Assembly (NCBI GenBank): GCA_964568775.1
Contig: CAZMQW010000002.1
Coordinates: 4,354-68,353 of the forward strand
DNA: 64,000 nucleotides
Source: an uncultured Candidatus Saccharibacteria bacterium
GTDB taxonomy: Bacteria > Patescibacteriota > Minisyncoccia > Minisyncoccales > MHMH01
Direction: 5' to 3'
Shown here: piece by piece, positions 1 through 64,000 of the stretch
How positions within the stretch are numbered: the first letter of the stretch is position 1
Layout: each line of letters starts with the position of its first letter
The notes under the pieces: model-generated
Database searches by the model: none
The model's input: only the letters and a program-made list of their open reading frames with translations
Told to the model about the DNA's origin: nothing
Position numbers and translations under genes: made by a program

Positions 1-273
1 AGCCAACCTTCAAGGCCTCGGCCAATGTTTTTCCTTTAATCAAATCGCAAATCATGTCGGAGATGCTGATGGCGTGCCCGCAGCCCATTGTCTCAAACTT
101 GGCGTCTTTAATAACCTCTTTGCCTTTTTCCTGCCTGACTTTAATATAAATTTTCATGACATCCCCGCAACGCAAGTTCTGCGTATCGCCGACGCCGGAA
201 GCCTCTTTTATTTTACCCATATTTTTGGGACGAAGGAAGCGCTCCAGCACTTTTTTGGAATAATATTGTGGCA
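1..273 (-). CDS. NifU/IscU-like Fe-S cluster scaffold protein, 5' part only (gene runs off window edge)
   Basis: Reverse-complement of 1..273 translates from ATG at 273 as MPQYYSKKVLERFLRPKNMGKIKEASGVGDTQNLRCGDVMKIYIKV...FETMGCGHAISISDM, matching the IscU/NifU N-terminal domain with its Cys-containing motifs. It sits immediately downstream of the cysteine desulfurase with a 4-nt overlap. Not in the supplied ORF track because it is truncated by the window edge. Confidence 0.6.
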
Positions 274-275
274 TG

Positions 276-1445
276 TTATTTATAGCCTGATATTTTCCTT
301 AATCTTTGGATGATCGGAGGCAAAACCTTGAGGAGTTTCTCAATTTCTTTCTGGGTGGTCGGCCGGCCCAAAGTTATCCTTAAGGAACCGTGGGCTTCCT
401 CGTCGGAAAGGCCCAAGCTTTTCAAAACATGAGAGGGCTCCAGAGTTTTTGAGGAGCAGGCTGAACCGGTTGAGACGGCAATCCCTTTCTGGTCCAAGCT
501 GATGACAATGGCTTCGCCTTCAACTCCTTTAAAACTAATATTGATGTTGTTGGGCAGACGATGAACCGGAGAGCCATTCAATCTGACCCCGGGAATCGTC
601 TTTAATATGGTTCTGATGATTTTGTCTCTCAAATGCTTGATTTTAATATTGTGGATTTTGATTCTAGGATCCTGGGTTTCTTTAATAGCTTCGGCTAAGC
701 CAACAATGCCAGCCACATTCTCTGTGCCCGACCTTAACCCGGCTTCGTGCCCGCCCCCGTAAATCAAAGGAGAAATTTCAGTTCCTTTTTTGACAAAAAG
801 AGCGCCAACGCCTTTCGGCCCGTAGATCTTGTGGCCGCTTAAGGTTAAAAGGTCAACCCCGAGATTTTTAACGTCGCACTCCAGAAAATTTACGGCCTGG
901 ACAGCGTCAGTGTGAAATAAAGTCTGATGATTGATCTTTTTTATCAGTTTGGCTATTTCAGCAATCGGCTGGATTGTGCCGATTTCGTTGTTAGCGTACA
1001 TTATGGAAACCAAAACCGTCTGTTTTTTCAACGCTTTTTTAACGTCAGCCAATTGAACCAATCCATCTTTATCAACGGGCAGATAAGTCACTTCTACCCC
1101 CTGCTTCTCCAGCTCTTGGCAGGGCTCCAAAACAGCGTGGTGCTCAATCTGACTGGTAATCATGTGGGGCCGGGTTTTGATGTTTTTAACTGCCCCGAAA
1201 ATAGCCAAATTGTTGGCTTCGGTAGCTGAACCGGTAAAAACAATCTCTCCAGGCGAACAGCCCAAAAAATCAGCCACTTTGCCGCGAGCGTCATTAACCG
1301 CCTCCAGCGCTTTCTGTCCCAGCTGATAAATAGAAGAGGGATTGCCGAAATCCTTTTTCAAGTAAGGCAGCATTGCTCTCAGAACTTTCGGGTCAATCGG
1401 CGTGGTGGCAGCGTAATCTAGGTAGATTTTTGCCATACAACTCAT
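276..1445 (-). CDS. cysteine desulfurase (class V aminotransferase, NifS/IscS family)
   Basis: 389 aa with the PLP-lysine motif SGHKIYGPKGVGALF, the active-site loop GSACSS and the conserved IDPKV..L N-terminus. Followed by the NifU-like gene. Confidence 0.9.
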   Translation of the reverse strand: MSCMAKIYLDYAATTPIDPKVLRAMLPYLKKDFGNPSSIYQLGQKALEAVNDARGKVADFLGCSPGEIVFTGSATEANNLAIFGAVKNIKTRPHMITSQIEHHAVLEPCQELEKQGVEVTYLPVDKDGLVQLADVKKALKKQTVLVSIMYANNEIGTIQPIAEIAKLIKKINHQTLFHTDAVQAVNFLECDVKNLGVDLLTLSGHKIYGPKGVGALFVKKGTEISPLIYGGGHEAGLRSGTENVAGIVGLAEAIKETQDPRIKIHNIKIKHLRDKIIRTILKTIPGVRLNGSPVHRLPNNINISFKGVEGEAIVISLDQKGIAVSTGSACSSKTLEPSHVLKSLGLSDEEAHGSLRITLGRPTTQKEIEKLLKVLPPIIQRLRKISGYK

Positions 1446-2005
1446 TCTACCACAAAAAGAGTTCTTTTTGTTATGTAGATAGGATTGAAAAGTTTAATGT
1501 TTTTTATATAAAGTGGTTTTAATTGAATTTTCTTAAAAAGACGGAACCAACTGGCTTTGGGCAAGAAGCGACATCGGCTGGGGATCTTAAAGAAAATATT
1601 AAACAAATTACCATGCAACCAACAGAAGATTCGATGGACAAAGTTTTCTGGTGTATCTTCATAAATAATAATTTTCCCCCGGCAAACCCTCTTTATCTCA
1701 AGCAAAAGATTTTTAATGCTGGCTGTATGGTGTAAAACATACGAAACTAAAACAATGTCAAAATAGTTGTCCGGAAAAGGTATTTTTTTGCCGTCAAAAA
1801 AAGTAAAAGGTAAATTAGTTTTACGACTATCTCTGACATCAAGTCCCCCAACCCGAGCTCCTAATTTCTTATTAATTAAAGAACCCAAAAAGCCCCTACC
1901 GCAGCCGAAATCTAAAACCTTGCTGTTTTTACGAATATAGGGCGACAATTCATCAACCATCTTCTCGTTGAATTTGATATAAATGGAAGAGATAATTTTT
2001 TTCAT
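1442..2005 (-). CDS. class I SAM-dependent methyltransferase
   Basis: 187 aa with glycine-rich SAM-binding motif I VLDFGCGRGFLG and an acidic motif II (LDV). Overlaps its neighbours by 4 nt, suggesting translational coupling within the glycan operon. Confidence 0.6.
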   Translation of the reverse strand: MKKIISSIYIKFNEKMVDELSPYIRKNSKVLDFGCGRGFLGSLINKKLGARVGGLDVRDSRKTNLPFTFFDGKKIPFPDNYFDIVLVSYVLHHTASIKNLLLEIKRVCRGKIIIYEDTPENFVHRIFCWLHGNLFNIFFKIPSRCRFLPKASWFRLFKKIQLKPLYIKNIKLFNPIYITKRTLFVVE

Positions 2006-2685
2006 TTGTAATGATTAAACCTATATTTAAAAATATCCGATTTGACTGGGCCAAAAAAAATCATATGAAGTTGGCATAAGAAATATTTAAGCCAGGTTTT
2101 CAGCCAGCCGTCCTGCCGGAATCGCCGTGGTGAAACGAAAACTTTGGCTGATCTCAATACCCCGAACTTCCCGCTTTTGGCTATTTTCCTGACATAATCC
2201 AGCTCTTCGCCAAGCTTTATCTCTTCATCAAAACTTCGGTGAAAAGATTTCTTAACTAAGATAATGTTCATGGCCTGGGGTAAAAACTTTTCTGTCAACA
2301 AGGAAGGGAGATTGTATAAAAACCTGTAGGATAAATTGTGAAATTTACCTTCAGATTTTAACAGGAAAGTTGCTGCATCAAGTTCTTTTTTTTTAAACTC
2401 TCCTAGGAATTTGCCCAGCGAATTGCCATCTAATATCGTATCAGCATCAATAAATAAAATCAATTCTCCCTGAGATGCCTTTATCCCTTCGTTCTTACCT
2501 TTGGGAGGAAAACCGCCGCTAACAACTTTGCAGTCGTATTGCCTGGCTATCTCGCAGGTTTTGTCTTGTGAGCCAGCGTCGCTGACAATAATTTCGTAAT
2601 CTTTAAAAGACTGCCTTTTAATAGATTCTAATAACAAAGGTAGATAATTCTCTTCGTTCAAAGTTTGAATAATAATTGAGAGCAT
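2002..2685 (-). CDS. family 2 glycosyltransferase (GT-A fold)
   Basis: 227 aa. N-terminus LSIIIQTLNEENYLPLLLESIKRQSFKDYEIIVSDAGSQDKT is the canonical GT2 start. DAD/DxD-like motif (FIDADT). Confidence 0.75.
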   Translation of the reverse strand: MLSIIIQTLNEENYLPLLLESIKRQSFKDYEIIVSDAGSQDKTCEIARQYDCKVVSGGFPPKGKNEGIKASQGELILFIDADTILDGNSLGKFLGEFKKKELDAATFLLKSEGKFHNLSYRFLYNLPSLLTEKFLPQAMNIILVKKSFHRSFDEEIKLGEELDYVRKIAKSGKFGVLRSAKVFVSPRRFRQDGWLKTWLKYFLCQLHMIFFGPVKSDIFKYRFNHYK

Positions 2686-2689
2686 ATTT

Positions 2690-4249
2690 TTACTTTCTGG
2701 TTTTGGGCGTGTGCCAAAAACCCATATATCTGCCGAACATCCAGCGGGTTTGAGCCTCCAAGGCGGGCAAGCTGGTGAAAAAAATCATTACCACCGGCAG
2801 TAAAAGCCACTCCAAAACCAAAAACAAATATCTTTTCCTTCCATAAATAATTGGCTTGGCCGGCATTAATAAAATACTGAAATAAGCAGAAGATACCAAG
2901 CCAATCATACCGGCCGTCATAATGTTGCGAGTAAAAATAGGCAGATTGTAAGAAAGGATTGTCTGGCGAAAAGCTTCTCCGCCTAAAATAACGGGTAACC
3001 AACCAAGTAAAAGGATTATGAAAGACGCAGTTGCCCAAGACCAGTGGGTTTCCCCGATTATAAAAAACCAATAGAGCTTTTTTCTTAAGCTGATTTTTTT
3101 ATTCTTTAAAAATCCGAATAAAAAATAAGGGATATCGCCCACGCCGTAAGACCATCTTTTCTGCTGCTTGTAAACGTTCTTCATCGTCCTGAAAAAGGTC
3201 GGAGCGACGTTAGCATCCATAGAAACAGGATAATATAAAGAAACCACCTTATAATCTCCGCTGTATCTTAAAAAGCACTGCCAAAAGATCCGGGAATCGT
3301 CAGAAACTATGTTTGTCTGCCGAAAATCAACGTCAACCAAGGCCTTAAAGCTCATAGAATGAGAGGAAAAGGTCAGTAATTTTTCCGGCCTCTCCTGACA
3401 CATCATCTCCCAAAAACTGGCTGAAAAAGCGAAAATTCGAGAAATGGGCGGCGCCTGCCAGATATTATTAATAAAAAGAGGGATTGGCTGGAAGCTGGTC
3501 CGCACGGGTGATTTAACCGTCAAATAACGATGGGCGAGACAACTGAAATATTTTGGGAAAACACATGTATCAACGTCAAAAGAAGAAATGATAATATTTT
3601 CATAAGGGATTTTTAGAGGATCGATAATTTTTTCTTTTGCCTGTCTTGACCCCCAAGCATCATTAGAACCTTTTCCTGCCAGTTCGCCGGTTAAACCGAC
3701 TGGATGATAGGTTATCAGTAATTTGAAAAACTTGTCTTTAAATTCTTTTTCAATAGCCTCGGCCACTTTTTTAGTTTCCTCACCTCCTCTTTCTTCGCAG
3801 CTTAAAATCACGATCATCCTGTCTCTCGGCCAGTCGGTCTCAGCCAAAGATTGAAAAGAAGCTCTGACAACCTCCAGTGGCTCTTGATACAACACTAAAA
3901 CAGCCAAATGATAAATTTCCCGCCAATCCTTAATCGATAATTGATATTTTTCTACCGGCAAACGATTTAATTTTTCAATCCAATTGATTTTCTCATTCTT
4001 CCTCATTTGTCTATAACAGGAATAGAGATGTAAGGCGAGATAAATCGCCCGGGCCAGATAATAAACGACGAAACAAATAATAAAAACGGCCATCCAAGTC
4101 GGCTTCAACCAAGAAAGCAAAATAATCGTAAACAGGGTCAACCAACTGAAAGCACCTGGAAGAATTTCCAGGGCTCTAAAAATTATTCTCTCTTTTTTGT
4201 CTTTTAGCTCGGCCGCTCGCCCAATTTTCAAATAATAAGGAATACTCAT
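2690..4249 (-). CDS. processive family-2 polysaccharide synthase (cellulose/chitin/hyaluronan-synthase-like), integral membrane
   Basis: 519 aa with N- and C-terminal hydrophobic segments flanking a cytoplasmic GT-A domain. DxD-like SSFDVDT and the processive-synthase signature QQKRW (QxxRW) are present. Stop overlaps the start of the downstream hydrolase gene. Confidence 0.65.
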   Translation of the reverse strand: MSIPYYLKIGRAAELKDKKERIIFRALEILPGAFSWLTLFTIILLSWLKPTWMAVFIICFVVYYLARAIYLALHLYSCYRQMRKNEKINWIEKLNRLPVEKYQLSIKDWREIYHLAVLVLYQEPLEVVRASFQSLAETDWPRDRMIVILSCEERGGEETKKVAEAIEKEFKDKFFKLLITYHPVGLTGELAGKGSNDAWGSRQAKEKIIDPLKIPYENIIISSFDVDTCVFPKYFSCLAHRYLTVKSPVRTSFQPIPLFINNIWQAPPISRIFAFSASFWEMMCQERPEKLLTFSSHSMSFKALVDVDFRQTNIVSDDSRIFWQCFLRYSGDYKVVSLYYPVSMDANVAPTFFRTMKNVYKQQKRWSYGVGDIPYFLFGFLKNKKISLRKKLYWFFIIGETHWSWATASFIILLLGWLPVILGGEAFRQTILSYNLPIFTRNIMTAGMIGLVSSAYFSILLMPAKPIIYGRKRYLFLVLEWLLLPVVMIFFTSLPALEAQTRWMFGRYMGFWHTPKTRK

Positions 4250-5238
4250 TAAAACAATTTCTTAGCTTCGTCCCATATTCCAGAATCATTTTGTTTTTCT
4301 TTAAGCCAATACCACCATTCGGCCCCCCATAAATAGAATTCTTTTATCCCGGTCCTTTTGGCGAAATTAATATTATATCTGAATTGTGCCAAATCCATGG
4401 TTTTCTTCTGCTCGTCCAAAGAGCAGTCGTTGATGCCGGCTGCACACCAAGGCTCAGCTTGCAGTTCAATGCAGATTACCTTTTTATCAAATAAGCTCTC
4501 GATTAATTTTGTCTTCAAATAATAAAATGCGGAAGGAAAAGGCCAGGTTAGATAAATGCCGACTTGGCGGACCCAAACCCTTTTATACATCGTAGTACCA
4601 GCTATATCTCCAAAACTGGCAGCTGTTATCCATAAAGAACCTTCCCCGCTGTCGGAAACAATAATGGGTTTTGACTGGTTATCTTTAGATTTTACAAAAG
4701 CTATCTCTTTTTTCAAGAATTCTTTATCAACCCAAGGGCATTCGCCAAAAGGGAAAAAGGGCTCGTTCTCCACCTGCCAGGCGAAAACAGCTTCTGATCC
4801 TTGGTAACGTAAAACAAGCTGTTCAACCAATTCTAAGATTTCTTCCTGCTGAACTTCTTTATCCAAACCCTTGGCCCAGCCGGGAATATGGCATTCCGGC
4901 CAGCGACCGGTTTTCATGCCGATAACCAAAAGAATCTCAATATTATATTTCTCCGCTTCTCTTATCTGCCAATCAAGGTCGGCAAAATCGTAAACGTCCT
5001 TTTCTTTTTCAATTAAATCCCAGTAGGAAGCGAGTTTTATTTTCTTTACCTTTAAATCGGTTAAAATTGCCGAGTATGACTTTTGCCAGTCAGTGCCTAA
5101 ATAGGTGGCGTGTTTTTGAGAAAAATTAACCCCCCAGACAATTCCTCCGGTTTCTTTGGGTTGCCAAAGGAAAAAGAAACCGGCTAAAGCAATCAAGAGG
5201 ACTAAAACAATTAATAATATTTTGGAAATTGCCTTCAT
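4249..5238 (-). CDS. membrane-anchored glycoside hydrolase, clan GH-A (GH5-like TIM barrel)
   Basis: 329 aa with an N-terminal signal anchor (ILLIVLVLLIALAGFFF). Catalytic acid motif WQVENEP and a candidate nucleophile ICIELQAEPW about 100 aa later, as in GH5/GH113 beta-glycanases. Confidence 0.5.
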   Translation of the reverse strand: MKAISKILLIVLVLLIALAGFFFLWQPKETGGIVWGVNFSQKHATYLGTDWQKSYSAILTDLKVKKIKLASYWDLIEKEKDVYDFADLDWQIREAEKYNIEILLVIGMKTGRWPECHIPGWAKGLDKEVQQEEILELVEQLVLRYQGSEAVFAWQVENEPFFPFGECPWVDKEFLKKEIAFVKSKDNQSKPIIVSDSGEGSLWITAASFGDIAGTTMYKRVWVRQVGIYLTWPFPSAFYYLKTKLIESLFDKKVICIELQAEPWCAAGINDCSLDEQKKTMDLAQFRYNINFAKRTGIKEFYLWGAEWWYWLKEKQNDSGIWDEAKKLF

Positions 5239-6143
5239 TTGATAGATAAAATCACCAAGCCAAAACTAATTAATAAAATCGCTATGATTTTCTGGAAGAT
5301 TACCTCTTTGGAAATCTCTTCTTTCAATACTTTGGGAAATTTCCAAGAAAACAAAACGGCAAAAACCAACAAGAAAGCGTACTGTATGCCCTGAAGAGCG
5401 TTGATAAAGGCAACGTAGATCAGAGGAGCTAAAGCAACCGCCCAATTCTGCAAGATGTTAGCTCCGGCTCCGGCCGCCTGGCTGGAAAAGAAAATTGCTA
5501 TCGTTTTTTTCTCAAGAGCCATTTCCTGTTTAAATAGTCCCTTTCTCAATTCGGAGCTGGAAAGAAAAGCCAGAGCCATTAAAACCCCGCCCAACCTTAT
5601 CCAGACCAAACTTAGCAAGAACGGGTGGCTGTTGTAAACAAATTTAGCGAAAACAAAAGAAAGGGCTAAGAAAAAAGCTGCAATGACAGAAAGTTGAATG
5701 CTTTTTAAAGAAAACCTCTTAGATTTTTGATAGGTAATCAAAATTGTGCCTAAAATAAGCAAAATAAAGGCTAAAATCTGCCAAGATCCCAGAATTTCGC
5801 TTCCCCAAGAGAAAATATAAATAAGAATGAAAGTGAAAATAGGCAAGATTCCACCGACCGCCGGCACCATTCTGGAAGGTTCGAACTGTTTCAACCCTTT
5901 AAAAAACCAGAAAATTCCCCAAACAAAAGAAGCTCCAGAAATAAAAGCTAAAATAATGTCCTGGACATCAAAAACATAAAAATCTATAAAAGGAATAAAA
6001 ACCAAAACCCCCAAGCCCAAAAGTCCAATATAAAAAGCATAAACTTTAGGATTAGGAATAGGCCCGGTCAACAAATACTTGTCAACCAGATAAACCAAGG
6101 CCAAAATCAAATAGGCAACAATAGTGACAGTTAACCAAAGCAT
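5235..6143 (-). CDS. polytopic integral membrane protein of unknown function (about 9-10 TM; DMT/EamA-like or polymer-export associated)
   Basis: 302 aa, almost entirely hydrophobic helices. Embedded in the glycosyltransferase operon with 4- and 13-nt overlaps on either side. Confidence 0.4.
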   Translation of the reverse strand: MLWLTVTIVAYLILALVYLVDKYLLTGPIPNPKVYAFYIGLLGLGVLVFIPFIDFYVFDVQDIILAFISGASFVWGIFWFFKGLKQFEPSRMVPAVGGILPIFTFILIYIFSWGSEILGSWQILAFILLILGTILITYQKSKRFSLKSIQLSVIAAFFLALSFVFAKFVYNSHPFLLSLVWIRLGGVLMALAFLSSSELRKGLFKQEMALEKKTIAIFFSSQAAGAGANILQNWAVALAPLIYVAFINALQGIQYAFLLVFAVLFSWKFPKVLKEEISKEVIFQKIIAILLISFGLVILSIK

Positions 6144-7390
6144 ATTTTCTTAATGTTTAAAACGCCTAATTGTTCTCCCTCAACAAAGCCTTCCATAGCT
6201 GCTTCGGCAAAATACCCCTTCTCCAGCCAGTCAAACAGCCATTGGTTGAGATAGCTAGGGTTTTTTTGCGGGAAGCCGAAGCCGGAATTTAAAAGCCATC
6301 TTTTATTAAAATCCTCCTGGGAGCCGATCGGCGGGGCAATGATAATCGGCAGGCCCAAAGCCGAATAAAAAGAAAGTTCCGATGGCTTGGTCCACAAAAT
6401 ATCAGTCTGCCTCAAAGCTTTGTTGAACTGCCGGAAATACTGCTTTATATCTCCAGCATAAATAATTTCAACCTTCAATCCTTTGGTGTGTTCTTGGAAG
6501 TATTTTCTAACCTTGGGCCGGATGCCAGCCACCAGTATCAGTCTAACCTCGTCTTTTTTAATTCTCTCGGCCAAAGCCCGGGCAATACCTACCCCGATTT
6601 CTTTTTGAGCGCCCGCTCCCCCGACCGCAAACATAATAGTTAAGGGATGATTTGACTTTGAAGGAATTTTGCCCAATTTCGCTTTGATCAAGGTTTTGTA
6701 TTTTCTAAAATAGTGGCCGTAAGGATCTAAATTCAAAAGCCGCTGCTTCAAGTCTTCCTTCAAAATCTCCTTCCTTTTCGAGCCGACGTTCTCCAAGGGT
6801 AAAGGATAGCCGGTTAAAAAAATATTCTTTTTGTCCACCCCGTAAAGCTGCAGCCTTTCAGCCACCCGGGAGGTCGGGGCAAAGTATTTGATTTTGCTTT
6901 TCTTCGGCTCCAAGGGCGCCCAGGTTCGGGAAATGTCGGTATCGCAGACAACGCAGTAAATTTCGCCTGGATAGTTGAAATATTCGGCCATGAAAACAGC
7001 TGTAAAAAAAGTGCCGATCAAAGGCAGAGGGTTATGGCTTAATTTTTTAATCAAATGCCGGCCCAGGCCTTTTTTAATCGGAGATAGAGTTTGTTTAAGC
7101 TGAAGATTGGGTTTAGACAAATCGCGGTGGGGATAAAACTTGCGAATTCTCTGTAGTTTATTGAACAAGCCGAAAATTAGCGGGCCGATGAGCGGAGTCC
7201 GGCTGAAAACGGAAATAAATTCGTAGCCAGCTTTGGCTTGAGCCCACATCTCGCGGTCCTTTTGGGGAATGCCCTGGTAATTATTGGCGTTGATAACTTT
7301 GCTAGACACTGCCAAATCTTTCAAAGGATAGGCTGTCCGCTGGTGGCCGTAGCCCATATCAACCGCTATGACCCAGGCTTTTTTCTTCAT
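6131..7390 (-). CDS. GT-B fold glycosyltransferase (MurG / monoglycosyl-diacylglycerol synthase superfamily)
   Basis: 419 aa. N-terminus WVIAVDMGYGHQRTA resembles the G-G-H nucleotide-sugar acceptor motif of the MGDG-synthase/MurG N-domain. The C-domain FAVGGAGAQ...LPIIIAPPIGSQEDFN resembles GT28 C-terminal UDP-sugar binding. Confidence 0.55.
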   Translation of the reverse strand: MKKKAWVIAVDMGYGHQRTAYPLKDLAVSSKVINANNYQGIPQKDREMWAQAKAGYEFISVFSRTPLIGPLIFGLFNKLQRIRKFYPHRDLSKPNLQLKQTLSPIKKGLGRHLIKKLSHNPLPLIGTFFTAVFMAEYFNYPGEIYCVVCDTDISRTWAPLEPKKSKIKYFAPTSRVAERLQLYGVDKKNIFLTGYPLPLENVGSKRKEILKEDLKQRLLNLDPYGHYFRKYKTLIKAKLGKIPSKSNHPLTIMFAVGGAGAQKEIGVGIARALAERIKKDEVRLILVAGIRPKVRKYFQEHTKGLKVEIIYAGDIKQYFRQFNKALRQTDILWTKPSELSFYSALGLPIIIAPPIGSQEDFNKRWLLNSGFGFPQKNPSYLNQWLFDWLEKGYFAEAAMEGFVEGEQLGVLNIKKICFG

Positions 7391-7402
7391 TGTTCTATTA
7401 TA

Positions 7403-8710
7403 TCACTTAGAGAAAAATTCGACTATTTTGGTAATGTAAGTCAGCAGCAGCCAAATTGGCCAGGAAAGCAGCCAGCCCAAAGGCTGAAAAATCAGACCGG
7501 CCAGAATAAAAATAAAACCCAAACCCATCAGATAAGCCAGTAAAGGAACAATCAGAACATTAGTCAAAACAGCCACTTTAGAAAAATAGCCGAAATTATA
7601 AATCAGGATCGGTAAAGTAAAAATTTGGGCGGCCAGAGTCATGGCTAAAACCCGGAATTTGAGAAATCTCTGCAAAAAAGGCGTCAGATAAATTATACCC
7701 ATCACCGCCAAGAAAGACAGCTGAAAACCGACATCGGATTTCAAAAGCAGGGGGTTAAAAGCCAACATACCGACAGCGGCGAAAACAACCGCTCTCACCC
7801 CGGCCTGGGGACGGCCCAGTTTTTGCGCCAGAAGAAAAAAACCGCCCATAATCCCCGCCCTAACAGCCGATGAGGGCAAACCGATCATTACAATAAACAA
7901 ACCTAATAGCAGTAAAGTGAAATAAAAAGACCGGGAGCGGGACAAACCCAATCCTAGCCCCAAATACATCAGAATTCCCATAAGTATCATGACGTGCATG
8001 CCAGAAATTGCGGTGATATGCCTGACTCCGGCCTGATTTAAGTCTTCCTTCAGATCAGCTGACATCTTTCGTTTGTCGCCCAGAAGCAAAGCAGCCAGAA
8101 TAGAGCTTTGGGGCGGGGACAGGTTCTGTTCGATCGGCTCTCTTAGCCTATCTTTCAATTGTAAAATCTTGGCGTAAATAAAATTCCCTTGGTTGGCAGC
8201 TACCAGTTCTACCTTCGGATAATACATGACCGAATAAATGCCGTCTTTGGCCAAATAATCCTGGTAGTTGAAATCGGGAAATTCCTGAGGAATCTGCAAT
8301 TTACCGGTGATTTTCAATTTATCGCCGTATTGGTATTCCGGGTAACGGTTGACGGTCACCAGAATCTTTCCCTGAATTGAACGAGGCTCTGCCTCCCTCA
8401 GAGTTAATTTGGCATTGTCTTCCCTGACGTCCGGCTCCTGAATTACTGTGGCTATAAAAGTAGTTTCTTTTTCTAGCGGATGGATTGTCTCTGAAATAAC
8501 TGCCTGATGCCGCCAAACACCCAGCGCCAAAAACAGCAGACAAAAACCGACAACCACCAGTTTTTTCCGCTGCCAAAAAACAGAAACCAGGAAAATCCCC
8601 AAAATTAAAAATCCCAGCAACAGAATCTGGGAAATTGTTAAGAACGATGAAGCAGCTACGCCAAAAACAAAACTCAAACAAAAGAACAAAAAAATTCTCG
8701 AAGCCGCCAT
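7403..8710 (-). CDS. comEC: ComEC/Rec2-family DNA internalisation channel protein (DUF4131 + competence domain; no metallo-beta-lactamase domain)
   Basis: 435 aa polytopic protein with the ComEC competence-domain motif TAISGMHVMIL (ISGxHV). Length and content indicate the C-terminal MBL nuclease domain is absent. Confidence 0.65.
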   Translation of the reverse strand: MAASRIFLFFCLSFVFGVAASSFLTISQILLLGFLILGIFLVSVFWQRKKLVVVGFCLLFLALGVWRHQAVISETIHPLEKETTFIATVIQEPDVREDNAKLTLREAEPRSIQGKILVTVNRYPEYQYGDKLKITGKLQIPQEFPDFNYQDYLAKDGIYSVMYYPKVELVAANQGNFIYAKILQLKDRLREPIEQNLSPPQSSILAALLLGDKRKMSADLKEDLNQAGVRHITAISGMHVMILMGILMYLGLGLGLSRSRSFYFTLLLLGLFIVMIGLPSSAVRAGIMGGFFLLAQKLGRPQAGVRAVVFAAVGMLAFNPLLLKSDVGFQLSFLAVMGIIYLTPFLQRFLKFRVLAMTLAAQIFTLPILIYNFGYFSKVAVLTNVLIVPLLAYLMGLGFIFILAGLIFQPLGWLLSWPIWLLLTYITKIVEFFSK

Positions 8711-8719
8711 TCTTTTATT

Positions 8720-9409
8720 CTATCTTATCTGGCAGATTTCAAAAAACGGAGCAATGTCTTTTTGAATTTCCCGAAACCATTCCTCGGGATATGGCTTTAC
8801 TTTTTCAAATTTAGGATCAATAGTTTTTTCCGGCCGGAAATTCTGAAGGTAGTATTTTTTAGCTGGCGTCAACCATTTGGCTATCTTGAGAATATCTTCT
8901 TTTTTATGAACCGTCGAAACAATGGTCGTCCTAAATTCGTGGCCGACGGCGGAATCTTTCAATATTTTGATGCTTTTTTCTATCTCGGCCGGGTCAACGC
9001 CCAGCACTGCCCGATATTTCTCCTTGGGCAGCTTGACGTCCATGGCCACGTAATCAATCAACCCTTCATCGATTAGTCCCTTCAACGTTTCGGGATTTGA
9101 ACCGTTGGTATCAAGTTTAACTAAATAACCAAACTCTTTTATTTTTTTAATAAAACCGGCCAGTTCTTTGTTGATGGTCGGCTCCCCCCCGCAAATCACC
9201 ACTCCCTCCAGTAGCCCTTTTCTTTCTTCCAGAAAATCAAAGAATTCTTTTTCTGATATCTTAGGCTGTTTCTGTATTTCTTCCGGCAAAACCAGTTCCC
9301 GGGAGTAACACCAAGGACAGCGTAAATTGCACCCGCAGAGAAAAACAGTGGCCGCAACGCGGCCGGGATAATCGATCAGAGTGTTTTTTTGTAATCCGCA
9401 GATTTGCAT
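8720..9409 (-). CDS. nrdG: anaerobic ribonucleoside-triphosphate reductase activating protein (radical SAM)
   Basis: 229 aa. Radical-SAM cluster motif CGCNLRCPWC (Cx3Cx2C) near the N-terminus and a glycine-rich SAM motif VICGGEPT. Immediately downstream of nrdD with a 1-nt overlap. Confidence 0.8.
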   Translation of the reverse strand: MQICGLQKNTLIDYPGRVAATVFLCGCNLRCPWCYSRELVLPEEIQKQPKISEKEFFDFLEERKGLLEGVVICGGEPTINKELAGFIKKIKEFGYLVKLDTNGSNPETLKGLIDEGLIDYVAMDVKLPKEKYRAVLGVDPAEIEKSIKILKDSAVGHEFRTTIVSTVHKKEDILKIAKWLTPAKKYYLQNFRPEKTIDPKFEKVKPYPEEWFREIQKDIAPFFEICQIR

Positions 9410-11520
9410 TAAACCTTGGCTGGTATCTTAAATTCTTTCCTGTCTTTAAACTCTTGGCTTTTCCCTTCATTCCATTGCTTTACCGGACGGAGATACCCGA
9501 CAATCCTGGAATAGACTTCGCACGGCTGCTTAATCGTGCATTTCGGACATTCGAAATGTTCGCCGGATAAATAGCCGTGGGAAGGACAAATCGAGAAAGT
9601 GGGAGTTAAGGTAATGTAAGGCAGGTGGAAATTCTCAAAAACTTTCTTCACCAGGTTTTTGACCGACCGAACATCGGAAATCCGTTCACCCAAAAAGAGA
9701 TGTAAGACCGTGCCGCCGGTGTATTTGCACTGGATTTCGTCCTGGAGCTTTAAAGCCTCGAAAACATCATCGGTATAGTTGACCGGCAGCTGGCTGGAAT
9801 TTGTGTAATAGGGCATCTCTTTGGTGCCGGCAGTAATAATATCCGGATATTTTTCCTTGTCTTTTTTGGCCAAGCGGTAAGCGGTCGCTTCGGCCGGCGT
9901 GGCCTCCAGATTGTATAAATTATCAGTTTCTTTCTGATAAGCCATCAACCTATCTCTCATAAATTCCAAAATCTCGGCAGTAAATTTTCTTCCCTGACGC
10001 GAACCGATATCCTGGCCGAGAAAATTCAAAATACATTCATTGACCCCGATCAGGCCGATGGTTGAAAAATGGTTGCCCCAATAACTACCTCTCATCTGAT
10101 TAACAGCGGCCAAATAATATTTGGAATAGGGATAAAGGCCTTTTTTCATAAAATTATCCAAAGCTTTTCTTTTAATTTCCAAGCTTTCTTTAGCCAAATC
10201 CATAAACTTGGTCAGTCTTTCGAAAAACTCCTTCTTGGTTTTGGATAAATAGCCGATTCGGGCCATATTGATGGTGACAACGCCGATACTGCCGGTTAAA
10301 GGATTGGAACCGAATAATCCTCCACCTCTTTTATACAATTCCTTGTTCGACAGACGTAATCTGCAACACATACTTCTTACGTCTTCTGGGTTCATGTCGG
10401 AATGAATGAAATTGGCGAAATAATTCACCCCGTATTTGGCGGTCGCTTCCCACAAAGCGTCCAAATTAGGATCGTCCCAGTCAAAATCCTTGGTAATATT
10501 GACGGTCGGAATAGGAAAGGTGAAAGGTCTGCCCTTGGCGTCTCCTTCTATCAACCCTTCGTAAAAAGCCTTGTTGAGCATATTCATCTCTGCCTGGAAT
10601 TCGCCGTAAGTTTCTTTTTGCGGCTTGCCACCGATTATCACGGCTTGTTTGGCTATGGCCGGCGAGGGTTTTATGTCAATCGTCAGATTGGTAAAAGGAT
10701 TTTGAAAGCCCACTCGGGTCGGAATGGAACAATTAAATAAAAATTCCTGGATAGCCTGTTTGATTTGCTTGTAGCTCAAATTATCATAACGGATGAAGGG
10801 CGCCAATAAAGTATCAAATGATGAAACGGCTTGGGCGCCGGCTGACTCGCCTTGGACCGTATACCAAAAATTGACTAATTGCCCTAAAGCCGACCTCAAA
10901 TGTTTGGCTGGCTTTGATTCCACTTTGCCGGACACCCCGCCGAATCCTTTCAATAATAAATCGTACAAATCCCAGCCGCAGCAGTAAGTAGCCAAAGTAT
11001 CCAGGTTATGAATATGAAAATCGCCTGAATCAACCGCTTCCCTGACCTCCTGTGGATAAACTTTATTCAACCAGTATTTTTTGGTAATGGCCGAAACTCC
11101 GTAATGGTTCAGCCCCTGCAGAGAATAAGCCATGTTGGCGTTTTCGTAAACCTGCCAGTCCAGCTCCTTAATGTATTTGTCAACCATTTCCAAAGATTCA
11201 TCAATCCCGCCGGCCGCTTCCCTGATTTTCCTTCTCTGTTCACGGTAAAGAATGTAAGCTTTGGCCGTTTCAACGAAATTCTCTAAAATTAAAACCTCCT
11301 CCACGATATCTTGGACTTGTTCCACGTGAGGAGTTTCTCCGGTTTTGAATCTCCGGTTTAATAGTTCAACGACTTTGTCGGAAAGTCTGCTTGATTTTTT
11401 GCCGTCACCCTGTTTGGTCGCGGTTAAAGCCTTATAAATGGCTTCGGTAATTTTTTTCTGTTCAAAATCAACTATCTGATCGTCCCTCTTTTTAACTTTA
11501 ATAATTTTATTAGTGACCAT
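9409..11520 (-). CDS. nrdD: anaerobic ribonucleoside-triphosphate reductase (class III RNR) with N-terminal ATP-cone
   Basis: 703 aa. N-terminal ATP-cone (VKKRDDQIVDFEQKKITEAIYKA), a C-terminal Zn ribbon (CPKC...C) and the glycyl-radical motif RIVGYLRPV at the C-terminus. Confidence 0.9.
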   Translation of the reverse strand: MVTNKIIKVKKRDDQIVDFEQKKITEAIYKALTATKQGDGKKSSRLSDKVVELLNRRFKTGETPHVEQVQDIVEEVLILENFVETAKAYILYREQRRKIREAAGGIDESLEMVDKYIKELDWQVYENANMAYSLQGLNHYGVSAITKKYWLNKVYPQEVREAVDSGDFHIHNLDTLATYCCGWDLYDLLLKGFGGVSGKVESKPAKHLRSALGQLVNFWYTVQGESAGAQAVSSFDTLLAPFIRYDNLSYKQIKQAIQEFLFNCSIPTRVGFQNPFTNLTIDIKPSPAIAKQAVIIGGKPQKETYGEFQAEMNMLNKAFYEGLIEGDAKGRPFTFPIPTVNITKDFDWDDPNLDALWEATAKYGVNYFANFIHSDMNPEDVRSMCCRLRLSNKELYKRGGGLFGSNPLTGSIGVVTINMARIGYLSKTKKEFFERLTKFMDLAKESLEIKRKALDNFMKKGLYPYSKYYLAAVNQMRGSYWGNHFSTIGLIGVNECILNFLGQDIGSRQGRKFTAEILEFMRDRLMAYQKETDNLYNLEATPAEATAYRLAKKDKEKYPDIITAGTKEMPYYTNSSQLPVNYTDDVFEALKLQDEIQCKYTGGTVLHLFLGERISDVRSVKNLVKKVFENFHLPYITLTPTFSICPSHGYLSGEHFECPKCTIKQPCEVYSRIVGYLRPVKQWNEGKSQEFKDRKEFKIPAKV

Positions 11521-11578
11521 ATTGGTAGTGGCGATAAAAAAATCTCCTTGAGAAAGAGAAAAATTGAAATATTATTAC

Positions 11579-11607
11579 ATTCTAGCGCAATAAAAAACAG
11601 AGGTCAA
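11579..11607 (-). promoter_or_regulatory. sigma70-like promoter for nrdDG: -35 TTGACC, 17-nt spacer, -10 TAGAAT (read on the minus strand)
   Basis: Reverse-complement of 11579..11607 reads TTGACCtctgttttttattgcgcTAGAAT, about 55 nt upstream of the nrdD ATG (11520). Confidence 0.35.
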
Positions 11608-11625
11608 ACCCCTGTCAAGCCCTTA
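11597..11625 (-). terminator. possible intrinsic terminator downstream of ftsZ (imperfect hairpin + T-tract on the minus strand)
   Basis: On the minus strand, CAGGGG-TTTGAC-CTCTG (5 of 6 bp) is followed by TTTTTTATT, 25 nt after the ftsZ stop. Overlaps the nrdD promoter -35. Confidence 0.25.
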
Positions 11626-11650
11626 AAAGCCCCGGCTTATCCACAGCCAG

Positions 11651-12589
11651 CTATTTTTTATCAAAGCCGGTAGCAATTACTGTTATTTTCAATTCGTCCC
11701 TGGATAAATTCTTGTCATGGACCGCTCCGAAAATCACTTTGGCCCGGGAATCGGCATTTTGGGTGATAATATTGGCTGCTTCGTTGATCTCGGCCAGGCT
11801 CAAACCGTCTCCACCCGAAACATTAAATAAAATTCCCTTAGCGCCGTTGATGGAAAAATCAAGCAAGGGCGAGCTGATGGCCAAATTGCACGCTGTTTCA
11901 ACTTTTCTCTCGCCTTTAGCTTTGCCCTGGCCGAAAAAGGCCCGGCCCGAATCTTTCATAATGGTTTTGATATCGGCGTAATCAATATTAATCATCCCGG
12001 GAAACAAAATTAAATCAGTAATGCCCTGGACCGCCTGTCTTAAGACTTCGTCGCACGCCCAGAAAGCAGCCAGCAAGGTAGTTTCCTTCCCCCCCTGCAA
12101 AAGCACTTTGTCATTAGGGATAACCAGAAGAGTGTCGACTTTGTTTTTTAAAACTTCCAGCGCCCGCTTAGCCACCTGAGTTCGGTAGCCGCCTTCAAAA
12201 GAAAAAGGCGTGGTCACCACCGCTATCACCAAAGATCCCTGGTTTTTAGCGAGTTCAGCCACAACTGGCGCCCCACCCGAGCCCGTGCCGCCGCCCAAAC
12301 CACAAGTGATAAAAACCATGTCGGCCCCGGCTAAAACTTGGCTGATTTCGGTTTTGTTTTCTTCGGCCGCCCTTCGGCCGATTTCCGGATTCATGCCCGC
12401 TCCCAGCCCCTGGGTTAAACTCTGGCCGATGCGCAGTTTTTGCTGGGCTTTGGTTTTTTGCAAATCCTGGCTGTCGCAATTGATGGCTACTAATTCCACT
12501 CCCTGAATACGGCAGGCAGCCATCCGCGAGATAGCATTGCCGCCGGCGCCGCCGACTCCGACTACTTTTATTTTGGCATTAGGCTTCAT
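11651..12589 (-). CDS. ftsZ: cell division GTPase FtsZ
   Basis: 312 aa with the tubulin signature GGGTGSGGAPVVA and the N-terminal IKVVGVGGAGGNA GTP-binding motif. Confidence 0.95.
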   Translation of the reverse strand: MKPNAKIKVVGVGGAGGNAISRMAACRIQGVELVAINCDSQDLQKTKAQQKLRIGQSLTQGLGAGMNPEIGRRAAEENKTEISQVLAGADMVFITCGLGGGTGSGGAPVVAELAKNQGSLVIAVVTTPFSFEGGYRTQVAKRALEVLKNKVDTLLVIPNDKVLLQGGKETTLLAAFWACDEVLRQAVQGITDLILFPGMINIDYADIKTIMKDSGRAFFGQGKAKGERKVETACNLAISSPLLDFSINGAKGILFNVSGGDGLSLAEINEAANIITQNADSRAKVIFGAVHDKNLSRDELKITVIATGFDKK

Positions 12590-13806
12590 GGTAAAAATAC
12601 CTTAAACGCTTTTTTCAACTTGGTTGTCACGCCTTTATTAATGGAAGGCAGTTTCCAGTCAGTGGTGTCTGATTCGGCCGCACCGAGCACCAAACCGCAA
12701 ACAGTACTGTAAGAGGGATCTTTTTCCAAGCCTTCCAAATTGTCGGGCAGGCCGATTCTGGCCGGCAGCTTTAATTCTTTTTTGGCCAAATCAACAATCC
12801 TAGGCAGTTTTGCTCCCCCGCCGGTTATAACCACGCCAGCCGGCAAAAGACCTTTAAGGGAAATCTTTTTCAATTCTTTTCCAGCTAAATCAAAAATCTC
12901 AGCCACCCTAGCTTCAATAATTTTGGCCAGCATCTTGTGGGAAAAAGTTAAAAACTCGGCTGTGCCGGCCTCGTGAGGTATTTCAATCTTTTCTTTTTTA
13001 GCTCCTCCCTTGGCCAAACAACTGCCGAATTCTCTTTTTATCTGCTCGGCGATTTCCACTTCGGTTTTCAGGCCGACCGCCAAGTCGTGGGTAATTCGCT
13101 CCGAGCCAATCGGCAAAACAGCGGTATGAACCAAATCTCCTTCTTCATACACCGCCAGATCAGTGGTGCCAGCGCCAATATCCAACAAGCAAACTCCCAA
13201 TTCTTTTTGCTGGGGAGTCAAAACGGCCCGGGCGCTGGCCAAAGGCGAAGGTACAACGTCAGCCACCTGGAAACCAGCGTTCAGGACAGCCGCAGTTAAA
13301 TTTTTGAAATAAGGCGAAAAAGCGCAAAGCGCCAGCACCTCCGCTTCCAATCTAACTCCCTGCATGTCGCAGGGCTCTTTGATCTGTTCGCCGTCAACAA
13401 TGAATTCCCGCGGGAAAACTTCTAAAATTTCTTTATTGGAAGGCAAAGAAAAAGCCTGGGCTGCCTGAATGGCCCGGTTAACGTCTTCTTCTGAAATCTT
13501 CTGGTCGGCCCGGGAAACTATAATAGTGCCTCTTGAAGGAGTGGCAAAAATATGGCTACCGCCGATGTTGACATAAACTTCGTCAACATTTCGGCCAATA
13601 TCTTTTTGCAATTGTTCCAGGATTTGGGCAATGTATTTGGACACTTCATCAACCTTGATGACGATGCCTCGCCTGGTGCCGAAAGCAGACAGTTCGGCAT
13701 AGCCCAAAACTTCCAGATTGTTGGATTCCGGATTTTTGGTCACCGCCAACGCTTTGATCAAAGAAGTGCCAACATCTAAACCGGTTATGATTTTTGTTTT
13801 AGCCAT
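12586..13806 (-). CDS. ftsA: cell division protein FtsA (actin-like ATPase)
   Basis: 406 aa. N-terminus IITGLDVGTSLIKALA (phosphate-1 motif). Immediately upstream of ftsZ with a 4-nt overlap. Confidence 0.9.
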   Translation of the reverse strand: MAKTKIITGLDVGTSLIKALAVTKNPESNNLEVLGYAELSAFGTRRGIVIKVDEVSKYIAQILEQLQKDIGRNVDEVYVNIGGSHIFATPSRGTIIVSRADQKISEEDVNRAIQAAQAFSLPSNKEILEVFPREFIVDGEQIKEPCDMQGVRLEAEVLALCAFSPYFKNLTAAVLNAGFQVADVVPSPLASARAVLTPQQKELGVCLLDIGAGTTDLAVYEEGDLVHTAVLPIGSERITHDLAVGLKTEVEIAEQIKREFGSCLAKGGAKKEKIEIPHEAGTAEFLTFSHKMLAKIIEARVAEIFDLAGKELKKISLKGLLPAGVVITGGGAKLPRIVDLAKKELKLPARIGLPDNLEGLEKDPSYSTVCGLVLGAAESDTTDWKLPSINKGVTTKLKKAFKVFLP

Positions 13807-14173
13807 TGTCGCTTAGGTAATAGTTTTCTTTATTTCCCATGGCTTCGTGGTTGTAGCCTAAAATATGTAAAATGCCGTGGATTAAAACTCGGGCTAATTC
13901 CTTTTTAAACGTTGATTTTAACCTGGCGGTGTTTTTTTTAACCTCTCTCAGACAAATAACCACTTCTCCCGAATTGTCATATTGGAAAGATAAGACATCG
14001 GTCGCTTTATTCTTCTGCCGGTATTTTTTGTTCAATTCTCTGATTCTGGCCGGACCGACTAGAACTACTGAAATTTCCATCTTCCTATTTTCTCCCTCTA
14101 AAACCTTTTCAGCAAGCCCGATTAAAAACTTCTCGTCTGCCTTGTTGGTTGTCAGATTGTTAACCTCAATCAT
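13799..14173 (-). CDS. ybeY: endoribonuclease YbeY (rRNA maturation factor)
   Basis: 124 aa with the zinc-binding motif HGILHILGYNHE (HxxxHxxGxxH). Confidence 0.9.
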   Translation of the reverse strand: MIEVNNLTTNKADEKFLIGLAEKVLEGENRKMEISVVLVGPARIRELNKKYRQKNKATDVLSFQYDNSGEVVICLREVKKNTARLKSTFKKELARVLIHGILHILGYNHEAMGNKENYYLSDNG

Positions 14174-14182
14174 TTCTTTTGA

Positions 14183-14689
14183 TTATTTTTGAGGTAGTAA
14201 TAATTCTTTAACAATCTTGGAAACCAAACCGCCGTCAGCTTTGCCTTTTACCTGATCCATCAACTCTGACATGACCTTGCCCATGTCTTTTGGTTCTTTG
14301 GCGCCAACTTTATCAATGGCTTGCTGGGCTAATTTTTTAAGTTCCTCCTCCGGCATCTGCTCGGGCAGATACTGCTGCAGAATTTCTATTTCTTTTTTCT
14401 CTTTCTCGGCCAGTTCTTTCCGATTCCCCTTTTCGTAATCAGCCGCCGCTTCCCTTCTTTTTTTAATTTCAGCGGCAATAACGTTAACCAGTTCCTCTTC
14501 TCCCAATCGGCTTTCTTTAACCAGCTCCTCCTCTTTCAAATCGGGTTTTTCCTGGCTCAGCTTATATCTTTTTTCTTTTTCCTTGTTCAAAACAGCGGCA
14601 TTGAGCATCCGTAAAACGACCGAGGCCAACTCCTCTTTCTGTTTGATGGCTTTATTTAAATCTTGCTGAACCTTTTCTTTTAAAGTCAT
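14183..14689 (-). CDS. GatB/YqeY domain protein
   Basis: 168 aa. C-terminal GatB/YqeY motif KDMGKVMSELMDQVKGKADGGLVSKIVKELL. Conserved rpsU-yqeY neighbourhood. Confidence 0.8.
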   Translation of the reverse strand: MTLKEKVQQDLNKAIKQKEELASVVLRMLNAAVLNKEKEKRYKLSQEKPDLKEEELVKESRLGEEELVNVIAAEIKKRREAAADYEKGNRKELAEKEKKEIEILQQYLPEQMPEEELKKLAQQAIDKVGAKEPKDMGKVMSELMDQVKGKADGGLVSKIVKELLLPQK

Positions 14690-14906
14690 TTTTAAGTTTG
14701 CCCAACTTTTTTAATTTCTTGTATTCTTTCCTCAGCTCTTCCCGGCGCAGAGCAGCTTTTTTCTTGGCCTGGCGGCTCTTGGGCCTGGCATTAAACCTGG
14801 TTTTTCTGGCCCGCAGCAAAATTCCGCTTTGCTGGACTCTTTTGCCAAAGCGTCTAACTAAACTCTGGGCTGTTTCCCTTTCCTGTTTTTTGACTTCTAA
14901 GGCCAT
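14652..14906 (-). CDS. rpsU: 30S ribosomal protein S21 (with a lysine-rich C-terminal extension)
   Basis: 84 aa. AQSLVRRFGKRVQQSGILLRARKTRFNARPKSRQAKKKAALRR matches the S21 core. The 3' end overlaps the yqeY start by 38 nt. Confidence 0.75.
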   Translation of the reverse strand: MALEVKKQERETAQSLVRRFGKRVQQSGILLRARKTRFNARPKSRQAKKKAALRREELRKEYKKLKKLGKLKNDFKRKGSARFK

Positions 14907-15232
14907 GATAATGTTTTACCTCCTAATATGTGTAAATGCAAGTGAAAAATGGTCTGGCCAGCGCCCTGGCCGGTGTTAAAGACCAAACGGTAGCCGCTTT
15001 CCGATATACCCGCCTCCCGGGCAACCTTCTTGGCCGTCAAGATTAAATCACCGATCAAATCTTTATCTGCTTCGGCCAAATCATTGACCGAAGAGATGTG
15101 TCTCTTGGGAATGGCTAAATAATGAATCGGGGCGGCCGGCTGGATGTCTTTAATAACCAAAATCTGCTTATCCTCGTAAATAACTTCAGCCGGTTTTTCC
15201 TTGTTGATTATCTGACAGAATAAACAAGCCAT
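14897..15232 (-). CDS. HIT-family (histidine triad) nucleotide hydrolase
   Basis: 111 aa with the HIT motif HLHLHILGG and N-terminal CLFCQI. Confidence 0.85.
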   Translation of the reverse strand: MACLFCQIINKEKPAEVIYEDKQILVIKDIQPAAPIHYLAIPKRHISSVNDLAEADKDLIGDLILTAKKVAREAGISESGYRLVFNTGQGAGQTIFHLHLHILGGKTLSWP

Positions 15233-15233
15233 C

Positions 15234-16520
15234 TTACTTTTTCAACTTTTTTTCTATTTCTCTAACCACTTTGTCCAATTTCACTGTTTCCTGTTTGCCT
15301 GTTTTCATGTTCCTAATGATGATCGTGCCATCCAAAGCTTCTTTCTGGCCCAATATCAAAGCAAAACTGGCTCCCAGTTTGTCGGCGGTTCTCAGTTGGG
15401 TCTTCAGCGAATCCTTGCCGAAAGATTCGGCCACCGGTATCCTGGCTTTCCGGAATTCTTCAAAAAGTTTCAGGCTACGCCTTTTGGCCAGTTCTCCCAA
15501 TTGGCTTAAAAAAATCTTAACTGGCGGGGGCGATGCTGTCTCTTTTTTAGCTTTCTCTTTCAGGATCTTCACTATTCTTTCAACTCCAGCTGCTCCACCG
15601 CAGGCTGGCGTATCCTTGCCCCCCAGCAATCTAACCAGAGCATCGTAACGGCCGCCGCCGCACAAGGCAGTGCCTTTTTGGCCTTCTTCCGGTTCGTCAA
15701 AAATCTCAAAAACTGTTTTAGTGTAGTAATCCAGACCCCGGACCAAATAAGGATTCAAGCGGTAGGGTATTTCAACTTCATCCAAAAATTCTAAAACCTC
15801 TTTAAAGTGCGATTTGCACTCGTCGCACAAATGGTCAATTATCTGGGGGGCTTGAGCTTTGATCGGCTGGCACTTTTCTTCCTCGCAGTCCAAAATTCTC
15901 AAAGGATTATACCTTAATCGGCGCCGGCAGTCAGCGCACAACGAACTTTCCCGGGAACGGAAATAGCTGACCAAAAGCTTCTTGTAATAAGGCCTGCACT
16001 GGCTGTCGCCGATGCTGTTTATTTCAACGATGGGATTCTTGATTTTCAGCTCCCGTAGCATATTGTAGAAAATCTGGATGATTTGCGCATCAACCACTGG
16101 GCTCTGCTCGCCGAAAACCTCAAAGTTAACCTGGTGGAACTGACGGAAACGGTCGGACTGCGGCCTCTCCAAACGGAACAGAGGACCGGCCGAATAGAGT
16201 TTCACCGGTTGGGACAGATTAAACATGCCGTGTTCAATGTAAGATCGGACAATAGCGGCGGTGAATTCGGGCCGCAAAGCCAGATAATCTCCGCCTTTGC
16301 TTCGGAAAATATACATCTGCTTTTCAACAATGTCAGTGCCCAGACCGATGCCTTTGGAAAAAAGCTCGGCCTCCTCAACAACCGGCGTGTCAATTCTTTT
16401 GTAGCCGTAAAAATTAGCTATATTACCAGCTGTATTATAGATTTTCTGGAAAAATGATTGATCGGCCGGCAAAATATCGTGCATACCGGTCGGAGTTTGG
16501 AATTTTGGTTTTTTGGCCAT
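15234..16520 (-). CDS. hisS: histidyl-tRNA synthetase
   Basis: 428 aa. Class II aaRS motifs and the HisRS N-terminus KFQTPTGMHDILP. C-terminal anticodon-binding domain. Confidence 0.95.
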   Translation of the reverse strand: MAKKPKFQTPTGMHDILPADQSFFQKIYNTAGNIANFYGYKRIDTPVVEEAELFSKGIGLGTDIVEKQMYIFRSKGGDYLALRPEFTAAIVRSYIEHGMFNLSQPVKLYSAGPLFRLERPQSDRFRQFHQVNFEVFGEQSPVVDAQIIQIFYNMLRELKIKNPIVEINSIGDSQCRPYYKKLLVSYFRSRESSLCADCRRRLRYNPLRILDCEEEKCQPIKAQAPQIIDHLCDECKSHFKEVLEFLDEVEIPYRLNPYLVRGLDYYTKTVFEIFDEPEEGQKGTALCGGGRYDALVRLLGGKDTPACGGAAGVERIVKILKEKAKKETASPPPVKIFLSQLGELAKRRSLKLFEEFRKARIPVAESFGKDSLKTQLRTADKLGASFALILGQKEALDGTIIIRNMKTGKQETVKLDKVVREIEKKLKK

Positions 16521-16523
16521 AAG

Positions 16524-17069
16524 TTAATACGCCGGTACTTCTATTTTAGCTAAAGCGACAAAAGGCCAAGCCCTAAAAAAGACCCGGCCGATAATATTCT
16601 CTTCCGGCAAATTTCCCCAGCGCCTTGAATCGGCGGAAAGGGGACGGTTGTCTCCCAAAACAAAATATTCGTCTTCGTCCAGCTTTACCTCCATATCGCC
16701 CAACGTCTGGAGGGACGAAGACAGATATTCTGTTTCGTCCAAAACCTGGGGAATCCCGTCCTCAAAAATTAAAACCTGGCCGTCTTTAATGGTAATTGTC
16801 TCCTCGGGCAGCCCGATAATTCTTTTGATGTAGCGTTGGGAAGGATCGTGGGGATATCTAAAAACTATCACCTCGCCCCTCTGCGGCTCCCGAAACTGAT
16901 AGCTGAGCTCGTCAATAATCAGATAATCGCCGTGATAAAAATTAGGTTCCATGCTCTGCCCTCTGACAAAAAAGGGCTGGAAAACAAAATAACGGATAGG
17001 CACCACTATCAGCAAAGCGATAATAACTATTTTCGCTATTTCCCAAATAAAAAAGAGAAAACTCCGCAT
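16524..17069 (-). CDS. lepB: signal peptidase I
   Basis: Catalytic Ser box RGQSMEPNF and box E GDNRPLSADSR. The ORF is open to 17345, but the extra 92 N-terminal residues have no SPase homology. The Met at 17069 precedes the TM anchor (MRSFLFFIWEIAKIVIIALLIVV), so I prefer it as the start. Confidence 0.75.
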   Translation of the reverse strand: MRSFLFFIWEIAKIVIIALLIVVPIRYFVFQPFFVRGQSMEPNFYHGDYLIIDELSYQFREPQRGEVIVFRYPHDPSQRYIKRIIGLPEETITIKDGQVLIFEDGIPQVLDETEYLSSSLQTLGDMEVKLDEDEYFVLGDNRPLSADSRRWGNLPEENIIGRVFFRAWPFVALAKIEVPAY

Positions 17070-17132
17070 ACTTTCATTATTATAACCGGATTCATCCCTT
17101 AATGCAAGCAAATGTGATAGAATATAATTACC

Positions 17133-17603
17133 ATGATTGTGATTGTCGGCCTGGGGAACCCGGGCAAAAAATACGAAAAAACCCGGCACAATGTCGGCTT
17201 CCGGGTTATTGACGAATTGGCCAGAATAAAAGAAAGAGGTTTTATCATCGCCAAACCGCAGACTTTTATGAATAATTCGGGGAAGGCGGTGAAGGCTTTG
17301 GTCAATTTTTATAAAATCAAACCAGACAACCTTTGGGTAGTTCATGATGACATTGATTTACCAATCGGCGAATTAAAAATCGCCAAGGGTAGGGGCTCGG
17401 CCGGCCATAAAGGCGTCCAGTCAATAATAAACGAACTGAAAACAAAAGATTTCAACCGAATCAGGGTCGGCATTTGCCCTAAAACCGACAAGCCAAAAAC
17501 TATTGATAAGTTTGTACTCCAAAACTTTACAAAGGAAGAAGAGAAAATCTTAAAAGAAACTATCAAACAAATAATTATAGAAATAAATAAGTTTATAAAA
17601 TAA
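17133..17603 (+). CDS. pth: peptidyl-tRNA hydrolase
   Basis: 156 aa. N-terminus MIVIVGLGNPGKKYEKTRHNVGF is the canonical Pth motif with the catalytic His. Confidence 0.9.
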   Translation: MIVIVGLGNPGKKYEKTRHNVGFRVIDELARIKERGFIIAKPQTFMNNSGKAVKALVNFYKIKPDNLWVVHDDIDLPIGELKIAKGRGSAGHKGVQSIINELKTKDFNRIRVGICPKTDKPKTIDKFVLQNFTKEEEKILKETIKQIIIEINKFIK

Positions 17604-17631
17604 AAAGCCGGGGCAAGAATATAAGAACTTT

Positions 17632-17931
17632 TCATGCCTCGGCTCCGCTTAGTATCACTTCTTCTTCAAGTTTTACCTTGGGACCAATTATAAATTCAAT
17701 TTCAGGCTCCGGCGCTTTTTTAGCACAATCTGCACAAGATAGTACCTCTTTAACAATTTCTTCCCTGATTTCAGAACGGGTATTAAAAAGTGGCTTCTTT
17801 ATGGGCCAATCTTCTTCTCCGATAACCTCTTCAACAATATCTGTAAAAATGTGTTTAATTTTTATAGGTACCTTTTCGGGCTTTGTTCCTCTCGGCTGAG
17901 GTTGATTACAAAAATAACAAGTAAAACTCAT
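17632..17931 (-). CDS. hypothetical small protein with two CxxC pairs (putative zinc ribbon)
   Basis: 99 aa with CYFC near the N-terminus and CADC about 60 aa later. No family recognised. Divergent from mfd. Confidence 0.35.
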   Translation of the reverse strand: MSFTCYFCNQPQPRGTKPEKVPIKIKHIFTDIVEEVIGEEDWPIKKPLFNTRSEIREEIVKEVLSCADCAKKAPEPEIEFIIGPKVKLEEEVILSGAEA

Positions 17932-17990
17932 ATCCCACCCCCTTTACTGTAATTTGACTCAAAATAACTAATCATACTATACTATTTTAG

Positions 17991-19946
17991 ATGGATTTGT
18001 CAAGATTGGTTAACAAGGTCTTGATCGTCGGCATTACCCCCTATTTTCTAGAAAGGGGTAATTTGTGGTTTGAGGAAAATTTAACAAAAATCATCCAGGC
18101 CAGAAAAACCCAGTCCTTTTTCGAAGACAATACTCTGTTCTTGGAAAAGAACAAAGAATATAAATTCTCCCAGTTCTTGAGGAAACTCGACGAAATGGGC
18201 TACGAGAAAGTGCAAAAAATATCGGAGCCGGGCGAGTTCTCCAGAAAAGGCGGTATTATTGATGTTTTCCCGATTAATTCAAACCACGCTTTGAGAATAG
18301 ACTTTTACGGCAACTTGATTGACAATATTGAAAAATTGCCGGTTGAGGTTGAGAACGAAAAAGAAACCAAAGAAAGGATAAAAAGAAAACTGAAACGGCA
18401 AAAAATCTATTCCCAGTTGGGCGCCTTGAAGCCGGGCGATTACTTGGTTCACCTTGACCACGGCATCGGTATTTACAACCAAAAATTAACCGTTGACAAT
18501 CGTAAATACTACCAATTAGCCTACGCCCAAAACGATAAATTATATGTGCCAGTCGGCCTAGAAAGAAAATTATCTAGATACATTGGCTTCCAAGAGCCAA
18601 AAATTTCCCGGCTAAGCAGTCCGGTCTGGGAGAAAACAAAAAGAAAAATTAAGGAAGAAACGGAAAAGATGGCTCAAGACCTTTTAAATATCTACAGTCA
18701 AAGGGAAATTGCCCGAAGGCCGCCTTATTCGCCCGATGCCGAAATAGATTCTCAAATAGCGACCACTTTCCCTTATGAGGAAACGCCTGACCAAGCTCAG
18801 GCGATTGAGGAAATTAAAAAAGATTTGGAAGGATCTGAAAAACCTTTAGACAGAATTGTCTGCGGCGACGTTGGTTTTGGCAAAACCGAGGTTGCCTTGA
18901 GGATTATAGTCAAAGCGGTAAATTCTGGTTGGCAGGCAGTTATGGTTTGCCCGACTACTATCTTAGCCTCACAGCATTTCCAAACCTTTAAGAAAAGACT
19001 AAGCAAACTGCCTATCAAAGTTGAAATGTTAAGCAGGCTGCAGTCGAAAAAAGAACAAAAAGAAATAATCAAAAAAATAAAAGAAGGCCAAACAGACATT
19101 ATTATCGGCACTCACCGCGTTCTCTCTAATGACATTGATTTTAAAAATCTGGGCTTACTGGTGATTGACGACGAACAAAGGTTCGGCGTCAGGCAAAAAG
19201 AAAAACTAAAGAAACTCAGAGCTTCTTTGGACGTTTTATCACTATCAGCCACCCCTATTCCCCGTACCTTGTATCTGGCGCTCTCTTCTTTAAAAAATAT
19301 CAGCGTCATCCAAACGCCCCCGCCCTACCGCCTGCCGGTCAAAACACATGTCCAGCCCTGGTCGGAAAAAATTATCAAAGTAGCTATTAATAAAGAAATT
19401 TCCCGAAAAGGCCAGGTTTACTATCTTCACAACCGGGTAGAAACAATTGAAAATGCCAAAAAACTTTTGGAAAACTTAATACCCAAAGCAAAAATCGGCA
19501 TAGTGCACGGCCGATTGAATGAAAAAGAATTAGTAAGAACAATGAATGATTTCCAAAACAAAAAGATTAATGTCTTGGTTGCCACCACTATTATCGAGAA
19601 CGGCCTGGATTTACCCAGCGTTAACACTTTAATTGTGGCTGACGCCACCCGTCTCGGACTATCCCAAGCCTATCAAATCAGGGGCAGGATCGGCCGTTCT
19701 CCCCGTCAATCGTTCGCCTACTTTCTTTACGGCGGCCGCTTAACTAGTTTGGCCAACCAAAGATTAAAAGCATTGAAGGAAGCGGAAGAATTGGGTTCTG
19801 GCTATAAAATTGCCATAAAAGATCTAGAAATACGGGGGGCTGGCAACATTCTGGGTAAAGAGCAGTCGGGTAATATCAACCAGGTCGGACTCAACCTTTA
19901 CTGCCAAATGTTGTCTGACGCCATCGACAAAATAAAAAAGAGCTAG
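17991..19946 (+). CDS. mfd: transcription-repair coupling factor Mfd, compact form (lacks N-terminal D1a/D1b and C-terminal D7)
   Basis: 651 aa. UvrB-homology D2-like segment (GEFSRKGGIIDVFPINSNHALRIDFYGNLIDNIE), RNAP-interaction motif KLYVPVGLERKLSRY, helicase motif I FPYEETPDQAQAIEEI...CGDVGFGKTEVA, a DEQRF box and a TRG-like motif. Ends shortly after helicase motif VI. Confidence 0.8.
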   Translation: MDLSRLVNKVLIVGITPYFLERGNLWFEENLTKIIQARKTQSFFEDNTLFLEKNKEYKFSQFLRKLDEMGYEKVQKISEPGEFSRKGGIIDVFPINSNHALRIDFYGNLIDNIEKLPVEVENEKETKERIKRKLKRQKIYSQLGALKPGDYLVHLDHGIGIYNQKLTVDNRKYYQLAYAQNDKLYVPVGLERKLSRYIGFQEPKISRLSSPVWEKTKRKIKEETEKMAQDLLNIYSQREIARRPPYSPDAEIDSQIATTFPYEETPDQAQAIEEIKKDLEGSEKPLDRIVCGDVGFGKTEVALRIIVKAVNSGWQAVMVCPTTILASQHFQTFKKRLSKLPIKVEMLSRLQSKKEQKEIIKKIKEGQTDIIIGTHRVLSNDIDFKNLGLLVIDDEQRFGVRQKEKLKKLRASLDVLSLSATPIPRTLYLALSSLKNISVIQTPPPYRLPVKTHVQPWSEKIIKVAINKEISRKGQVYYLHNRVETIENAKKLLENLIPKAKIGIVHGRLNEKELVRTMNDFQNKKINVLVATTIIENGLDLPSVNTLIVADATRLGLSQAYQIRGRIGRSPRQSFAYFLYGGRLTSLANQRLKALKEAEELGSGYKIAIKDLEIRGAGNILGKEQSGNINQVGLNLYCQMLSDAIDKIKKS

Positions 19947-19982
19947 GATTGACCTAACTCTTCATCTTGCTAAATAGGTTCG

Positions 19983-20336
19983 TCAGTCTTCTACGTCCGG
20001 GCCTAATACAAAATGGCCTTTAAATAAAGCACCGGATTTAGCAATTATGTTGATAATTTCTTCTTCGTATTCTTTATACTCTGGCCTGACAGTTATGTAT
20101 TTCCTTACTTCTTTAGGATTCGTAATTCGCTCTACCGGAGCTTCTTCGTTATCTACCCTTTCGAGTTCCTCCTCGTGTACATAATGTCCGTCGACGCAAT
20201 AGTTAAACTCGCCGTTTGGTAACTGGTTAATTTCTTCGATAGTTCCGATCTTTCCGATTAAATCGCGGCTGGTAGCATTGTCCAGCAACCTCACAATCTT
20301 TACTCTTTCATCAACAGAAAACTTAGCTATATTCAT
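19983..20336 (-). CDS. hypothetical protein
   Basis: 117-aa ORF between mfd and topA, acidic C-terminal half. No motif recognised. Confidence 0.35.
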   Translation of the reverse strand: MNIAKFSVDERVKIVRLLDNATSRDLIGKIGTIEEINQLPNGEFNYCVDGHYVHEEELERVDNEEAPVERITNPKEVRKYITVRPEYKEYEEEIINIIAKSGALFKGHFVLGPDVED

Positions 20337-20451
20337 CTTTCCTCCTTATAGAAATCTTAAGTACAATTTTTCTTAATGTCTTAGTTTAAAATAGTTAACT
20401 GCAAAAGTCAAATTTTGTAATTTTATAAAAAGAGTGTTACATTAAGAAAAT

Positions 20452-22500
20452 ATGAATTTAATTATTGTTGAATCGCCAACTAAATCAAGAACGCTGAGCG
20501 GTTTTTTAGGACCTAAATACAAGGTCCTTTCTTCCTATGGCCATATTCGAGACTTGCCCAAAGCCGAATTGGGCGTTGATATTGATAATGATTTTGAGCC
20601 GAAATACATAATCCCCACGAAATCAAAAAAGACTATTAACTTGTTGAAAGAAGAATCAAAAAAAACAGATTTAATCATTCTGGCGACTGATGAAGACAGA
20701 GAGGGTGAGGCAATCGCCTGGCATTTGATTGAGGCTCTAAAATCAAACGGCAAAAAATCTTACCAAAGGATTGTTTTCCACGAAATTACCAAACAAGCGA
20801 TTGAAGAGGCTCTAAAGAACCCCAGAAAAATTGATATGGACCTGGTTGACGCCCAGCAGGCCAGAAGGATCCTAGATCGCATCGTCGGGTATAAGTTATC
20901 ACCCTTCTTATGGAAAAAAGTGGCCCGGGGTTTGTCAGCCGGCAGAGTCCAGTCGGTGGCTGTCAGATTGGTGGTTGAGAGAGAAAGAGAAATAGAAAAT
21001 TTTATCCCGCAAGAATATTGGAGTATTGTTGCTCTGCTCAAGAAATTAAAAGAAACCGAAACTCATTCAGAATTTGAAGCAACTCTGATAAAGAAAGACG
21101 ACAAAGTTTTAGAAAAACTGGCAATCAAAAACGAAAAAGAAGCTGATAAAATCGTCGAAGATTTGAAAGGTGCCGAATATAAAGTAGAAAGTATTGAAAA
21201 AAAAGAAGTTAGAAGAAACCCCTTCCCGCCTTTCACAACTTCAACTCTACAGCAAGAAGCTTTCCGAAAATTAAGATTCCCAGCCAAGCTGACAATGGGT
21301 ATTGCCCAAAATCTTTATGAACGTGGCTTCATAACCTATCACCGTACCGACTCTTTCAATCTCTCTGCTTTGGCTCTTGGTACGGCCAAAAAATTCATTG
21401 TCGAGAATTACGGCGAGCGCTATCACCAATTCAGACAGTTTAAAACCAAATCCAAAGGAGCCCAGGAGGCCCACGAAGCCATCCGGCCCGCCTATCCAGA
21501 AAGGACTCCGGACAAATTAAAACTCCAAACTAAATTAGACGACAGGCAGGCTCGGTTGTACGAAATAATCTGGCAAAGGTTTGTCGCTTGTCAGATGAAA
21601 GAGGCTTTGTTTGATTCAACGACTGTAGATATTAAAGCGAAAAACTATGTTTTTCGGGCCACTGGCCAAACATTAAAATTCGATGGTTTTTTAAAGATCT
21701 ATCCAGTCAAATTTGAAGAAACAACTCTACCGACTTTGGAAAAAGAGGAATCTTTAAAACTTATTAAATTAAACCCCGGCCAGCATTTTACCCAGCCCCC
21801 GGCCCGCTATACCGAAGCCACTTTGATCAAAGCTTTGGAAGCCGAGGGCATTGGCCGACCCTCGACCTACGCGCCGATTATCTCAACTATTCAGGATAGA
21901 AACTATATCGAAAAAGACAAAAAAAGATGCTTCCAGCCGACCGAAATCGGCCTGGTTGTCAACGATTTGCTGGTAGAACATTTTCCCAAAATCGTTGATA
22001 TCAAATTCACCGCTAATATGGAAAAAAATCTTGATGAAATCGCCCAAGGCCAAAGAGAGTGGAAAAAAATTATTAAAGAGTTTTACGGTCCTTTCAGCAA
22101 AAATCTGGAAGAGAAATATCAGGAAGTTTCAAAGAAGGAATTCACCGAAACTCCGACCGAAAAAAAATGCCCCAAATGCGGCAGCCAGCTTTTGATCCGC
22201 TTAGGCAAATTCGGCAAGTTCTATGCCTGCAGCAAATTCCCCAAATGCAAATACACCGAATCCCTGCCTGAAAACCGTCTGGGCGTCAAATGCCCCAAGT
22301 GCGGAGAAGGAGAAATTGTTGAAAAAAGAACCAAAAGAAGTAAAATATTCTATGGCTGCAACCGCTTCCCCAAATGCGACTTTGCCCTATGGGACAAACC
22401 AACCGGCCAAACTTGCCCAGAATGCGGCAGCTTGTTGGTAGAAAAAAACAAAAGAATTCAATGTTCCAATAAACAATGCAAAAGCAACTCCAAAAAATAA
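20452..22500 (+). CDS. topA: DNA topoisomerase I with three C-terminal zinc ribbons
   Basis: 682 aa. Toprim N-terminus MNLIIVESPTKSRTL, active-site Tyr region GFITYHRTDS, and C-terminal CPKCG...C repeats. Confidence 0.95.
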   Translation: MNLIIVESPTKSRTLSGFLGPKYKVLSSYGHIRDLPKAELGVDIDNDFEPKYIIPTKSKKTINLLKEESKKTDLIILATDEDREGEAIAWHLIEALKSNGKKSYQRIVFHEITKQAIEEALKNPRKIDMDLVDAQQARRILDRIVGYKLSPFLWKKVARGLSAGRVQSVAVRLVVEREREIENFIPQEYWSIVALLKKLKETETHSEFEATLIKKDDKVLEKLAIKNEKEADKIVEDLKGAEYKVESIEKKEVRRNPFPPFTTSTLQQEAFRKLRFPAKLTMGIAQNLYERGFITYHRTDSFNLSALALGTAKKFIVENYGERYHQFRQFKTKSKGAQEAHEAIRPAYPERTPDKLKLQTKLDDRQARLYEIIWQRFVACQMKEALFDSTTVDIKAKNYVFRATGQTLKFDGFLKIYPVKFEETTLPTLEKEESLKLIKLNPGQHFTQPPARYTEATLIKALEAEGIGRPSTYAPIISTIQDRNYIEKDKKRCFQPTEIGLVVNDLLVEHFPKIVDIKFTANMEKNLDEIAQGQREWKKIIKEFYGPFSKNLEEKYQEVSKKEFTETPTEKKCPKCGSQLLIRLGKFGKFYACSKFPKCKYTESLPENRLGVKCPKCGEGEIVEKRTKRSKIFYGCNRFPKCDFALWDKPTGQTCPECGSLLVEKNKRIQCSNKQCKSNSKK

Positions 22501-24248
22501 TTAAAAACAGCCCCAAACCGAAACTAATTGAACGGGCTTTTAACTTTGCCAAAGAAGCCCACGGCGACCAAAAAAGATTTTCGGGCAAGGAATACATTAT
22601 CCACCCGCTCCGAGTGGCCCAGTCTTTGGACGAAATGCACCTTGACCCACAAACCGTGGCAGCCGGACTCTTGCATGACGTGCCGGACGATACCGAAAAG
22701 ACTCTGGAAGATATAAAAAAAGAATTCGGCAAGGAGGTTGCTTTTTTGGTCGAGGGAGTCAGCAAGTTAGGCAAGCTTCGCTATCCCAAAGAAGACCTAG
22801 AGGTCAAATCGCCCGAATCAAGACAAAAAGAACCGATTGATTTAAGGGCGGAAAACTTAAGAAAAATGTTTTTTGCCATGGCCGAAGACCTAAGAGTGGT
22901 TTTAATCAAGCTGGCCGACCGGCTCCACAACATGGAAACTTTGGGTTCTTTACCTCCGGAAAAACAAAAAAGGATTGCCCTGGAGACTTTGGAAATTTTC
23001 GCCCCTTTGGCCAACCGGCTGGGAATAGGAAATATGAGAAACCAGCTGCAGGATTTGGCCTTCCTTTATCTTTACCCGAAAGAATACGAATGGCTGATGA
23101 ACAACGTAAAAGAGAGGTACGAAAAAAGAAAAAAGTATCTTAAAAAAGTAAAAAAGGCTTTAATTAAAATCCTTAAAAAGGAGAAGATAAAACCAATTGA
23201 TATCCACTCCCGACCCAAACACCACTGGAGCCTTTACCAAAAACTAATAAAGCACGAAATGAATTTCGAAAGAATTTATGATTTAGTGGCTTTAAGAATA
23301 ATTGTTGAAGACATTAAAACCTGCTACCAGGTACTGGGTACTATCCATAAATATTGGCGCCCTTTACCCAACCGAATTAAAGACTATATTGCCTTTCCCA
23401 AGCCCAACGGCTACCAGGCTCTTCACACAACCTGTTTTTGTTTGGAGGGAAAAATCACCGAAATCCAGATCAAGACAAAAGAGATGCACGAAAAAGCCGA
23501 ACACGGTATTGCCGCTCACTGGGCACTGAAAGAAGGCGTTAATTTGCAGACCCAAGGAAAGAAATTCGCCTGGATGCAGCAGTTAAAAGATTGGCAAATC
23601 AAAGCGTCGGGGTCCAAGGAATTTTTAGAGGGGTTAAAGATTGATTTCTTTAAAAACCGGATTTTTATATTCACCCCCAAGGGAGACGTTATTGATTTGC
23701 CCGAAGGCGCCACGCCAATTGATTTCGCCTACGCTGTCCACAGCGACATCGGCAACCGTTGCGCCGGCGCCAAAGTCAACGGCAAAATGACCCAGCTTTC
23801 CCAGCCTTTGAAAAACGGCGATGTCGTTGAAATAGTTGTCGATAAGCACAAAAAGCCTTCCAACGACTGGCTGAAATTCGTCAAAACCAGCATGGCCCGC
23901 TCCCGGATTAAAAGCCGGCTGAAGCAAGATGAACGCCTGGAGGGATTAAAGGGTTTCCTTAAAGAAAAGGCGAAAATCATCAACATCCTGCCAAAACTAC
24001 AAAAACAGCCCCATTTAAAAAAAACTAAAAAGGCCGAAGCAATGATTTTTTTAGCCGGCCAAGCCGGTATGAAAATCTATCTGGCCAAATGTTGCTCTCC
24101 CCAGCCTGGCGACAAAATCAAAGCCTATATTACCAAAGACCGCGGCGCCTCAATCCATCGGGCCGACTGCGGCAACATACTGAAAATACAAAAAAAATGG
24201 CCCCAAAAAATCGTTGAGGCCGCTTGGGGAACAAAAGGAAAGTCTTAA
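22476..24248 (+). CDS. rel: bifunctional (p)ppGpp synthetase/hydrolase, RelA/SpoT homologue (HD + synthetase + TGS + conserved-Cys domain; no ACT)
   Basis: 590 aa. HD motif LLHDVPDDT, synthetase region with YQALHTT, TGS (GDVVEIVVDKHKKPSNDWLKFV) and CC domain (AKCCSPQPGDKI...HRADCGN). Confidence 0.9.
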   Translation: MQKQLQKIIKNSPKPKLIERAFNFAKEAHGDQKRFSGKEYIIHPLRVAQSLDEMHLDPQTVAAGLLHDVPDDTEKTLEDIKKEFGKEVAFLVEGVSKLGKLRYPKEDLEVKSPESRQKEPIDLRAENLRKMFFAMAEDLRVVLIKLADRLHNMETLGSLPPEKQKRIALETLEIFAPLANRLGIGNMRNQLQDLAFLYLYPKEYEWLMNNVKERYEKRKKYLKKVKKALIKILKKEKIKPIDIHSRPKHHWSLYQKLIKHEMNFERIYDLVALRIIVEDIKTCYQVLGTIHKYWRPLPNRIKDYIAFPKPNGYQALHTTCFCLEGKITEIQIKTKEMHEKAEHGIAAHWALKEGVNLQTQGKKFAWMQQLKDWQIKASGSKEFLEGLKIDFFKNRIFIFTPKGDVIDLPEGATPIDFAYAVHSDIGNRCAGAKVNGKMTQLSQPLKNGDVVEIVVDKHKKPSNDWLKFVKTSMARSRIKSRLKQDERLEGLKGFLKEKAKIINILPKLQKQPHLKKTKKAEAMIFLAGQAGMKIYLAKCCSPQPGDKIKAYITKDRGASIHRADCGNILKIQKKWPQKIVEAAWGTKGKS

Positions 24249-24451
24249 AATTTTAGCTTCTTTAAAAATAGTGAGAACTTTTTTATAACCGATTGCCAAA
24301 TATTCGGTTTCCGAACCAAACCTTCAACCCCTCTTAATTTCTTTCTTGTTGTCCTGGCAAACAGGACTTTTTTAGTTGCCGAAATTTTTGTCTTATTGCC
24401 TGATTTTCTAGGGATCAAAGACTCCAGGCCCTTACCGAAAGTTTGTTTCAT
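24245..24451 (-). CDS. ParB N-terminal-like peptide (68 aa; no CTPase/HTH/dimerisation domains)
   Basis: Starts MKQTFGKGLESLIP, matching the ParB/Spo0J N-terminal LG(K/R)GLxAL(I/L) motif that contacts ParA. Rest is lysine/arginine-rich with no ParB-box-binding HTH. In the canonical parB position, ATGA-coupled to parA. Its 3' end overlaps the convergent rel gene. Confidence 0.45.
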   Translation of the reverse strand: MKQTFGKGLESLIPRKSGNKTKISATKKVLFARTTRKKLRGVEGLVRKPNIWQSVIKKFSLFLKKLKF

Positions 24452-25212
24452 AAAGCTGTATTGATAAATTCCTCGGCCAATTCGCGGTAAGCTTTGGCGG
24501 CCAAAGAAGTTGGCGCATATTGCAAAATGGTTTTGCCAAATTTAGGCGCTTCAGCCAAAGCGATCTGTCGGGGAATGACTGTGTCAAAAACATAGCCGGG
24601 GAAATTCCGCCTCACTTCCTTAACCACTTCCCGCGACAACCTGTTATTACGATTGTACATGGTCAAAAGGGCGCCGGTAATCTTTAAATTATGCCCTAAA
24701 TTTCTTTTGACCAGATTTATTGTGTTGAGCAACTGTTCCAATCCTTCTAAGGCTAAGTATTCGCACTGGACCGGAATTAAAACTTCTTTTGAGGCACAAA
24801 GGGCATTAATGGTTAAAAGGCCGAGGCTGGGCGGTGAATCAATAAAGACGAAATCGTAAGACTCGCTGACTTTCTCCAATAGCTGCTGTAATTTGAATTC
24901 CCGGTCAGCGGTCGTTACCAATTCCACGGTGGATCCGGCCAAATCAGGTGAAGCAGGCATGATTTCGTACCCGAAAAAAGGGCTTTTCCGTATAATAGCC
25001 GAAGGGCTAACTTGCCCGGCCAAAGCATGGTAAATAGACAAAGGTAAGTTGTGAGGAGCTATCCCTAAACTTAAGGTGGCGTTGGCTTGAGGATCCATAT
25101 CAACCAATAAAACCCTCTTGCCCAGGGCCGCAATAAAGACCGGCAAATTGGTAGCTACCGAACTTTTCCCTACGCCCCCTTTTTGGTTGCAAATAGAGAT
25201 AATCCGCACCAT
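24448..25212 (-). CDS. parA: ParA/Soj-family partition ATPase
   Basis: 254 aa with deviant Walker A ICNQKGGVGKSSVATNL and MinD/ParA architecture. Confidence 0.9.
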   Translation of the reverse strand: MVRIISICNQKGGVGKSSVATNLPVFIAALGKRVLLVDMDPQANATLSLGIAPHNLPLSIYHALAGQVSPSAIIRKSPFFGYEIMPASPDLAGSTVELVTTADREFKLQQLLEKVSESYDFVFIDSPPSLGLLTINALCASKEVLIPVQCEYLALEGLEQLLNTINLVKRNLGHNLKITGALLTMYNRNNRLSREVVKEVRRNFPGYVFDTVIPRQIALAEAPKFGKTILQYAPTSLAAKAYRELAEEFINTAL

Positions 25213-25240
25213 AAAGTCAATTTATCACAATTTTTTTATA

Positions 25241-25269
25241 TTTACAACCGAGTAAATTTCTGCTAGGAT
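25241..25269 (+). promoter_or_regulatory. sigma70-like promoter for tRNA-Leu: -35 TTTACA, 17 nt, -10 TAGGAT
   Basis: TTTACAaccgagtaaatttctgcTAGGAT ends 9 nt before the mature tRNA 5' end. Confidence 0.35.
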
Positions 25270-25278
25270 ACAAAACGA

Positions 25279-25363
25279 GCCGCGGTGCTGGAACTGGCAG
25301 ACAGGGCGGACTCAAAATCCGCTGTCCCAAAAAGACGTGTGGGTTCAACTCCCACCCGCGGCA
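25279..25363 (+). tRNA. tRNA-Leu (anticodon CAA), type II with long variable arm; CCA not encoded
   Basis: Acceptor GCCGCGG/CCGCGGC plus discriminator A. Anticodon stem-loop GGCGGA-CTCAAAA-TCCGCT. Long variable arm (GTCCCAAAAAGACGTG). T-arm GTGGGTTCAACTCCCAC. Confidence 0.85.
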
Positions 25364-25367
25364 CATC

Positions 25368-25856
25368 TTATTTCCCAGAAAATTTGAAAATCAACCAGCC
25401 GGACAAAATTCCCACGATCGCCCCGGCTAAAATGTCCGAGGGCCAGTGGATGCCGACAAAAACTCGAGAAATTGTAATTAAAAGACTGGCGATAAAGAAC
25501 AAAACGCCAGCTTTTTTATTATAGTTAAAAATAATTGTACTGAGAGCAAAAAAGAAAGCAGCGTGACCCGAAGGGAAAGAACTAGTATCGGCGTGTTCCA
25601 AAAGCAGGTTGACTTGATTCTCCACAAAAGGACGGGGTCTTTCCCAGATAAACCTGGCTAATTCCACAATAACGAAACGGGCGGCAATAGCAGCCAAAAA
25701 CATTTGGAAAATCGCTCTTCTTTTTTTGATAAACATCAAAATGGCCGCTATTGCCACCAAATAGCCGAAGTAATCGGCAAAAAAAACTCCAGCAGCATCT
25801 AAGCAACCCCCTCGGCCGGCTAAATTGTTTATTTGTTGAAAAACTAAATAATCCAT
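25368..25856 (-). CDS. PAP2-family membrane phosphatase (undecaprenyl-diphosphate / lipid phosphatase-like)
   Basis: 162 aa membrane protein with PAP2 motif 2 SSFPSGHAAFFFAL and upstream KxxxxxxRP-like RPRPF. Confidence 0.75.
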   Translation of the reverse strand: MDYLVFQQINNLAGRGGCLDAAGVFFADYFGYLVAIAAILMFIKKRRAIFQMFLAAIAARFVIVELARFIWERPRPFVENQVNLLLEHADTSSFPSGHAAFFFALSTIIFNYNKKAGVLFFIASLLITISRVFVGIHWPSDILAGAIVGILSGWLIFKFSGK

Positions 25857-25858
25857 TT

Positions 25859-26860
25859 TTATATTTGAAGATCGGCTTTAGCCTTAATGTTTTTAGCTGT
25901 GTTTGAACGGTGAAAAAAAGCAGTTATCCCTATCATTACCGCATTGTCGGTGCAAAACTTAGCGTCTGGAATATAAAGGCCTTTCTTTATCTTTTTCTTG
26001 AATTGTTTCCTTAATTCACTGTTAGCGGCCACCCCGCCGCCCAAGATAATTGATTTCACCCGGTAATCTTTGGCCGCTTTCAAAGTCTTACGGATTAAGA
26101 CATCGGCGATCGCCTGCTGGATTTCAAATGACATCGCCCGGATGTATTTTGGCGACCGCCTGATTTTTGCCGACTGGTTTCTGTAATTATATAATACCGC
26201 AGTTTTCAATCCGGAAAAACTGAAATCATAATTCTTTTGATTAATCATTGGCCTTGGCAGTTTAATTGATAAGCCTCGGCCGGATTTTAATTTAGCTGCT
26301 TGAGCGGCAATCAACGGGCCGCCCGGATATCCTAAGCCCAAAATCCTGGCTGTTTTATCAAAACATTCGCCAGCTGCATCGTCCCGCGTCTCACCGATCA
26401 ACTGATATTGGCCGATCTTTTCCATTAAAACCAGCCCGGTGTGCCCGCCGGAAACCACCAAACAAATAGCGGGGAATTTGATTGAAGCTTTCTTGACGAG
26501 ATTAGCCAGAATATGGGCTTCAATATGGTTTACCGGAATTAGTGGTTTTTGGGATTTTTTGGCCAGATCCTGGGCAAAATTTATCCCTTGCCACAAACAA
26601 GGTTCTAAACCCGGCCCCGCGGTTACGCCAATTAAATCTATCTTTGCCACATCATGCCCCTTGATTGTTTTTTTAAAAACAAGAGGCAGATTCTTCTGGT
26701 GTTCTCTTTTGGCTAAAAAAGGATGAACCCCGCCATATTGGGCATGGAGTTTCACCTGGGACGAAACAATATTTGATATAATCTTGAAACGAGAGCTTTT
26801 TGCCTCTAATAGGGCAACGCAAGTATCATCGCAAGACGTATCTATTCCTAGAATAATCAT
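25859..26860 (-). CDS. tsaD: tRNA N6-adenosine threonylcarbamoyltransferase
   Basis: 333 aa. N-terminus IILGIDTSCDDTCVALL with metal-binding His motifs (HIEAH) of the Kae1/TsaD family. Confidence 0.9.
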   Translation of the reverse strand: MIILGIDTSCDDTCVALLEAKSSRFKIISNIVSSQVKLHAQYGGVHPFLAKREHQKNLPLVFKKTIKGHDVAKIDLIGVTAGPGLEPCLWQGINFAQDLAKKSQKPLIPVNHIEAHILANLVKKASIKFPAICLVVSGGHTGLVLMEKIGQYQLIGETRDDAAGECFDKTARILGLGYPGGPLIAAQAAKLKSGRGLSIKLPRPMINQKNYDFSFSGLKTAVLYNYRNQSAKIRRSPKYIRAMSFEIQQAIADVLIRKTLKAAKDYRVKSIILGGGVAANSELRKQFKKKIKKGLYIPDAKFCTDNAVMIGITAFFHRSNTAKNIKAKADLQI

Positions 26861-27420
26861 ATTCTTAAAACTTTTGGCGGCGAAACAGTCAAATCAATAA
26901 CCATTGAAGGATGGGATTCCTTTAAGCCCCCGACATCAACCACTAAATCGGGCTGCTGTTTCTGATTTTTGAACTGTTTTAAAACTTCCTTGATCCTGGT
27001 TGAAGCCGGCCGGCCGGAAATATTGGCTGAAGTGCCGATTAAAGGCCTATTGACAACAGAAAGTAATCGATTGATAAATTTATAATCGGGCATCCTTAAA
27101 CCAATGGTGCTGTTTTTCTTCTTGAAGACTACCGTAACCTTGCCTGGCCAGACTTTTTTCAGAAAATATTCTTCTTCTTTACTAATTTCAGTTAAATTTT
27201 TTGCCATTTTTATGTCTTTGACGAAAATAGGCAACTTTTTACTAACCGGCCGTTTTTTAATCTTCAAAAGCTTGCTAACTGCTTTTTTATTGGTAGCGTC
27301 GCAAACTAAGCCATAAACCGTATCGGTCGGGCAAATCACAATCTGACCTTTTTTTATAGATTTTGTAGTTTCTTTAATTGTTTGATTGAAATTTTGTCCT
27401 TTAAGCCTTAAAGTCCTCAT
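26857..27420 (-). CDS. tsaC: L-threonylcarbamoyladenylate synthase (YrdC/Sua5 domain)
   Basis: 187 aa with YrdC motif ICPTDTVYGLVCDA. 4-nt overlap with tsaD. Confidence 0.85.
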   Translation of the reverse strand: MRTLRLKGQNFNQTIKETTKSIKKGQIVICPTDTVYGLVCDATNKKAVSKLLKIKKRPVSKKLPIFVKDIKMAKNLTEISKEEEYFLKKVWPGKVTVVFKKKNSTIGLRMPDYKFINRLLSVVNRPLIGTSANISGRPASTRIKEVLKQFKNQKQQPDLVVDVGGLKESHPSMVIDLTVSPPKVLRI

Positions 27421-27462
27421 TTTTCTACCCTAAATTAGATTGATAAAAATTAAATGGTTTCG

Positions 27463-28392
27463 TCAACGCCTGGCAACCTTAAACTCTATATTATTTTTGC
27501 CGCGAGCTTTGGTGGAATAATACCGAGTTAAATCTTCAGCTTTTTTAATGATCTTTGGAGCAATCTTTTTTTGGCTATAATTCCTAATTAAAGTTAAGGG
27601 CCCGGGGCAATCTTTCATTTCAATCAAAACATCTCCTTTTCTGGCTAGCTTCTTAATTTTTTTGTTTTCTTTTTCATTTCTCCCGACAATAATTTTCACT
27701 TTACCTTGCCAAAAATGCCTCCCCAGTTTTAACGTCCCAATATCGTTACCCTCGCACTCGGGACAAATCCTTAAAAGCTCTTTTAGCTTTTTACCAAATT
27801 CCGAATCGGTCAAAAGGCAACCGCCGGCTGGAGTGGGATACCATTTAATCCGCCACTCCTTGGCTAAAGCGATCTGTCTTTTCCTGGAACGGCCGCTGAT
27901 ATCTAAAAGTTTATCCCGATTGATAATACCTTTCTCTTCGAGGATAGTCGGTTTCAGTAATTCGGCTGAAAGCGGCCTTAATAAATAACCGCTCAAAGAA
28001 GATTCTTTCTCAATCAATTTTAAGGCGCCGGTATTTTGCGACATCGGCCGCTCGCCCAATACTTCGCCGGTTGCCACCAAATCAAATTTCCCTTTTTTCA
28101 TTACCTCTTTGGCTTTCTTCAACATTAGAATATGGCAGTCAATACATGGATTCATGGCCCGGCCGTATCCGTAGCTCGGCTTTTTGACCATCTTTAAATG
28201 CTCTCGGGAAATATCAATAACTTTTAAGGGTATCCTTAAAACCTCGGCTGCCTTTTTAGCCTGTTTTGAATCAAAAAAATAGCTCTTAAAAGAAAGAGCC
28301 GTAACTTTTATCCCCTGCTTTTTTAACAGCTGAGCGGCCAGGATTGAATCTAAGCCTCCTGACAATAAAATCAGCGCTTTAACTTTTTCCAT
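27463..28392 (-). CDS. PP-loop superfamily ATPase, tRNA thiolation enzyme-like (MnmA/ThiI-like)
   Basis: PP-loop SGGLDS near the N-terminus. NPCIDCH, DLVATGEV and PAGGCLLTD echo MnmA catalytic-Cys regions. The ORF is open to 28437 but I prefer the Met before the PP-loop (MEKVKALILLSGG). Confidence 0.55.
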   Translation of the reverse strand: MEKVKALILLSGGLDSILAAQLLKKQGIKVTALSFKSYFFDSKQAKKAAEVLRIPLKVIDISREHLKMVKKPSYGYGRAMNPCIDCHILMLKKAKEVMKKGKFDLVATGEVLGERPMSQNTGALKLIEKESSLSGYLLRPLSAELLKPTILEEKGIINRDKLLDISGRSRKRQIALAKEWRIKWYPTPAGGCLLTDSEFGKKLKELLRICPECEGNDIGTLKLGRHFWQGKVKIIVGRNEKENKKIKKLARKGDVLIEMKDCPGPLTLIRNYSQKKIAPKIIKKAEDLTRYYSTKARGKNNIEFKVARR

Positions 28393-29539
28393 TGGTAAAT
28401 TTGGTGTAAAACGTCTTATTGTCTTCGATGTCTTCAAATACTACTGAAGCTGGGCCAATCTTGACGTTTGAACCAATCAGAGTCCCGGGCATCAAAGAGG
28501 AATTGATACCGATATGAGAACTCCTGCCGACAATTACCCCCAAGGACTTAAGATTAGTTTCTTTTATCTTTCCCCTGTCCAATCTGACGTTACCCGTAAC
28601 CGTACCAGCTCCGACCCGACAGCCTTCGCCGAGGATTGAATCGCCGAAATAGCCGGAGTGGACGTGAACGTTCGGCTGAAAAAGAGATCGGGCCACCTCG
28701 GCTTGAGCGCCGACCACTACTCCTTCTTCTAAATCAGTGTAGTCTCTGACTAAGGCATTGTTTCCCACAACACAGTTATCACCAATATAACAAGGTCCTT
28801 TAACGACAGCTCCCTTTAAAATCTTGACGTTTTTGCCCAGTCTATTTTTTTTACCCAATTTTTTATCAAATAAGTATCTGGCCAAAGAAAACAAATGCCA
28901 AGGATGTTTCAGGGTAGAAAAATCTTCCCGAGCCTCGACAAAACCAACCTTGCCTTCTTTGATATAAAGTTTTAGTGCTTCTTCAAAAGAATAATGCTCT
29001 TGCGGCAAGCGCTGGTGATATTCAAAAAAGGTAGGCGGGAGCAAATAAACAGCGTCTAATTTTATATTGGATGGCTCCTGCCCCTTGGCCGGCTTTTCAA
29101 CCAAGCCTTTGACTTTATCGTTCTCTATTTTCAAAACTCCGTAATGCCAAGGCTGGTCGGTTTTTACCCCCAATAGAACAATTTCCTTTTTCTTTTTATT
29201 CATCTCCGAAACATAGTCGCCCGCATTTACTTTGTGCCCGCCGACAACAAAGAAAGGGCCGGATATTAGTTCGCGGGTCCGTGAAACTGCCTCACCCATG
29301 CCTTTTGGTTCCGGCTGGACAATGTATTTGATATCTCCGCATTTATAGTCTTTCAACCCTTCTTCAATATCTTTTTCGGGCCCCTGAATAATGATAATGT
29401 CTTTTACACCGGCTTTTTTGAGACTTTCAATAGTGTAATAAATCAAAGGCTTGCCCATTATTTTAAAAAGGGCTTTGTTCTGATAATTCAAAGGCCAGAA
29501 ACGGGAACTTTCTCCGGCAGCTAAAATTATTGCTGGCAT
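28379..29539 (-). CDS. sugar-phosphate nucleotidyltransferase with C-terminal left-handed beta-helix domain (GlmU-like architecture)
   Basis: 386 aa. N-terminus MPAIILAAGESSRFWPL (NTP-transferase G-x-G-x-R motif). C-terminal hexapeptide repeats (IGDNCVVGNNALV..., VGAGTVTGNV). Confidence 0.7.
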   Translation of the reverse strand: MPAIILAAGESSRFWPLNYQNKALFKIMGKPLIYYTIESLKKAGVKDIIIIQGPEKDIEEGLKDYKCGDIKYIVQPEPKGMGEAVSRTRELISGPFFVVGGHKVNAGDYVSEMNKKKKEIVLLGVKTDQPWHYGVLKIENDKVKGLVEKPAKGQEPSNIKLDAVYLLPPTFFEYHQRLPQEHYSFEEALKLYIKEGKVGFVEAREDFSTLKHPWHLFSLARYLFDKKLGKKNRLGKNVKILKGAVVKGPCYIGDNCVVGNNALVRDYTDLEEGVVVGAQAEVARSLFQPNVHVHSGYFGDSILGEGCRVGAGTVTGNVRLDRGKIKETNLKSLGVIVGRSSHIGINSSLMPGTLIGSNVKIGPASVVFEDIEDNKTFYTKFTNGKS

Positions 29540-30528
29540 AGTTTTAGGATTATTTTGGCTATTTTTTGTGGATCGTGAAGAACCATTGTTCTTTGATTGG
29601 CTCCCTCGACCATGGTGTCGGCCGGATTTAACTCGCGGATGTTCTGACGTAAAACGTCTTCGCCGATGAAATTCTCTTTACCGAGTAAATCTTGGCCGTA
29701 TTTTATAAACTCTGCCTTGGGAAAAACTTTCTTCACCTCGGCGGCCGCTTCTCCGGATAATTCTCCGGTGTTGAAAATGACGTAATCAATAACGTCTTTG
29801 CCTATATATTTTTCCAGCTCAGCCACGAAATCTTCCACTGAGAAACCGTCGGTGTTGCCTTCCTGGGTCATTAAATTACAGATAAAAACTTTCTTGGCTT
29901 TAGCTTCTCTGACGGCTTTCTTGATCCCCGGTATTAAAAAACTGGGAATAACGCTGGTATAGAATTTGCCCGGGCCGATGACAATTAAATCTGCTTCATT
30001 AATCGCCGCCACTGCTCTGGGATTTTCTTTGGGTTCGGGGTCCAAATATGTCCTGGCAATCCCTGTTTCGGATAAATGAGCGCAGTCAATAATACTTTCT
30101 TCGTCTGCCAGTTTTTCGCCGTTCTTCAGCTCAACTTTTATGTCTGAACCATCTAAGGTCACGGGGATGACATCTTCTTCCACCCCCAGCTCTTTTTGGC
30201 AGATGCTTATTGATTCGCTGAATCCTTTGGCAACCGCCAAATCTTTTAGTCTGATGTTGCCCTTGGCGTGACCTTTTAAATCGCCTTCGGCGTAGCGGGA
30301 ATTAAACTCCCGCGCTTTGTCTTTTTCTTTAGCTAGAGCGACCAGTGTCTGTCTGATGTCTCCCATCGGCAGGACGCCGAATTCCTCTCTCAACTTACCG
30401 CTGGAGCCGCCGCTGTCAAACATTGTCACCACAGCGGTCAGATTCACTGGATATTTCTGCAACCCGGACAAAACAACTGGCACGCCGGTTCCTCCGCCCA
30501 AGCAGACTATTTTTTTAGCTTTTTCCAT
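29527..30528 (-). CDS. YvcK/CofD-family protein (gluconeogenesis factor / 2-phospho-L-lactate transferase family)
   Basis: 333 aa. N-terminus KIVCLGGGTGVPVVLSGL, typical of UPF0052/CofD. Confidence 0.8.
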   Translation of the reverse strand: MEKAKKIVCLGGGTGVPVVLSGLQKYPVNLTAVVTMFDSGGSSGKLREEFGVLPMGDIRQTLVALAKEKDKAREFNSRYAEGDLKGHAKGNIRLKDLAVAKGFSESISICQKELGVEEDVIPVTLDGSDIKVELKNGEKLADEESIIDCAHLSETGIARTYLDPEPKENPRAVAAINEADLIVIGPGKFYTSVIPSFLIPGIKKAVREAKAKKVFICNLMTQEGNTDGFSVEDFVAELEKYIGKDVIDYVIFNTGELSGEAAAEVKKVFPKAEFIKYGQDLLGKENFIGEDVLRQNIRELNPADTMVEGANQRTMVLHDPQKIAKIILKLCQQ

Positions 30529-31087
30529 GTTTTTTGGCTAAAGCGAAGGTTTTTTGGTTTACCTTTAAAAACTGCTTGGGAATTACTTTTTTAATGGCGG
30601 CTTCAACCGCCTCAGGCGGCAGAGGAATCATATTTTCAAAAGTAGCCAGACTCAAAAGATAAACGCCGGCAGTTACCCCGCTTACTTCAACCGTTTTTAT
30701 TTTTTTGGTTATCTTTTTGAGCGCAGCTGTAATTTGTTTTTCGGTCAAAGTTTTTTGCAGAGGTATAGGCACAGCGTACCGATTTATTAAAAAAGTGGTT
30801 TTCGGGCTGGCAAAAAAGCCCGCCCTCAAAGCCTCCTGCATCTCCAAAGCAATAACCAAATCGGCTTTAGCTTGAGGCACCATCGGTGAATATATTTCTT
30901 TGCCGAATCTGATATGGACTTCAACCGAACCGCCTCGCTGGCTGAGGCCGTGGAGTTCGGAAGTTTTAACATCAAACCCAGAAGCCAGAGCAGCTTCGGC
31001 GATAATCTGCAAAAGAGTAATCAGCCCCTGTCCTCCGACCCCGACAATGACGATATTAAACTGGTCTACTTTTTGACGAATTTGCAT
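30515..31087 (-). CDS. 2-oxoacid:ferredoxin oxidoreductase gamma subunit (IorB/PorG-like)
   Basis: 190 aa with IVIVGVGGQGLITL...GFDVKTSELHGLSQRGGSVEVHIRFG, the POR gamma-domain signature. Confidence 0.75.
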   Translation of the reverse strand: MQIRQKVDQFNIVIVGVGGQGLITLLQIIAEAALASGFDVKTSELHGLSQRGGSVEVHIRFGKEIYSPMVPQAKADLVIALEMQEALRAGFFASPKTTFLINRYAVPIPLQKTLTEKQITAALKKITKKIKTVEVSGVTAGVYLLSLATFENMIPLPPEAVEAAIKKVIPKQFLKVNQKTFALAKKHGKS

Positions 31088-32649
31088 GGATGTCTGGCGA
31101 TAATTACCGAAACTTCTTTTTTGTTGACGAATTCTTTAACCGTTTTAATGAATTCAGTCTGGTCGACCGGGTCAATGATTTTCAGATTCTTAATTCCAAG
31201 GGCCCGAACAATGTTTTCTATCTTGAGCCCTTTTATGCCCGGATGGGGCTGATGGCCGGTCATAGCCGTGGTTTGGTTGTCTAAAACAATAACTAAAGGA
31301 TTGGATTTATTGAAAACCGTGTTGATCAAAGGCGGTATGCCGGCGTGAAAAAAGGTTGAATCGCCGATAAAAGCAATCAGTTTCTGGCCAGTCGCTTTTT
31401 TGATGCCGTGAGCTATGCCGATTGAAGAACCCATGCAGCTCAGATAATCCTGAATAAAAAGAGGCGGGGTGCCAGCCAGCATGTAACAACCGATGTCGCC
31501 GCCGAACACTACCTCTTTGGGGTTAACCGCTTTTTTGACTCCGTTGAAAACAAACCAGTAAGGGCAACCGGGGCAGAATTGCGGCCGGCGCTTTAAAACT
31601 GGCAACTTTTTTTCTGGCAACCGATATTTCCTGTTAAGAATTTTAGCTAAAGCCGAGGTTACCAGGCCCGGTTTTAATTCGCCGACTTCGGGCAGCAGGT
31701 TCTTGCCGAAAACTTGAAGAGAGCAGTTTACTTCCTTTGCTAAAACTTTGACTTCTCTCTCTAAATACGGCTCCAATTCTTCAACTACCAGAACCTTCTT
31801 CAGATTTTTAATGAATGATTTAATCTTTCTTTCCGGTAAAGGATAAAAGAAATTAAGTTTTAAAACCGGCAAAGAAAGTTTTAGTTCTTTAAAAGCTTCT
31901 TTAACGTATAAATAGGAAACGCCGGAGGTAATGATGCCAATATTGGGAACTGAACTATTTTTACCCAATATTGAACCTCGTTCAGTCTCAGCCAATTGGC
32001 CAATCTGCTTGATTTTATCAAGCATTTCTTTTTTCATCTCCATTACCCGAGGCGGCATGGTAACGAATTTGTCAGTGTTTTTGATGAATTTGCCAGTAGA
32101 AGCTTTTTTCAACGGCAAAGTGTCAAGCTTCACCGGCATTTTCTGATGAGATACTCTGGTGGTTGTCCTGATCATGACTGGAATTTTGTATCTGGCTGAA
32201 ATCTGAAAGGCCAACTTGGTAAAATCCTTGCATTCCTGGGGATCAGCCGGCTCTAAAATAGGTATGTGGGCTAAATAAGCAAAAGCCCGACTGTTTTCTT
32301 CTGACTGGGCCGAACTGTGGCAGGAAGGATCATCGGCCACCAAGATTACCGTCGGGCCCTTGGTGCCGGTGTAGACAAAAGGCAATAGAGCGTCTGAGGC
32401 TACGTTCAAACCAAAGTTTTTCATGGCCACCAGAGTTTTTAACCCTGAAAAAGAAGCACCTACACCAGCTTCCAAGGCGACTTTCTCGTTGACAGAAAAC
32501 TCAAAATAGACTCCGTGCCTGGGAGCTATCTTAAAGAAAGTATTGCCGATCTCAGAGGCTGGCGTGCCCGGATAAGTGGAAACAAACTGCACTCCACTCT
32601 CCAGGGCCCCCCTGACAATAGCTTCGTTACCGAGTAAGATTTTCTTCAT
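31066..32649 (-). CDS. 2-oxoacid:ferredoxin oxidoreductase, fused alpha/beta (TPP-binding) subunit, IorA-like but without ferredoxin domain
   Basis: 527 aa. N-terminal alpha-domain start KKILLGNEAIVRGALESGVQFVSTYPGTPASEI. C-terminal beta/TPP domain (GGDIGCY...GDSTFFHAGIPPLINTV...DNQTTAMTGHQ). No 2x[4Fe-4S] CxxCxxCxxxCP motifs seen. Confidence 0.7.
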   Translation of the reverse strand: MKKILLGNEAIVRGALESGVQFVSTYPGTPASEIGNTFFKIAPRHGVYFEFSVNEKVALEAGVGASFSGLKTLVAMKNFGLNVASDALLPFVYTGTKGPTVILVADDPSCHSSAQSEENSRAFAYLAHIPILEPADPQECKDFTKLAFQISARYKIPVMIRTTTRVSHQKMPVKLDTLPLKKASTGKFIKNTDKFVTMPPRVMEMKKEMLDKIKQIGQLAETERGSILGKNSSVPNIGIITSGVSYLYVKEAFKELKLSLPVLKLNFFYPLPERKIKSFIKNLKKVLVVEELEPYLEREVKVLAKEVNCSLQVFGKNLLPEVGELKPGLVTSALAKILNRKYRLPEKKLPVLKRRPQFCPGCPYWFVFNGVKKAVNPKEVVFGGDIGCYMLAGTPPLFIQDYLSCMGSSIGIAHGIKKATGQKLIAFIGDSTFFHAGIPPLINTVFNKSNPLVIVLDNQTTAMTGHQPHPGIKGLKIENIVRALGIKNLKIIDPVDQTEFIKTVKEFVNKKEVSVIIARHPCKFVKK

Positions 32650-32652
32650 ATT

Positions 32653-34461
32653 TTATTCAACGGTGACTGATTTGGCCAAGTTTCTCGGCTTATCAACATC
32701 GCACCCCCTTAACACTCCCATATGATAGGCAAAAAGCTGTAAAGGTATAACGCTCAGAATAGGAGTTAACATTTCCAAAGTCTTGGGAATATAGATGACA
32801 TCGTCAGCCACTTTTTTTATTGCCTCATTTCCCTGAGTAGCCAAAGCAATAATCGGACCCTTCCTGGCCTTAACCTCTTCCATATTGGCCACTACTTTCT
32901 CGTAAACCGAATCAGACGGGCAAATGGCAAAAGTGGGGAAATTTTCATCGATCAAAGCCAGCGGCCCGTGTTTCATCTCTCCCGCACAATAGCCTTCAGC
33001 GTGAATATAGGATATCTCTTTCAATTTCAAAGCTCCCTCCAGGGCGATAGGATAGTTGTATTTGCGGCCAAGGAAAAAGAAATTAGAATAATTTTGGTAT
33101 TTTTCAACCAAGCTCTTGATTTCCCCGTCCAATTTCAAAACCTCTCTAACTAATTCGGGAAGTCTTTTGAGCTCTCGGGCAATTCGCTGGCCTATCACCA
33201 TGGAGAGTTGATTTTGTCGGCCCAAAAACAAGGTAAAAAGGGCTAAAATAATCAGTTGGGAGGTAAAGGCTTTGGTTGAAGCTACCCCAATCTCTGGTCC
33301 AGCGTGATTATAAATGCCGACATCGGTTTCCCTGGCTAGGGAAGAGGCAATCGTGTTGATGATGCCGATACTTGTAATACCTTTTTCTTTTACTTCTCTC
33401 AAGGCAGAGAGAGTGTCAGCGGTTTCACCTGATTGGGATATAAAAATGGCAACTGTTTTTTTGTCCAGAACCGACTTGCGGTAGCGGAACTCGGAAGCCA
33501 GATCAACGTCTACCGGAAAATTGGCGTATTCTTCCAGCATATATTCCCCAACCATGCCAGCGTGATAAGCCGTACCGCAGGCAACGATGTTCAACCTTTC
33601 AACTTCTCTTAGTTTTTCTTTAATCACATCCAATCCTCCCAACTTGACCAAGCCTTCCTCTATCAACAGCCTGCCTTTTAAAGCGTTATCAATACTTAAA
33701 GGCTGCTCCATGATTTCTTTGAGCATAAAGTGAGGATAGCCTTTTTTCTGAGCTTCTTCCGCCTCGACTGTTAATATTTCGGGCTGCTTTTCTTTCAGTA
33801 TGAAAAAGTCCTGGGGGGTGATAATGGCGATCTCGTTGTCGTCCAGGTTGATTACTTTTTTGGCATAAGGGCTGATGGCATTGGCGTCGGAAGCAACAAT
33901 ATATTCATCGTCGTTAGTCCCGATTAGAAGAGGACTAGACAGGCGGGCGGCCACGATTTTTTGCGGGTCATCTCTGGAAATAACGACAATGCCGTAAGTT
34001 CCTTTCACCAATTTTAAGGCCTTCCTGACCGCTGTTTCCAGGTTGCCCTCGAAATGCTTCTCAATCAAATGGGCCATGACCTCGGTATCGGTTTCAGAGG
34101 TAAACTGGTGGCCCTCTTTAATAAGATTTTCTTTGAGTTCCGAATAGTTTTCAATAATGCCGTTGTGCACCAAATAGATATTGCCCTTGCAATCACAATG
34201 GGGATGGGCGTTAGCTTCGGTGGCGGCGCCGGTGGTCGCCCAACGAACGTGGCCCAAGCCGATGGCGCTGTTGAAATGGTTGTCTACTAATTTACTTTCC
34301 AGGTTCTCTAGCTTGCCGACAGCTTTGAGGCAAACTAACTGATTGTTTTCCAAAACAACAAGGCCCGAGGAGTCATATCCCCGGTAGCTTTCTCTTCTTA
34401 AGCCGTCAAGCAAAATAGGTACGGCGTTCTTTTTGCCGATGTAGCCGACTATACCACACAT
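32653..34461 (-). CDS. glmS: glutamine--fructose-6-phosphate aminotransferase
   Basis: 602 aa. Ntn-Cys start MCGIVGYIG. Two SIS domains. Ends ...VTVE. Confidence 0.95.
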   Translation of the reverse strand: MCGIVGYIGKKNAVPILLDGLRRESYRGYDSSGLVVLENNQLVCLKAVGKLENLESKLVDNHFNSAIGLGHVRWATTGAATEANAHPHCDCKGNIYLVHNGIIENYSELKENLIKEGHQFTSETDTEVMAHLIEKHFEGNLETAVRKALKLVKGTYGIVVISRDDPQKIVAARLSSPLLIGTNDDEYIVASDANAISPYAKKVINLDDNEIAIITPQDFFILKEKQPEILTVEAEEAQKKGYPHFMLKEIMEQPLSIDNALKGRLLIEEGLVKLGGLDVIKEKLREVERLNIVACGTAYHAGMVGEYMLEEYANFPVDVDLASEFRYRKSVLDKKTVAIFISQSGETADTLSALREVKEKGITSIGIINTIASSLARETDVGIYNHAGPEIGVASTKAFTSQLIILALFTLFLGRQNQLSMVIGQRIARELKRLPELVREVLKLDGEIKSLVEKYQNYSNFFFLGRKYNYPIALEGALKLKEISYIHAEGYCAGEMKHGPLALIDENFPTFAICPSDSVYEKVVANMEEVKARKGPIIALATQGNEAIKKVADDVIYIPKTLEMLTPILSVIPLQLFAYHMGVLRGCDVDKPRNLAKSVTVE

Positions 34462-34463
34462 AA

Positions 34464-36881
34464 TTAAACAACGATATTGATTAGTTTCCCTTTGATAAAT
34501 ATCACCTTTTTCACTTTTTTATTCAATATGTGCTTTTTAACTTTTTCTCGGGCTAAAGTCAATTCTTTGGCCTCTTTCTCGGAGATGCCAGCTTTAACCT
34601 CGATTCTGTCCCGAACCCTGCCGTTAACCTGAATAATTAGGGTCGTTATTTTTTCTTTGATCAGTTTTTTATCGTATTGGGGCCATTTTTCCAAAAAGAT
34701 GCTCTTTTTATGGCCTAGTCTTTGCCATAATTCTTCGGCCAGGTGGGGAGAAAAGGGAGAAAGTAGAATTAAAAACTTTTCAATTATCTCCCGGCCAGTT
34801 TCTTTTTTGTTTAGCTGAACCAAGTTGATAAACTCCATGAAGCTAGCGACAGTGGTGTTAAACTTTGTCGCGGCCATATCTTCGTCTATCTTTTTATTAA
34901 GCTTGTGGAGTGCTCTTAAAACTTCTGGGCTGGTTTTTTTATTTCCCTGGCAATCCAAAACTACTTTCCAGGCTCTTTCCAAAAAGCGATAGGCTCCTTT
35001 GACTCCCTGGGTGCTCCAAGAAATCGTCTGGTCGAATGGACCCATAAACATTTCATACATTCTTAAGGTGTCTGCTCCATATTGTTTAATAATGTCGTCG
35101 GGGTTGATGACGTTGCCGAAAGACTTGGACATCTTCCGGCCGTCTTCGGCCAAAACAATGCCCTGAGAGGTTCTCCTTTGATAGGGCTCCGGAGTTGGCG
35201 CTACTTTAATGTCAAAAAGGAATTTGTAGACGAACCTTGAGTACAAAAGGTGCAAAGTAGTATGCTCCATGCCCCCGTTATACCAATCAACCGGCAGCCA
35301 GTATTTTAATTTCTTTTTATCGGCCAAAGATTTATCGTTGCGAGGGTCGGTATAACGCATGAAATACCAGTTAGAGCCGGCCCAATTGGGCATAGTGTCG
35401 GTTTCTCTCTTAGCCGGTCCTTTACATTTGGGACATTTAACGTTAACCCATTCGGTGATATTAGCCAAGGGCGACTCGCCAGTGGCGGTCGGCTGATATT
35501 TTTCAACGTAAGGCAACTCAACCGGCAAAGCTTTTTCCGGTACGGCTACTGCCCCGCATTTTTCACAATGAATAATCGGAATGGGCTCGCCCCAGTAGTG
35601 CTGGCGCGAAAAAACCCAGTCCCGCAATCTGTATTGGAGTTTTTTCCTGCCCAATCCTTTTCCCTCTAAGCTCTTGGTGATTTTTTTAATTGCTTCTTGG
35701 GAAGATAGACCATCAAACTTATTGGAATTGATCAAAATACCGTAATCAACAAAAGCATCTTTGGAAATATTGCCACCGGAAACAACTTCCTTAATTCTCA
35801 AATCGTACTTTTTGGCAAAATCATAATCGCGGTAATCGTGGGCTGGCACCATCATTACAGCTCCCCCGCCGTAAGATGCCACCACATAGTCGCCGACCCA
35901 AACCGGCACCTTCTCATTGCTCAACGGATTTAAGCAATAACTTCCGGTGAAAATGCCAGTTTTTTCTTTTTCAGCTGTTTCTCTTTCAAAATCGCTTTTA
36001 TTTTTAGCGTCATTGATATATTTTGCTACTTTGTCTTTATTCTCTTTAATAACCAATTGCTCAACTAAAGGATGCTCTGGCGCCAAAACAATAGCTGTCG
36101 TGCCAAAAAGAGTGTCGGCTCTCGTGGTAAAAACTTTAATACTGTCTTTAAAGCCCTCAACTTTAAAATCAATCTCAGTGCCATAGCTTTTGCCGATCCA
36201 ATTTATCTGCTGCGCCTTGACTTTATCGGGATAATCCAATTTTTTAAGATCGCCAATCAGCCTATCGGCATAATCGGTAATTTTAATCATCCATTGTTTC
36301 AAAACTTTCTTCTCAACCGGAGTACCGCAGCGCTCGCAATCACCCGAAACTACTTCTTCGTTCGCCAAACCAATCTTACAGGATGGACACCAGTTAATCG
36401 GCATTTCTGCTTGATAAGCTAGCCCCTTTTCAAAAAGTTTTAGGAAAATCCATTGAGTCCATTTATAGTATCCTGGTTCTGTGGTGTTAATTTCACGATT
36501 CCAATCAAAAGAAAGGCCCAAAGATTTTAATTGCTTCTTGAAGATTTTAATATTTTTCTCGGTGGCTACCTGGGGATGAATGCCGGTTTTCAAGGCGTAG
36601 TTCTCGGTCGGCAGACCAAATGCATCCCAACCAATTGGGAATAAAACATTATATCCTTCCATTCTCTTTTTCCGGACAATAGCGTCCAAAGCCGCATAGC
36701 TGCGGACGTGACCGACATGAAGACCATCGCCCGAAGGATAAGGGAATTCAACCAAAATATACTGCTTTTTTGAAGCACCGTCTTTAGCTTGGTAGAATTT
36801 ATTTTCTTCCCAATATTTCTGCCACTTGGATTCAATCGCTTGAGGATTATAATCTGTCATAGCTATGTCTAAGTTTATCAT
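34464..36881 (-). CDS. leuS: leucyl-tRNA synthetase
   Basis: 805 aa. HIGH motif PYPSGDGLHVGHV, KMSKS motif (KMSKSFGN) and the LeuRS-specific editing domain. Confidence 0.95.
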   Translation of the reverse strand: MINLDIAMTDYNPQAIESKWQKYWEENKFYQAKDGASKKQYILVEFPYPSGDGLHVGHVRSYAALDAIVRKKRMEGYNVLFPIGWDAFGLPTENYALKTGIHPQVATEKNIKIFKKQLKSLGLSFDWNREINTTEPGYYKWTQWIFLKLFEKGLAYQAEMPINWCPSCKIGLANEEVVSGDCERCGTPVEKKVLKQWMIKITDYADRLIGDLKKLDYPDKVKAQQINWIGKSYGTEIDFKVEGFKDSIKVFTTRADTLFGTTAIVLAPEHPLVEQLVIKENKDKVAKYINDAKNKSDFERETAEKEKTGIFTGSYCLNPLSNEKVPVWVGDYVVASYGGGAVMMVPAHDYRDYDFAKKYDLRIKEVVSGGNISKDAFVDYGILINSNKFDGLSSQEAIKKITKSLEGKGLGRKKLQYRLRDWVFSRQHYWGEPIPIIHCEKCGAVAVPEKALPVELPYVEKYQPTATGESPLANITEWVNVKCPKCKGPAKRETDTMPNWAGSNWYFMRYTDPRNDKSLADKKKLKYWLPVDWYNGGMEHTTLHLLYSRFVYKFLFDIKVAPTPEPYQRRTSQGIVLAEDGRKMSKSFGNVINPDDIIKQYGADTLRMYEMFMGPFDQTISWSTQGVKGAYRFLERAWKVVLDCQGNKKTSPEVLRALHKLNKKIDEDMAATKFNTTVASFMEFINLVQLNKKETGREIIEKFLILLSPFSPHLAEELWQRLGHKKSIFLEKWPQYDKKLIKEKITTLIIQVNGRVRDRIEVKAGISEKEAKELTLAREKVKKHILNKKVKKVIFIKGKLINIVV

Positions 36882-36929
36882 AAAAAAACAGCTTTCTCAA
36901 GCTGATTTTGATCGTGAATTAATTATATT

Positions 36930-37436
36930 TTACTTCCTTATATGCTTTAAAGCCTGCTCAACTCTTTCATTAACCGAACCCGTTAAAGTGATATATTTTA
37001 TATTTTTCTCATCTAAAAATTCCTTGTAGGTGGCATCAACAACCGGCTGTAAATCCTTGCTTCTAAAACCATCTTCCTCCATCGGGAATTCAACTGGGAG
37101 ATAAAAAACAAAGTCGTAGTTAGCATTTCTCTCAATGAATTTTTCAACCATCGCCATAATCTCTTCATCTTTTATAACTATCTTTCCGTAAACTAAATAA
37201 TCATACAGACATTTATCCGCTACCCAAGGTTCTTTAGTAGTAGTTTCCAAAAACCACTGCTGGGCAGCCAACCAAAGCTGCAAATCGGCTGGGGTGTTCT
37301 CATTAATAGCAACTCCTTTAGGTATTACCTCTTCTCTGACTATATCATGAATGTAATTTCCATTTATCGCTTTGGCCAAAGCCTTGGCGAATTCAGTTTT
37401 CCCAGCGCCGTGTGTTGCGGTGATTGCGATTTTCAT
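36930..37436 (-). CDS. P-loop NTPase, AAA_28/NadR-type nucleoside kinase-like
   Basis: 168 aa. Walker A IAITATHGAGKTEFAKAL. No other recognisable domains. Confidence 0.45.
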   Translation of the reverse strand: MKIAITATHGAGKTEFAKALAKAINGNYIHDIVREEVIPKGVAINENTPADLQLWLAAQQWFLETTTKEPWVADKCLYDYLVYGKIVIKDEEIMAMVEKFIERNANYDFVFYLPVEFPMEEDGFRSKDLQPVVDATYKEFLDEKNIKYITLTGSVNERVEQALKHIRK

Positions 37437-37448
37437 AATTTACCTAAT

Positions 37449-38186
37449 TTAAATATCAAATAATTGCCTAGCGTTCTTGGTGGTAATTTGGACTATCTCT
37501 CCATGGCTTAATCCTTTTAGCTTAGCAATCTTTTCGGCCACGTATTTTACATAAATCGGCTCATTTCTACCTTGCTTCGGCGGGGGGGTTAAAAACGGAC
37601 AATCGGTCTCAATTAAAATTCTACCCAGAGGTGTCTTTTTAATAATTTCATCTAAAGCAGTCTTGAAAATTATTCCGTTGAACCCCAAATAAAATCCCAT
37701 ATCCAGATATTTTTGCGCCTGCTCCCAGGTGCCGGTAAAACAATGGATAACTCCTCTCAGTTCAGAATTTATAATTTTCAAAAGATCTTGATGAGCCATC
37801 CGACAGTGAAAAATAATCGGCAGGTTCAACTCTTTGGCCAAATCAAGCTGTTTTAGGAAGACTTCCTTTTGTTTTTCCTTGAACGAAACGTATTCTTCCT
37901 TATAATCCAAACCTATCTCGCCGACAGCTACCACTTTCTTTGACTTGGCTAATTCTTTGTATTTCTCAACGTCAAACCCATCTTGGGCGTAAATCGGATG
38001 CAGGCCGATAGCAGCATAAACGCCTTCTTTGTATCTTTCGGCTATCTCCACCGCTCTTTTGCTGCTGGAATACTGTGAACCAGCGTTTATTAGCCAAACA
38101 TCATTATCAAGCGACCGGCGAATGACCTGGTCGGCATCCTCTCTAAAAGCGCTAAAATTCAAATGAGCGTGGGTATCAATAAACAT
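37449..38186 (-). CDS. tatD: TatD-family metal-dependent DNase
   Basis: 245 aa. N-terminus MFIDTHAHLNF plus conserved His/Glu/Asp ligands (GLH, HC). metG-tatD linkage is conserved. Confidence 0.9.
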   Translation of the reverse strand: MFIDTHAHLNFSAFREDADQVIRRSLDNDVWLINAGSQYSSSKRAVEIAERYKEGVYAAIGLHPIYAQDGFDVEKYKELAKSKKVVAVGEIGLDYKEEYVSFKEKQKEVFLKQLDLAKELNLPIIFHCRMAHQDLLKIINSELRGVIHCFTGTWEQAQKYLDMGFYLGFNGIIFKTALDEIIKKTPLGRILIETDCPFLTPPPKQGRNEPIYVKYVAEKIAKLKGLSHGEIVQITTKNARQLFDI

Positions 38187-39568
38187 TAGATTCTCGGGAA
38201 TAATGATTTACTTTTTTTAGCCTTCAGTTGTTTAAGAATTTTCTTAGAGGTTTCGGGCAAAAATGGCTGGAGAAGCCCCACTATTTCTTTTACGACAAAT
38301 AATAAATTGCCGATAACCTGCTGGTTTTTAGTTTCCCAGAGTTTTTCTTTTTCAATATATCTATCACAGAAGCCAATCAATTCCCAAACCGTAGCCAAAG
38401 CTTCATTAAATTTAAATTCATTTAAGGCTTCCTTGTATCTACTGCTAATTTTGTCAATTTCCTGTTTAATCTCGCCGGCCGGCGTCTGAATTTTAGCTTT
38501 TTTAGCCAAAGTTATTAATCTGGCCACCAAATTACCCAACCCACTGGCCAAATCACCGTTATATCTTTCTTTGAACTTATTATAAGTAAAGTCGCCGTCC
38601 TCGGTCGAAGGGATCTCTCGCAAAAGAAAATATCTAACCGGATCGGCACCGTATTCTTTGACTAATTCAAACGGGTCAATCACGTTGCCCAGGCTTTTTG
38701 ACATTTTCTGTCCGCCAGAAGTCAGATAGCCGTGGACAAAGATGGTTTTTGGCAATTTGAAACCGAGCGCCAAAAGCATGGCCGGCCACAATAAAGCGTG
38801 GAAACGAAAAATATCTTTGCCGATGCAATGAACGTCAGCCGGCCAGTATTTTTTGGGATAGAGATAATTTATCAAAGCCTCAAACCAAATATAAATAATC
38901 TGGCTGTTATCTTGAGATACGGGCACTCCCCACTGCAAATTCTCTTTCGCCCGGGAGCAGCTGACATCTTCTATTCCCTGGCTGATAAAACTTAAAATCT
39001 CGTTTTTCCTTCCTTCCGGGACAATCCTCAATTCTCCGCTAGCTATCTTTTCTTGAACCTGGGAAGCATATTTAGAAAGTTTGAAGAAATAATTCTCTTC
39101 TTCAACAATTTCCGGCTTCTGCTGGTGATTGGGACAAAGACCGTCAACCAAATCTTTTTCTTTGATAAAAGCTTCGCACCCCACGCAATAAAGACCTCTG
39201 TATTTCTTTTTGTAGATATCGCCCTTCTTTTGAAGCTCCCCCCAGACTTTATGGACGTTGGGCCAATGCTTTTTTCTGTCAGTGGTCCTGATAAAATCAT
39301 CGTTAGACAAATTGAGAACTTTGGTCAGATTTTTGAATTTTCCAGCTATTTCGTCGGCAAATTTAGCCGGGCTTTTGCCAGCATTTTTAGCCGCTTTGAC
39401 GACTTTCTGGCCGTGCTCGTCCGTCCCGGTCAAAAAGAAAACATCCTCTCCCAAAAGCCGGTGATAACGGGCGGTCACGTCAGCCTGAACCAATTCCAAA
39501 GCAAACCCGATATGAGGAGGGGCGTTGGTATAAGCTATACTGGTGGTGACGTAAAATTTGTTTTTCAT
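38186..39568 (-). CDS. metG: methionyl-tRNA synthetase (minimal form, no C-terminal tRNA-binding appendix)
   Basis: 460 aa. HIGH region AYTNAPPHIGFALE, Zn knuckle CVGC/CPNH and KMSKSLGN. Confidence 0.95.
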   Translation of the reverse strand: MKNKFYVTTSIAYTNAPPHIGFALELVQADVTARYHRLLGEDVFFLTGTDEHGQKVVKAAKNAGKSPAKFADEIAGKFKNLTKVLNLSNDDFIRTTDRKKHWPNVHKVWGELQKKGDIYKKKYRGLYCVGCEAFIKEKDLVDGLCPNHQQKPEIVEEENYFFKLSKYASQVQEKIASGELRIVPEGRKNEILSFISQGIEDVSCSRAKENLQWGVPVSQDNSQIIYIWFEALINYLYPKKYWPADVHCIGKDIFRFHALLWPAMLLALGFKLPKTIFVHGYLTSGGQKMSKSLGNVIDPFELVKEYGADPVRYFLLREIPSTEDGDFTYNKFKERYNGDLASGLGNLVARLITLAKKAKIQTPAGEIKQEIDKISSRYKEALNEFKFNEALATVWELIGFCDRYIEKEKLWETKNQQVIGNLLFVVKEIVGLLQPFLPETSKKILKQLKAKKSKSLFPRI

Positions 39569-39616
39569 GTTATAATAATTACTGAATACATCTTATCATA
39601 TTTTCGTTAAATTAAA

Positions 39617-40066
39617 ATGCTTTTAACTCCCCATATTTTAGCCGGCGCCGCCATCTTTTCCAACGTTGCCAACCCTGTTCTCGGTCTTTCTCTGGCTTTC
39701 TTGAGCCATTATTTTTTAGATTTGTTCCCCCAAAAAGAATATTCGATCGCTAATATCCGAAGCAGATGCTGGAAACAATCTCTGCCGGACTTCATTAAAG
39801 TATTCTCAGATATGCTTCTTGGCCTGCTTATTATTTTCTTAATTGTTGGCTATAATCCTTTCTTTTTTATCGCTGCTCTGGTGGCTATTGTGCCTGACGG
39901 TTTCACTATGCTAACTTTAATTTTCAGTAAAAACCAACTGCTGAAAAAACACGACAAACTGCACGCAGCCATAAACGCTTTCTGCGAAAATAAAAATCTC
40001 CCCGCTTTCTGGGGAGTATCCAGCCAGCTTATAACTGTGGGGCTGGCTATTTTCTTTTTACTATAA
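39617..40066 (+). CDS. hypothetical small membrane protein (4 predicted TM)
   Basis: 149-aa hydrophobic ORF, the only plus-strand gene in this block. Convergent with rsmI, overlapping it by 20 nt. Confidence 0.35.
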   Translation: MLLTPHILAGAAIFSNVANPVLGLSLAFLSHYFLDLFPQKEYSIANIRSRCWKQSLPDFIKVFSDMLLGLLIIFLIVGYNPFFFIAALVAIVPDGFTMLTLIFSKNQLLKKHDKLHAAINAFCENKNLPAFWGVSSQLITVGLAIFFLL

Positions 40067-40706
40067 CAACGAATTCGCCCTTGATTTCATTCAGTTTTCC
40101 TAAAACCTCTTTTATTGTCCCACGGTAAATCGTCTCGAATTTCTTAGTCAGCTCCCGGCAAACCACTATCTGCAATCTCTCATCCATCGTCCCTAACTCA
40201 GTTAGGGATTTTATTATCCGGTGGGGCGATTCGTAAAAAATTACCGGATATTTTGAGTCAGCCACTTCTTCAAAAAACTTCTTCCTTTTTTTCTTAACCG
40301 GCGGAAAGCCTAAGAAAACGAACTTGTCCATGGAAAAGCCAGCAATGCAGGCCGCCGCAGTCATCGCGCATACTCCAGGCACTGGCACAATTTTAATATC
40401 TTTCTCAATTAATTCGGCGACTAGCTTGCCTCCCGGATCGGAAATAGCCGGCGTGCCAGCGTCCGAGACTAGGGCCAGATTTTTTCCTTCTTTCAAAAGC
40501 TGGCTGATATATTCAACTTTTTCCAATTTGGAGTGCTGATGGTAGCTCAAAGTCGGCGTTTTAATGTCGTAACGGTCCAACAGTTTTTTGGTCTCTCTGG
40601 TATCCTCGCACAAAATTAAATCAACCTCCGACAATGTCCGGAGGGCTCTTTTGGAAATATCTTCCAGATTCCCGATTGGGGTGCCGACTATATAAAGAGT
40701 GCTCAT
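40047..40706 (-). CDS. rsmI: 16S rRNA (cytidine1402-2'-O)-methyltransferase
   Basis: 219 aa. N-terminus LYIVGTPIGNLEDISKRALRTLSEVDLILCEDTR is the RsmI/tetrapyrrole-methylase signature. Confidence 0.9.
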   Translation of the reverse strand: MSTLYIVGTPIGNLEDISKRALRTLSEVDLILCEDTRETKKLLDRYDIKTPTLSYHQHSKLEKVEYISQLLKEGKNLALVSDAGTPAISDPGGKLVAELIEKDIKIVPVPGVCAMTAAACIAGFSMDKFVFLGFPPVKKKRKKFFEEVADSKYPVIFYESPHRIIKSLTELGTMDERLQIVVCRELTKKFETIYRGTIKEVLGKLNEIKGEFVVIVKRK

Positions 40707-41737
40707 GCTACCAGTTGGGCTTTTTCTTTTTCTTCTTTCCTCCGCTTGAGTAAGTCTCTTAAAAACTCAAACATAATGCCGGCAATCGGAATAGCCAGTA
40801 AGGCTCCCATCATCCCCCATAATTTCGCTCCGGCCATTACCGCCACCAAAACCAGAACCGGCGGCAGGCCGATGAATTTTTTTGTCAAAACCGGGTTGAG
40901 AATATTGCCTTCTATCTGTTGGATAATCAGGAAAGCGATCAAAAAGAAAAGGGCTTTTGTCCAGGAAGTCAAAGCGACCAGAATAACGACAAAGATGCCG
41001 GTGACAACCGGACCGATAATCGGAATAATATTCAGAACGCCGGCCAAAAAACCGAAAGACATCGCGTACTTAATATTCAAAACGTAACAGGTGGCGAAAG
41101 TCGTGAGTCCCACAAATAAGCAGCATAAAACCCTGGCGCCGAACCAGCCGCCAACCTTCTTCTGCGACCTGGCCCAAAGACTCAAGGCGAAAGCCTCGTA
41201 TTTTTTAGGGGAAAGTATGCCGATTATCTTATCAATGCCTTTTTCCTCCAACGACAGGAAAAGGGCAATGGCGAAAATGGTAATAGTTGAAAAGATGCCC
41301 CCGAAAATAGCTCCGACCGCGCTGAAAATATTTGACGAAGCCTGGGTCAATCCCTGTTCAAACGTCTGGCTGAAGCTTTCAAAACTTTCAAAAGCCTCAA
41401 TACCCAAGCCCTTCAATAAAGGCGATACTCTTTCAAAGTATTCGGGGAACACCTGGGAGAATTGGTTTATTTCGGAAACGAAAATGGGAGCGGTTGAATA
41501 AATCATGAATCCCAGGATGCCGAAAATAACCACGTAAATCAAGATAGTGGCCAGAACCCGGGGAAAGTATTTGCGGCTGAGGAAATCAATGGCCGGGTTG
41601 AATAAAACAGACAGGATCAAGCCGAAAATAACCCAAACCAAAATATCTCTCAGTAAATAGAGGAAGTAAAGGGAGAAAAAAGCGACCGTTATCTTCAAAA
41701 TCGTCCCCCAGGAAATATCTAAAACCCTTGAATTCAT
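40703..41737 (-). CDS. AI-2E family transporter (PerM/UPF0118 permease)
   Basis: 344 aa, 8 TM, typical AI-2E topology and conserved GLxxxIP C-terminal block. Confidence 0.8.
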   Translation of the reverse strand: MNSRVLDISWGTILKITVAFFSLYFLYLLRDILVWVIFGLILSVLFNPAIDFLSRKYFPRVLATILIYVVIFGILGFMIYSTAPIFVSEINQFSQVFPEYFERVSPLLKGLGIEAFESFESFSQTFEQGLTQASSNIFSAVGAIFGGIFSTITIFAIALFLSLEEKGIDKIIGILSPKKYEAFALSLWARSQKKVGGWFGARVLCCLFVGLTTFATCYVLNIKYAMSFGFLAGVLNIIPIIGPVVTGIFVVILVALTSWTKALFFLIAFLIIQQIEGNILNPVLTKKFIGLPPVLVLVAVMAGAKLWGMMGALLAIPIAGIMFEFLRDLLKRRKEEKEKAQLVA

Positions 41738-41750
41738 ATTATGATAAGCC

Positions 41751-43016
41751 TTATTTTCTTAATAATTTCTCGAATTTGCTTTTGTCTTTAAACGGGCCGA
41801 TTAAAGCCAAGTTCAGTTTCTTTGGTTGGAAAATGTCCCGGGCAACTCTCAAAATATCACCCCCCGAAACTTTATCAATTTTAGCATAGATTTCCTTGGG
41901 GGTTAATATCTCTCTTTTAAAAAGCTCCTGCTCGCCGTAAAAAGAAGCCAAAGCGTCGGAAGACTCCAAAAGCAAAGCCATTTTTCCTTTGATGTAGTCT
42001 TTGGCTTTTTTCAGTTCGGCCGGGGGCACTGTTTTCTGAGAAATTTTTTTGTATTCTTTCAAAATGGTAGTGATTGCTTTTTCAACGTTCTTGTTGTCAA
42101 CTCCGGCCCGGGTCATTAAAAAGCCTGTGTCAGGATTGGCATTAGTCTCGGTTTTAACGTAATAAGCCAAACCTAGTTTCTCTCTCACCTCCATAAATAA
42201 TCTGGAACTCATCATCCCGCCCAGAATAACTCCCAAAACTTCCTGGGCATATCTTTGCGTCTGAAAAAGATTGTAAGAGCGGCCGCCCAAACAAAGATGG
42301 GTCTGGTCGGTCTTTCTCTCATGGATCAGACACTCGGGCAAAGTCTGCCGTTCAATGACTTTTGGTTTTTTAAGATAAGGGCTGGCGCCGATAGAGACGA
42401 AGATCTTTTTGGTTTTAGCAACGACTTGAGAGGCCTTAATGTTGCCAGCCAAACAAACAATGGTGTTCGAGGCCACGTACTGGTTTTTCATATATTGGAG
42501 CAATTTCTGGCGGTTGATTCGGCTGACACTCTTTTTAGTCCCGGCAATATCCCAGCCGGCCGGCTGGTCGCCGTAAAGAAGCTTCATCCATAAAATCTCC
42601 ACAAAGGCCATGGGATTGTCGTTGATCATATTTATTTCCTCAATAATCACGCCTTTCTCCTTCTGAGCTTCTTTTTCCGGCAAAATGCTGTTCAGAAAAA
42701 TATCGGAAACCCAATCCAAAGCCAAATCAAACTGGCCAGCCGCCACTTTAGCAAAATAGCCGGTATAGTCTTCGCCGGTAAAAGCATTATAAATGCCCCC
42801 GATCTTATCCAAGGTTTCGGCTATTTCCAGTTTATCTGGCCTTTTCTTGGTGCCTTTGAAAAACATGTGCTCTAAGAAATGGGAGATGCCTGAAATCTCC
42901 TTTGTTTCGTATTTGGAGCCGGTGCCCACCAAAACCAAAACCGTCACAGCCTGGGTACCTTTTTGCGGAACGGTAATAATTCTTAAGCCGTTGGGTAGAG
43001 TTGTTTTTTTAAACAC
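41751..43016 (-). CDS. M16-family zinc peptidase (insulinase-like)
   Basis: 421 aa with inverted zinc motif HFLEHMFFKGT (HxxEH) and the downstream Glu region. Confidence 0.8.
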   Translation of the reverse strand: MFKKTTLPNGLRIITVPQKGTQAVTVLVLVGTGSKYETKEISGISHFLEHMFFKGTKKRPDKLEIAETLDKIGGIYNAFTGEDYTGYFAKVAAGQFDLALDWVSDIFLNSILPEKEAQKEKGVIIEEINMINDNPMAFVEILWMKLLYGDQPAGWDIAGTKKSVSRINRQKLLQYMKNQYVASNTIVCLAGNIKASQVVAKTKKIFVSIGASPYLKKPKVIERQTLPECLIHERKTDQTHLCLGGRSYNLFQTQRYAQEVLGVILGGMMSSRLFMEVREKLGLAYYVKTETNANPDTGFLMTRAGVDNKNVEKAITTILKEYKKISQKTVPPAELKKAKDYIKGKMALLLESSDALASFYGEQELFKREILTPKEIYAKIDKVSGGDILRVARDIFQPKKLNLALIGPFKDKSKFEKLLRK

Positions 43017-44296
43017 GGAATTAAATCTTTAATTTTAACTCTTTTTTGTTTCATAGTGTCCCTGTCTCTCAAAGTCAAATCATTCTTCTTTAAACTGTCG
43101 AAGTCAATCGTTAGAGCATAAAGTGTGCCGATTTCGTCCTGCCGACGATAGCGGCGGCCGATCGAACCGACCTCGTCGTACTGAACCGTAAAATAAGGCT
43201 TCAATAGTTTATAAACTTCTTTGGCTTTTTTGACTATCGCCGGCTTATTCTTGACCAAAGGCAGAACAGCGATTTTTATCGGCGCTAAGGTTTTGTAAAG
43301 TTTCAATAAAATTTCCGTTTCTTTGGTAGCCTCGGTCGTTTTGGTCCGGCCACCCTTAACTTCACCATAAGCGTCAACCAAGAAAGCCAGGAAAGAACGA
43401 TCGGCTCCGCCCGAAGTCTCGATAATGTAGGGAATGTAGCCTTCGTACTTGAAGTCTTGGCCGGAATGTTTGGCGTGGTTGGACAAATCATAATCTCCCC
43501 GGTTGTGCACTCCTTCTATTTCCTGCCAGCCAAAAGGAAACTTGTATTCGATGTCCACCTGCCGCCGAGCGTAGTGAGCTCTTTCCCTAATCGGAATTTC
43601 CCTGGCTCTCAGGTTGGTTTTTTTGATACCCAAACTTAAATACCATTTCATTCTCTGCTGTTTCCAATAATTAAAGAATTTGTCGGCCTGCTGGGGAGAA
43701 CAGAACCATTGCATTTCCATTTGCTCAAATTCGCGCGTCCGGTAGATAAAATTGCCGGGCGTTATTTCGTTTCTGAAAGCTTTGCCGATTTGGGCAATGC
43801 CGAAAGGAATTTTAAGCCTCATTGAGTTGAGCACGTTTTCGAAATTGACGTAAATTCCCTGGCAGGTCTCCGCCCTCAAAAAAGTTTCGGACGTCTCATC
43901 CTCCACCGAACCGACGAAAGTTTTCATCATTAGGTTGAATTTTCTCGGTTTGGCCAAACTACCCCCGCATTTGGGGCATTTGTTTTTGACATCGTCTGAC
44001 TTGAATCGCTTGTGGCATTTACTGCACTCGACCAATTCGTCGGCAAACCCAGCCGTCAAATGGCCCGAAGCCTGCCAGACTTTCGGCGACATCAAAATGG
44101 CTGCATCCAGTCCGACAATATTGTTTTGTTTTCTGGTCATCTCTCCCCACCAGGCTTTTTTAATGTTGTTTTTCATTTCCACGCCCAAAGGGCCGAAGTC
44201 GTAGCACGACCCGAAACCGCCGTAGATTTCCGAGGAAGGGAAAACAAATCCTCTTCTTTTGGCTAGAGATACTATTTTTTGCATTAAATCATCCAT
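42983..44296 (-). CDS. glyQS: glycyl-tRNA synthetase, dimeric class II type
   Basis: 437 aa. N-terminus [33 protein letters not shown]. Class II motifs and C-terminal anticodon-binding domain. Confidence 0.9.
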   Translation of the reverse strand: [437 protein letters not shown]

Positions 44297-44301
44297 AAAG
44301 T

Positions 44302-45981
44302 TTACTGGATAATTCCTTCTGAAAAGGAAACTGTTTCATCGTCCGGCAAGGTAGTGTTGATGGCCGGGTCTTCGCCCCGGACAATCAACCCGGTGAATTC
44401 GTCTTCACCGCTGATTTCAGCTTCGCCGATAATTTGGGGGGTAGTTCCTTGCTGGAAAACTGAGGGAGTAAAAGCGACCTGGAAAGCGACCGAAGGGCCA
44501 GGCGTCAAAACGCCCTTGCCAGCATCCAAATTTTCCAATTCCCAAACAACCTCTCGGGAACCCGAGTCAAACGTCAACCTTGAACCTTCGGGAAAAATAT
44601 TGCCCGTCAGCCTGGCCTGGCTGCTCAAGGTTGCTTTCACCCTTATATTTTTAACATCATTATAATAATTGTTGGCCTGCCAGATAATGGTATAGGTCGT
44701 TGTCTGGCCCACCCGGGGAGGAACGGGGCCGGTGTTGCCGAAAACCTCGTCTTCGTAATAGCCTTTCTGGATTATCTCCAGTTTTGAATTGACTTTGGTG
44801 GTAAATTCCTGTTGGGCCTGTGAAAGAAACACTTTGTCCCTCAAAACCAAATTCTTGTCGTTAAGGCTCTGCATCGGCCAATCATCTTTGAGTTCGATCC
44901 AGAATTCAATCTTACCTTCCTCTCCTACGTCCAGAAACTGGAGGCTGGAAACCCTGCGCCAGTCAAAGATTATCGAATTGTCGCCCGATTCAAAGTCGCC
45001 CAAAGGCGCTTTCAGGCTCTGGAAATCAAATATGTTTCCCTCCAGGGTGGCCACCAAAAACAAATTGGTGAAAACGTCGTTGCCAATATTCTTGAAGAAA
45101 ATTTCGTAGTGCAGGGTGTCACCGGGGCTAGCAACGTATTGGGGACTGTTGTTTATTTGCTGAGAAATATGCAGAGAAGGAGTAATTATTTGAACCGCCC
45201 GAATTGTCTCTTTCAATAAAACGAATTCTCCGTCCTGCCAGGAGCCTAATTGAGCTTTAAACTGTTTCTGCTCGCCGATTTCTCCTCTTAGGTTGCCGGC
45301 TATCTCAATGCGGCCGCCCTCGGCCTTGTTTAAAAGGCCGATCTCCCAATCTGTTTCTTCTAAAGCCTGAGGCTTAGAACTTTGGAATTCGAAATCAGAA
45401 GGGTATTCAACCTTAATGCCTAAATTGGAAAGCGGGTAATTGGCGTTGGAAAAATAATTTAACTTAAAACTGATTTCTTTGCCCGAATCAATTTTAGAAG
45501 GCAAATCAAACTCCAAGGTCAAAGGGACTGAAGTGATTTGGGTGGAACGGGAAGTTTCCGACTCGTAGCGGGCTTTGAGGCTTTTGGGCTGGTAGTTCAG
45601 CCAGGCCTTGGCTGCTTTGATTTCGCCTTCCTTGCCAAGCAATCTGGCTTTAAAAGTGAAAGTCTGCTCCTGGCCGGGGTAAATGTCTTCCAAAAGTATT
45701 TCCTGCCTCAAAGATTCTCCCTCGTCGACCAGGGAATATTCTGGACGCTCAAAAACCAGGCGGGGATCCTCCAGTCTAACATTGCCGTTATTTTTATATT
45801 TGACCGTGTACTCAATCTCCTGGCCCAATTCAGCCTGGTCGGGACCAAGAATTTCCAGTTTCAGGATCTCTTTGGAATAAATATTCCTTTGGTAATACCA
45901 AAAGCCGACCGCTCCGATAATCACGGCGGCGACAATAATAATTAAAACGGGTCTATTTTTAATAAGTTTGTTTATCGTCAT
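44302..45981 (-). CDS. hypothetical surface protein: N-terminal signal anchor + repeated beta-sandwich (DUF11/CARDB-like) domains
   Basis: 559 aa. TM anchor VLIIIVAAVIIGAVGFW followed by repetitive Ig-like sequence. No catalytic motifs. Confidence 0.4.
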   Translation of the reverse strand: MTINKLIKNRPVLIIIVAAVIIGAVGFWYYQRNIYSKEILKLEILGPDQAELGQEIEYTVKYKNNGNVRLEDPRLVFERPEYSLVDEGESLRQEILLEDIYPGQEQTFTFKARLLGKEGEIKAAKAWLNYQPKSLKARYESETSRSTQITSVPLTLEFDLPSKIDSGKEISFKLNYFSNANYPLSNLGIKVEYPSDFEFQSSKPQALEETDWEIGLLNKAEGGRIEIAGNLRGEIGEQKQFKAQLGSWQDGEFVLLKETIRAVQIITPSLHISQQINNSPQYVASPGDTLHYEIFFKNIGNDVFTNLFLVATLEGNIFDFQSLKAPLGDFESGDNSIIFDWRRVSSLQFLDVGEEGKIEFWIELKDDWPMQSLNDKNLVLRDKVFLSQAQQEFTTKVNSKLEIIQKGYYEDEVFGNTGPVPPRVGQTTTYTIIWQANNYYNDVKNIRVKATLSSQARLTGNIFPEGSRLTFDSGSREVVWELENLDAGKGVLTPGPSVAFQVAFTPSVFQQGTTPQIIGEAEISGEDEFTGLIVRGEDPAINTTLPDDETVSFSEGIIQ

Positions 45982-46592
45982 ATGTTTTCATTATACCATT
46001 GAGAAACGTCTTTTAATAATTTAAGGTGGTTGGATTCAAGCTTCAGCCTTGAGAGAATCGACCAGTCTTTTTTAAAAATAACCTTTAAAATCTTGGCAAC
46101 GTCGCAATCAATCTTCTTGCTCCCGATGGAACAACCGTGGATTTCCGGTGCGTACCCAAGAATGGAAACCAAGTGCCAAAAAAAATAATAATAAACTATT
46201 TCTGGTTTTTTCAACGAACCCAGCCTGTCAAACACTTCCTTGAGTAGTTGCCAGATCTGATCGTCTTTTTCCTCTTTGACAATCAAGTTATCAAAAGTTT
46301 CGGCGATTTGATGGGCGATTTTCAGTCTGGCTAAATCTTGCCTGATTCTCGGAAAGCTATCAATCAAAATGGCGTCGGTCAAAGTTTTGTGGGCTTTGCC
46401 CTGGATAAACTCAACCTCTGACAGATAAAACAGTTCAGTGCCACCCCTCAGTTTTGATTTGATTTTCCTGATGGCTTTGCCTAAAATCTCCAGCTTGCCG
46501 AAATCCTGAGTATAAATTGTAAACAGCTGATTGGCCTCTCCCCGATCAGTTTTTTTAATAATAAAACCTTGAGCACGGTAATGGATGGCCAT
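45978..46592 (-). CDS. recO: DNA repair protein RecO
   Basis: 204 aa. N-terminal OB-fold region IIKKTDRGEANQLFTIYTQDFGKLEILGKAIRK typical of RecO. Confidence 0.8.
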   Translation of the reverse strand: MAIHYRAQGFIIKKTDRGEANQLFTIYTQDFGKLEILGKAIRKIKSKLRGGTELFYLSEVEFIQGKAHKTLTDAILIDSFPRIRQDLARLKIAHQIAETFDNLIVKEEKDDQIWQLLKEVFDRLGSLKKPEIVYYYFFWHLVSILGYAPEIHGCSIGSKKIDCDVAKILKVIFKKDWSILSRLKLESNHLKLLKDVSQWYNENI

Positions 46593-46596
46593 CGGC

Positions 46597-46992
46597 CTAA
46601 AATCCTTTTTTCATAGCTTCCATGGTTTCAATTTCAACCCTTAATTCCTTTTTCTTAGTGGGAGATGCCCAGGCCATTTCTTTTTTCTTTTTATTTATCA
46701 GCCTGCTGAAATCTGTCGTTGAAAGGCCGTGGGACCGCTTTGATTCGGTCCGCCACTTATTAATAAGGTCTACCCGTTGCTGTTTGCCAAGTTTTTTTGC
46801 GCTTAACTTAGAGTAACTTTTATACGGAGCTTTTCTAGCGGACTCTCTCATTTGGACGAAAGAACGATAGCCCTTTTCTCCCAAAATACCGGGCTTAGGG
46901 GTTGGTTTTGGTTGGGTTGCCGGTTTGCTAGAAACTGGCCTTAATACTGGTCCCGGTTTCGGAGAAGGTCTTCTAAAAAATGGGAAAGCCAT
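46597..46992 (-). CDS. hypothetical basic protein with Pro/Lys-rich N-terminus
   Basis: 131 aa (PSPKPGPVLRPVSSKPATQPKPTPKPG...). Sits between ileS and recO in the same operon. No family recognised. Confidence 0.35.
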   Translation of the reverse strand: MAFPFFRRPSPKPGPVLRPVSSKPATQPKPTPKPGILGEKGYRSFVQMRESARKAPYKSYSKLSAKKLGKQQRVDLINKWRTESKRSHGLSTTDFSRLINKKKKEMAWASPTKKKELRVEIETMEAMKKGF

Positions 46993-46996
46993 AAAC

Positions 46997-49900
46997 TTAA
47001 AGTTTTTTAATTGCTAACCAGATTGTTTTTTGGTCGACCTTTAGTTCGCGCTCAACGTCAAACACTTGTTTTGGCTTGTCGCCGGCCATCAAGTCTTTGA
47101 CTTTGGCTTCTTTAAGGATAAATTTCTTATTTCTAATTAAAATCTTGTTCAATTCGTCATCACCAGAATATCTGACCAAAATCTTGTCTTTTGGTTTGAG
47201 GCCGGCCTTTTTTCTCATCTCTTGGATTTGGCGGATAACCTCTCTGACCATTCCCTCCTCTCTCAACTCAGGCGTGATCTTGGTTTCCAGTTTAAAGCTT
47301 TTGCCGAACGTAATCTTTTTAACGTTGATTTCCTCTTTAACCAGTCCAACCAACTCTCGGTCAAGTTTTTCCCTGATTTGTAAACACGGCAGCGGCTGAC
47401 GGACTTTGATGCCGGCTTTGGCCCGGGCTGCTAGAGCTGTTGTTACTATATCCCTCGCTTTTTCCATTCTCCGGTTTAACAATTGACTGATTAATCTTTT
47501 GTCTGCTTTCGGCCAATCTGCCAGATGACAGCTTGGTTTTTTGGTTAAGTCCTGGAAAATCCTTTCGCTTAAAAACGGTACAAATGGTGCGGTCAGCTTG
47601 CTTAAGGTTGATAAAACATGACTCAAAGTGCCCGAAGCCTCCCATAGCTCTTTTGTTGTTTTGGGCTTCTGGAACCTGCGGCGGGCTCTTCTAATGTACC
47701 ACAAAGAAAGATCGTTAATAACAAAACCTTCAATTGCCCGGGCCGCGCCGGTCACGTCGTATTTGTCTAGTTTGTTGGCAACTATCTGAATCAGTTCATT
47801 TAATTTAGAAACAACCCATTTGTCCAGAATGTGCTGGGATTTAAAGGTTGCTTTCTTTTGGCCGTAAGTTTCAAAAAACAAATAGCTGTTCCAATAAGTC
47901 AGAATGAATTTCTTTAGGGCTTCGGCCAAATCTTTCTCGGCAAAAAGCTTAACGTCGCCGGGCTGGTTAACAGTGTAAAAATACCAGCGGGCGGTGTCTG
48001 CCCCGTATTTTTCAACAATATACCAAGGGTCAAACACGTTGCCCTTTGACTTGGACATTTTTTCTCCTTTTTCGTCCAAAACATGGCCCAGGGAAATGAC
48101 GTTCTTGTAAGGAGTGCCACGGCCCAGCAGAGTTGATACAGCCAGCAGGGTATAAAACCAGCCTCTGGTCTGGTCAATCGCTTCGGAAATATAGTCGGCC
48201 GGAAACTGAATATTCTTTTCAAAAGGATAATGATCTTGGGCAAAGGGCATGGCCCCCGAGTCAAACCAGCAGTCAATAACTTCGGGCACTCTTTTCATCG
48301 AACCAGAACATTTAGGACATTTGAACTTCACTTGATCAATGTAGGGCCGGTGAAAATCTAGTTCCATGTTTTCGTTATACGGTAAAATTTTAAGCTCTAG
48401 CTTTCTTGGTTCTCCTGTTTTTATTTCTTTATCTCTAGTAATAATTTCAACGAATTTTTCCGTACTATACCCATTAGTTAGCTTCTCTAGTAAGGTAATC
48501 GGCCGCTTATGGCTGATAATCAAAATATTCTTACCCTGATATTTTCTATCTATTTCTCTGACAAAATCATACATTCTTTTTTGTATCTCAATATAATTTT
48601 CTCCTTTGGGTGGCGCTATTTGAAATCTTATTGAATAATGTTCTAAAGGAGTCAACTTTTTTCCTTTATTCCAAAATTTACCAATATCTTTTAATGGTTT
48701 TTCGTTAAAAATACCGACACCGATATCTCTAAGCCGTCTATCGAGTTTTAATTTCAATCCTAGTTCCTTCCTAATGATTTCTGCGGTTTGTTTTGTTCTT
48801 AGAAGATCTGAAGAAAAAATCAAATCAATTTTTTCTTTTCTTAGTTTTTGGGCTGCTCGTTTAATTTGTAATTCGCCTTTTTTTGTTAAAGGCGAATGGA
48901 TCTTTTCTGGCCAACAACTAGAAAGTTTCTTTATATTAATTAAAGACTCTCCGTGTCTCAAGAAGAAATATTTATTACCGGTAAATTTCTGAGAAAGTAA
49001 ATCCTGCTTACCACCGATAACTTCCCGATGATCGCATTTCTGGCACTGCCAGATAGGCAAAGGCGTACCCCAATACCGTTCGCGGGAGAAAGCCCAGTCT
49101 TTCAATTTTTTCAGCCATTCGCCGAACCTGCCTTCCTTTAAATGAGCCGGCACCCAGTTAATTTTTTGGTTATTGGCAATCAGCTGTTTTTTAACTTTCT
49201 GCATGTTGATAAACCAGCTCTCTTTGGCGTAATAGAGCAGAGGCGAATGACAGCGCCAGCAAAAAGGATAATCGTGGGCGTAAAGCTCTTCCTTGTAAAG
49301 CAAACCTCTTTTTCCCAAGTCAGCTATAATTAAAGGGTCAACGTCTTTAACCCATTTGCCGGCCCAGTTTTTAACCTCTTTTTTGAATCTGCCTGTTTCG
49401 TCAACATTTAATAAGACCGGCAAGTTGTTCTTTTTTGCCACCTGCATATCGTCTTCGCCAAAAGCCGGCGCCAGATGAACTAAACCGGTTCCCTCTTCCA
49501 AGGAAACGAAGTCGCCACCCACGACAAACCAGGCTTTTTTATCCGGTTTGGCGAATTTGAACAACGGTTCATATTTTAAGCCTAACAACTTACTTCCTTT
49601 GAACTGTTCAATGATTTTGCATCCTTCGCCCAAAACAGCCAGCCTTTCTTTGGCTAGAATCAACATTTCTGCGCCGACTTTGACTTTAACGTAAGTGAAT
49701 TTGGGATTGACGGCCACAGCCACGTTACCCGGCAAAGTCCAGGGCGTGGTCGTCCAAACCAACAGATAAGTATTGGGTTTTATCTTGAATTTAACATAGA
49801 CCGAAGTCTCTTTAATATTTTCGTATCCCAAGGCAACCTCGTGCGAAGACAGAGAAGTGCCACACCTAGGACAATAAGGCACCACTTTGTAATCTTGATA

Positions 49901-50398
49901 TAAAAGCCCTTTTTGGTGGAGCTGTTTGATAATCCACCATAAAGTCTCTATGTAGTCGTTATTATAGGTAATGTAAGGATGCTCCATATCCAGCCAAAAA
50001 CCGATCCTTTCGGTCAGTTTCTCCCAGTCCTGCTTGTAAAGCCAGACTGATTCTTTGCATTTTTTATTGAATGCAGCTATGCCGTATTTTTCAATGTCTT
50101 TTTTGCTCTTGAGCCCCAGTTTTTTCTCAATTTCCAACTCCACTGGTAAGCCGTGAGTGTCCCAGCCGGCTTTTCTCAGCACCCTGAAACCCTGCATGGT
50201 TTTGTAGCGGCAGACAATATCCTTGAAAACCCTGGCCAGAATGTGATGGATGCCGGCTTTGGCATTGGCGGTCGGGGGTCCCTCGTAAAACACAAAATTG
50301 CGAGCTTTGGCCCGTTGTTTTATGCTCTTCTTAAAAATTCCAGCGTCTTTCCAATATTTTAATATCTTCTCTTCTAGTTTCGGAAAATTAACTTCCAT
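46997..50398 (-). CDS. ileS: isoleucyl-tRNA synthetase carrying an inserted histidine-phosphatase-like domain
   Basis: 1133 aa with HIGH-region, CP1 editing domain, WAFSRERYWGTPLPIW, a KMSKS-like motif (KMSKSKGN) and anticodon-binding domain. An extra ~200 aa between residues about 470 and 680 is not found in canonical bacterial IleS. Confidence 0.95.
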   Translation of the reverse strand: MEVNFPKLEEKILKYWKDAGIFKKSIKQRAKARNFVFYEGPPTANAKAGIHHILARVFKDIVCRYKTMQGFRVLRKAGWDTHGLPVELEIEKKLGLKSKKDIEKYGIAAFNKKCKESVWLYKQDWEKLTERIGFWLDMEHPYITYNNDYIETLWWIIKQLHQKGLLYQDYKVVPYCPRCGTSLSSHEVALGYENIKETSVYVKFKIKPNTYLLVWTTTPWTLPGNVAVAVNPKFTYVKVKVGAEMLILAKERLAVLGEGCKIIEQFKGSKLLGLKYEPLFKFAKPDKKAWFVVGGDFVSLEEGTGLVHLAPAFGEDDMQVAKKNNLPVLLNVDETGRFKKEVKNWAGKWVKDVDPLIIADLGKRGLLYKEELYAHDYPFCWRCHSPLLYYAKESWFINMQKVKKQLIANNQKINWVPAHLKEGRFGEWLKKLKDWAFSRERYWGTPLPIWQCQKCDHREVIGGKQDLLSQKFTGNKYFFLRHGESLINIKKLSSCWPEKIHSPLTKKGELQIKRAAQKLRKEKIDLIFSSDLLRTKQTAEIIRKELGLKLKLDRRLRDIGVGIFNEKPLKDIGKFWNKGKKLTPLEHYSIRFQIAPPKGENYIEIQKRMYDFVREIDRKYQGKNILIISHKRPITLLEKLTNGYSTEKFVEIITRDKEIKTGEPRKLELKILPYNENMELDFHRPYIDQVKFKCPKCSGSMKRVPEVIDCWFDSGAMPFAQDHYPFEKNIQFPADYISEAIDQTRGWFYTLLAVSTLLGRGTPYKNVISLGHVLDEKGEKMSKSKGNVFDPWYIVEKYGADTARWYFYTVNQPGDVKLFAEKDLAEALKKFILTYWNSYLFFETYGQKKATFKSQHILDKWVVSKLNELIQIVANKLDKYDVTGAARAIEGFVINDLSLWYIRRARRRFQKPKTTKELWEASGTLSHVLSTLSKLTAPFVPFLSERIFQDLTKKPSCHLADWPKADKRLISQLLNRRMEKARDIVTTALAARAKAGIKVRQPLPCLQIREKLDRELVGLVKEEINVKKITFGKSFKLETKITPELREEGMVREVIRQIQEMRKKAGLKPKDKILVRYSGDDELNKILIRNKKFILKEAKVKDLMAGDKPKQVFDVERELKVDQKTIWLAIKKL
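48390..48975 (-). other. histidine phosphatase (PGAM-like, branch 1) domain inserted in-frame within ileS
   Basis: IleS residues about 476-670 contain LRHGESLIN (RHG catalytic His), LTKKGELQIKRAAQKL, SSDLLRTKQTAEII (SxLxRAxxTA) and ILIISHKRPI (second catalytic His). Both flanks are IleS catalytic-core motifs. Confidence 0.7.
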
Positions 50399-50401
50399 AA
50401 A

Positions 50402-51925
50402 TTACATTTTTTCCGGGGCAGAAATACCCATTAAAGATAAAGTGTTTTTCAAAACGGTTTTAGTGGCTAAAACTAAAGCTAGTCGGGCTTGGGTCAAATT
50501 TTTATCTTCGGAAATAACCCGGCAGTCACGATAAAACTGGTGGAAAGCTGTAGCTAAATCCGCAGCGTATTGGGGCAAGCGCTGCACCTGGTAATCGCTA
50601 GCAATATCTTCAACAATCTCTGGAAACCTGACTAATTGCTTAATGAGTTTTAGTTCGCTTGAATGTTTTAACAGATTCAACTGAGACTTGTTCTCTTTTA
50701 CTTTGGCTTTACGTAAAATACTACAAATGCGGGCATGGGCGTATTGGACATAATAGACCGGATTCTTTTCTGACTGAGTTTTGGCCAAATCCAAGTCAAA
50801 CTCCATGTGGGTGTCCGAAGACTTCATTAAATAAAGGAACTTCACCGCATCCAGGCCTGCCTCATCCACCAGCCACTCCAGGGTTACCACCTTGCCTGCT
50901 CTCTTGGACATTTTTTCTCCTTTCAGTCTGACGACCTGGGTTATTAAAATTACAAGTTCTCCCTGATAGCCCAAGATTTTGGCCACGGCTTTTATTTTGC
51001 TGACATGGCCCTGGTGATCAGCTCCCCATATGTTGATGATTTTGTCATATTTCTTATCAAACCTGTCTTTATGGTAGGCAATGTCAGGAAGTAAATAAGT
51101 AAAAGCGCCGGTTTCCCTGACCACTACCCAATCTTTAACGTCCCCATACTTGGATGTTTTCAGCCATTGGGCATTGTCTTTTTCGTAAACCAAGCCTTTC
51201 TTTTTCAAAAAACTATATATCTTATCTATTTTGCCAGTTTGATATAAATCCTTTTCTTCTGAAATCCAGAAATCAAACTTAATATTCAGTTTCTTTTCAA
51301 TGAAGTTCTTAATGTCTTTCTGTACTTCTTTAGCTAATAATACGCCGGCCTCTCTTTCATTTTTACATTTGTTGAATTTCAATCCCTTGATCTTTCCCTC
51401 CAGATATTCATTTAAGTAAATCCTCCCCTTACCTAAAGCGGTCTCGCCCAAGGCTCTAATCTGGGAACTGTTTTTGGCGTCATTAGCGTAATGCTGGCGG
51501 GAAACGTCAAACCCGGCTTTTTCAAAAACATTAGCCAGAGTTTGGCCGAAAAAAGCTCCTCTTCCGTGGCCGATATGCAGCTGGCCGGTGGGATTGGCGC
51601 AGATGAATTCAATATTTATCTTTTTTCCTCGGCCGATATTAAGCTGGCCGAACTTTTCTTTCTTTTTCAAGATTTCTCCAACTTGTTTCTGTAAGTATTC
51701 TTTGGAAAGGAAAAAATTAATAAAACCGGACCCGGCTATCTCAACTTTCTCAAATAAATCAGACTTAAGGTTTTTGACTATCTCAGCGGCCGGCTTTTTA
51801 ATTTGCAGGGCGATATTGGTTGAATAGTCGCCGTAATTTGCTTTTTCATGACTCTCCAGCCGAATTTCGGCCGGAGATTGTCCGGTCGCTTTTTGAATTA
51901 GTTTAAGGATTTCCTGCCTCAGCAT
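50402..51925 (-). CDS. argS: arginyl-tRNA synthetase
   Basis: 507 aa. HIGH motif ANPTGQLHIGHGRGA, KMSKR-like motif and the N-terminal add-1 domain. Confidence 0.9.
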   Translation of the reverse strand: MLRQEILKLIQKATGQSPAEIRLESHEKANYGDYSTNIALQIKKPAAEIVKNLKSDLFEKVEIAGSGFINFFLSKEYLQKQVGEILKKKEKFGQLNIGRGKKINIEFICANPTGQLHIGHGRGAFFGQTLANVFEKAGFDVSRQHYANDAKNSSQIRALGETALGKGRIYLNEYLEGKIKGLKFNKCKNEREAGVLLAKEVQKDIKNFIEKKLNIKFDFWISEEKDLYQTGKIDKIYSFLKKKGLVYEKDNAQWLKTSKYGDVKDWVVVRETGAFTYLLPDIAYHKDRFDKKYDKIINIWGADHQGHVSKIKAVAKILGYQGELVILITQVVRLKGEKMSKRAGKVVTLEWLVDEAGLDAVKFLYLMKSSDTHMEFDLDLAKTQSEKNPVYYVQYAHARICSILRKAKVKENKSQLNLLKHSSELKLIKQLVRFPEIVEDIASDYQVQRLPQYAADLATAFHQFYRDCRVISEDKNLTQARLALVLATKTVLKNTLSLMGISAPEKM

Positions 51926-51954
51926 GCTTTTAGTTTATCTTATTTTAGCTTAAA

Positions 51955-52413
51955 ATGAAAGTGATGAAAATATTATCAGAAAACAAAAAAGCCCGCTTCG
52001 CCTATGAAATTATCGAGAAGTTTGAGGCCGGCTTGGTCTTGACCGGCCAGGAAGTCAAATCAATCAAATCGGGCAGAATTAACTTGGCCGGCGCTTACGT
52101 TGTTTTAAGGGGTGGTGAAGCTTTTTTAATCAATGCCAATGTGCCCCCTTACCAGCCAAAAAACCTGCAAACTCCCTACGAGCCGGTGCGGCCGAGAAAG
52201 CTCCTGCTGAAAAAGTCGGAAATCAAGTATCTTATCGGCAAAGCCGAACAGAAACACTTGACTTTGGTCCCGCTGAGGGTGTATACTAAGAAAGGTAAAA
52301 TAAAATTAGAGTTCGGCGTAGGCCGAGGACGGCAGAAGGCCGATAAAAAAGAACTGATCAAAAAGAGAGAAACCGCCAGGGAAATTGAGAGAGAATTGAA
52401 AACACGGGGATGA
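51955..52413 (+). CDS. smpB: SsrA-binding protein
   Basis: 152 aa with ILSENKKARFAYEIIEKFEAGLVLTGQEVKSIK and a C-terminal basic tail. Confidence 0.95.
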   Translation: MKVMKILSENKKARFAYEIIEKFEAGLVLTGQEVKSIKSGRINLAGAYVVLRGGEAFLINANVPPYQPKNLQTPYEPVRPRKLLLKKSEIKYLIGKAEQKHLTLVPLRVYTKKGKIKLEFGVGRGRQKADKKELIKKRETAREIERELKTRG

Positions 52414-52719
52414 CAAGTTTCGATGAGAAGTGGACTAAAATAGGCAAGCAAACCAAGAATAACTGCCAAGTTATTCAAACAACCCGCATTAGCTTACGCT
52501 TAATGCCATCTGACTTGTTGATTCTCGCTAGGCAAAATCAGGTGTTATATTCAGCGAGATAGGCAGTCCTTCTGATCTAAGAGAACTGTCGAAACAATAA
52601 CGGATCAAAGGTATAGATATTTTGTCCGGTTTCAATTCTATATCTTACTAAAACTGGACTAAGCTTGTAGAATATTTTAGGAAAACTTTTCAGACGTGGG
52701 TTCGCCCCCACCATCTCCA
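52406..52719 (+). ncRNA. ssrA: transfer-messenger RNA (tmRNA, ssrA), standard one-piece form
   Basis: 5' end GGGGATGACAAGTTTCGATGAGAAG follows the tmRNA consensus (GGGGnnGnnnnGnTTCGAnnnnnG). 3' end has T-arm GTGGG-TTCGCC-CCCAC then acceptor CATCTCC + A, pairing with 5' GGGGATG and giving a G3.U70 Ala identity pair. Internal tag ORF starts after UAG at resume GCA (52444), reads ASKPRITAKLFKQPALAYA, stops at TAA 52501. Directly downstream of smpB, overlapping its stop codon. Confidence 0.7.
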
Positions 52720-52722
52720 CAT

Positions 52723-53232
52723 TTGAAAAAACCATTAATCAACAGACAAATAAGAGACAGGGAAGTCAGAGTGGTTGACGAAACCGGGAAGCAACTGGGA
52801 GTTATGGGTTTGGAAAAAGCGCTCCAAGAGGCTGAGGAGCGCCGTTTAGATTTAATCCAGGTTACCGAAAAAGTTACCCCGCCGGTCTGCAAGATAATGG
52901 ATTACGGTAAATATCTGTACCAGGAGAAAAAGAAAGAAAAACAGGCGACCAAAAAGCAGAAATCCGGCGAGTTGAAAGGAATCAGACTGGGCTTCAATAT
53001 CTCCCAGCACGATATGGAAACCAGAGCCAAGCAGGCCGAAAAATTTCTGAAAGAGGGCGACAAGGTCAGGCTGGAAATGATTCTGCGGGGCCGGGAAAAA
53101 GCCTTGGGCAATTTCGCCCGAGAGAAAATAAATAAATTTCTTGAGGTTCTCCAACCTCTTATTCCCTACAAGGTGGAAAGGGAGCTAAAAAGAGAACCAA
53201 GGGGATTTAGCATGATAATCGCCAAACAATGA
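52723..53232 (+). CDS. infC: translation initiation factor IF-3 (non-AUG start, exact start uncertain)
   Basis: PLINRQIRDREVRVVDETGKQLGV...PPVCKIMDYGKYLYQ matches IF-3 N- and C-domains. The supplied ORF begins at a GTG (52696) inside the tmRNA acceptor. Candidate starts are TTG 52723 or ATC 52738, and infC classically uses an unusual start. Confidence 0.8.
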   Translation: MKKPLINRQIRDREVRVVDETGKQLGVMGLEKALQEAEERRLDLIQVTEKVTPPVCKIMDYGKYLYQEKKKEKQATKKQKSGELKGIRLGFNISQHDMETRAKQAEKFLKEGDKVRLEMILRGREKALGNFAREKINKFLEVLQPLIPYKVERELKREPRGFSMIIAKQ

Positions 53233-53414
53233 AAACACGCAAATCAATCGCCAAACGTTTCAAAATTACCCGCAGCGGCAAGATTTTAAGAAGGATGACC
53301 GGCCAGGACCACAGCCGGGCCAAGAAGTCCGGCAAAAGACGGAGGGCCGGCCGAAAGTGGGTTGAAGTTTCCAAGTCTGAAACCAAGAAAATTAAAAGGT
53401 TGCTTTTAAGTTAG
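53229..53414 (+). CDS. rpmI: 50S ribosomal protein L35
   Basis: 61 aa MKTRKSIAKRFKITRSGKILRR..., L35 signature. ATGA overlap with infC. Confidence 0.85.
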   Translation: MKTRKSIAKRFKITRSGKILRRMTGQDHSRAKKSGKRRRAGRKWVEVSKSETKKIKRLLLS

Positions 53415-53415
53415 T

Positions 53416-53763
53416 ATGGTTAGAGTCAAACGAGGAAAAGCTGCCCGCAAGCACCGCAAGCATCTGTTAAAACATGCCAAGGGTTTTCGTTGGGGTAGGA
53501 AAAGAAAATACAAACTGGCCAAGGACGCCATGCGTCACGCCTGGCACTATGCTTATCGGGATAGGAGAACTAAAAAAAGAGATAAGAGACAACTCTGGCA
53601 GACCCAGATTAATGCCGCTTGCCGAGAACAGGGCATTTCTTACAGTCGTTTCATCGCCGCTTTGAAGAAAAACAAAATTGGACTCGACAGAAAGATTTTG
53701 GCTGGACTGGCTCAAAATCATCCTGATATTTTTAAAAAGATAACTGAGAAAGCTAAAAGTTAA
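53416..53763 (+). CDS. rplT: 50S ribosomal protein L20
   Basis: 115 aa MVRVKRGKAARKHRKHLLKHAKGF...YAYRDRR...INAACREQGISYSRFI, L20 signature. Conserved infC-rpmI-rplT order. Confidence 0.95.
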   Translation: MVRVKRGKAARKHRKHLLKHAKGFRWGRKRKYKLAKDAMRHAWHYAYRDRRTKKRDKRQLWQTQINAACREQGISYSRFIAALKKNKIGLDRKILAGLAQNHPDIFKKITEKAKS

Positions 53764-53785
53764 TTTTGAATACGTAAAATATAAA

Positions 53786-53814
53786 ACCACCTCAAAAGAG
53801 GTGGTCTTTTATTT
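53786..53814. terminator. bidirectional intrinsic terminator between convergent rplT and the purF-like gene
   Basis: ACCACCTC-AAAA-GAGGTGGT perfect 8-bp stem, followed by CTTTTATTT on the plus strand and preceded by AAAATATAAAA (T-tract on the minus strand). Confidence 0.6.
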
Positions 53815-55168
53815 ATTCAGTAGATGGTAAATCGCAATCAACGCAGAGTGTTTCGAGGGGTAAACCTATAGCCCCAGCCAATTCTTGAGTCGTCGGATGC
53901 TCCAAGCTTTCGATTCCTAGGAATTTAATCCTTTCTTGAGTTGAAGGAATCCGATAGGCTAAAAGTTCTCCTTTTTTGACCGTCTTCCCCCAAGGGCAGT
54001 AAGAAAGCGAATCTGGGTTAGAAATTCTGAAATGGATTTCTTTAATGCCCAACGATCTAAGTTTCGGCACTAGATTTTTTTCGGTTTGGGTGCCTCTTCT
54101 AATAGAGTCGTCGCATATTACCACTTTCTTGCCCGTATAATCTTCGCCGCTTTTCAACTGCTTGATATGAGCCTCTATATCTCTTGCTAATTGGGTCGGC
54201 TGGTCGTAACTCCGGCCGGAAAATCTGTATCTTATCAGAATCTCATCGTAAAGTGGTATCTTTTTTACTTTTTCTGCATCTCTCTGCCGGCAAAACTCCT
54301 GATGGTAGCCTATGGCGCAATGCCTGCCAGAATCTGGCACCGGAGCGACTATGTCCGGGGTGAAACCTTTTTTTATGTCGCGGCGCGCCAGAACGGCTCC
54401 TAATTTCTTGCGCACTACCGAAACGGGCACACCTTTGAATACTGCGTTGGGATAATTGGTGTAAACCCAAACGAAAGTGCAAACCTGAATCTTACCGTTC
54501 GGTATTTTATCCTGAAACTCCAGACGACCATTTTTAAGCAAAACAATTTCACCCGGTTCCAGGTCTCTTTTGAGACTGAAATCAAAGTTGCTGAAACCGC
54601 ACGGATCGGTAGCTACCGCTACAGCTCCTGTTTTTTCGCCGACGACTAACGGCCAGCGACCACTGGGATCGCAAATGACATAAACCCCATTGGGCGTCAG
54701 AATCGACAAAGAGTAAGCTCCATCAACCTCATTATTCATTCTTTTAACGCCGTCGATAAAGCCTTCTCCTTGGGATATCAGTTTGACGATCAGCTCAATG
54801 TCGACCCCTTCCCAAGCGAAAGAATGACCGAAAGTTTTAAACCTTTCCACTAAATCATCGTGGTTTATGATGTTGCCTGTAAAACAGGCGGCAAACTGAC
54901 CCAGCTTCGAATCCACCAGAATCGGTTCCCTGGTATCGCCACAATAACCAATCCCTTCTGTCCCATCCAAACCGTTCAAATCTTCACTAAAGGTAGTCCT
55001 GAAAAGCCCCCGATGCGTACGAATGTTAATTTTTCCGCCGTTATAGGTCGACAATCCAGCATATCCTTGGCCTAGGTGCTGCTGGTAAAATGTTTGCCAA
55101 AACAGTTCTTTTGAGAAATCACCTTTATATTTTCCGGGATCGACACTTAAAGCAAAAAATCCAGCCAT
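53813..55168 (-). CDS. amidophosphoribosyltransferase (PurF)-like protein lacking the N-terminal Cys nucleophile
   Basis: 451 aa. Ntn-glutaminase-like N-domain (HLGQGYAGL, GTEGIGYCGDTREPI, ACFTGNIINHDDL) but begins MAGFF instead of MCGI. C-terminal type-I PRTase motif VVICDDSIRRGTQT. Confidence 0.7.
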   Translation of the reverse strand: MAGFFALSVDPGKYKGDFSKELFWQTFYQQHLGQGYAGLSTYNGGKINIRTHRGLFRTTFSEDLNGLDGTEGIGYCGDTREPILVDSKLGQFAACFTGNIINHDDLVERFKTFGHSFAWEGVDIELIVKLISQGEGFIDGVKRMNNEVDGAYSLSILTPNGVYVICDPSGRWPLVVGEKTGAVAVATDPCGFSNFDFSLKRDLEPGEIVLLKNGRLEFQDKIPNGKIQVCTFVWVYTNYPNAVFKGVPVSVVRKKLGAVLARRDIKKGFTPDIVAPVPDSGRHCAIGYHQEFCRQRDAEKVKKIPLYDEILIRYRFSGRSYDQPTQLARDIEAHIKQLKSGEDYTGKKVVICDDSIRRGTQTEKNLVPKLRSLGIKEIHFRISNPDSLSYCPWGKTVKKGELLAYRIPSTQERIKFLGIESLEHPTTQELAGAIGLPLETLCVDCDLPSTE

Positions 55169-55199
55169 ATCGTTTTCTCCTTTCTATATTTTTATTTTG

Positions 55200-55475
55200 T
55201 TAAACAACTACAGTATCATTTTTTATTATCATACCTTCTTTCTTAAGTAAAGAGGTTTTTCTTTTTGGCCCGTATCTATAACCGCCAACCTTACCGTAAG
55301 ATTTTATCACTCTGTGGCAGGGAATTTTAACGTCTCGATTTTTATTTAGAATATTACCAACTGCCCGCCAGGCCTTGGGTTTACCCGCCAATCTAGCTAC
55401 TTGCTTATAACTTAAAACTTTCCCCCTAGGGATTTTCTTGACGGCTTCATGCACTTTTTTTTGAAAGATAGTCAT
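55200..55475 (-). CDS. methylated-DNA--protein-cysteine methyltransferase, single-domain (C-terminal DNA-binding/active-site domain only)
   Basis: 91 aa with HTH (SYKQVARLAGKPKAWRAVGN) and active-site PCHRV. Confidence 0.8.
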   Translation of the reverse strand: MTIFQKKVHEAVKKIPRGKVLSYKQVARLAGKPKAWRAVGNILNKNRDVKIPCHRVIKSYGKVGGYRYGPKRKTSLLKKEGMIIKNDTVVV

Positions 55476-55887
55476 TAGCTTTTTTGAGAATTGCTTTGGC
55501 GTTTTGAAAATTCAGCTGGTTTAAAGCTTCCTGGTAAGGAAGCCACTGATAGCCAATATGTTCAGAAGAAACTTTAATATTATTGTTTTTTGTTTCCGCT
55601 AAATAAAAAATAACTGTTTTAAAAACGATTTTACCTTTATCTTTAAAAAAATATTTTATCCATTCTTTAAACCCGTCAACAAATTTGATGTCGGCTAAAC
55701 CAGTTTCTTCCGCTACTTCCCGGCTGACGGTGGCTTCTGGCTTTTCGCCTTTCTCAATATGGCCCTTAGGAAAATCCCAATAATCTTTGGCGGTTCTGGA
55801 ACCAGTTGGATAATGTAAAAGAAGATAATATATTTTACCTCCTTCTTTCCTAAAAATGACGGCACCAGCCGATTTTTCTAAAGGCAT
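55447..55887 (-). CDS. NUDIX hydrolase
   Basis: 146 aa with Nudix box GHIEKGEKPEATVSREVAEETGL (Gx5Ex7REVxEExG). Confidence 0.85.
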   Translation of the reverse strand: MPLEKSAGAVIFRKEGGKIYYLLLHYPTGSRTAKDYWDFPKGHIEKGEKPEATVSREVAEETGLADIKFVDGFKEWIKYFFKDKGKIVFKTVIFYLAETKNNNIKVSSEHIGYQWLPYQEALNQLNFQNAKAILKKANDYLSKKSA

Positions 55888-55891
55888 AATA

Positions 55892-56386
55892 TTAAATTCT
55901 CAAAATCAATGGTATTTCGTTGCACTCCGAGGGGAAACGGGGGCAATCGGCGCATTCCTGCCAGATCTTTTGGGGTAAATCTGTTTTTTTTATTTCTTTG
56001 AACCCCAACTTCTGGAAAAATTCCCTGTTTTCTTCAACCGTCAAGGTGAATATTTTATTCATCTCCATCTTTTTTGCTTCTCTAATGCATTTTCTGACAA
56101 GCCTAGTACCGATGCGTTTTCCTTGATATTTTTCTAAAATAGCCAATGACTTGATCTCGGCCAAAACAGATTCACGACTTCCGGGCCGGTATTCTTTGCC
56201 TAAAATATGCAAAGCGCAACAGCCGACAATCTTTTTATTGACCACGGCCACCAAATAATCCCTGATGTTGCTATAAATCATGTAAATCGGCCGGAACATC
56301 ATAATTTCTCTTTTGGCGTAAAAATCAATCATTTTCTTGATTTTCACAGCGTCGCTGATTTTCGCCTTTCTAATAATTGTTTTCAT
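55892..56386 (-). CDS. GNAT-family N-acetyltransferase
   Basis: Acetyl-CoA binding motif A LEKYQGKRIGTRLVRK. The ORF is open to 56449 but I prefer Met MKTIIRKAKISD. Cys-rich C-terminus (CADCPRFPSEC). Confidence 0.7.
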   Translation of the reverse strand: MKTIIRKAKISDAVKIKKMIDFYAKREIMMFRPIYMIYSNIRDYLVAVVNKKIVGCCALHILGKEYRPGSRESVLAEIKSLAILEKYQGKRIGTRLVRKCIREAKKMEMNKIFTLTVEENREFFQKLGFKEIKKTDLPQKIWQECADCPRFPSECNEIPLILRI

Positions 56387-58092
56387 TTTAAAAACTTTAA
56401 CAATTGTTTCAAATGGTAACAGTTGATGATGTCTTTTTTCTCGGCCCAACCTCTTCGGGCTTGGGCAATGCCGAATTCCATAAACTTCAAGTGGTTTTTA
56501 TTATGGGCATCCGTATTAATTATCATTTTAACCCCGGCTTCTTTCGCTTTTCTGATATTAACATCTTTCAAGTCCAATCTTATTGGCTGGGCGTTTATCT
56601 CTAAGATAACATTGTATTCTTTGGCCGCTCTTAAAATTTTATCGAGATCAATCTGCGACTCATCGCGCTCGCCTATTTTCCGACCGGTAAGATGGGCGAT
56701 GATATTAACGTACGGATTCTCCATAGCTTTAACGATTCTTTCAGTCATCTGTTCTTTCCCCATTTTAAACCTAGAATGAACACCAGCTATAACATAATCA
56801 AACTTCTTTAGAACTTCGTCTTTTATGTCCAATGAACCGTTTTCCAGAATGTTCACTTCGGCTCCTTTTAAAAGTTTGATCCCTGTTATCTTTTTATTTA
56901 ACTTATCTATCTCTCCCATCTGCCTTATAAATCTTTTTTCGTTTAACCCGTTGGCTATTGGCAGTTTTGCGTGGTCGCTGATGCCCAAGTATTCATGCCC
57001 CAAAGCCTTGGCCGCCACAGCCATTTCTTTAATTGTCTGTTTCCCATCGCTCCAGTCGGAATGGCAATGCAAGTTTCCTTGAATATTTTGGTAGCCAATA
57101 ATTTTTGGCAGTTTGTTTTCCAAAGCCGCCTCAATCTCTCCTTGGTTTTCTCGAAGTTCTGGCTCCATCCATTTCATGCCCAAGGCCTTATAAACCCCCT
57201 CCTCCGTCTGTCCGGCCACCAGTTTTTTACCTCGGAATAGGCCGTACTCGTTAAGTTTCAATCCTCGGCTGATGGCAATGCGACGAGTGGCAATATTATG
57301 CTCTTTTGACCCGGTAAAATACTGCAAAGCCGAGCCAAAGCTTTTATGCGGCACGACCCTGATGTCCATATCAAAGCCGGCCGCCATCCTGACCGAAGCT
57401 TTGGTATTCCCTTTGGCCCAAATTTTAACGACGCCGGGCAGAGAAACAAAAAAATCCATCACCTTGACTGGATTTTTAGAAATGACCAAAAAATCAACGT
57501 CGCCGATAGTCTCTTTCATCCTTCTCAAAGAGCCCGAAAAATTGACTTGTTCAACCTCTTTTAGTTCTCCCAATTTTGACTGAACTTCTCTGGCAATCGG
57601 CAATATATCTCCCAGAAGAAATCTGCCTTTACTCCTTTTTAAAAATTTGATGCCTTCCAAAATATTTTTTTCCGTCTTTTCGCCGAAACCGAACAAAGGA
57701 GCGATCTTATGGGCCCGGGCCGCTTTCTCCAGTTCCTTTAAATTCCTAATGCCCAGTTTTTGGTAAAGTTTCTGCGCCTTTTTCACGCCCATGCCCTCAA
57801 CCGCACTCATTTCTCCCAAATTGATGGGCGTTTTCTTTTTAAGCTGCTGATGGATTCTTATTTTGCCTGTCTTCAAATATTCCTCTATTGCTTTGGTAAT
57901 GCCCTTGCCTATGCCCGGCAGCCCTTCAAATCCTTTTTTGCCTTTGTTTTTATAAATCTCTGCAATGTCTTCTTCTAAGGACTCCAAAGTATCGGCCGCT
58001 TTCCGGTAGGCATAAGGCTTGAACGCCACTCCCTCCATTTCCAAATAATCGGCTATCTCATAAAATATTTTAGCCAGCTCCTGATTTTTCAT
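56383..58092 (-). CDS. polX: family X DNA polymerase with C-terminal PHP domain (PolX)
   Basis: 569 aa. Pol-beta-like N-terminus with HhH motifs (GLPGIGKGITKAI, GMGVKKAQKL), nucleotidyltransferase GDVDFLV and PHP His cluster HCHSDWSDG. Confidence 0.85.
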   Translation of the reverse strand: MKNQELAKIFYEIADYLEMEGVAFKPYAYRKAADTLESLEEDIAEIYKNKGKKGFEGLPGIGKGITKAIEEYLKTGKIRIHQQLKKKTPINLGEMSAVEGMGVKKAQKLYQKLGIRNLKELEKAARAHKIAPLFGFGEKTEKNILEGIKFLKRSKGRFLLGDILPIAREVQSKLGELKEVEQVNFSGSLRRMKETIGDVDFLVISKNPVKVMDFFVSLPGVVKIWAKGNTKASVRMAAGFDMDIRVVPHKSFGSALQYFTGSKEHNIATRRIAISRGLKLNEYGLFRGKKLVAGQTEEGVYKALGMKWMEPELRENQGEIEAALENKLPKIIGYQNIQGNLHCHSDWSDGKQTIKEMAVAAKALGHEYLGISDHAKLPIANGLNEKRFIRQMGEIDKLNKKITGIKLLKGAEVNILENGSLDIKDEVLKKFDYVIAGVHSRFKMGKEQMTERIVKAMENPYVNIIAHLTGRKIGERDESQIDLDKILRAAKEYNVILEINAQPIRLDLKDVNIRKAKEAGVKMIINTDAHNKNHLKFMEFGIAQARRGWAEKKDIINCYHLKQLLKFLK

Positions 58093-58097
58093 AACTC

Positions 58098-58757
58098 TTA
58101 TTGTTTAGGCAAATCAGGCTCTTGGAATGCTTTGGCTTCCGGCACCCGGGGAGATTTTTTATTTTTGGGACAGATATCTTTATAAATCAAAAATGGCAAG
58201 AAAGCAGAAGCTAAGGCGAAAACTCCCACGCCGATAAATAAAACATTGAAGCCGAAAGTGCCGGCGATCAGCCCGCCTGCAGCTCCCGAAACAGCCGCCC
58301 CTATTCCGATAGCCGTGCTCCTGGTTGACCACTCAAAAGCTTCTTTGCCTTTATCGATATGACGGGTAAAGATGGCTGACCAGGCCGGAATATTCATGGC
58401 CATGCCTAAAGAATAAAACGCTTTTAAAAAATAGATGTGCCAGGGCAAAGAAGCAAAGATGAAACCAAAAGCTGACAAAGCAGCTAAAAAGTTGCCGATA
58501 ACGATGAAATAAATATCGTCTTTCTCGCCGTGGTTCTTATCCAAGTATTTACCGAAGGGAATTTGCAAAATTGATTTGACCCCCCAATAAACTGCCATGG
58601 CAAAGCCAGTTATCATAGCGGCTTCGGCCGTGTCGCCGACCGTAATTCTCTGGGCGATGAAAATAGCGAAGATTGGCGCAATAAAACCAAAACCGGTCAA
58701 TAGGGCGATATCGGACAGGGTTAAAACTTTGATGACTTTGTTGATGGACTTGAGCAT
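58098..58757 (-). CDS. hypothetical 6-TM membrane protein (MFS half-transporter-like)
   Basis: 219 aa, hydrophobic helices with Gly-rich segments. No diagnostic motif. Confidence 0.35.
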   Translation of the reverse strand: MLKSINKVIKVLTLSDIALLTGFGFIAPIFAIFIAQRITVGDTAEAAMITGFAMAVYWGVKSILQIPFGKYLDKNHGEKDDIYFIVIGNFLAALSAFGFIFASLPWHIYFLKAFYSLGMAMNIPAWSAIFTRHIDKGKEAFEWSTRSTAIGIGAAVSGAAGGLIAGTFGFNVLFIGVGVFALASAFLPFLIYKDICPKNKKSPRVPEAKAFQEPDLPKQ

Positions 58758-58761
58758 ATTT

Positions 58762-59769
58762 TTATTTGTTGTTCAGCCAGCCGTTAAGCTTCCTAAAAAG
58801 GAGAACCTGGAACAGGCTGACGCCCAGCTTAAGAAAGAAAATGATGCCGACAAATGCCATGAACAATTGAGCTCCCCTTTGAATAGTAGTAAAAGCCAAG
58901 GCAGTGCCAGTTTCCAGGCCCAAAGCGTTAAACGCGAAAAATTGGACCGTTTCATGGATTCCTAAATCAGCTGGAATGGGAATTATCATGGCGATGTAGG
59001 CGAAACTCAAAATGGGTAAAGCAACTAAAATACCGATGCTTTTGCCCAAAAACAGCACCAGAAACCAGCACCTTAACAAAGTGACAATCACTCTTAAGAA
59101 AGCCAGGCCCAGTCCTTGCCAGAAAGCTGCTTTTTTAGTCTTGAAATAGCCGAATGTTTCTCTTTCAATTTCAATAATTGCTTCGTTCGGCAGGCCCCGG
59201 CGATTGAAAAATCTGATTATCGGCCAAGCAATACTTTCCCGGCGGAAGCATTTGAAATAAAAAAAGCCGATGGCAATGGCAGAAACAAAAAGGAATCCTA
59301 TTAAAAATATAGCTAAGTTCCGCGGCGGCATCCCAATATTTGCCAGAAAGAAGCCGAGGCCGACGAGAATAGCAATAAAAAAAACAGTCCCTTCTAAAAT
59401 CTTATCAATCACCACGGAACTGGCTGCTTTTTTCCAGGGAACTTTGTATTTCTCTTTTAAAACATATGTTTTGAAGACCTCTCCGCCGATAATGAAAATC
59501 TGGAGAATATAATTTATGGTGAAACAGCTCAAATAAGGGCCGATCAGCTGTTTCATTGACAATCTCTGCCCCTGGCTTTTCAAAATCACCTGCCATTTCA
59601 AAGCTCCAACCCAAAGCATTAAAAAAGTCAGCGCTAAAATCACTAGTCCTTGCCAGCCGGTAAAAATCGAAAAGGCTGACTTGATCTCTTGCCAACCGAC
59701 TAGCTTGATAATCCAGGTTAAAAGCCCGACACCAACGAATAAAGAGATGAAAAAATTGAGAATTTTCAT
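58762..59769 (-). CDS. UPF0104 / lysylphosphatidylglycerol-synthase-TM-like (flippase-like) membrane protein
   Basis: 335 aa. N-terminus LLTWIIKLVGWQEIKSAFSIFTGWQGLVILALTFLMLWVGALKWQVIL typical of the UPF0104 family. Confidence 0.6.
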   Translation of the reverse strand: MKILNFFISLFVGVGLLTWIIKLVGWQEIKSAFSIFTGWQGLVILALTFLMLWVGALKWQVILKSQGQRLSMKQLIGPYLSCFTINYILQIFIIGGEVFKTYVLKEKYKVPWKKAASSVVIDKILEGTVFFIAILVGLGFFLANIGMPPRNLAIFLIGFLFVSAIAIGFFYFKCFRRESIAWPIIRFFNRRGLPNEAIIEIERETFGYFKTKKAAFWQGLGLAFLRVIVTLLRCWFLVLFLGKSIGILVALPILSFAYIAMIIPIPADLGIHETVQFFAFNALGLETGTALAFTTIQRGAQLFMAFVGIIFFLKLGVSLFQVLLFRKLNGWLNNK

Positions 59770-60020
59770 TATTCAGCCAATTTGTTTAACTCTTCTAATA
59801 ATTTCTTTTCGTCCAACATATTAGCTTTGACCAGCTGTTCAATCGTTTCCGATTGCGCCAAAGGACAGCCGGCACAGTGTAGCCCGTAGTTCATAAAAAT
59901 AACGGCTGTCTTGGGATATTTCTTCAATATCTCATCAACCGTCATCTCCTTTGTGATTTTTGGAGTTTTAACCATATGTTTTATTATCATATCATTATCT
60001 TCGGAAATAAAAAGGGCCAT
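59769..60020 (-). CDS. DUF1858 redox-disulfide domain protein (hybrid-cluster-protein-associated type)
   Basis: 83 aa with FMNYGLHCAGCPLAQSETIEQ (CxGC motif). Confidence 0.7.
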   Translation of the reverse strand: MALFISEDNDMIIKHMVKTPKITKEMTVDEILKKYPKTAVIFMNYGLHCAGCPLAQSETIEQLVKANMLDEKKLLEELNKLAE

Positions 60021-60146
60021 ACTCTATAATATGGCCTGGATTATTTGTCATGGCTTCTATACGAAATAAAATAGTTCATCTAGCGATCTATCAAAGAAGC
60101 CCGGCGTACGCCGACAAAAAATTTTCCATTGATCCTACGCTTACCA

Positions 60147-60620
60147 CTATTTAAACGGCTTTATTTTCTTTATTTTATAGATAGTTTTAACCGGTGAAGG
60201 AATAACGATTTTATCTCCCGGCTGATGGCCCAAAAGAGCTTTCCCGACCGGCGATTCATCGGAAATCCGGCCGATGGACGGATTGGCTTCCAGGTGACCG
60301 AGGACGGTAAACTCATTATCCTGGCCGTCAACCGAAACCAAAACAGTAGCGCCCAAATGCACCGTATTTTGTTTTCTTTTGACGGGGGGTTTGATGATTT
60401 TGCTGTTTTTCAAAATATATTCAAGCTTGGTCAGTTTTGATTCCAATAAACCTAAATCTTCTTGAAAAGCAGCGTATTCGGGATCCAACTCGTCGGAATT
60501 GATAACCTTGGATGATTCTCCTTTTGTTTTAGCCAGCTTTAATTTCTCAAGATATTCATACTCCCGTTTGATTTTTTCCAGCCCTTCTTTAGTCAGATAA
60601 AAAGTTTTTTTCTCCGGCAT
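60147..60620 (-). CDS. greA: transcription elongation factor GreA
   Basis: 157 aa. N-terminal coiled-coil YLTKEGLEKIKREYEYL. C-terminal FKBP-like domain with VSVDGQDNEFTVLG. Confidence 0.9.
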   Translation of the reverse strand: MPEKKTFYLTKEGLEKIKREYEYLEKLKLAKTKGESSKVINSDELDPEYAAFQEDLGLLESKLTKLEYILKNSKIIKPPVKRKQNTVHLGATVLVSVDGQDNEFTVLGHLEANPSIGRISDESPVGKALLGHQPGDKIVIPSPVKTIYKIKKIKPFK

Positions 60621-60844
60621 AAAATTACAAATCCCCTTGACTTGGGGGATTAACTGATTTCTTGAATTAATATTTGTTAACCTCCTCAGCAGACTAGTTT
60701 ACCAAATGCTAAAACGCCCCAAATATTTTCAAATTGACCGATTTTCTCTTGATATTCTTTTAACATTGCTGTTAGCTTATTTTAGGAAAAATAAGGGTAT
60801 TGTCAAGGCCGGCGAGAAAACCTAAAATAAAGAATACATTCATG

Positions 60845-61867
60845 ATTGAAGTCGACGGTTCATATTTAGAGGGGGACGGACAGATTTTAAGAACAGCTGT
60901 CTCTCTAGCGGCAGTTACCAAACAGTCCTGCCGTGTTTTTGATATTAGAAAGGGCCGGCCCGAACCTGGTTTGAGGCCGCAGCACCTTTTGGGTATTAGG
61001 GCCTTAAACGAATTTGCCAAAGGCAACTTAGAAGGGGATGAGTTAGATTCAACTGAAATTAAATTCTCCCCCGGCGATATTGAGCAAAGTTTAACCTCGC
61101 TTAACATTAAAATTGAAACAGCCGACAGCATCACTCTAGTGCTGCAAGCGTTAATTTTGCCGGCTTTATTCGCTCCCTCGCCTGTCAAAATAGTTTTTGA
61201 CGGCGGGGCAACTGACACTTTTTTCTCACCGACGATTGATTACTCCCGTTATGTCTTAATGGAAACCTTAAGAAAGTTGGGGGTTAAAATGGAAATAAAC
61301 ATTTTAAAAAGAGGCTACTATCCGGCTGGCGGAGCAAAGGTTGAGATAACTGTTTTCCCTGCCAAACTGAAAAATATTAACTTAACCGAGCGAGGACAAT
61401 TAAAAAGAATCCTGGCTATCTCTGGAGCTGCCCTATCGCTTAAAGAGAAAAAAGTGGCTGAAAGACAACTGGCCGGGGTAAGAGAAGTTTTGGGAAAATT
61501 AAAGCTGCCTCTTGAGGAAAAAGCAGAATATTACCAGGCCCAATCGCCCGGCAGCCAGATTTGCCTGATAGCTGAATTTGAAAATACAATCATCGGCACT
61601 GACAACCTGGGCAAGCTGGGTAAAAGAGCAGAAGACATCGGGAAAGAAGCGGCTTTGGAGCTTTTAAAGGAACAAAAAAGCCAAGCAGTATTAGATAAGC
61701 ACTTGGCTGATCAAATTTTACCTTATCTGGCTTTGGCTCCGGGCAAATCACAGGTTACTGTTTCGGAAATAACCAATCATTGTAAGATTAATATCTGGGT
61801 GATTGAAAAATTCGTAAAAGGGAAATTCAAAATAGCCGGTCAGCAAATATCCTATTCAGCAAGTTAA
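60845..61867 (+). CDS. rtcA: RNA 3'-terminal phosphate cyclase
   Basis: MIEVDGSYLEGDGQILRTAVSLAAV... matches RtcA N-terminus, including the His-adenylylation region. The ORF is open from 60800 but the Met at 60845 aligns with the family start. Confidence 0.85.
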   Translation: MEVDGSYLEGDGQILRTAVSLAAVTKQSCRVFDIRKGRPEPGLRPQHLLGIRALNEFAKGNLEGDELDSTEIKFSPGDIEQSLTSLNIKIETADSITLVLQALILPALFAPSPVKIVFDGGATDTFFSPTIDYSRYVLMETLRKLGVKMEINILKRGYYPAGGAKVEITVFPAKLKNINLTERGQLKRILAISGAALSLKEKKVAERQLAGVREVLGKLKLPLEEKAEYYQAQSPGSQICLIAEFENTIIGTDNLGKLGKRAEDIGKEAALELLKEQKSQAVLDKHLADQILPYLALAPGKSQVTVSEITNHCKINIWVIEKFVKGKFKIAGQQISYSAS

Positions 61868-62218
61868 ATAGAAGAGGCCGATAACTCTCTCCTGCTCCCC
61901 TTCCTCTTCTTCTGATTCTTCTTTCCTGATGTTAAAGGTTTTGGTCGCCTGCTCGGTCCTGTCAATAATCAACTCGATGCCGCGGGATTTGATTTCCCGG
62001 CGGGCTTCCTCGGTCACTTGGGCAGAGCCTGTCTCACCAGTGCCGATAACAATGGTCTGGGGATTTTCAGCTAAAGCTCTTTTGACGTCCTCAACGTCAA
62101 TAATATGAGATTCGTCCCTTGACCAATCTAAAATTTCATCGGTCCATCTAATTTCAACATCGTTATGATAGGTTTGGCCGTCAATGACAATGGACCCAAA
62201 TTTATATTCTTCAATCAT
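61856..62218 (-). CDS. Mth938-like domain protein with acidic C-terminal tail
   Basis: 120 aa. YKFGSIVIDGQTYHNDVEI...IVIGTGETG pattern resembles Mth938/NDUFAF3-like domain. Poly-Glu tail. Confidence 0.4.
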   Translation of the reverse strand: MIEEYKFGSIVIDGQTYHNDVEIRWTDEILDWSRDESHIIDVEDVKRALAENPQTIVIGTGETGSAQVTEEARREIKSRGIELIIDRTEQATKTFNIRKEESEEEEGEQERVIGLFYLTC

Positions 62219-63462
62219 ACCAAAGTTCCCTGCTTAGACAGGGCTTTTTGTTCGCCTTGAGAAAAAATCTTAATCTGGCCGTAAACCCCGTCGTAACCGG
62301 GCGTAATAAATACTTTACCTTCTCTGACCCTGGCAATACCTTCGGCAATCTCGGGCAGGGTAGCGGCGGCCAGATCTTCTTTAGCCACATCAAGTAGAAT
62401 GTTGAATTCATTGCCAAGCTTCTTGATTAAGTTTTTGTATTCCTCGCCGACCCGCTTGCTGGCAACGGTAACGCCCAAGCTTTCAGCAATGATTTCATTT
62501 AAAGGAATCAAGCTTTTAAAGGGAATGGCTCTTTCCGGCTTGAAACCGGGTTTTCTATCGGCCAGGGAATCTATCCGGTTCATAACCCCGATAGTCAACG
62601 GCCGGCCGCAGGTCGGACAAGTATTGTTGTATTTTTTTGATTCCTGGGGCGACAAACGAACATCGCAGTTGCGGTGGCCGTCGTAATGATATTTGCCTTC
62701 TTCAGGAAAGAATTCGATAGTGTAGAGAAACTCTTTTGGGTCTCCTTGTTTAATTGCTTCGGTAATAGCGCCATAACTCATCTCAATATCAAAAACATTG
62801 GCCTCCCGGCCTATCTTTTGGGGACTGTGGGCGTCGGAATTGCTGATTAAGGTAATTTTATCCAAAGCGGAAAGCCGCCAGTTCATCGGCGGATCGGAAC
62901 TTAAGCCAGTTTCAATTGCATAGATATGTTTTGAATATTCTTCAAAACATTCCTCAATAGAATCAAAGCCGGACTTTGAACCGAAGATGGAAAACCAAGG
63001 CGTCCAAGCATGAGCCGGCACAACCAAGCAGTCTTTTGAGGCGCCCAAAGCGATCTTGGCCAATTCTTTAGCGTCCAGACCCAAGATCGGCCGGCCGTCT
63101 GACTTTAAATTACCAATCCAACCCAAATGCGCGTTAATCTTGTCGACCACCCCAAAAGAAGGAGCAAAAATAATAATATGAATTTTCCTGACCCGGTTAT
63201 TTTTAGAATAAATGCAACTAATTTCTGAAGTTAAAATAAAACGCGTCGCCCCGTCGCCGTTTTTTATCTTAAACAAGCCCGGTTCGGCCGGAGTTAATTT
63301 TTCTTTAAGAGATTTAAACCATTCGGGATGAGTAAAGTCACCCGTTCCCAAAACATTAATCCCTTTAATTTTGGCCCATTTATCCAAACTCTCCAAATTC
63401 ATATCTTTGGAGGTGGCCCGGGAATATTTGGAATGTAAATGGAAATCGGCGATGAATTTCAT
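62215..63462 (-). CDS. PHP-domain protein of the TIGR00375 / endonuclease Q-like family
   Basis: 415 aa. N-terminus MKFIADFHLHSKYSRATS (PHP His motif), further His/Asp ligands, and C-terminal CPTCG zinc knuckle. Confidence 0.55.
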   Translation of the reverse strand: MKFIADFHLHSKYSRATSKDMNLESLDKWAKIKGINVLGTGDFTHPEWFKSLKEKLTPAEPGLFKIKNGDGATRFILTSEISCIYSKNNRVRKIHIIIFAPSFGVVDKINAHLGWIGNLKSDGRPILGLDAKELAKIALGASKDCLVVPAHAWTPWFSIFGSKSGFDSIEECFEEYSKHIYAIETGLSSDPPMNWRLSALDKITLISNSDAHSPQKIGREANVFDIEMSYGAITEAIKQGDPKEFLYTIEFFPEEGKYHYDGHRNCDVRLSPQESKKYNNTCPTCGRPLTIGVMNRIDSLADRKPGFKPERAIPFKSLIPLNEIIAESLGVTVASKRVGEEYKNLIKKLGNEFNILLDVAKEDLAAATLPEIAEGIARVREGKVFITPGYDGVYGQIKIFSQGEQKALSKQGTLV

Positions 63463-64000
63463 TTATTTCGCGAAAATACAATAAAAAACCTCAAAGAAAA
63501 TACCTATAACTAATAAAACCGGCAAAAGGTATAATAGGCGGTGCATTTTTTGTGATTTTCTCTTTAAAAATTCCTTGTAAATCAACACAACCACTGTACC
63601 GGCCAACCCGACGCCCACGGCTCCGGCCAAGCCAATAATATCGATAAATTCTTTAAACCCGAGCAAAAACAAACCTAACGGCAGAAAACAAGCGATAAGC
63701 CAAGAGACATTCTTTGATACGCCCATATCATACCAAAACATCTTTTTCAAAACCAAGCCCAAGGTGATAAAAGAAGTAAAACAGGTAATCATACCGAAAA
63801 CAAAACCAAGATTAATAATACCGTTTCCTAAAACCTGGTAAAATCCTGACATAGCTTCTTTGGAAGTGTTAAAGCCTGTTGCCCCAAAAATAGTTACCAC
63901 AAAAAACAGATAAGTGATAGTGGCTAAAGAAATCCCAACAACAATCGCTCTTCTCAAAAGCTTCCTATTCCCACCCAATATTTCTTTCATTTCCGGCACC
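63463..64000 (-). CDS. integral membrane protein (amino-acid-permease-like), 3' portion; gene continues beyond window
   Basis: Hydrophobic ORF open to the window edge. Listed Met is probably internal. Confidence 0.35.
   Translation of the reverse strand, partial: VPEMKEILGGNRKLLRRAIVVGISLATITYLFFVVTIFGATGFNTSKEAMSGFYQVLGNGIINLGFVFGMITCFTSFITLGLVLKKMFWYDMGVSKNVSWLIACFLPLGLFLLGFKEFIDIIGLAGAVGVGLAGTVVVLIYKEFLKRKSQKMHRLLYLLPVLLVIGIFFEVFYCIFAK

Follow-up and report, generated by a model that had tools for sequence, protein, structure and literature searches.

A histidine phosphatase nested in the CP3 peptide of a type-2 isoleucyl-tRNA synthetase from Patescibacteria

A gene for isoleucyl-tRNA synthetase (ileS) in a 64,000-nucleotide stretch of DNA from an uncultured Candidatus Saccharibacteria bacterium (the window) carries a complete histidine phosphatase inside its single reading frame. 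The synthetase is of type 2 (IleRS2), and the insert is an autonomous branch-1 histidine phosphatase of the PhoE/CobC kind with its full catalytic set (R481/H482/N488/R534/D558/H630), with one zinc knuckle of the CP3 connective peptide on either side. This arrangement is old and is shared by many Patescibacteria; in others a free phosphatase gene takes its place within an argS-hp-ileS block. We put at about 0.65 the probability that the phosphatase works in connection with the tRNA-charging machinery and not in some unrelated part of metabolism. The features used below are as follows, by position in the window.

46997–50398, minus strand: ileS, type-2 isoleucyl-tRNA synthetase with nested phosphatase; one unbroken ORF of 1133 aa
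49001–50398, minus strand: N-terminal part of IleS, residues 1–466; Pfam tRNA-synt_1 at residues 11–466
50243–50254, minus strand: GIHH, residues 49–52, read from sequence as the non-canonical G/AXHH form of the class-I HIGH motif
49034–49045, minus strand: first CP3 zinc knuckle CQKC, residues 452–455; C452 and C455 invariant (93/93)
48974–49033, minus strand: N-side linker, residues 456–475, DHREVIGGKQDLLSQKFTGN; kept in fused homologs, pLDDT 91–95
48389–48973, minus strand: branch-1 histidine phosphatase domain, PhoE/CobC/PspA-like, residues 476–670, by Pfam, profile and fold
48950–48958, minus strand: RHG (R481, H482, G483); His482 is the predicted phospho-acceptor nucleophile
48797–48799, minus strand: R534, second arginine of the phosphate pocket, in SSDLLRTKQTA
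48725–48727, minus strand: D558, general acid position, in RLRD (usually RLRE)
48509–48511, minus strand: H630, second catalytic histidine, in ISHKRP
48359–48388, minus strand: C-side linker, residues 671–680, ILPYNENMEL; P673 and D681 nearly invariant, pLDDT 93–94
48308–48319, minus strand: second CP3 zinc knuckle CPKC, residues 694–697; C694 and C697 invariant (93/93)
46997–48358, minus strand: C-terminal part of IleS, residues 681–1133; Pfam Anticodon_1 at 859–1003, DUF5915 at 1036–1132
50402–51925, minus strand: argS, the ORF immediately upstream of ileS, 3-nt gap
60800–61867, plus strand: RtcA

The whole protein scores 924.3 bits against the NCBIfam ileS model TIGR00392 (cutoff 621.4), and Pfam finds His_Phos_1 flanked by two stretches of tRNA-synt_1, plus Anticodon_1 and DUF5915. 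For its AF2 model (pLDDT 86, pTM 0.78), the best Foldseek matches are P. megaterium PmIleRS2 (8C8W, E=8.5e-85, and 8C8U) and T. thermophilus 1ILE, with IleRS1 structures much lower. The synthetase is an IleRS2: it has the type-2 fold and the DUF5915 C-terminal domain, not the zinc-binding C-terminus of type 1. Residues 1–466 comprise the first Rossmann half, the CP1 editing domain (TTTPWT motif), CP2 and the start of CP3, and this part is 90% identical to P0122. The WTTTPWTLPGN and GTGLVHLAPAFGEDD motifs of the predicted CP1 editing domain are present and conserved in homologs. Residues 681–1133 hold the second Rossmann half (WFDSG 711–715, KMSKS 780–784), the anticodon-binding domain and the type-2 C-terminal domain. 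G49 and H51 of GIHH are invariant in 119 homologs, and the signature is that of the hyper-resistant G/AXHH subclass, the motif having been linked to mupirocin hyper-resistance in IleRS2 (PMC10485003). Identity with MupA/MupB was rejected (about 850 bits against an exception-model cutoff of 1900). The ileS_w_GNAT family (NF040702) is similar in that a foreign enzyme domain is embedded in IleRS, but the window IleS scores 316 against its cutoff of 1999 and contains no GNAT match in Pfam, so this identity was rejected as well.

A sequence-only reading of the window had described a complete histidine-phosphatase domain in frame within the 1133-aa IleS, adding about 200 residues between two flanking elements of the synthetase, WAFSRERYWG (residues 435–444) and DFHRPYID (residues 681–688). 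Pfam bears this out: His_Phos_1 (PF00300) matches residues 478–649 of the single ORF at E=1.3e-31, with 110.2 bits against a gathering score of 21.7, and the match spans profile positions 2–166 of 194. The segment singled out, 48390–48975, corresponds to residues 475–670, and the motifs quoted for it all lie where they had been placed (RHG 481–483, LLRTKQ, ISHKRP). The flanking elements had been said to lie only a few tens of residues apart in canonical IleS; canonical type-2 IleRS has about 18–40 residues at the insertion position. Alignment to the solved IleRS2 8C8U puts 219 window residues in place of 18, a net insertion of about 200 aa. A close relative without the insert (L001) has about 25 residues at the same position. 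On these two comparisons, the idea that canonical IleRS2 already carries an equivalent segment was rejected. The insertion does fall between the named elements, but its site is the peripheral, zinc-binding CP3 and not, as had been proposed, the catalytic Rossmann core. CP3 of T. thermophilus IleRS binds zinc (PMC7191050). The window protein shares KMSKS, TTTPWT, the zinc-knuckle CP3 and the type-2 C-terminal domain with PmIleRS2 (8C8U/8C8W) and T. thermophilus IleRS (1ILE). It differs from solved IleRS2 in the roughly 200 extra residues, which form a second catalytic domain inside CP3; none was found there in the solved IleRS structures.

Structure prediction gives the isolated domain a confident PhoE/CobC-like fold (pLDDT 94.4, pTM 0.90). 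Foldseek places PhoE 1H2E (TM 0.75, rmsd 2.6), GpgP 4QIH (TM 0.81) and CobC 6NRU at the top, and profile matches include PDB 4IJ5 (2.6e-24) and 1H2E (4.5e-23). The broad-specificity branch-1 phosphatases PhoE (B. stearothermophilus 1H2E/1EBB), CobC (alpha-ribazole phosphatase; 6NRU, 6E4B), PspA (phosphoserine phosphatase; 4IJ5) and GpgP (4QIH/6S2Q) match the insert in fold and in length (about 195 aa), and they share its RHG nucleophile, both arginines, the second histidine and an acidic general acid; over these relatives, profile E-values run from 1e-17 to 1e-24 and Foldseek TM from 0.73 to 0.81. Unlike them, the insert has its own CWPEK motif after the RHG loop and is nested in, or encoded beside, IleRS. 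It scores far below all NCBIfam equivalog cutoffs (dPGM_arch 82.9 vs 225; ribazole_cobC 79.1 vs 162.9; PspA 64.2 vs 350; GpmB 63.6 vs 261) and therefore is part of none of those functional families; membership in dPGM, CobC or PspA is ruled out by these curated cutoffs.

Catalytic residues are strictly kept. All fused homologs (93/93) and all aligned free ones (118/118) have R481 and H482, and R534 and H630 are likewise present in 93/93 fused and 120/120 free ones. Of the branch-1 hallmarks claimed earlier, RHG, the second arginine and the second histidine stand; the general-acid position holds Asp558 instead of the usual Glu. This position aligns with the Glu of PspA and holds only E or D in homologs (65 E and 28 D in fused forms, 107 E and 13 D in free forms; 172 E and 41 D in total). 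The cap region is the most variable part of the phosphatase. These counts indicate that the active site is under purifying selection in fused and free forms alike. They also agree with the earlier view that the phosphatase is probably active, and we consider it very likely that the domain works as a phosphomonoesterase, with His482 accepting the phosphoryl group, Asp558 donating a proton to the leaving group and water freeing the phosphate.

It is barely credible that the insert is non-functional, whether as an assembly chimera, a pseudogenised insertion, an intein-like or mobile element or a dead structural spacer. Such a reading could draw on a sharp break in composition, GC3 being 0.26 in the phosphatase segment and 0.49–0.52 in the flanking parts of IleS. 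It is opposed by the record of the exact protein in NCBI (P0121, on a 95-kb contig), the unbroken ORF, the invariant catalytic residues and the conserved CP3 sequence, which resumes at both junctions. The architecture lies far outside what chance would give, and misassembly was rejected because 120/120 best full-length homologs, from independent assemblies (NCBI, JGI, ENA, Logan), have the same architecture. An intein or mobile element was rejected on the absence of Hint, homing-endonuclease and transposase Pfam domains and on border repeats that are short and at chance level. Low GC3 is not a general property of the insert (median difference −0.02 over 42 loci); the phosphatase of the window copy, at 0.26 against 0.50, looks like a laterally replaced cassette. 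No second phosphatase copy was found within the window.

The phosphatase module is encoded in at least 431 GTDB species representatives. Among 80 species-representative loci, 43 have it fused, in 36 a free gene lies on the strand of ileS and upstream of it, and one has no ileS nearby. IleS motifs are present in 78 of the 150 nearest cluster representatives, from a search space of 1.84 billion. The state, fused or free, changed 2–3 times over 75 taxa. The fusion had been called unfamiliar, and indeed our literature search found no published description of an IleS-phosphatase fusion, nor did we find a curated model for phosphatase-containing IleS; however, it is not unique to this genome but a widespread and old feature of Patescibacteria.

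Sister lineages have the same gene block except that the phosphatase is a free gene of its own, lying between argS and ileS (contexts L001, L005–L008). The gene argS is directly upstream in 29/30 free loci and 20/30 fused loci. Across the clade the block is syntenic as a whole (L20/IF3/SmpB, then argS-hp-ileS-small ORF-recO), so the position of the free gene beside ileS is partly inherited, which makes the closeness of hp to ileS a weaker independent sign of coupling. The genes that intervene between free phosphatase and ileS are heterogeneous, and the idea of a conserved third gene there was rejected. The RtcA gene that the sequence-only reading had pointed out is present in the window, but it lies about 10 kb from ileS on the other strand, and a link between the two was rejected.

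Variant architectures extend the picture. In bona fide IleS the phosphatase occupies at least three separate insertion sites and also occurs in tandem copies, and these forms recur in independent assemblies. The second Rossmann half, which bears KMSKS, is flanked by each of the sites A, B and C, and the insertions occur in two deeply separated branches of Patescibacteria. IleS of Peribacteria (P0456) also carries PF00300. In one protein (P0458) a non-homologous HAD phosphatase with intact DxD motifs fills the same slot, and in another (P0459) the histidine phosphatase adjoins a P-loop kinase module. For the homologous module in P0475, the best match among families is L-seryl-tRNA(Sec) kinase (E=4e-10, 39.6 bits vs a cutoff of 290), and the nearest solved relative is Pnkp1 of an RNA-repair complex (E=7e-4); the window IleS itself has no kinase module. 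Some relatives add GNAT and serine-hydrolase modules to IleS, with an adjacent YbaK-type tRNA_edit gene, and Gracilibacteria-type IleS combines GNAT and histidine phosphatase in one protein. Where ileS is missing from the syntenic block, the phosphatase is found in the same block at the C-terminus of ArgRS. The fusions to ArgRS, TsaC and QueC are all rare, and for TsaC and QueC they amount to one and two members of 90% clusters.

A link to charging is favoured by the loci, of which 43/80 are fused, 36/80 have the free gene upstream of ileS and only 1/80 lacks ileS nearby, by the IleS motifs in 78 of the 150 nearest cluster representatives, and by the recurrence of the association through at least three IleS sites, tandem copies, the HAD replacement and the ArgRS fusion. 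Together with the occasional TsaC and QueC fusions this is a natural Rosetta-stone pattern, which suggests that removal of a phosphate is important for tRNA charging in Patescibacteria.

Of the roles that the sequence-only reading had suggested (at tRNA 3'-end phosphates, on nucleotides, or in regulation), our evidence leaves the first two standing and favours neither. Our proposal for that step is tentative: the phosphatase may act on the last adenosine of tRNA, or on an equivalent free nucleotide, and take away a phosphate at the 2' or 3' position, or open a 2',3'-cyclic phosphate and take it away. This would restore the free 2'-OH that a class-I synthetase needs and couple end-healing to charging. 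One pointer is the kinase adjoining the phosphatase in P0459 (with its PSTK/Pnkp1-like homolog in P0475), a kinase and a phosphatase being the classic polynucleotide end-healing pair, as in T4 Pnkp. Another is that GNAT, serine-hydrolase and YbaK-type tRNA_edit proteins are types with known aminoacyl-tRNA substrates. In Gracilibacteria-type enzymes, PNK/PSTK-like kinase, GNAT and hydrolase modules could extend end-healing into a broader platform for surveillance of the acceptor end. We regard it as conceivable, though doubtful, that IleRS (occasionally ArgRS) is in general such a platform in Patescibacteria, hosting a surveillance or repair layer, not recognised before, that acts on the tRNA acceptor end or on aminoacyl-tRNA. 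A division into a constant core, the histidine or HAD phosphatase, and lineage extras (PNK/PSTK-like kinase, GNAT and esterase modules) is doubtful to the same degree. On this platform view, charging in these reduced-genome bacteria would be bound obligatorily to the de-blocking of tRNA ends that carry phosphate, or to some other step that depends on phosphate.

Several points weaken a role at tRNA ends. We know of no branch-1 histidine phosphatase that acts on RNA ends, the nearest solved structures are all small-molecule phosphatases with a cap over the pocket, and the kinase similarities are far below family cutoffs. Generic tRNA-end repair leaves the strong preference for IleRS unexplained. 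A precise hand-over geometry is disfavoured by the variety of settings in which the module works: three or more sites within IleS, the C-terminal end of ArgRS, and a protein of its own. The rare partners TsaC and QueC do not bind tRNA, which fits a small-molecule substrate better.

The main rival holds that the phosphatase clears a small phosphorylated by-product or ligand where ATP is converted to acyl-adenylate and PPi; candidates are PPi, a nucleotide monophosphate, or an inhibitor of the site derived from adenosine and carrying phosphate, and tethering would raise the local concentration of phosphatase. We consider it possible but rather doubtful. All fusion partners found (IleRS, ArgRS, TsaC/Sua5, QueC) convert ATP to AMP and PPi, the structural neighbours are small-molecule phosphatases, several of them with nucleotide-like substrates (CobC, riboflavin-pathway HFP, PhoE), and the HAD superfamily that supplies the replacement in P0458 also includes small-molecule phosphatases. 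Clearance requires no fixed geometry, which suits multiple insertion sites, terminal fusions and a free form. However, we know of no branch-1 histidine phosphatase that hydrolyses PPi, and recycling of AMP is normally the task of adenylate kinase. An inorganic pyrophosphatase has been reported (PMC4736985) for at least one group with PF00300 in its IleS, the Peribacteria. The TsaC and QueC fusions are few, and clearance explains neither the co-embedded kinase, GNAT and hydrolase modules nor the choice of IleRS over the other 19 synthetases. Alternatively, the protein may be a housekeeping phosphatase with a metabolic role unrelated to charging, ancestrally encoded between argS and ileS, whose fusions in streamlined genomes are neutral or serve co-expression only. 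The inherited synteny of the block, the simplest fusion (ArgRS-hp, a read-through of neighbours), the likeness in fold and nearest relatives to generic broad-specificity phosphatases and the variable cap all accord with this. We still judge it unlikely, since an in-frame move into the middle of an essential neighbouring gene is not simple read-through and has happened at three or more sites in two deeply separated branches. In addition, the fused or free state is stable over long times, cassettes are swapped laterally yet always at ileS, a non-homologous phosphatase fills the same slot, and the linkers are conserved and modelled with confidence.

Two further explanations are centred on the synthetase as a target. 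Self-defence attached to the target, in which the phosphatase and the GNAT, kinase and hydrolase modules inactivate natural IleRS inhibitors or toxic isoleucine or adenylate analogues, would account naturally for the near-exclusive choice of IleRS, and the G/AXHH motif suggests past selection by such inhibitors. Classic enzymes of antibiotic modification include GNATs, kinases and serine hydrolases, and mimics of aminoacyl-adenylates are detoxified by GNAT and hydrolase enzymes in the microcin C system. We nevertheless find it improbable: to our knowledge the IleRS inhibitors mupirocin, thiomarinol, SB-203207 and reveromycin contain no phosphomonoester, the most constant module is the phosphatase, the one without precedent in such a role, the embedded kinase is PSTK/PNK-like and unlike antibiotic kinases, and the ArgRS, TsaC and QueC fusions do not fit. 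It is more improbable still that the domain is a protein phosphatase acting on the synthetase itself, for example by reversing inhibitory phosphorylation of the KMSKS loop by a HipA-like toxin kinase. Branch 1 does include protein phosphatases (SixA, PGAM5, Sts), class-I synthetases are targets of phosphorylation near KMSKS by HipA/HipT toxins, and sites A, B and C flank the half that bears this motif; but the nearest relatives in sequence and structure are small-molecule enzymes and not SixA, PGAM5 or Sts, Paceibacteria-type loci have no conserved kinase partner, and the TsaC and QueC fusions are left unexplained.

Aminoacyl-tRNA synthetases are among the best-studied enzymes, and a second, apparently active centre of different chemistry inside the catalytic domain of IleRS, in hundreds of species, is outside the current picture. 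It bears on the upkeep of translation in episymbiotic, genome-reduced bacteria and on domain insertion into essential enzymes. It also bears on IleRS as an antibiotic target, because these IleS carry the GXHH hyper-resistance motif. Partial parallels exist. The RNase H/acid phosphatase protein (Rv2228c/RnhC, NF005567) also places a CobC/PhoE-like phosphatase on a nucleic-acid enzyme, and the insert matches its phosphatase half at E=3.9e-21; however, that protein is an end-to-end fusion with RNase H and not nested, and the insert scores 76 against the family cutoff of 326. T4 Pnkp and bacterial Pnkp/Hen1 are comparable in mode of working only, a P-loop PNK/PSTK-like kinase and a phosphatase sharing one polypeptide in P0459 and P0475; the comparison also covers the HAD phosphatase of P0458. 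Unlike in these systems, the phosphatase is usually of the histidine type and not a HAD enzyme or metallophosphoesterase, there is no ligase partner, and the RNA substrate is only putative. The CP1 editing domain and the leucine-specific domain of LeuRS are, like the insert, autonomous domains in a surface loop of the Rossmann fold that leave the catalytic fold undisturbed. Both are found throughout their families, where they work on the aminoacyl group or adjust catalysis, whereas the insert is a phosphatase, restricted to certain lineages and exchangeable with a separate gene.

The isoleucyl-tRNA synthetase gene (ileS) of the window and the other features considered here are as follows.

Features of the window (position, strand, description)
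38186-39568, minus: MetRS-like synthetase gene
42983-44296, minus: class-II ProS/ThrS-like synthetase gene
46597-46992, minus: Lys/Pro-rich ORF, 131 aa
46997..50398, minus: ileS, single uninterrupted ORF, 1133 aa
48390-48975, minus: segment first noted as a phosphatase, IleS residues 475-670
50243-50254, minus: GIHH, a variant (G/AXHH) of the class-I HIGH motif, IleS residues 49-52
50402-51925, minus: argS (ArgRS), preceding ileS with a 3-nt gap
60800-61867, plus: RtcA-like ORF, 355 aa, with the motif EGDGQILRTAVSLA

Pfam assigns the window IleS two stretches of tRNA-synt_1, Anticodon_1 and DUF5915, and places His_Phos_1 between the two tRNA-synt_1 stretches (residues 478-649, E=1.3e-31). The whole protein is ileS by NCBIfam TIGR00392 (924 bits vs. 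a cutoff of 621). The sequence-only reading had proposed a complete histidine phosphatase inserted in-frame in a single IleS ORF, which both searches bear out. Each motif that it quoted was found at the position given when checked against the residues. Its catalytic set of RHG, Arg and His stands, with one correction: the general acid is Asp558, and the usual Glu is absent.

The insert is flanked by CQKC (452-455) and CPKC (694-697), the two zinc knuckles of connective peptide CP3. CP3 binds zinc in Thermus thermophilus IleRS, and its topology differs among IleRSs (PMC7191050). We sized the insertion against the solved Priestia megaterium IleRS2 (8C8U), which has 18 residues where the window protein has 219, a net gain of ~200 aa; as had been proposed, canonical IleS has no comparable segment. 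The full-length AlphaFold model (pLDDT 86, pTM 0.78) exceeds pLDDT 90 over the insert and both linkers. Its closest structures are the type-2 IleRSs 8C8W and 1ILE, neither of which has a phosphatase-like extra domain. The phosphatase is thus nested in a loop at the periphery of the catalytic domain. The earlier description of an insertion in the catalytic core is therefore right as to the domain, but the Rossmann core proper is spared.

The architecture is widespread. All of the top 120 full-length homologs (1108-1220 aa) carry PF00300; they include the window's exact protein (P0121), come from NCBI, JGI, ENA and Logan assemblies, and are labeled Nealsonbacteria, Paceibacteria, Parcubacteria and similar. 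Scanning GTDB species representatives confirmed the module at at least 431 loci. This recurrence over independent assemblies and GTDB representatives rules out the misassembly first raised as a possible source of the fusion. Database labels for the homologs read only ‘isoleucine--tRNA ligase’ or ‘class I tRNA ligase family protein’. None of 119 fused homologs varies at G49 or H51 of the HIGH-motif variant; among relatives that lack the insert, some have GIHH or GVHH, and one (locus L001) has the canonical HYGH. In IleRS2, the G/AXHH variant has been shown to confer mupirocin hyper-resistance (PMC10485003).

Against solved structures, the module profile matches PspA 4IJ5 (2.6e-24), PhoE 1H2E/1EBB and CobC 6NRU. 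The isolated domain is modeled with pLDDT 94.4 and pTM 0.90, and its nearest folds are PhoE, GpgP, CobC, a riboflavin-pathway histidine phosphatase and TIGAR, all small-molecule phosphatases. The insert scores below every specific NCBIfam equivalog cutoff (dPGM, CobC, PspA and GpmB), so it is a superfamily member outside all characterized functional families. No variation is seen at R481, H482, R534 or H630 in 93 IleS-embedded and about 120 free-standing copies. Position 558, Asp in the window, is Glu or Asp in all of these copies without exception. Such an invariant catalytic set looks like the signature of an enzyme kept active, in agreement with the initial call of a probably active domain.

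The same phosphatase also occurs as a separate gene. A search with only the insert as query found 120 free-standing proteins, each about 198 aa long and 54-70% identical to it. These are encoded between argS and an ileS that lacks the insert, in many cases with an overlap at the ileS start, within a block shared with the window: L20/IF3/SmpB, argS-[phosphatase]-ileS-small ORF-recO-DUF7619-class II aaRS. Fusion is complete in 42 and partial in 1 of the 80 best species-representative loci; 36 have a free gene 5' of ileS on the same strand, and 1 has no ileS nearby. Most of the 36 free genes (25) are within about 110 nt of ileS or overlap it; heterogeneous inserted genes separate the other 11. 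On an IleS backbone tree of 75 taxa, built without the insert columns, the fused or free state changes 2-3 times, compared to about 24 with shuffled labels, and the window falls in a clade of 38 sequences that are all fused. argS is directly 5' in 29 of 30 free and 20 of 30 fused loci. Since the whole block is syntenic, the free gene owes its adjacency to ileS in part to inheritance, and this adjacency does not count as independent evidence for coupling.

The phosphatase module has the character of a cassette. The window and its homolog P0122 share 90% identity in the N-terminal and 76% in the C-terminal half of the backbone, but only 50% in the insert; for locus L030 the values are 75% (backbone) and 53% (insert). 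Conversely, the free protein of locus L011 is 70% identical to the window insert while its IleS is only 50% identical. Across the top 120 homologs, identity in the insert tends to fall as identity in the backbone rises (r=-0.46). GC3 breaks sharply at window 48359-49033, with 0.26 in the insert vs. 0.49-0.52 in both ileS flanks; the low block spans residues about 465-670. This dip is not general (median -0.02 over 42 fused loci) and recurs in a few lineages (loci L010, L083, L060 and L040). We infer that the module was probably replaced laterally from lower-GC relatives. Replacement does not account for the whole of the dip: the L010 insert is likewise AT-rich at third codon positions, although it shares only 71% identity with that of the window. 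The insert borders carry neither repeats nor signs of a mobile element.

IleS motifs occur in 78 of the 150 nearest cluster representatives of 1.84 billion, and 63 of the 150 are small free-standing proteins. We placed insertions on the insert-less IleS of locus L006 (SRxRxWG 440, first knuckle 454, HRP 483, WFDSG 510, KMSKS 585).

Insertion sites (L006 numbering)
Site A, about 469-481: in CP3; the majority of cases, window included
Site B, about 521-537: in the WFDSG to KMSKS interval
Site C, about 652-664: directly ahead of the anticodon-binding domain
Tandem module pairs: inside CP3

Proteins of all four kinds pass the ileS equivalog cutoff, and the alternative sites and tandem pairs were found again in independent assemblies. 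Gracilibacteria/Peregrinibacteria/Peribacteria-type IleS (1200-1860 aa) have sites B and C filled with combinations of His_Phos_1, GNAT, P-loop kinase and serine hydrolase modules. In one of them (P0458), the histidine phosphatase gives way to a tandem pair of HAD phosphatases whose DxD motifs are intact. Six Gracilibacteria/Peregrinibacteria-type proteins of 1378-1753 aa (P0397, P0409, P0448, P0458, P0459 and P0475) have, at sites B and C, GNAT, AAA_33/Zeta-like P-loop kinase, Ser_hydrolase, tandem HAD or DUF559 endonuclease modules beside or in place of His_Phos_1. In a rare case the phosphatase is also fused C-terminally to ArgRS (P0267, L092 5001-7070) in a block syntenic with the window that lacks ileS and the small ORF, with recO directly after the fusion. 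Rare C-terminal fusions of the same clade to TsaC/Sua5 (t6A pathway) and QueC (queuosine pathway) have 1-2 cluster members (P0290, 387 aa; P0389/L093 3361-5100, 579 aa).

Repeated in-frame nesting at several sites, the ArgRS fusion and the substitution of a non-homologous phosphatase all speak for selection of a phosphatase activity physically tied to the charging machinery; we put this at roughly 65%. In the predicted chemistry, well founded by analogy with the family, R481, R534, H630 and N488 would hold a terminal phosphoryl group for attack by His482, Asp558 would protonate the leaving group, and water would resolve the phospho-histidine. As substrate we tentatively favor a 2'/3'-phosphate on the tRNA acceptor end or an equivalent nucleotide. 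The P-loop kinase adjoining the phosphatase points this way, with best matches to L-seryl-tRNA(Sec) kinase (4e-10) and Pnkp1 (7e-4), as do the GNAT, esterase and YbaK-type neighbors, enzyme classes with aminoacyl-tRNA substrates. However, we know of no histidine phosphatase fold that acts on RNA ends, the nearest folds are small-molecule enzymes with a capped pocket, geometry differs among insertion sites and partners, and neither TsaC nor QueC binds tRNA.

A slightly less probable substrate is a small phosphorylated molecule that adenylate-forming sites bind or release as a by-product. Every partner (IleRS, ArgRS, TsaC and QueC) converts ATP to AMP and PPi, and this proposal suits the small-molecule relatives. 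It leaves the preference for IleRS and the additional modules unexplained, and we know of no member of this branch that hydrolyzes PPi. Peribacteria, moreover, already have a reported pyrophosphatase (PMC4736985). A housekeeping enzyme hitch-hiking in a translation operon is a weaker candidate again. Detoxification of an inhibitor seems improbable, and auto-dephosphorylation of the synthetase very improbable. An artefact or dead domain, set against the recurrence and the invariant catalytic residues, has next to no probability.

Both components come from known families: the phosphatase from the PhoE/CobC-like histidine phosphatases, and the synthetase from IleRS2 with the G/AXHH motif. Domain nesting is familiar in class-Ia synthetases (CP1, the leucine-specific domain), and NCBI curates a model for another foreign-domain IleRS, with GNAT. 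The searchable literature, recent dedicated IleRS evolution studies included, gave no description of a histidine phosphatase nested in IleRS, in keeping with the original remark that the fusion was unfamiliar; nor did it describe the operonic alternation, multiple insertion sites or companion modules.

Several neighbors and variants deserve mention. The RtcA-like ORF, initially remarked on as sharing the window, is present but unlinked: it lies on the other strand, about 10.4 kb away from ileS. The MetRS-like, ProS/ThrS-like and ArgRS genes lie within about 14 kb of ileS and, with SmpB, IF3 and L20, form a dense translation-gene neighborhood. The 131-aa ORF has no Pfam match; in relatives it stays between ileS and recO at 108-142 aa. 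P0247 (1161 aa), P0344 and P0364 consist of two to four tandem His_Phos_1 domains without synthetase motifs. Some IleS of about 895-980 aa (P0271, P0297, P0313, P0342; L083 30-2714) have an abbreviated N-terminal part and the phosphatase at about 260-470; some of the N-terminal or editing region may be missing, or the genes may be split or mis-started. At L085 5549-6532, an ORF between a free phosphatase and ileS has an IleS-like N-terminal start, MSIDFPKIEKKILKFWQENKI, and then diverges; this could be the 5' end of an ileS that was interrupted or rearranged. Insert-less Gracilibacteria-type ileS genes adjoin a YbaK-type tRNA_edit gene directly 3' (L091 8109-8585) and a Ser_hydrolase gene (L090 8332-8841) of the family nested in P0448. 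At L005 1313-2819, a bAvd and reverse-transcriptase pair resembling a diversity-generating retroelement, plus a large target-like gene, stands just 5' of the phosphatase-ileS pair, the usual place of argS.
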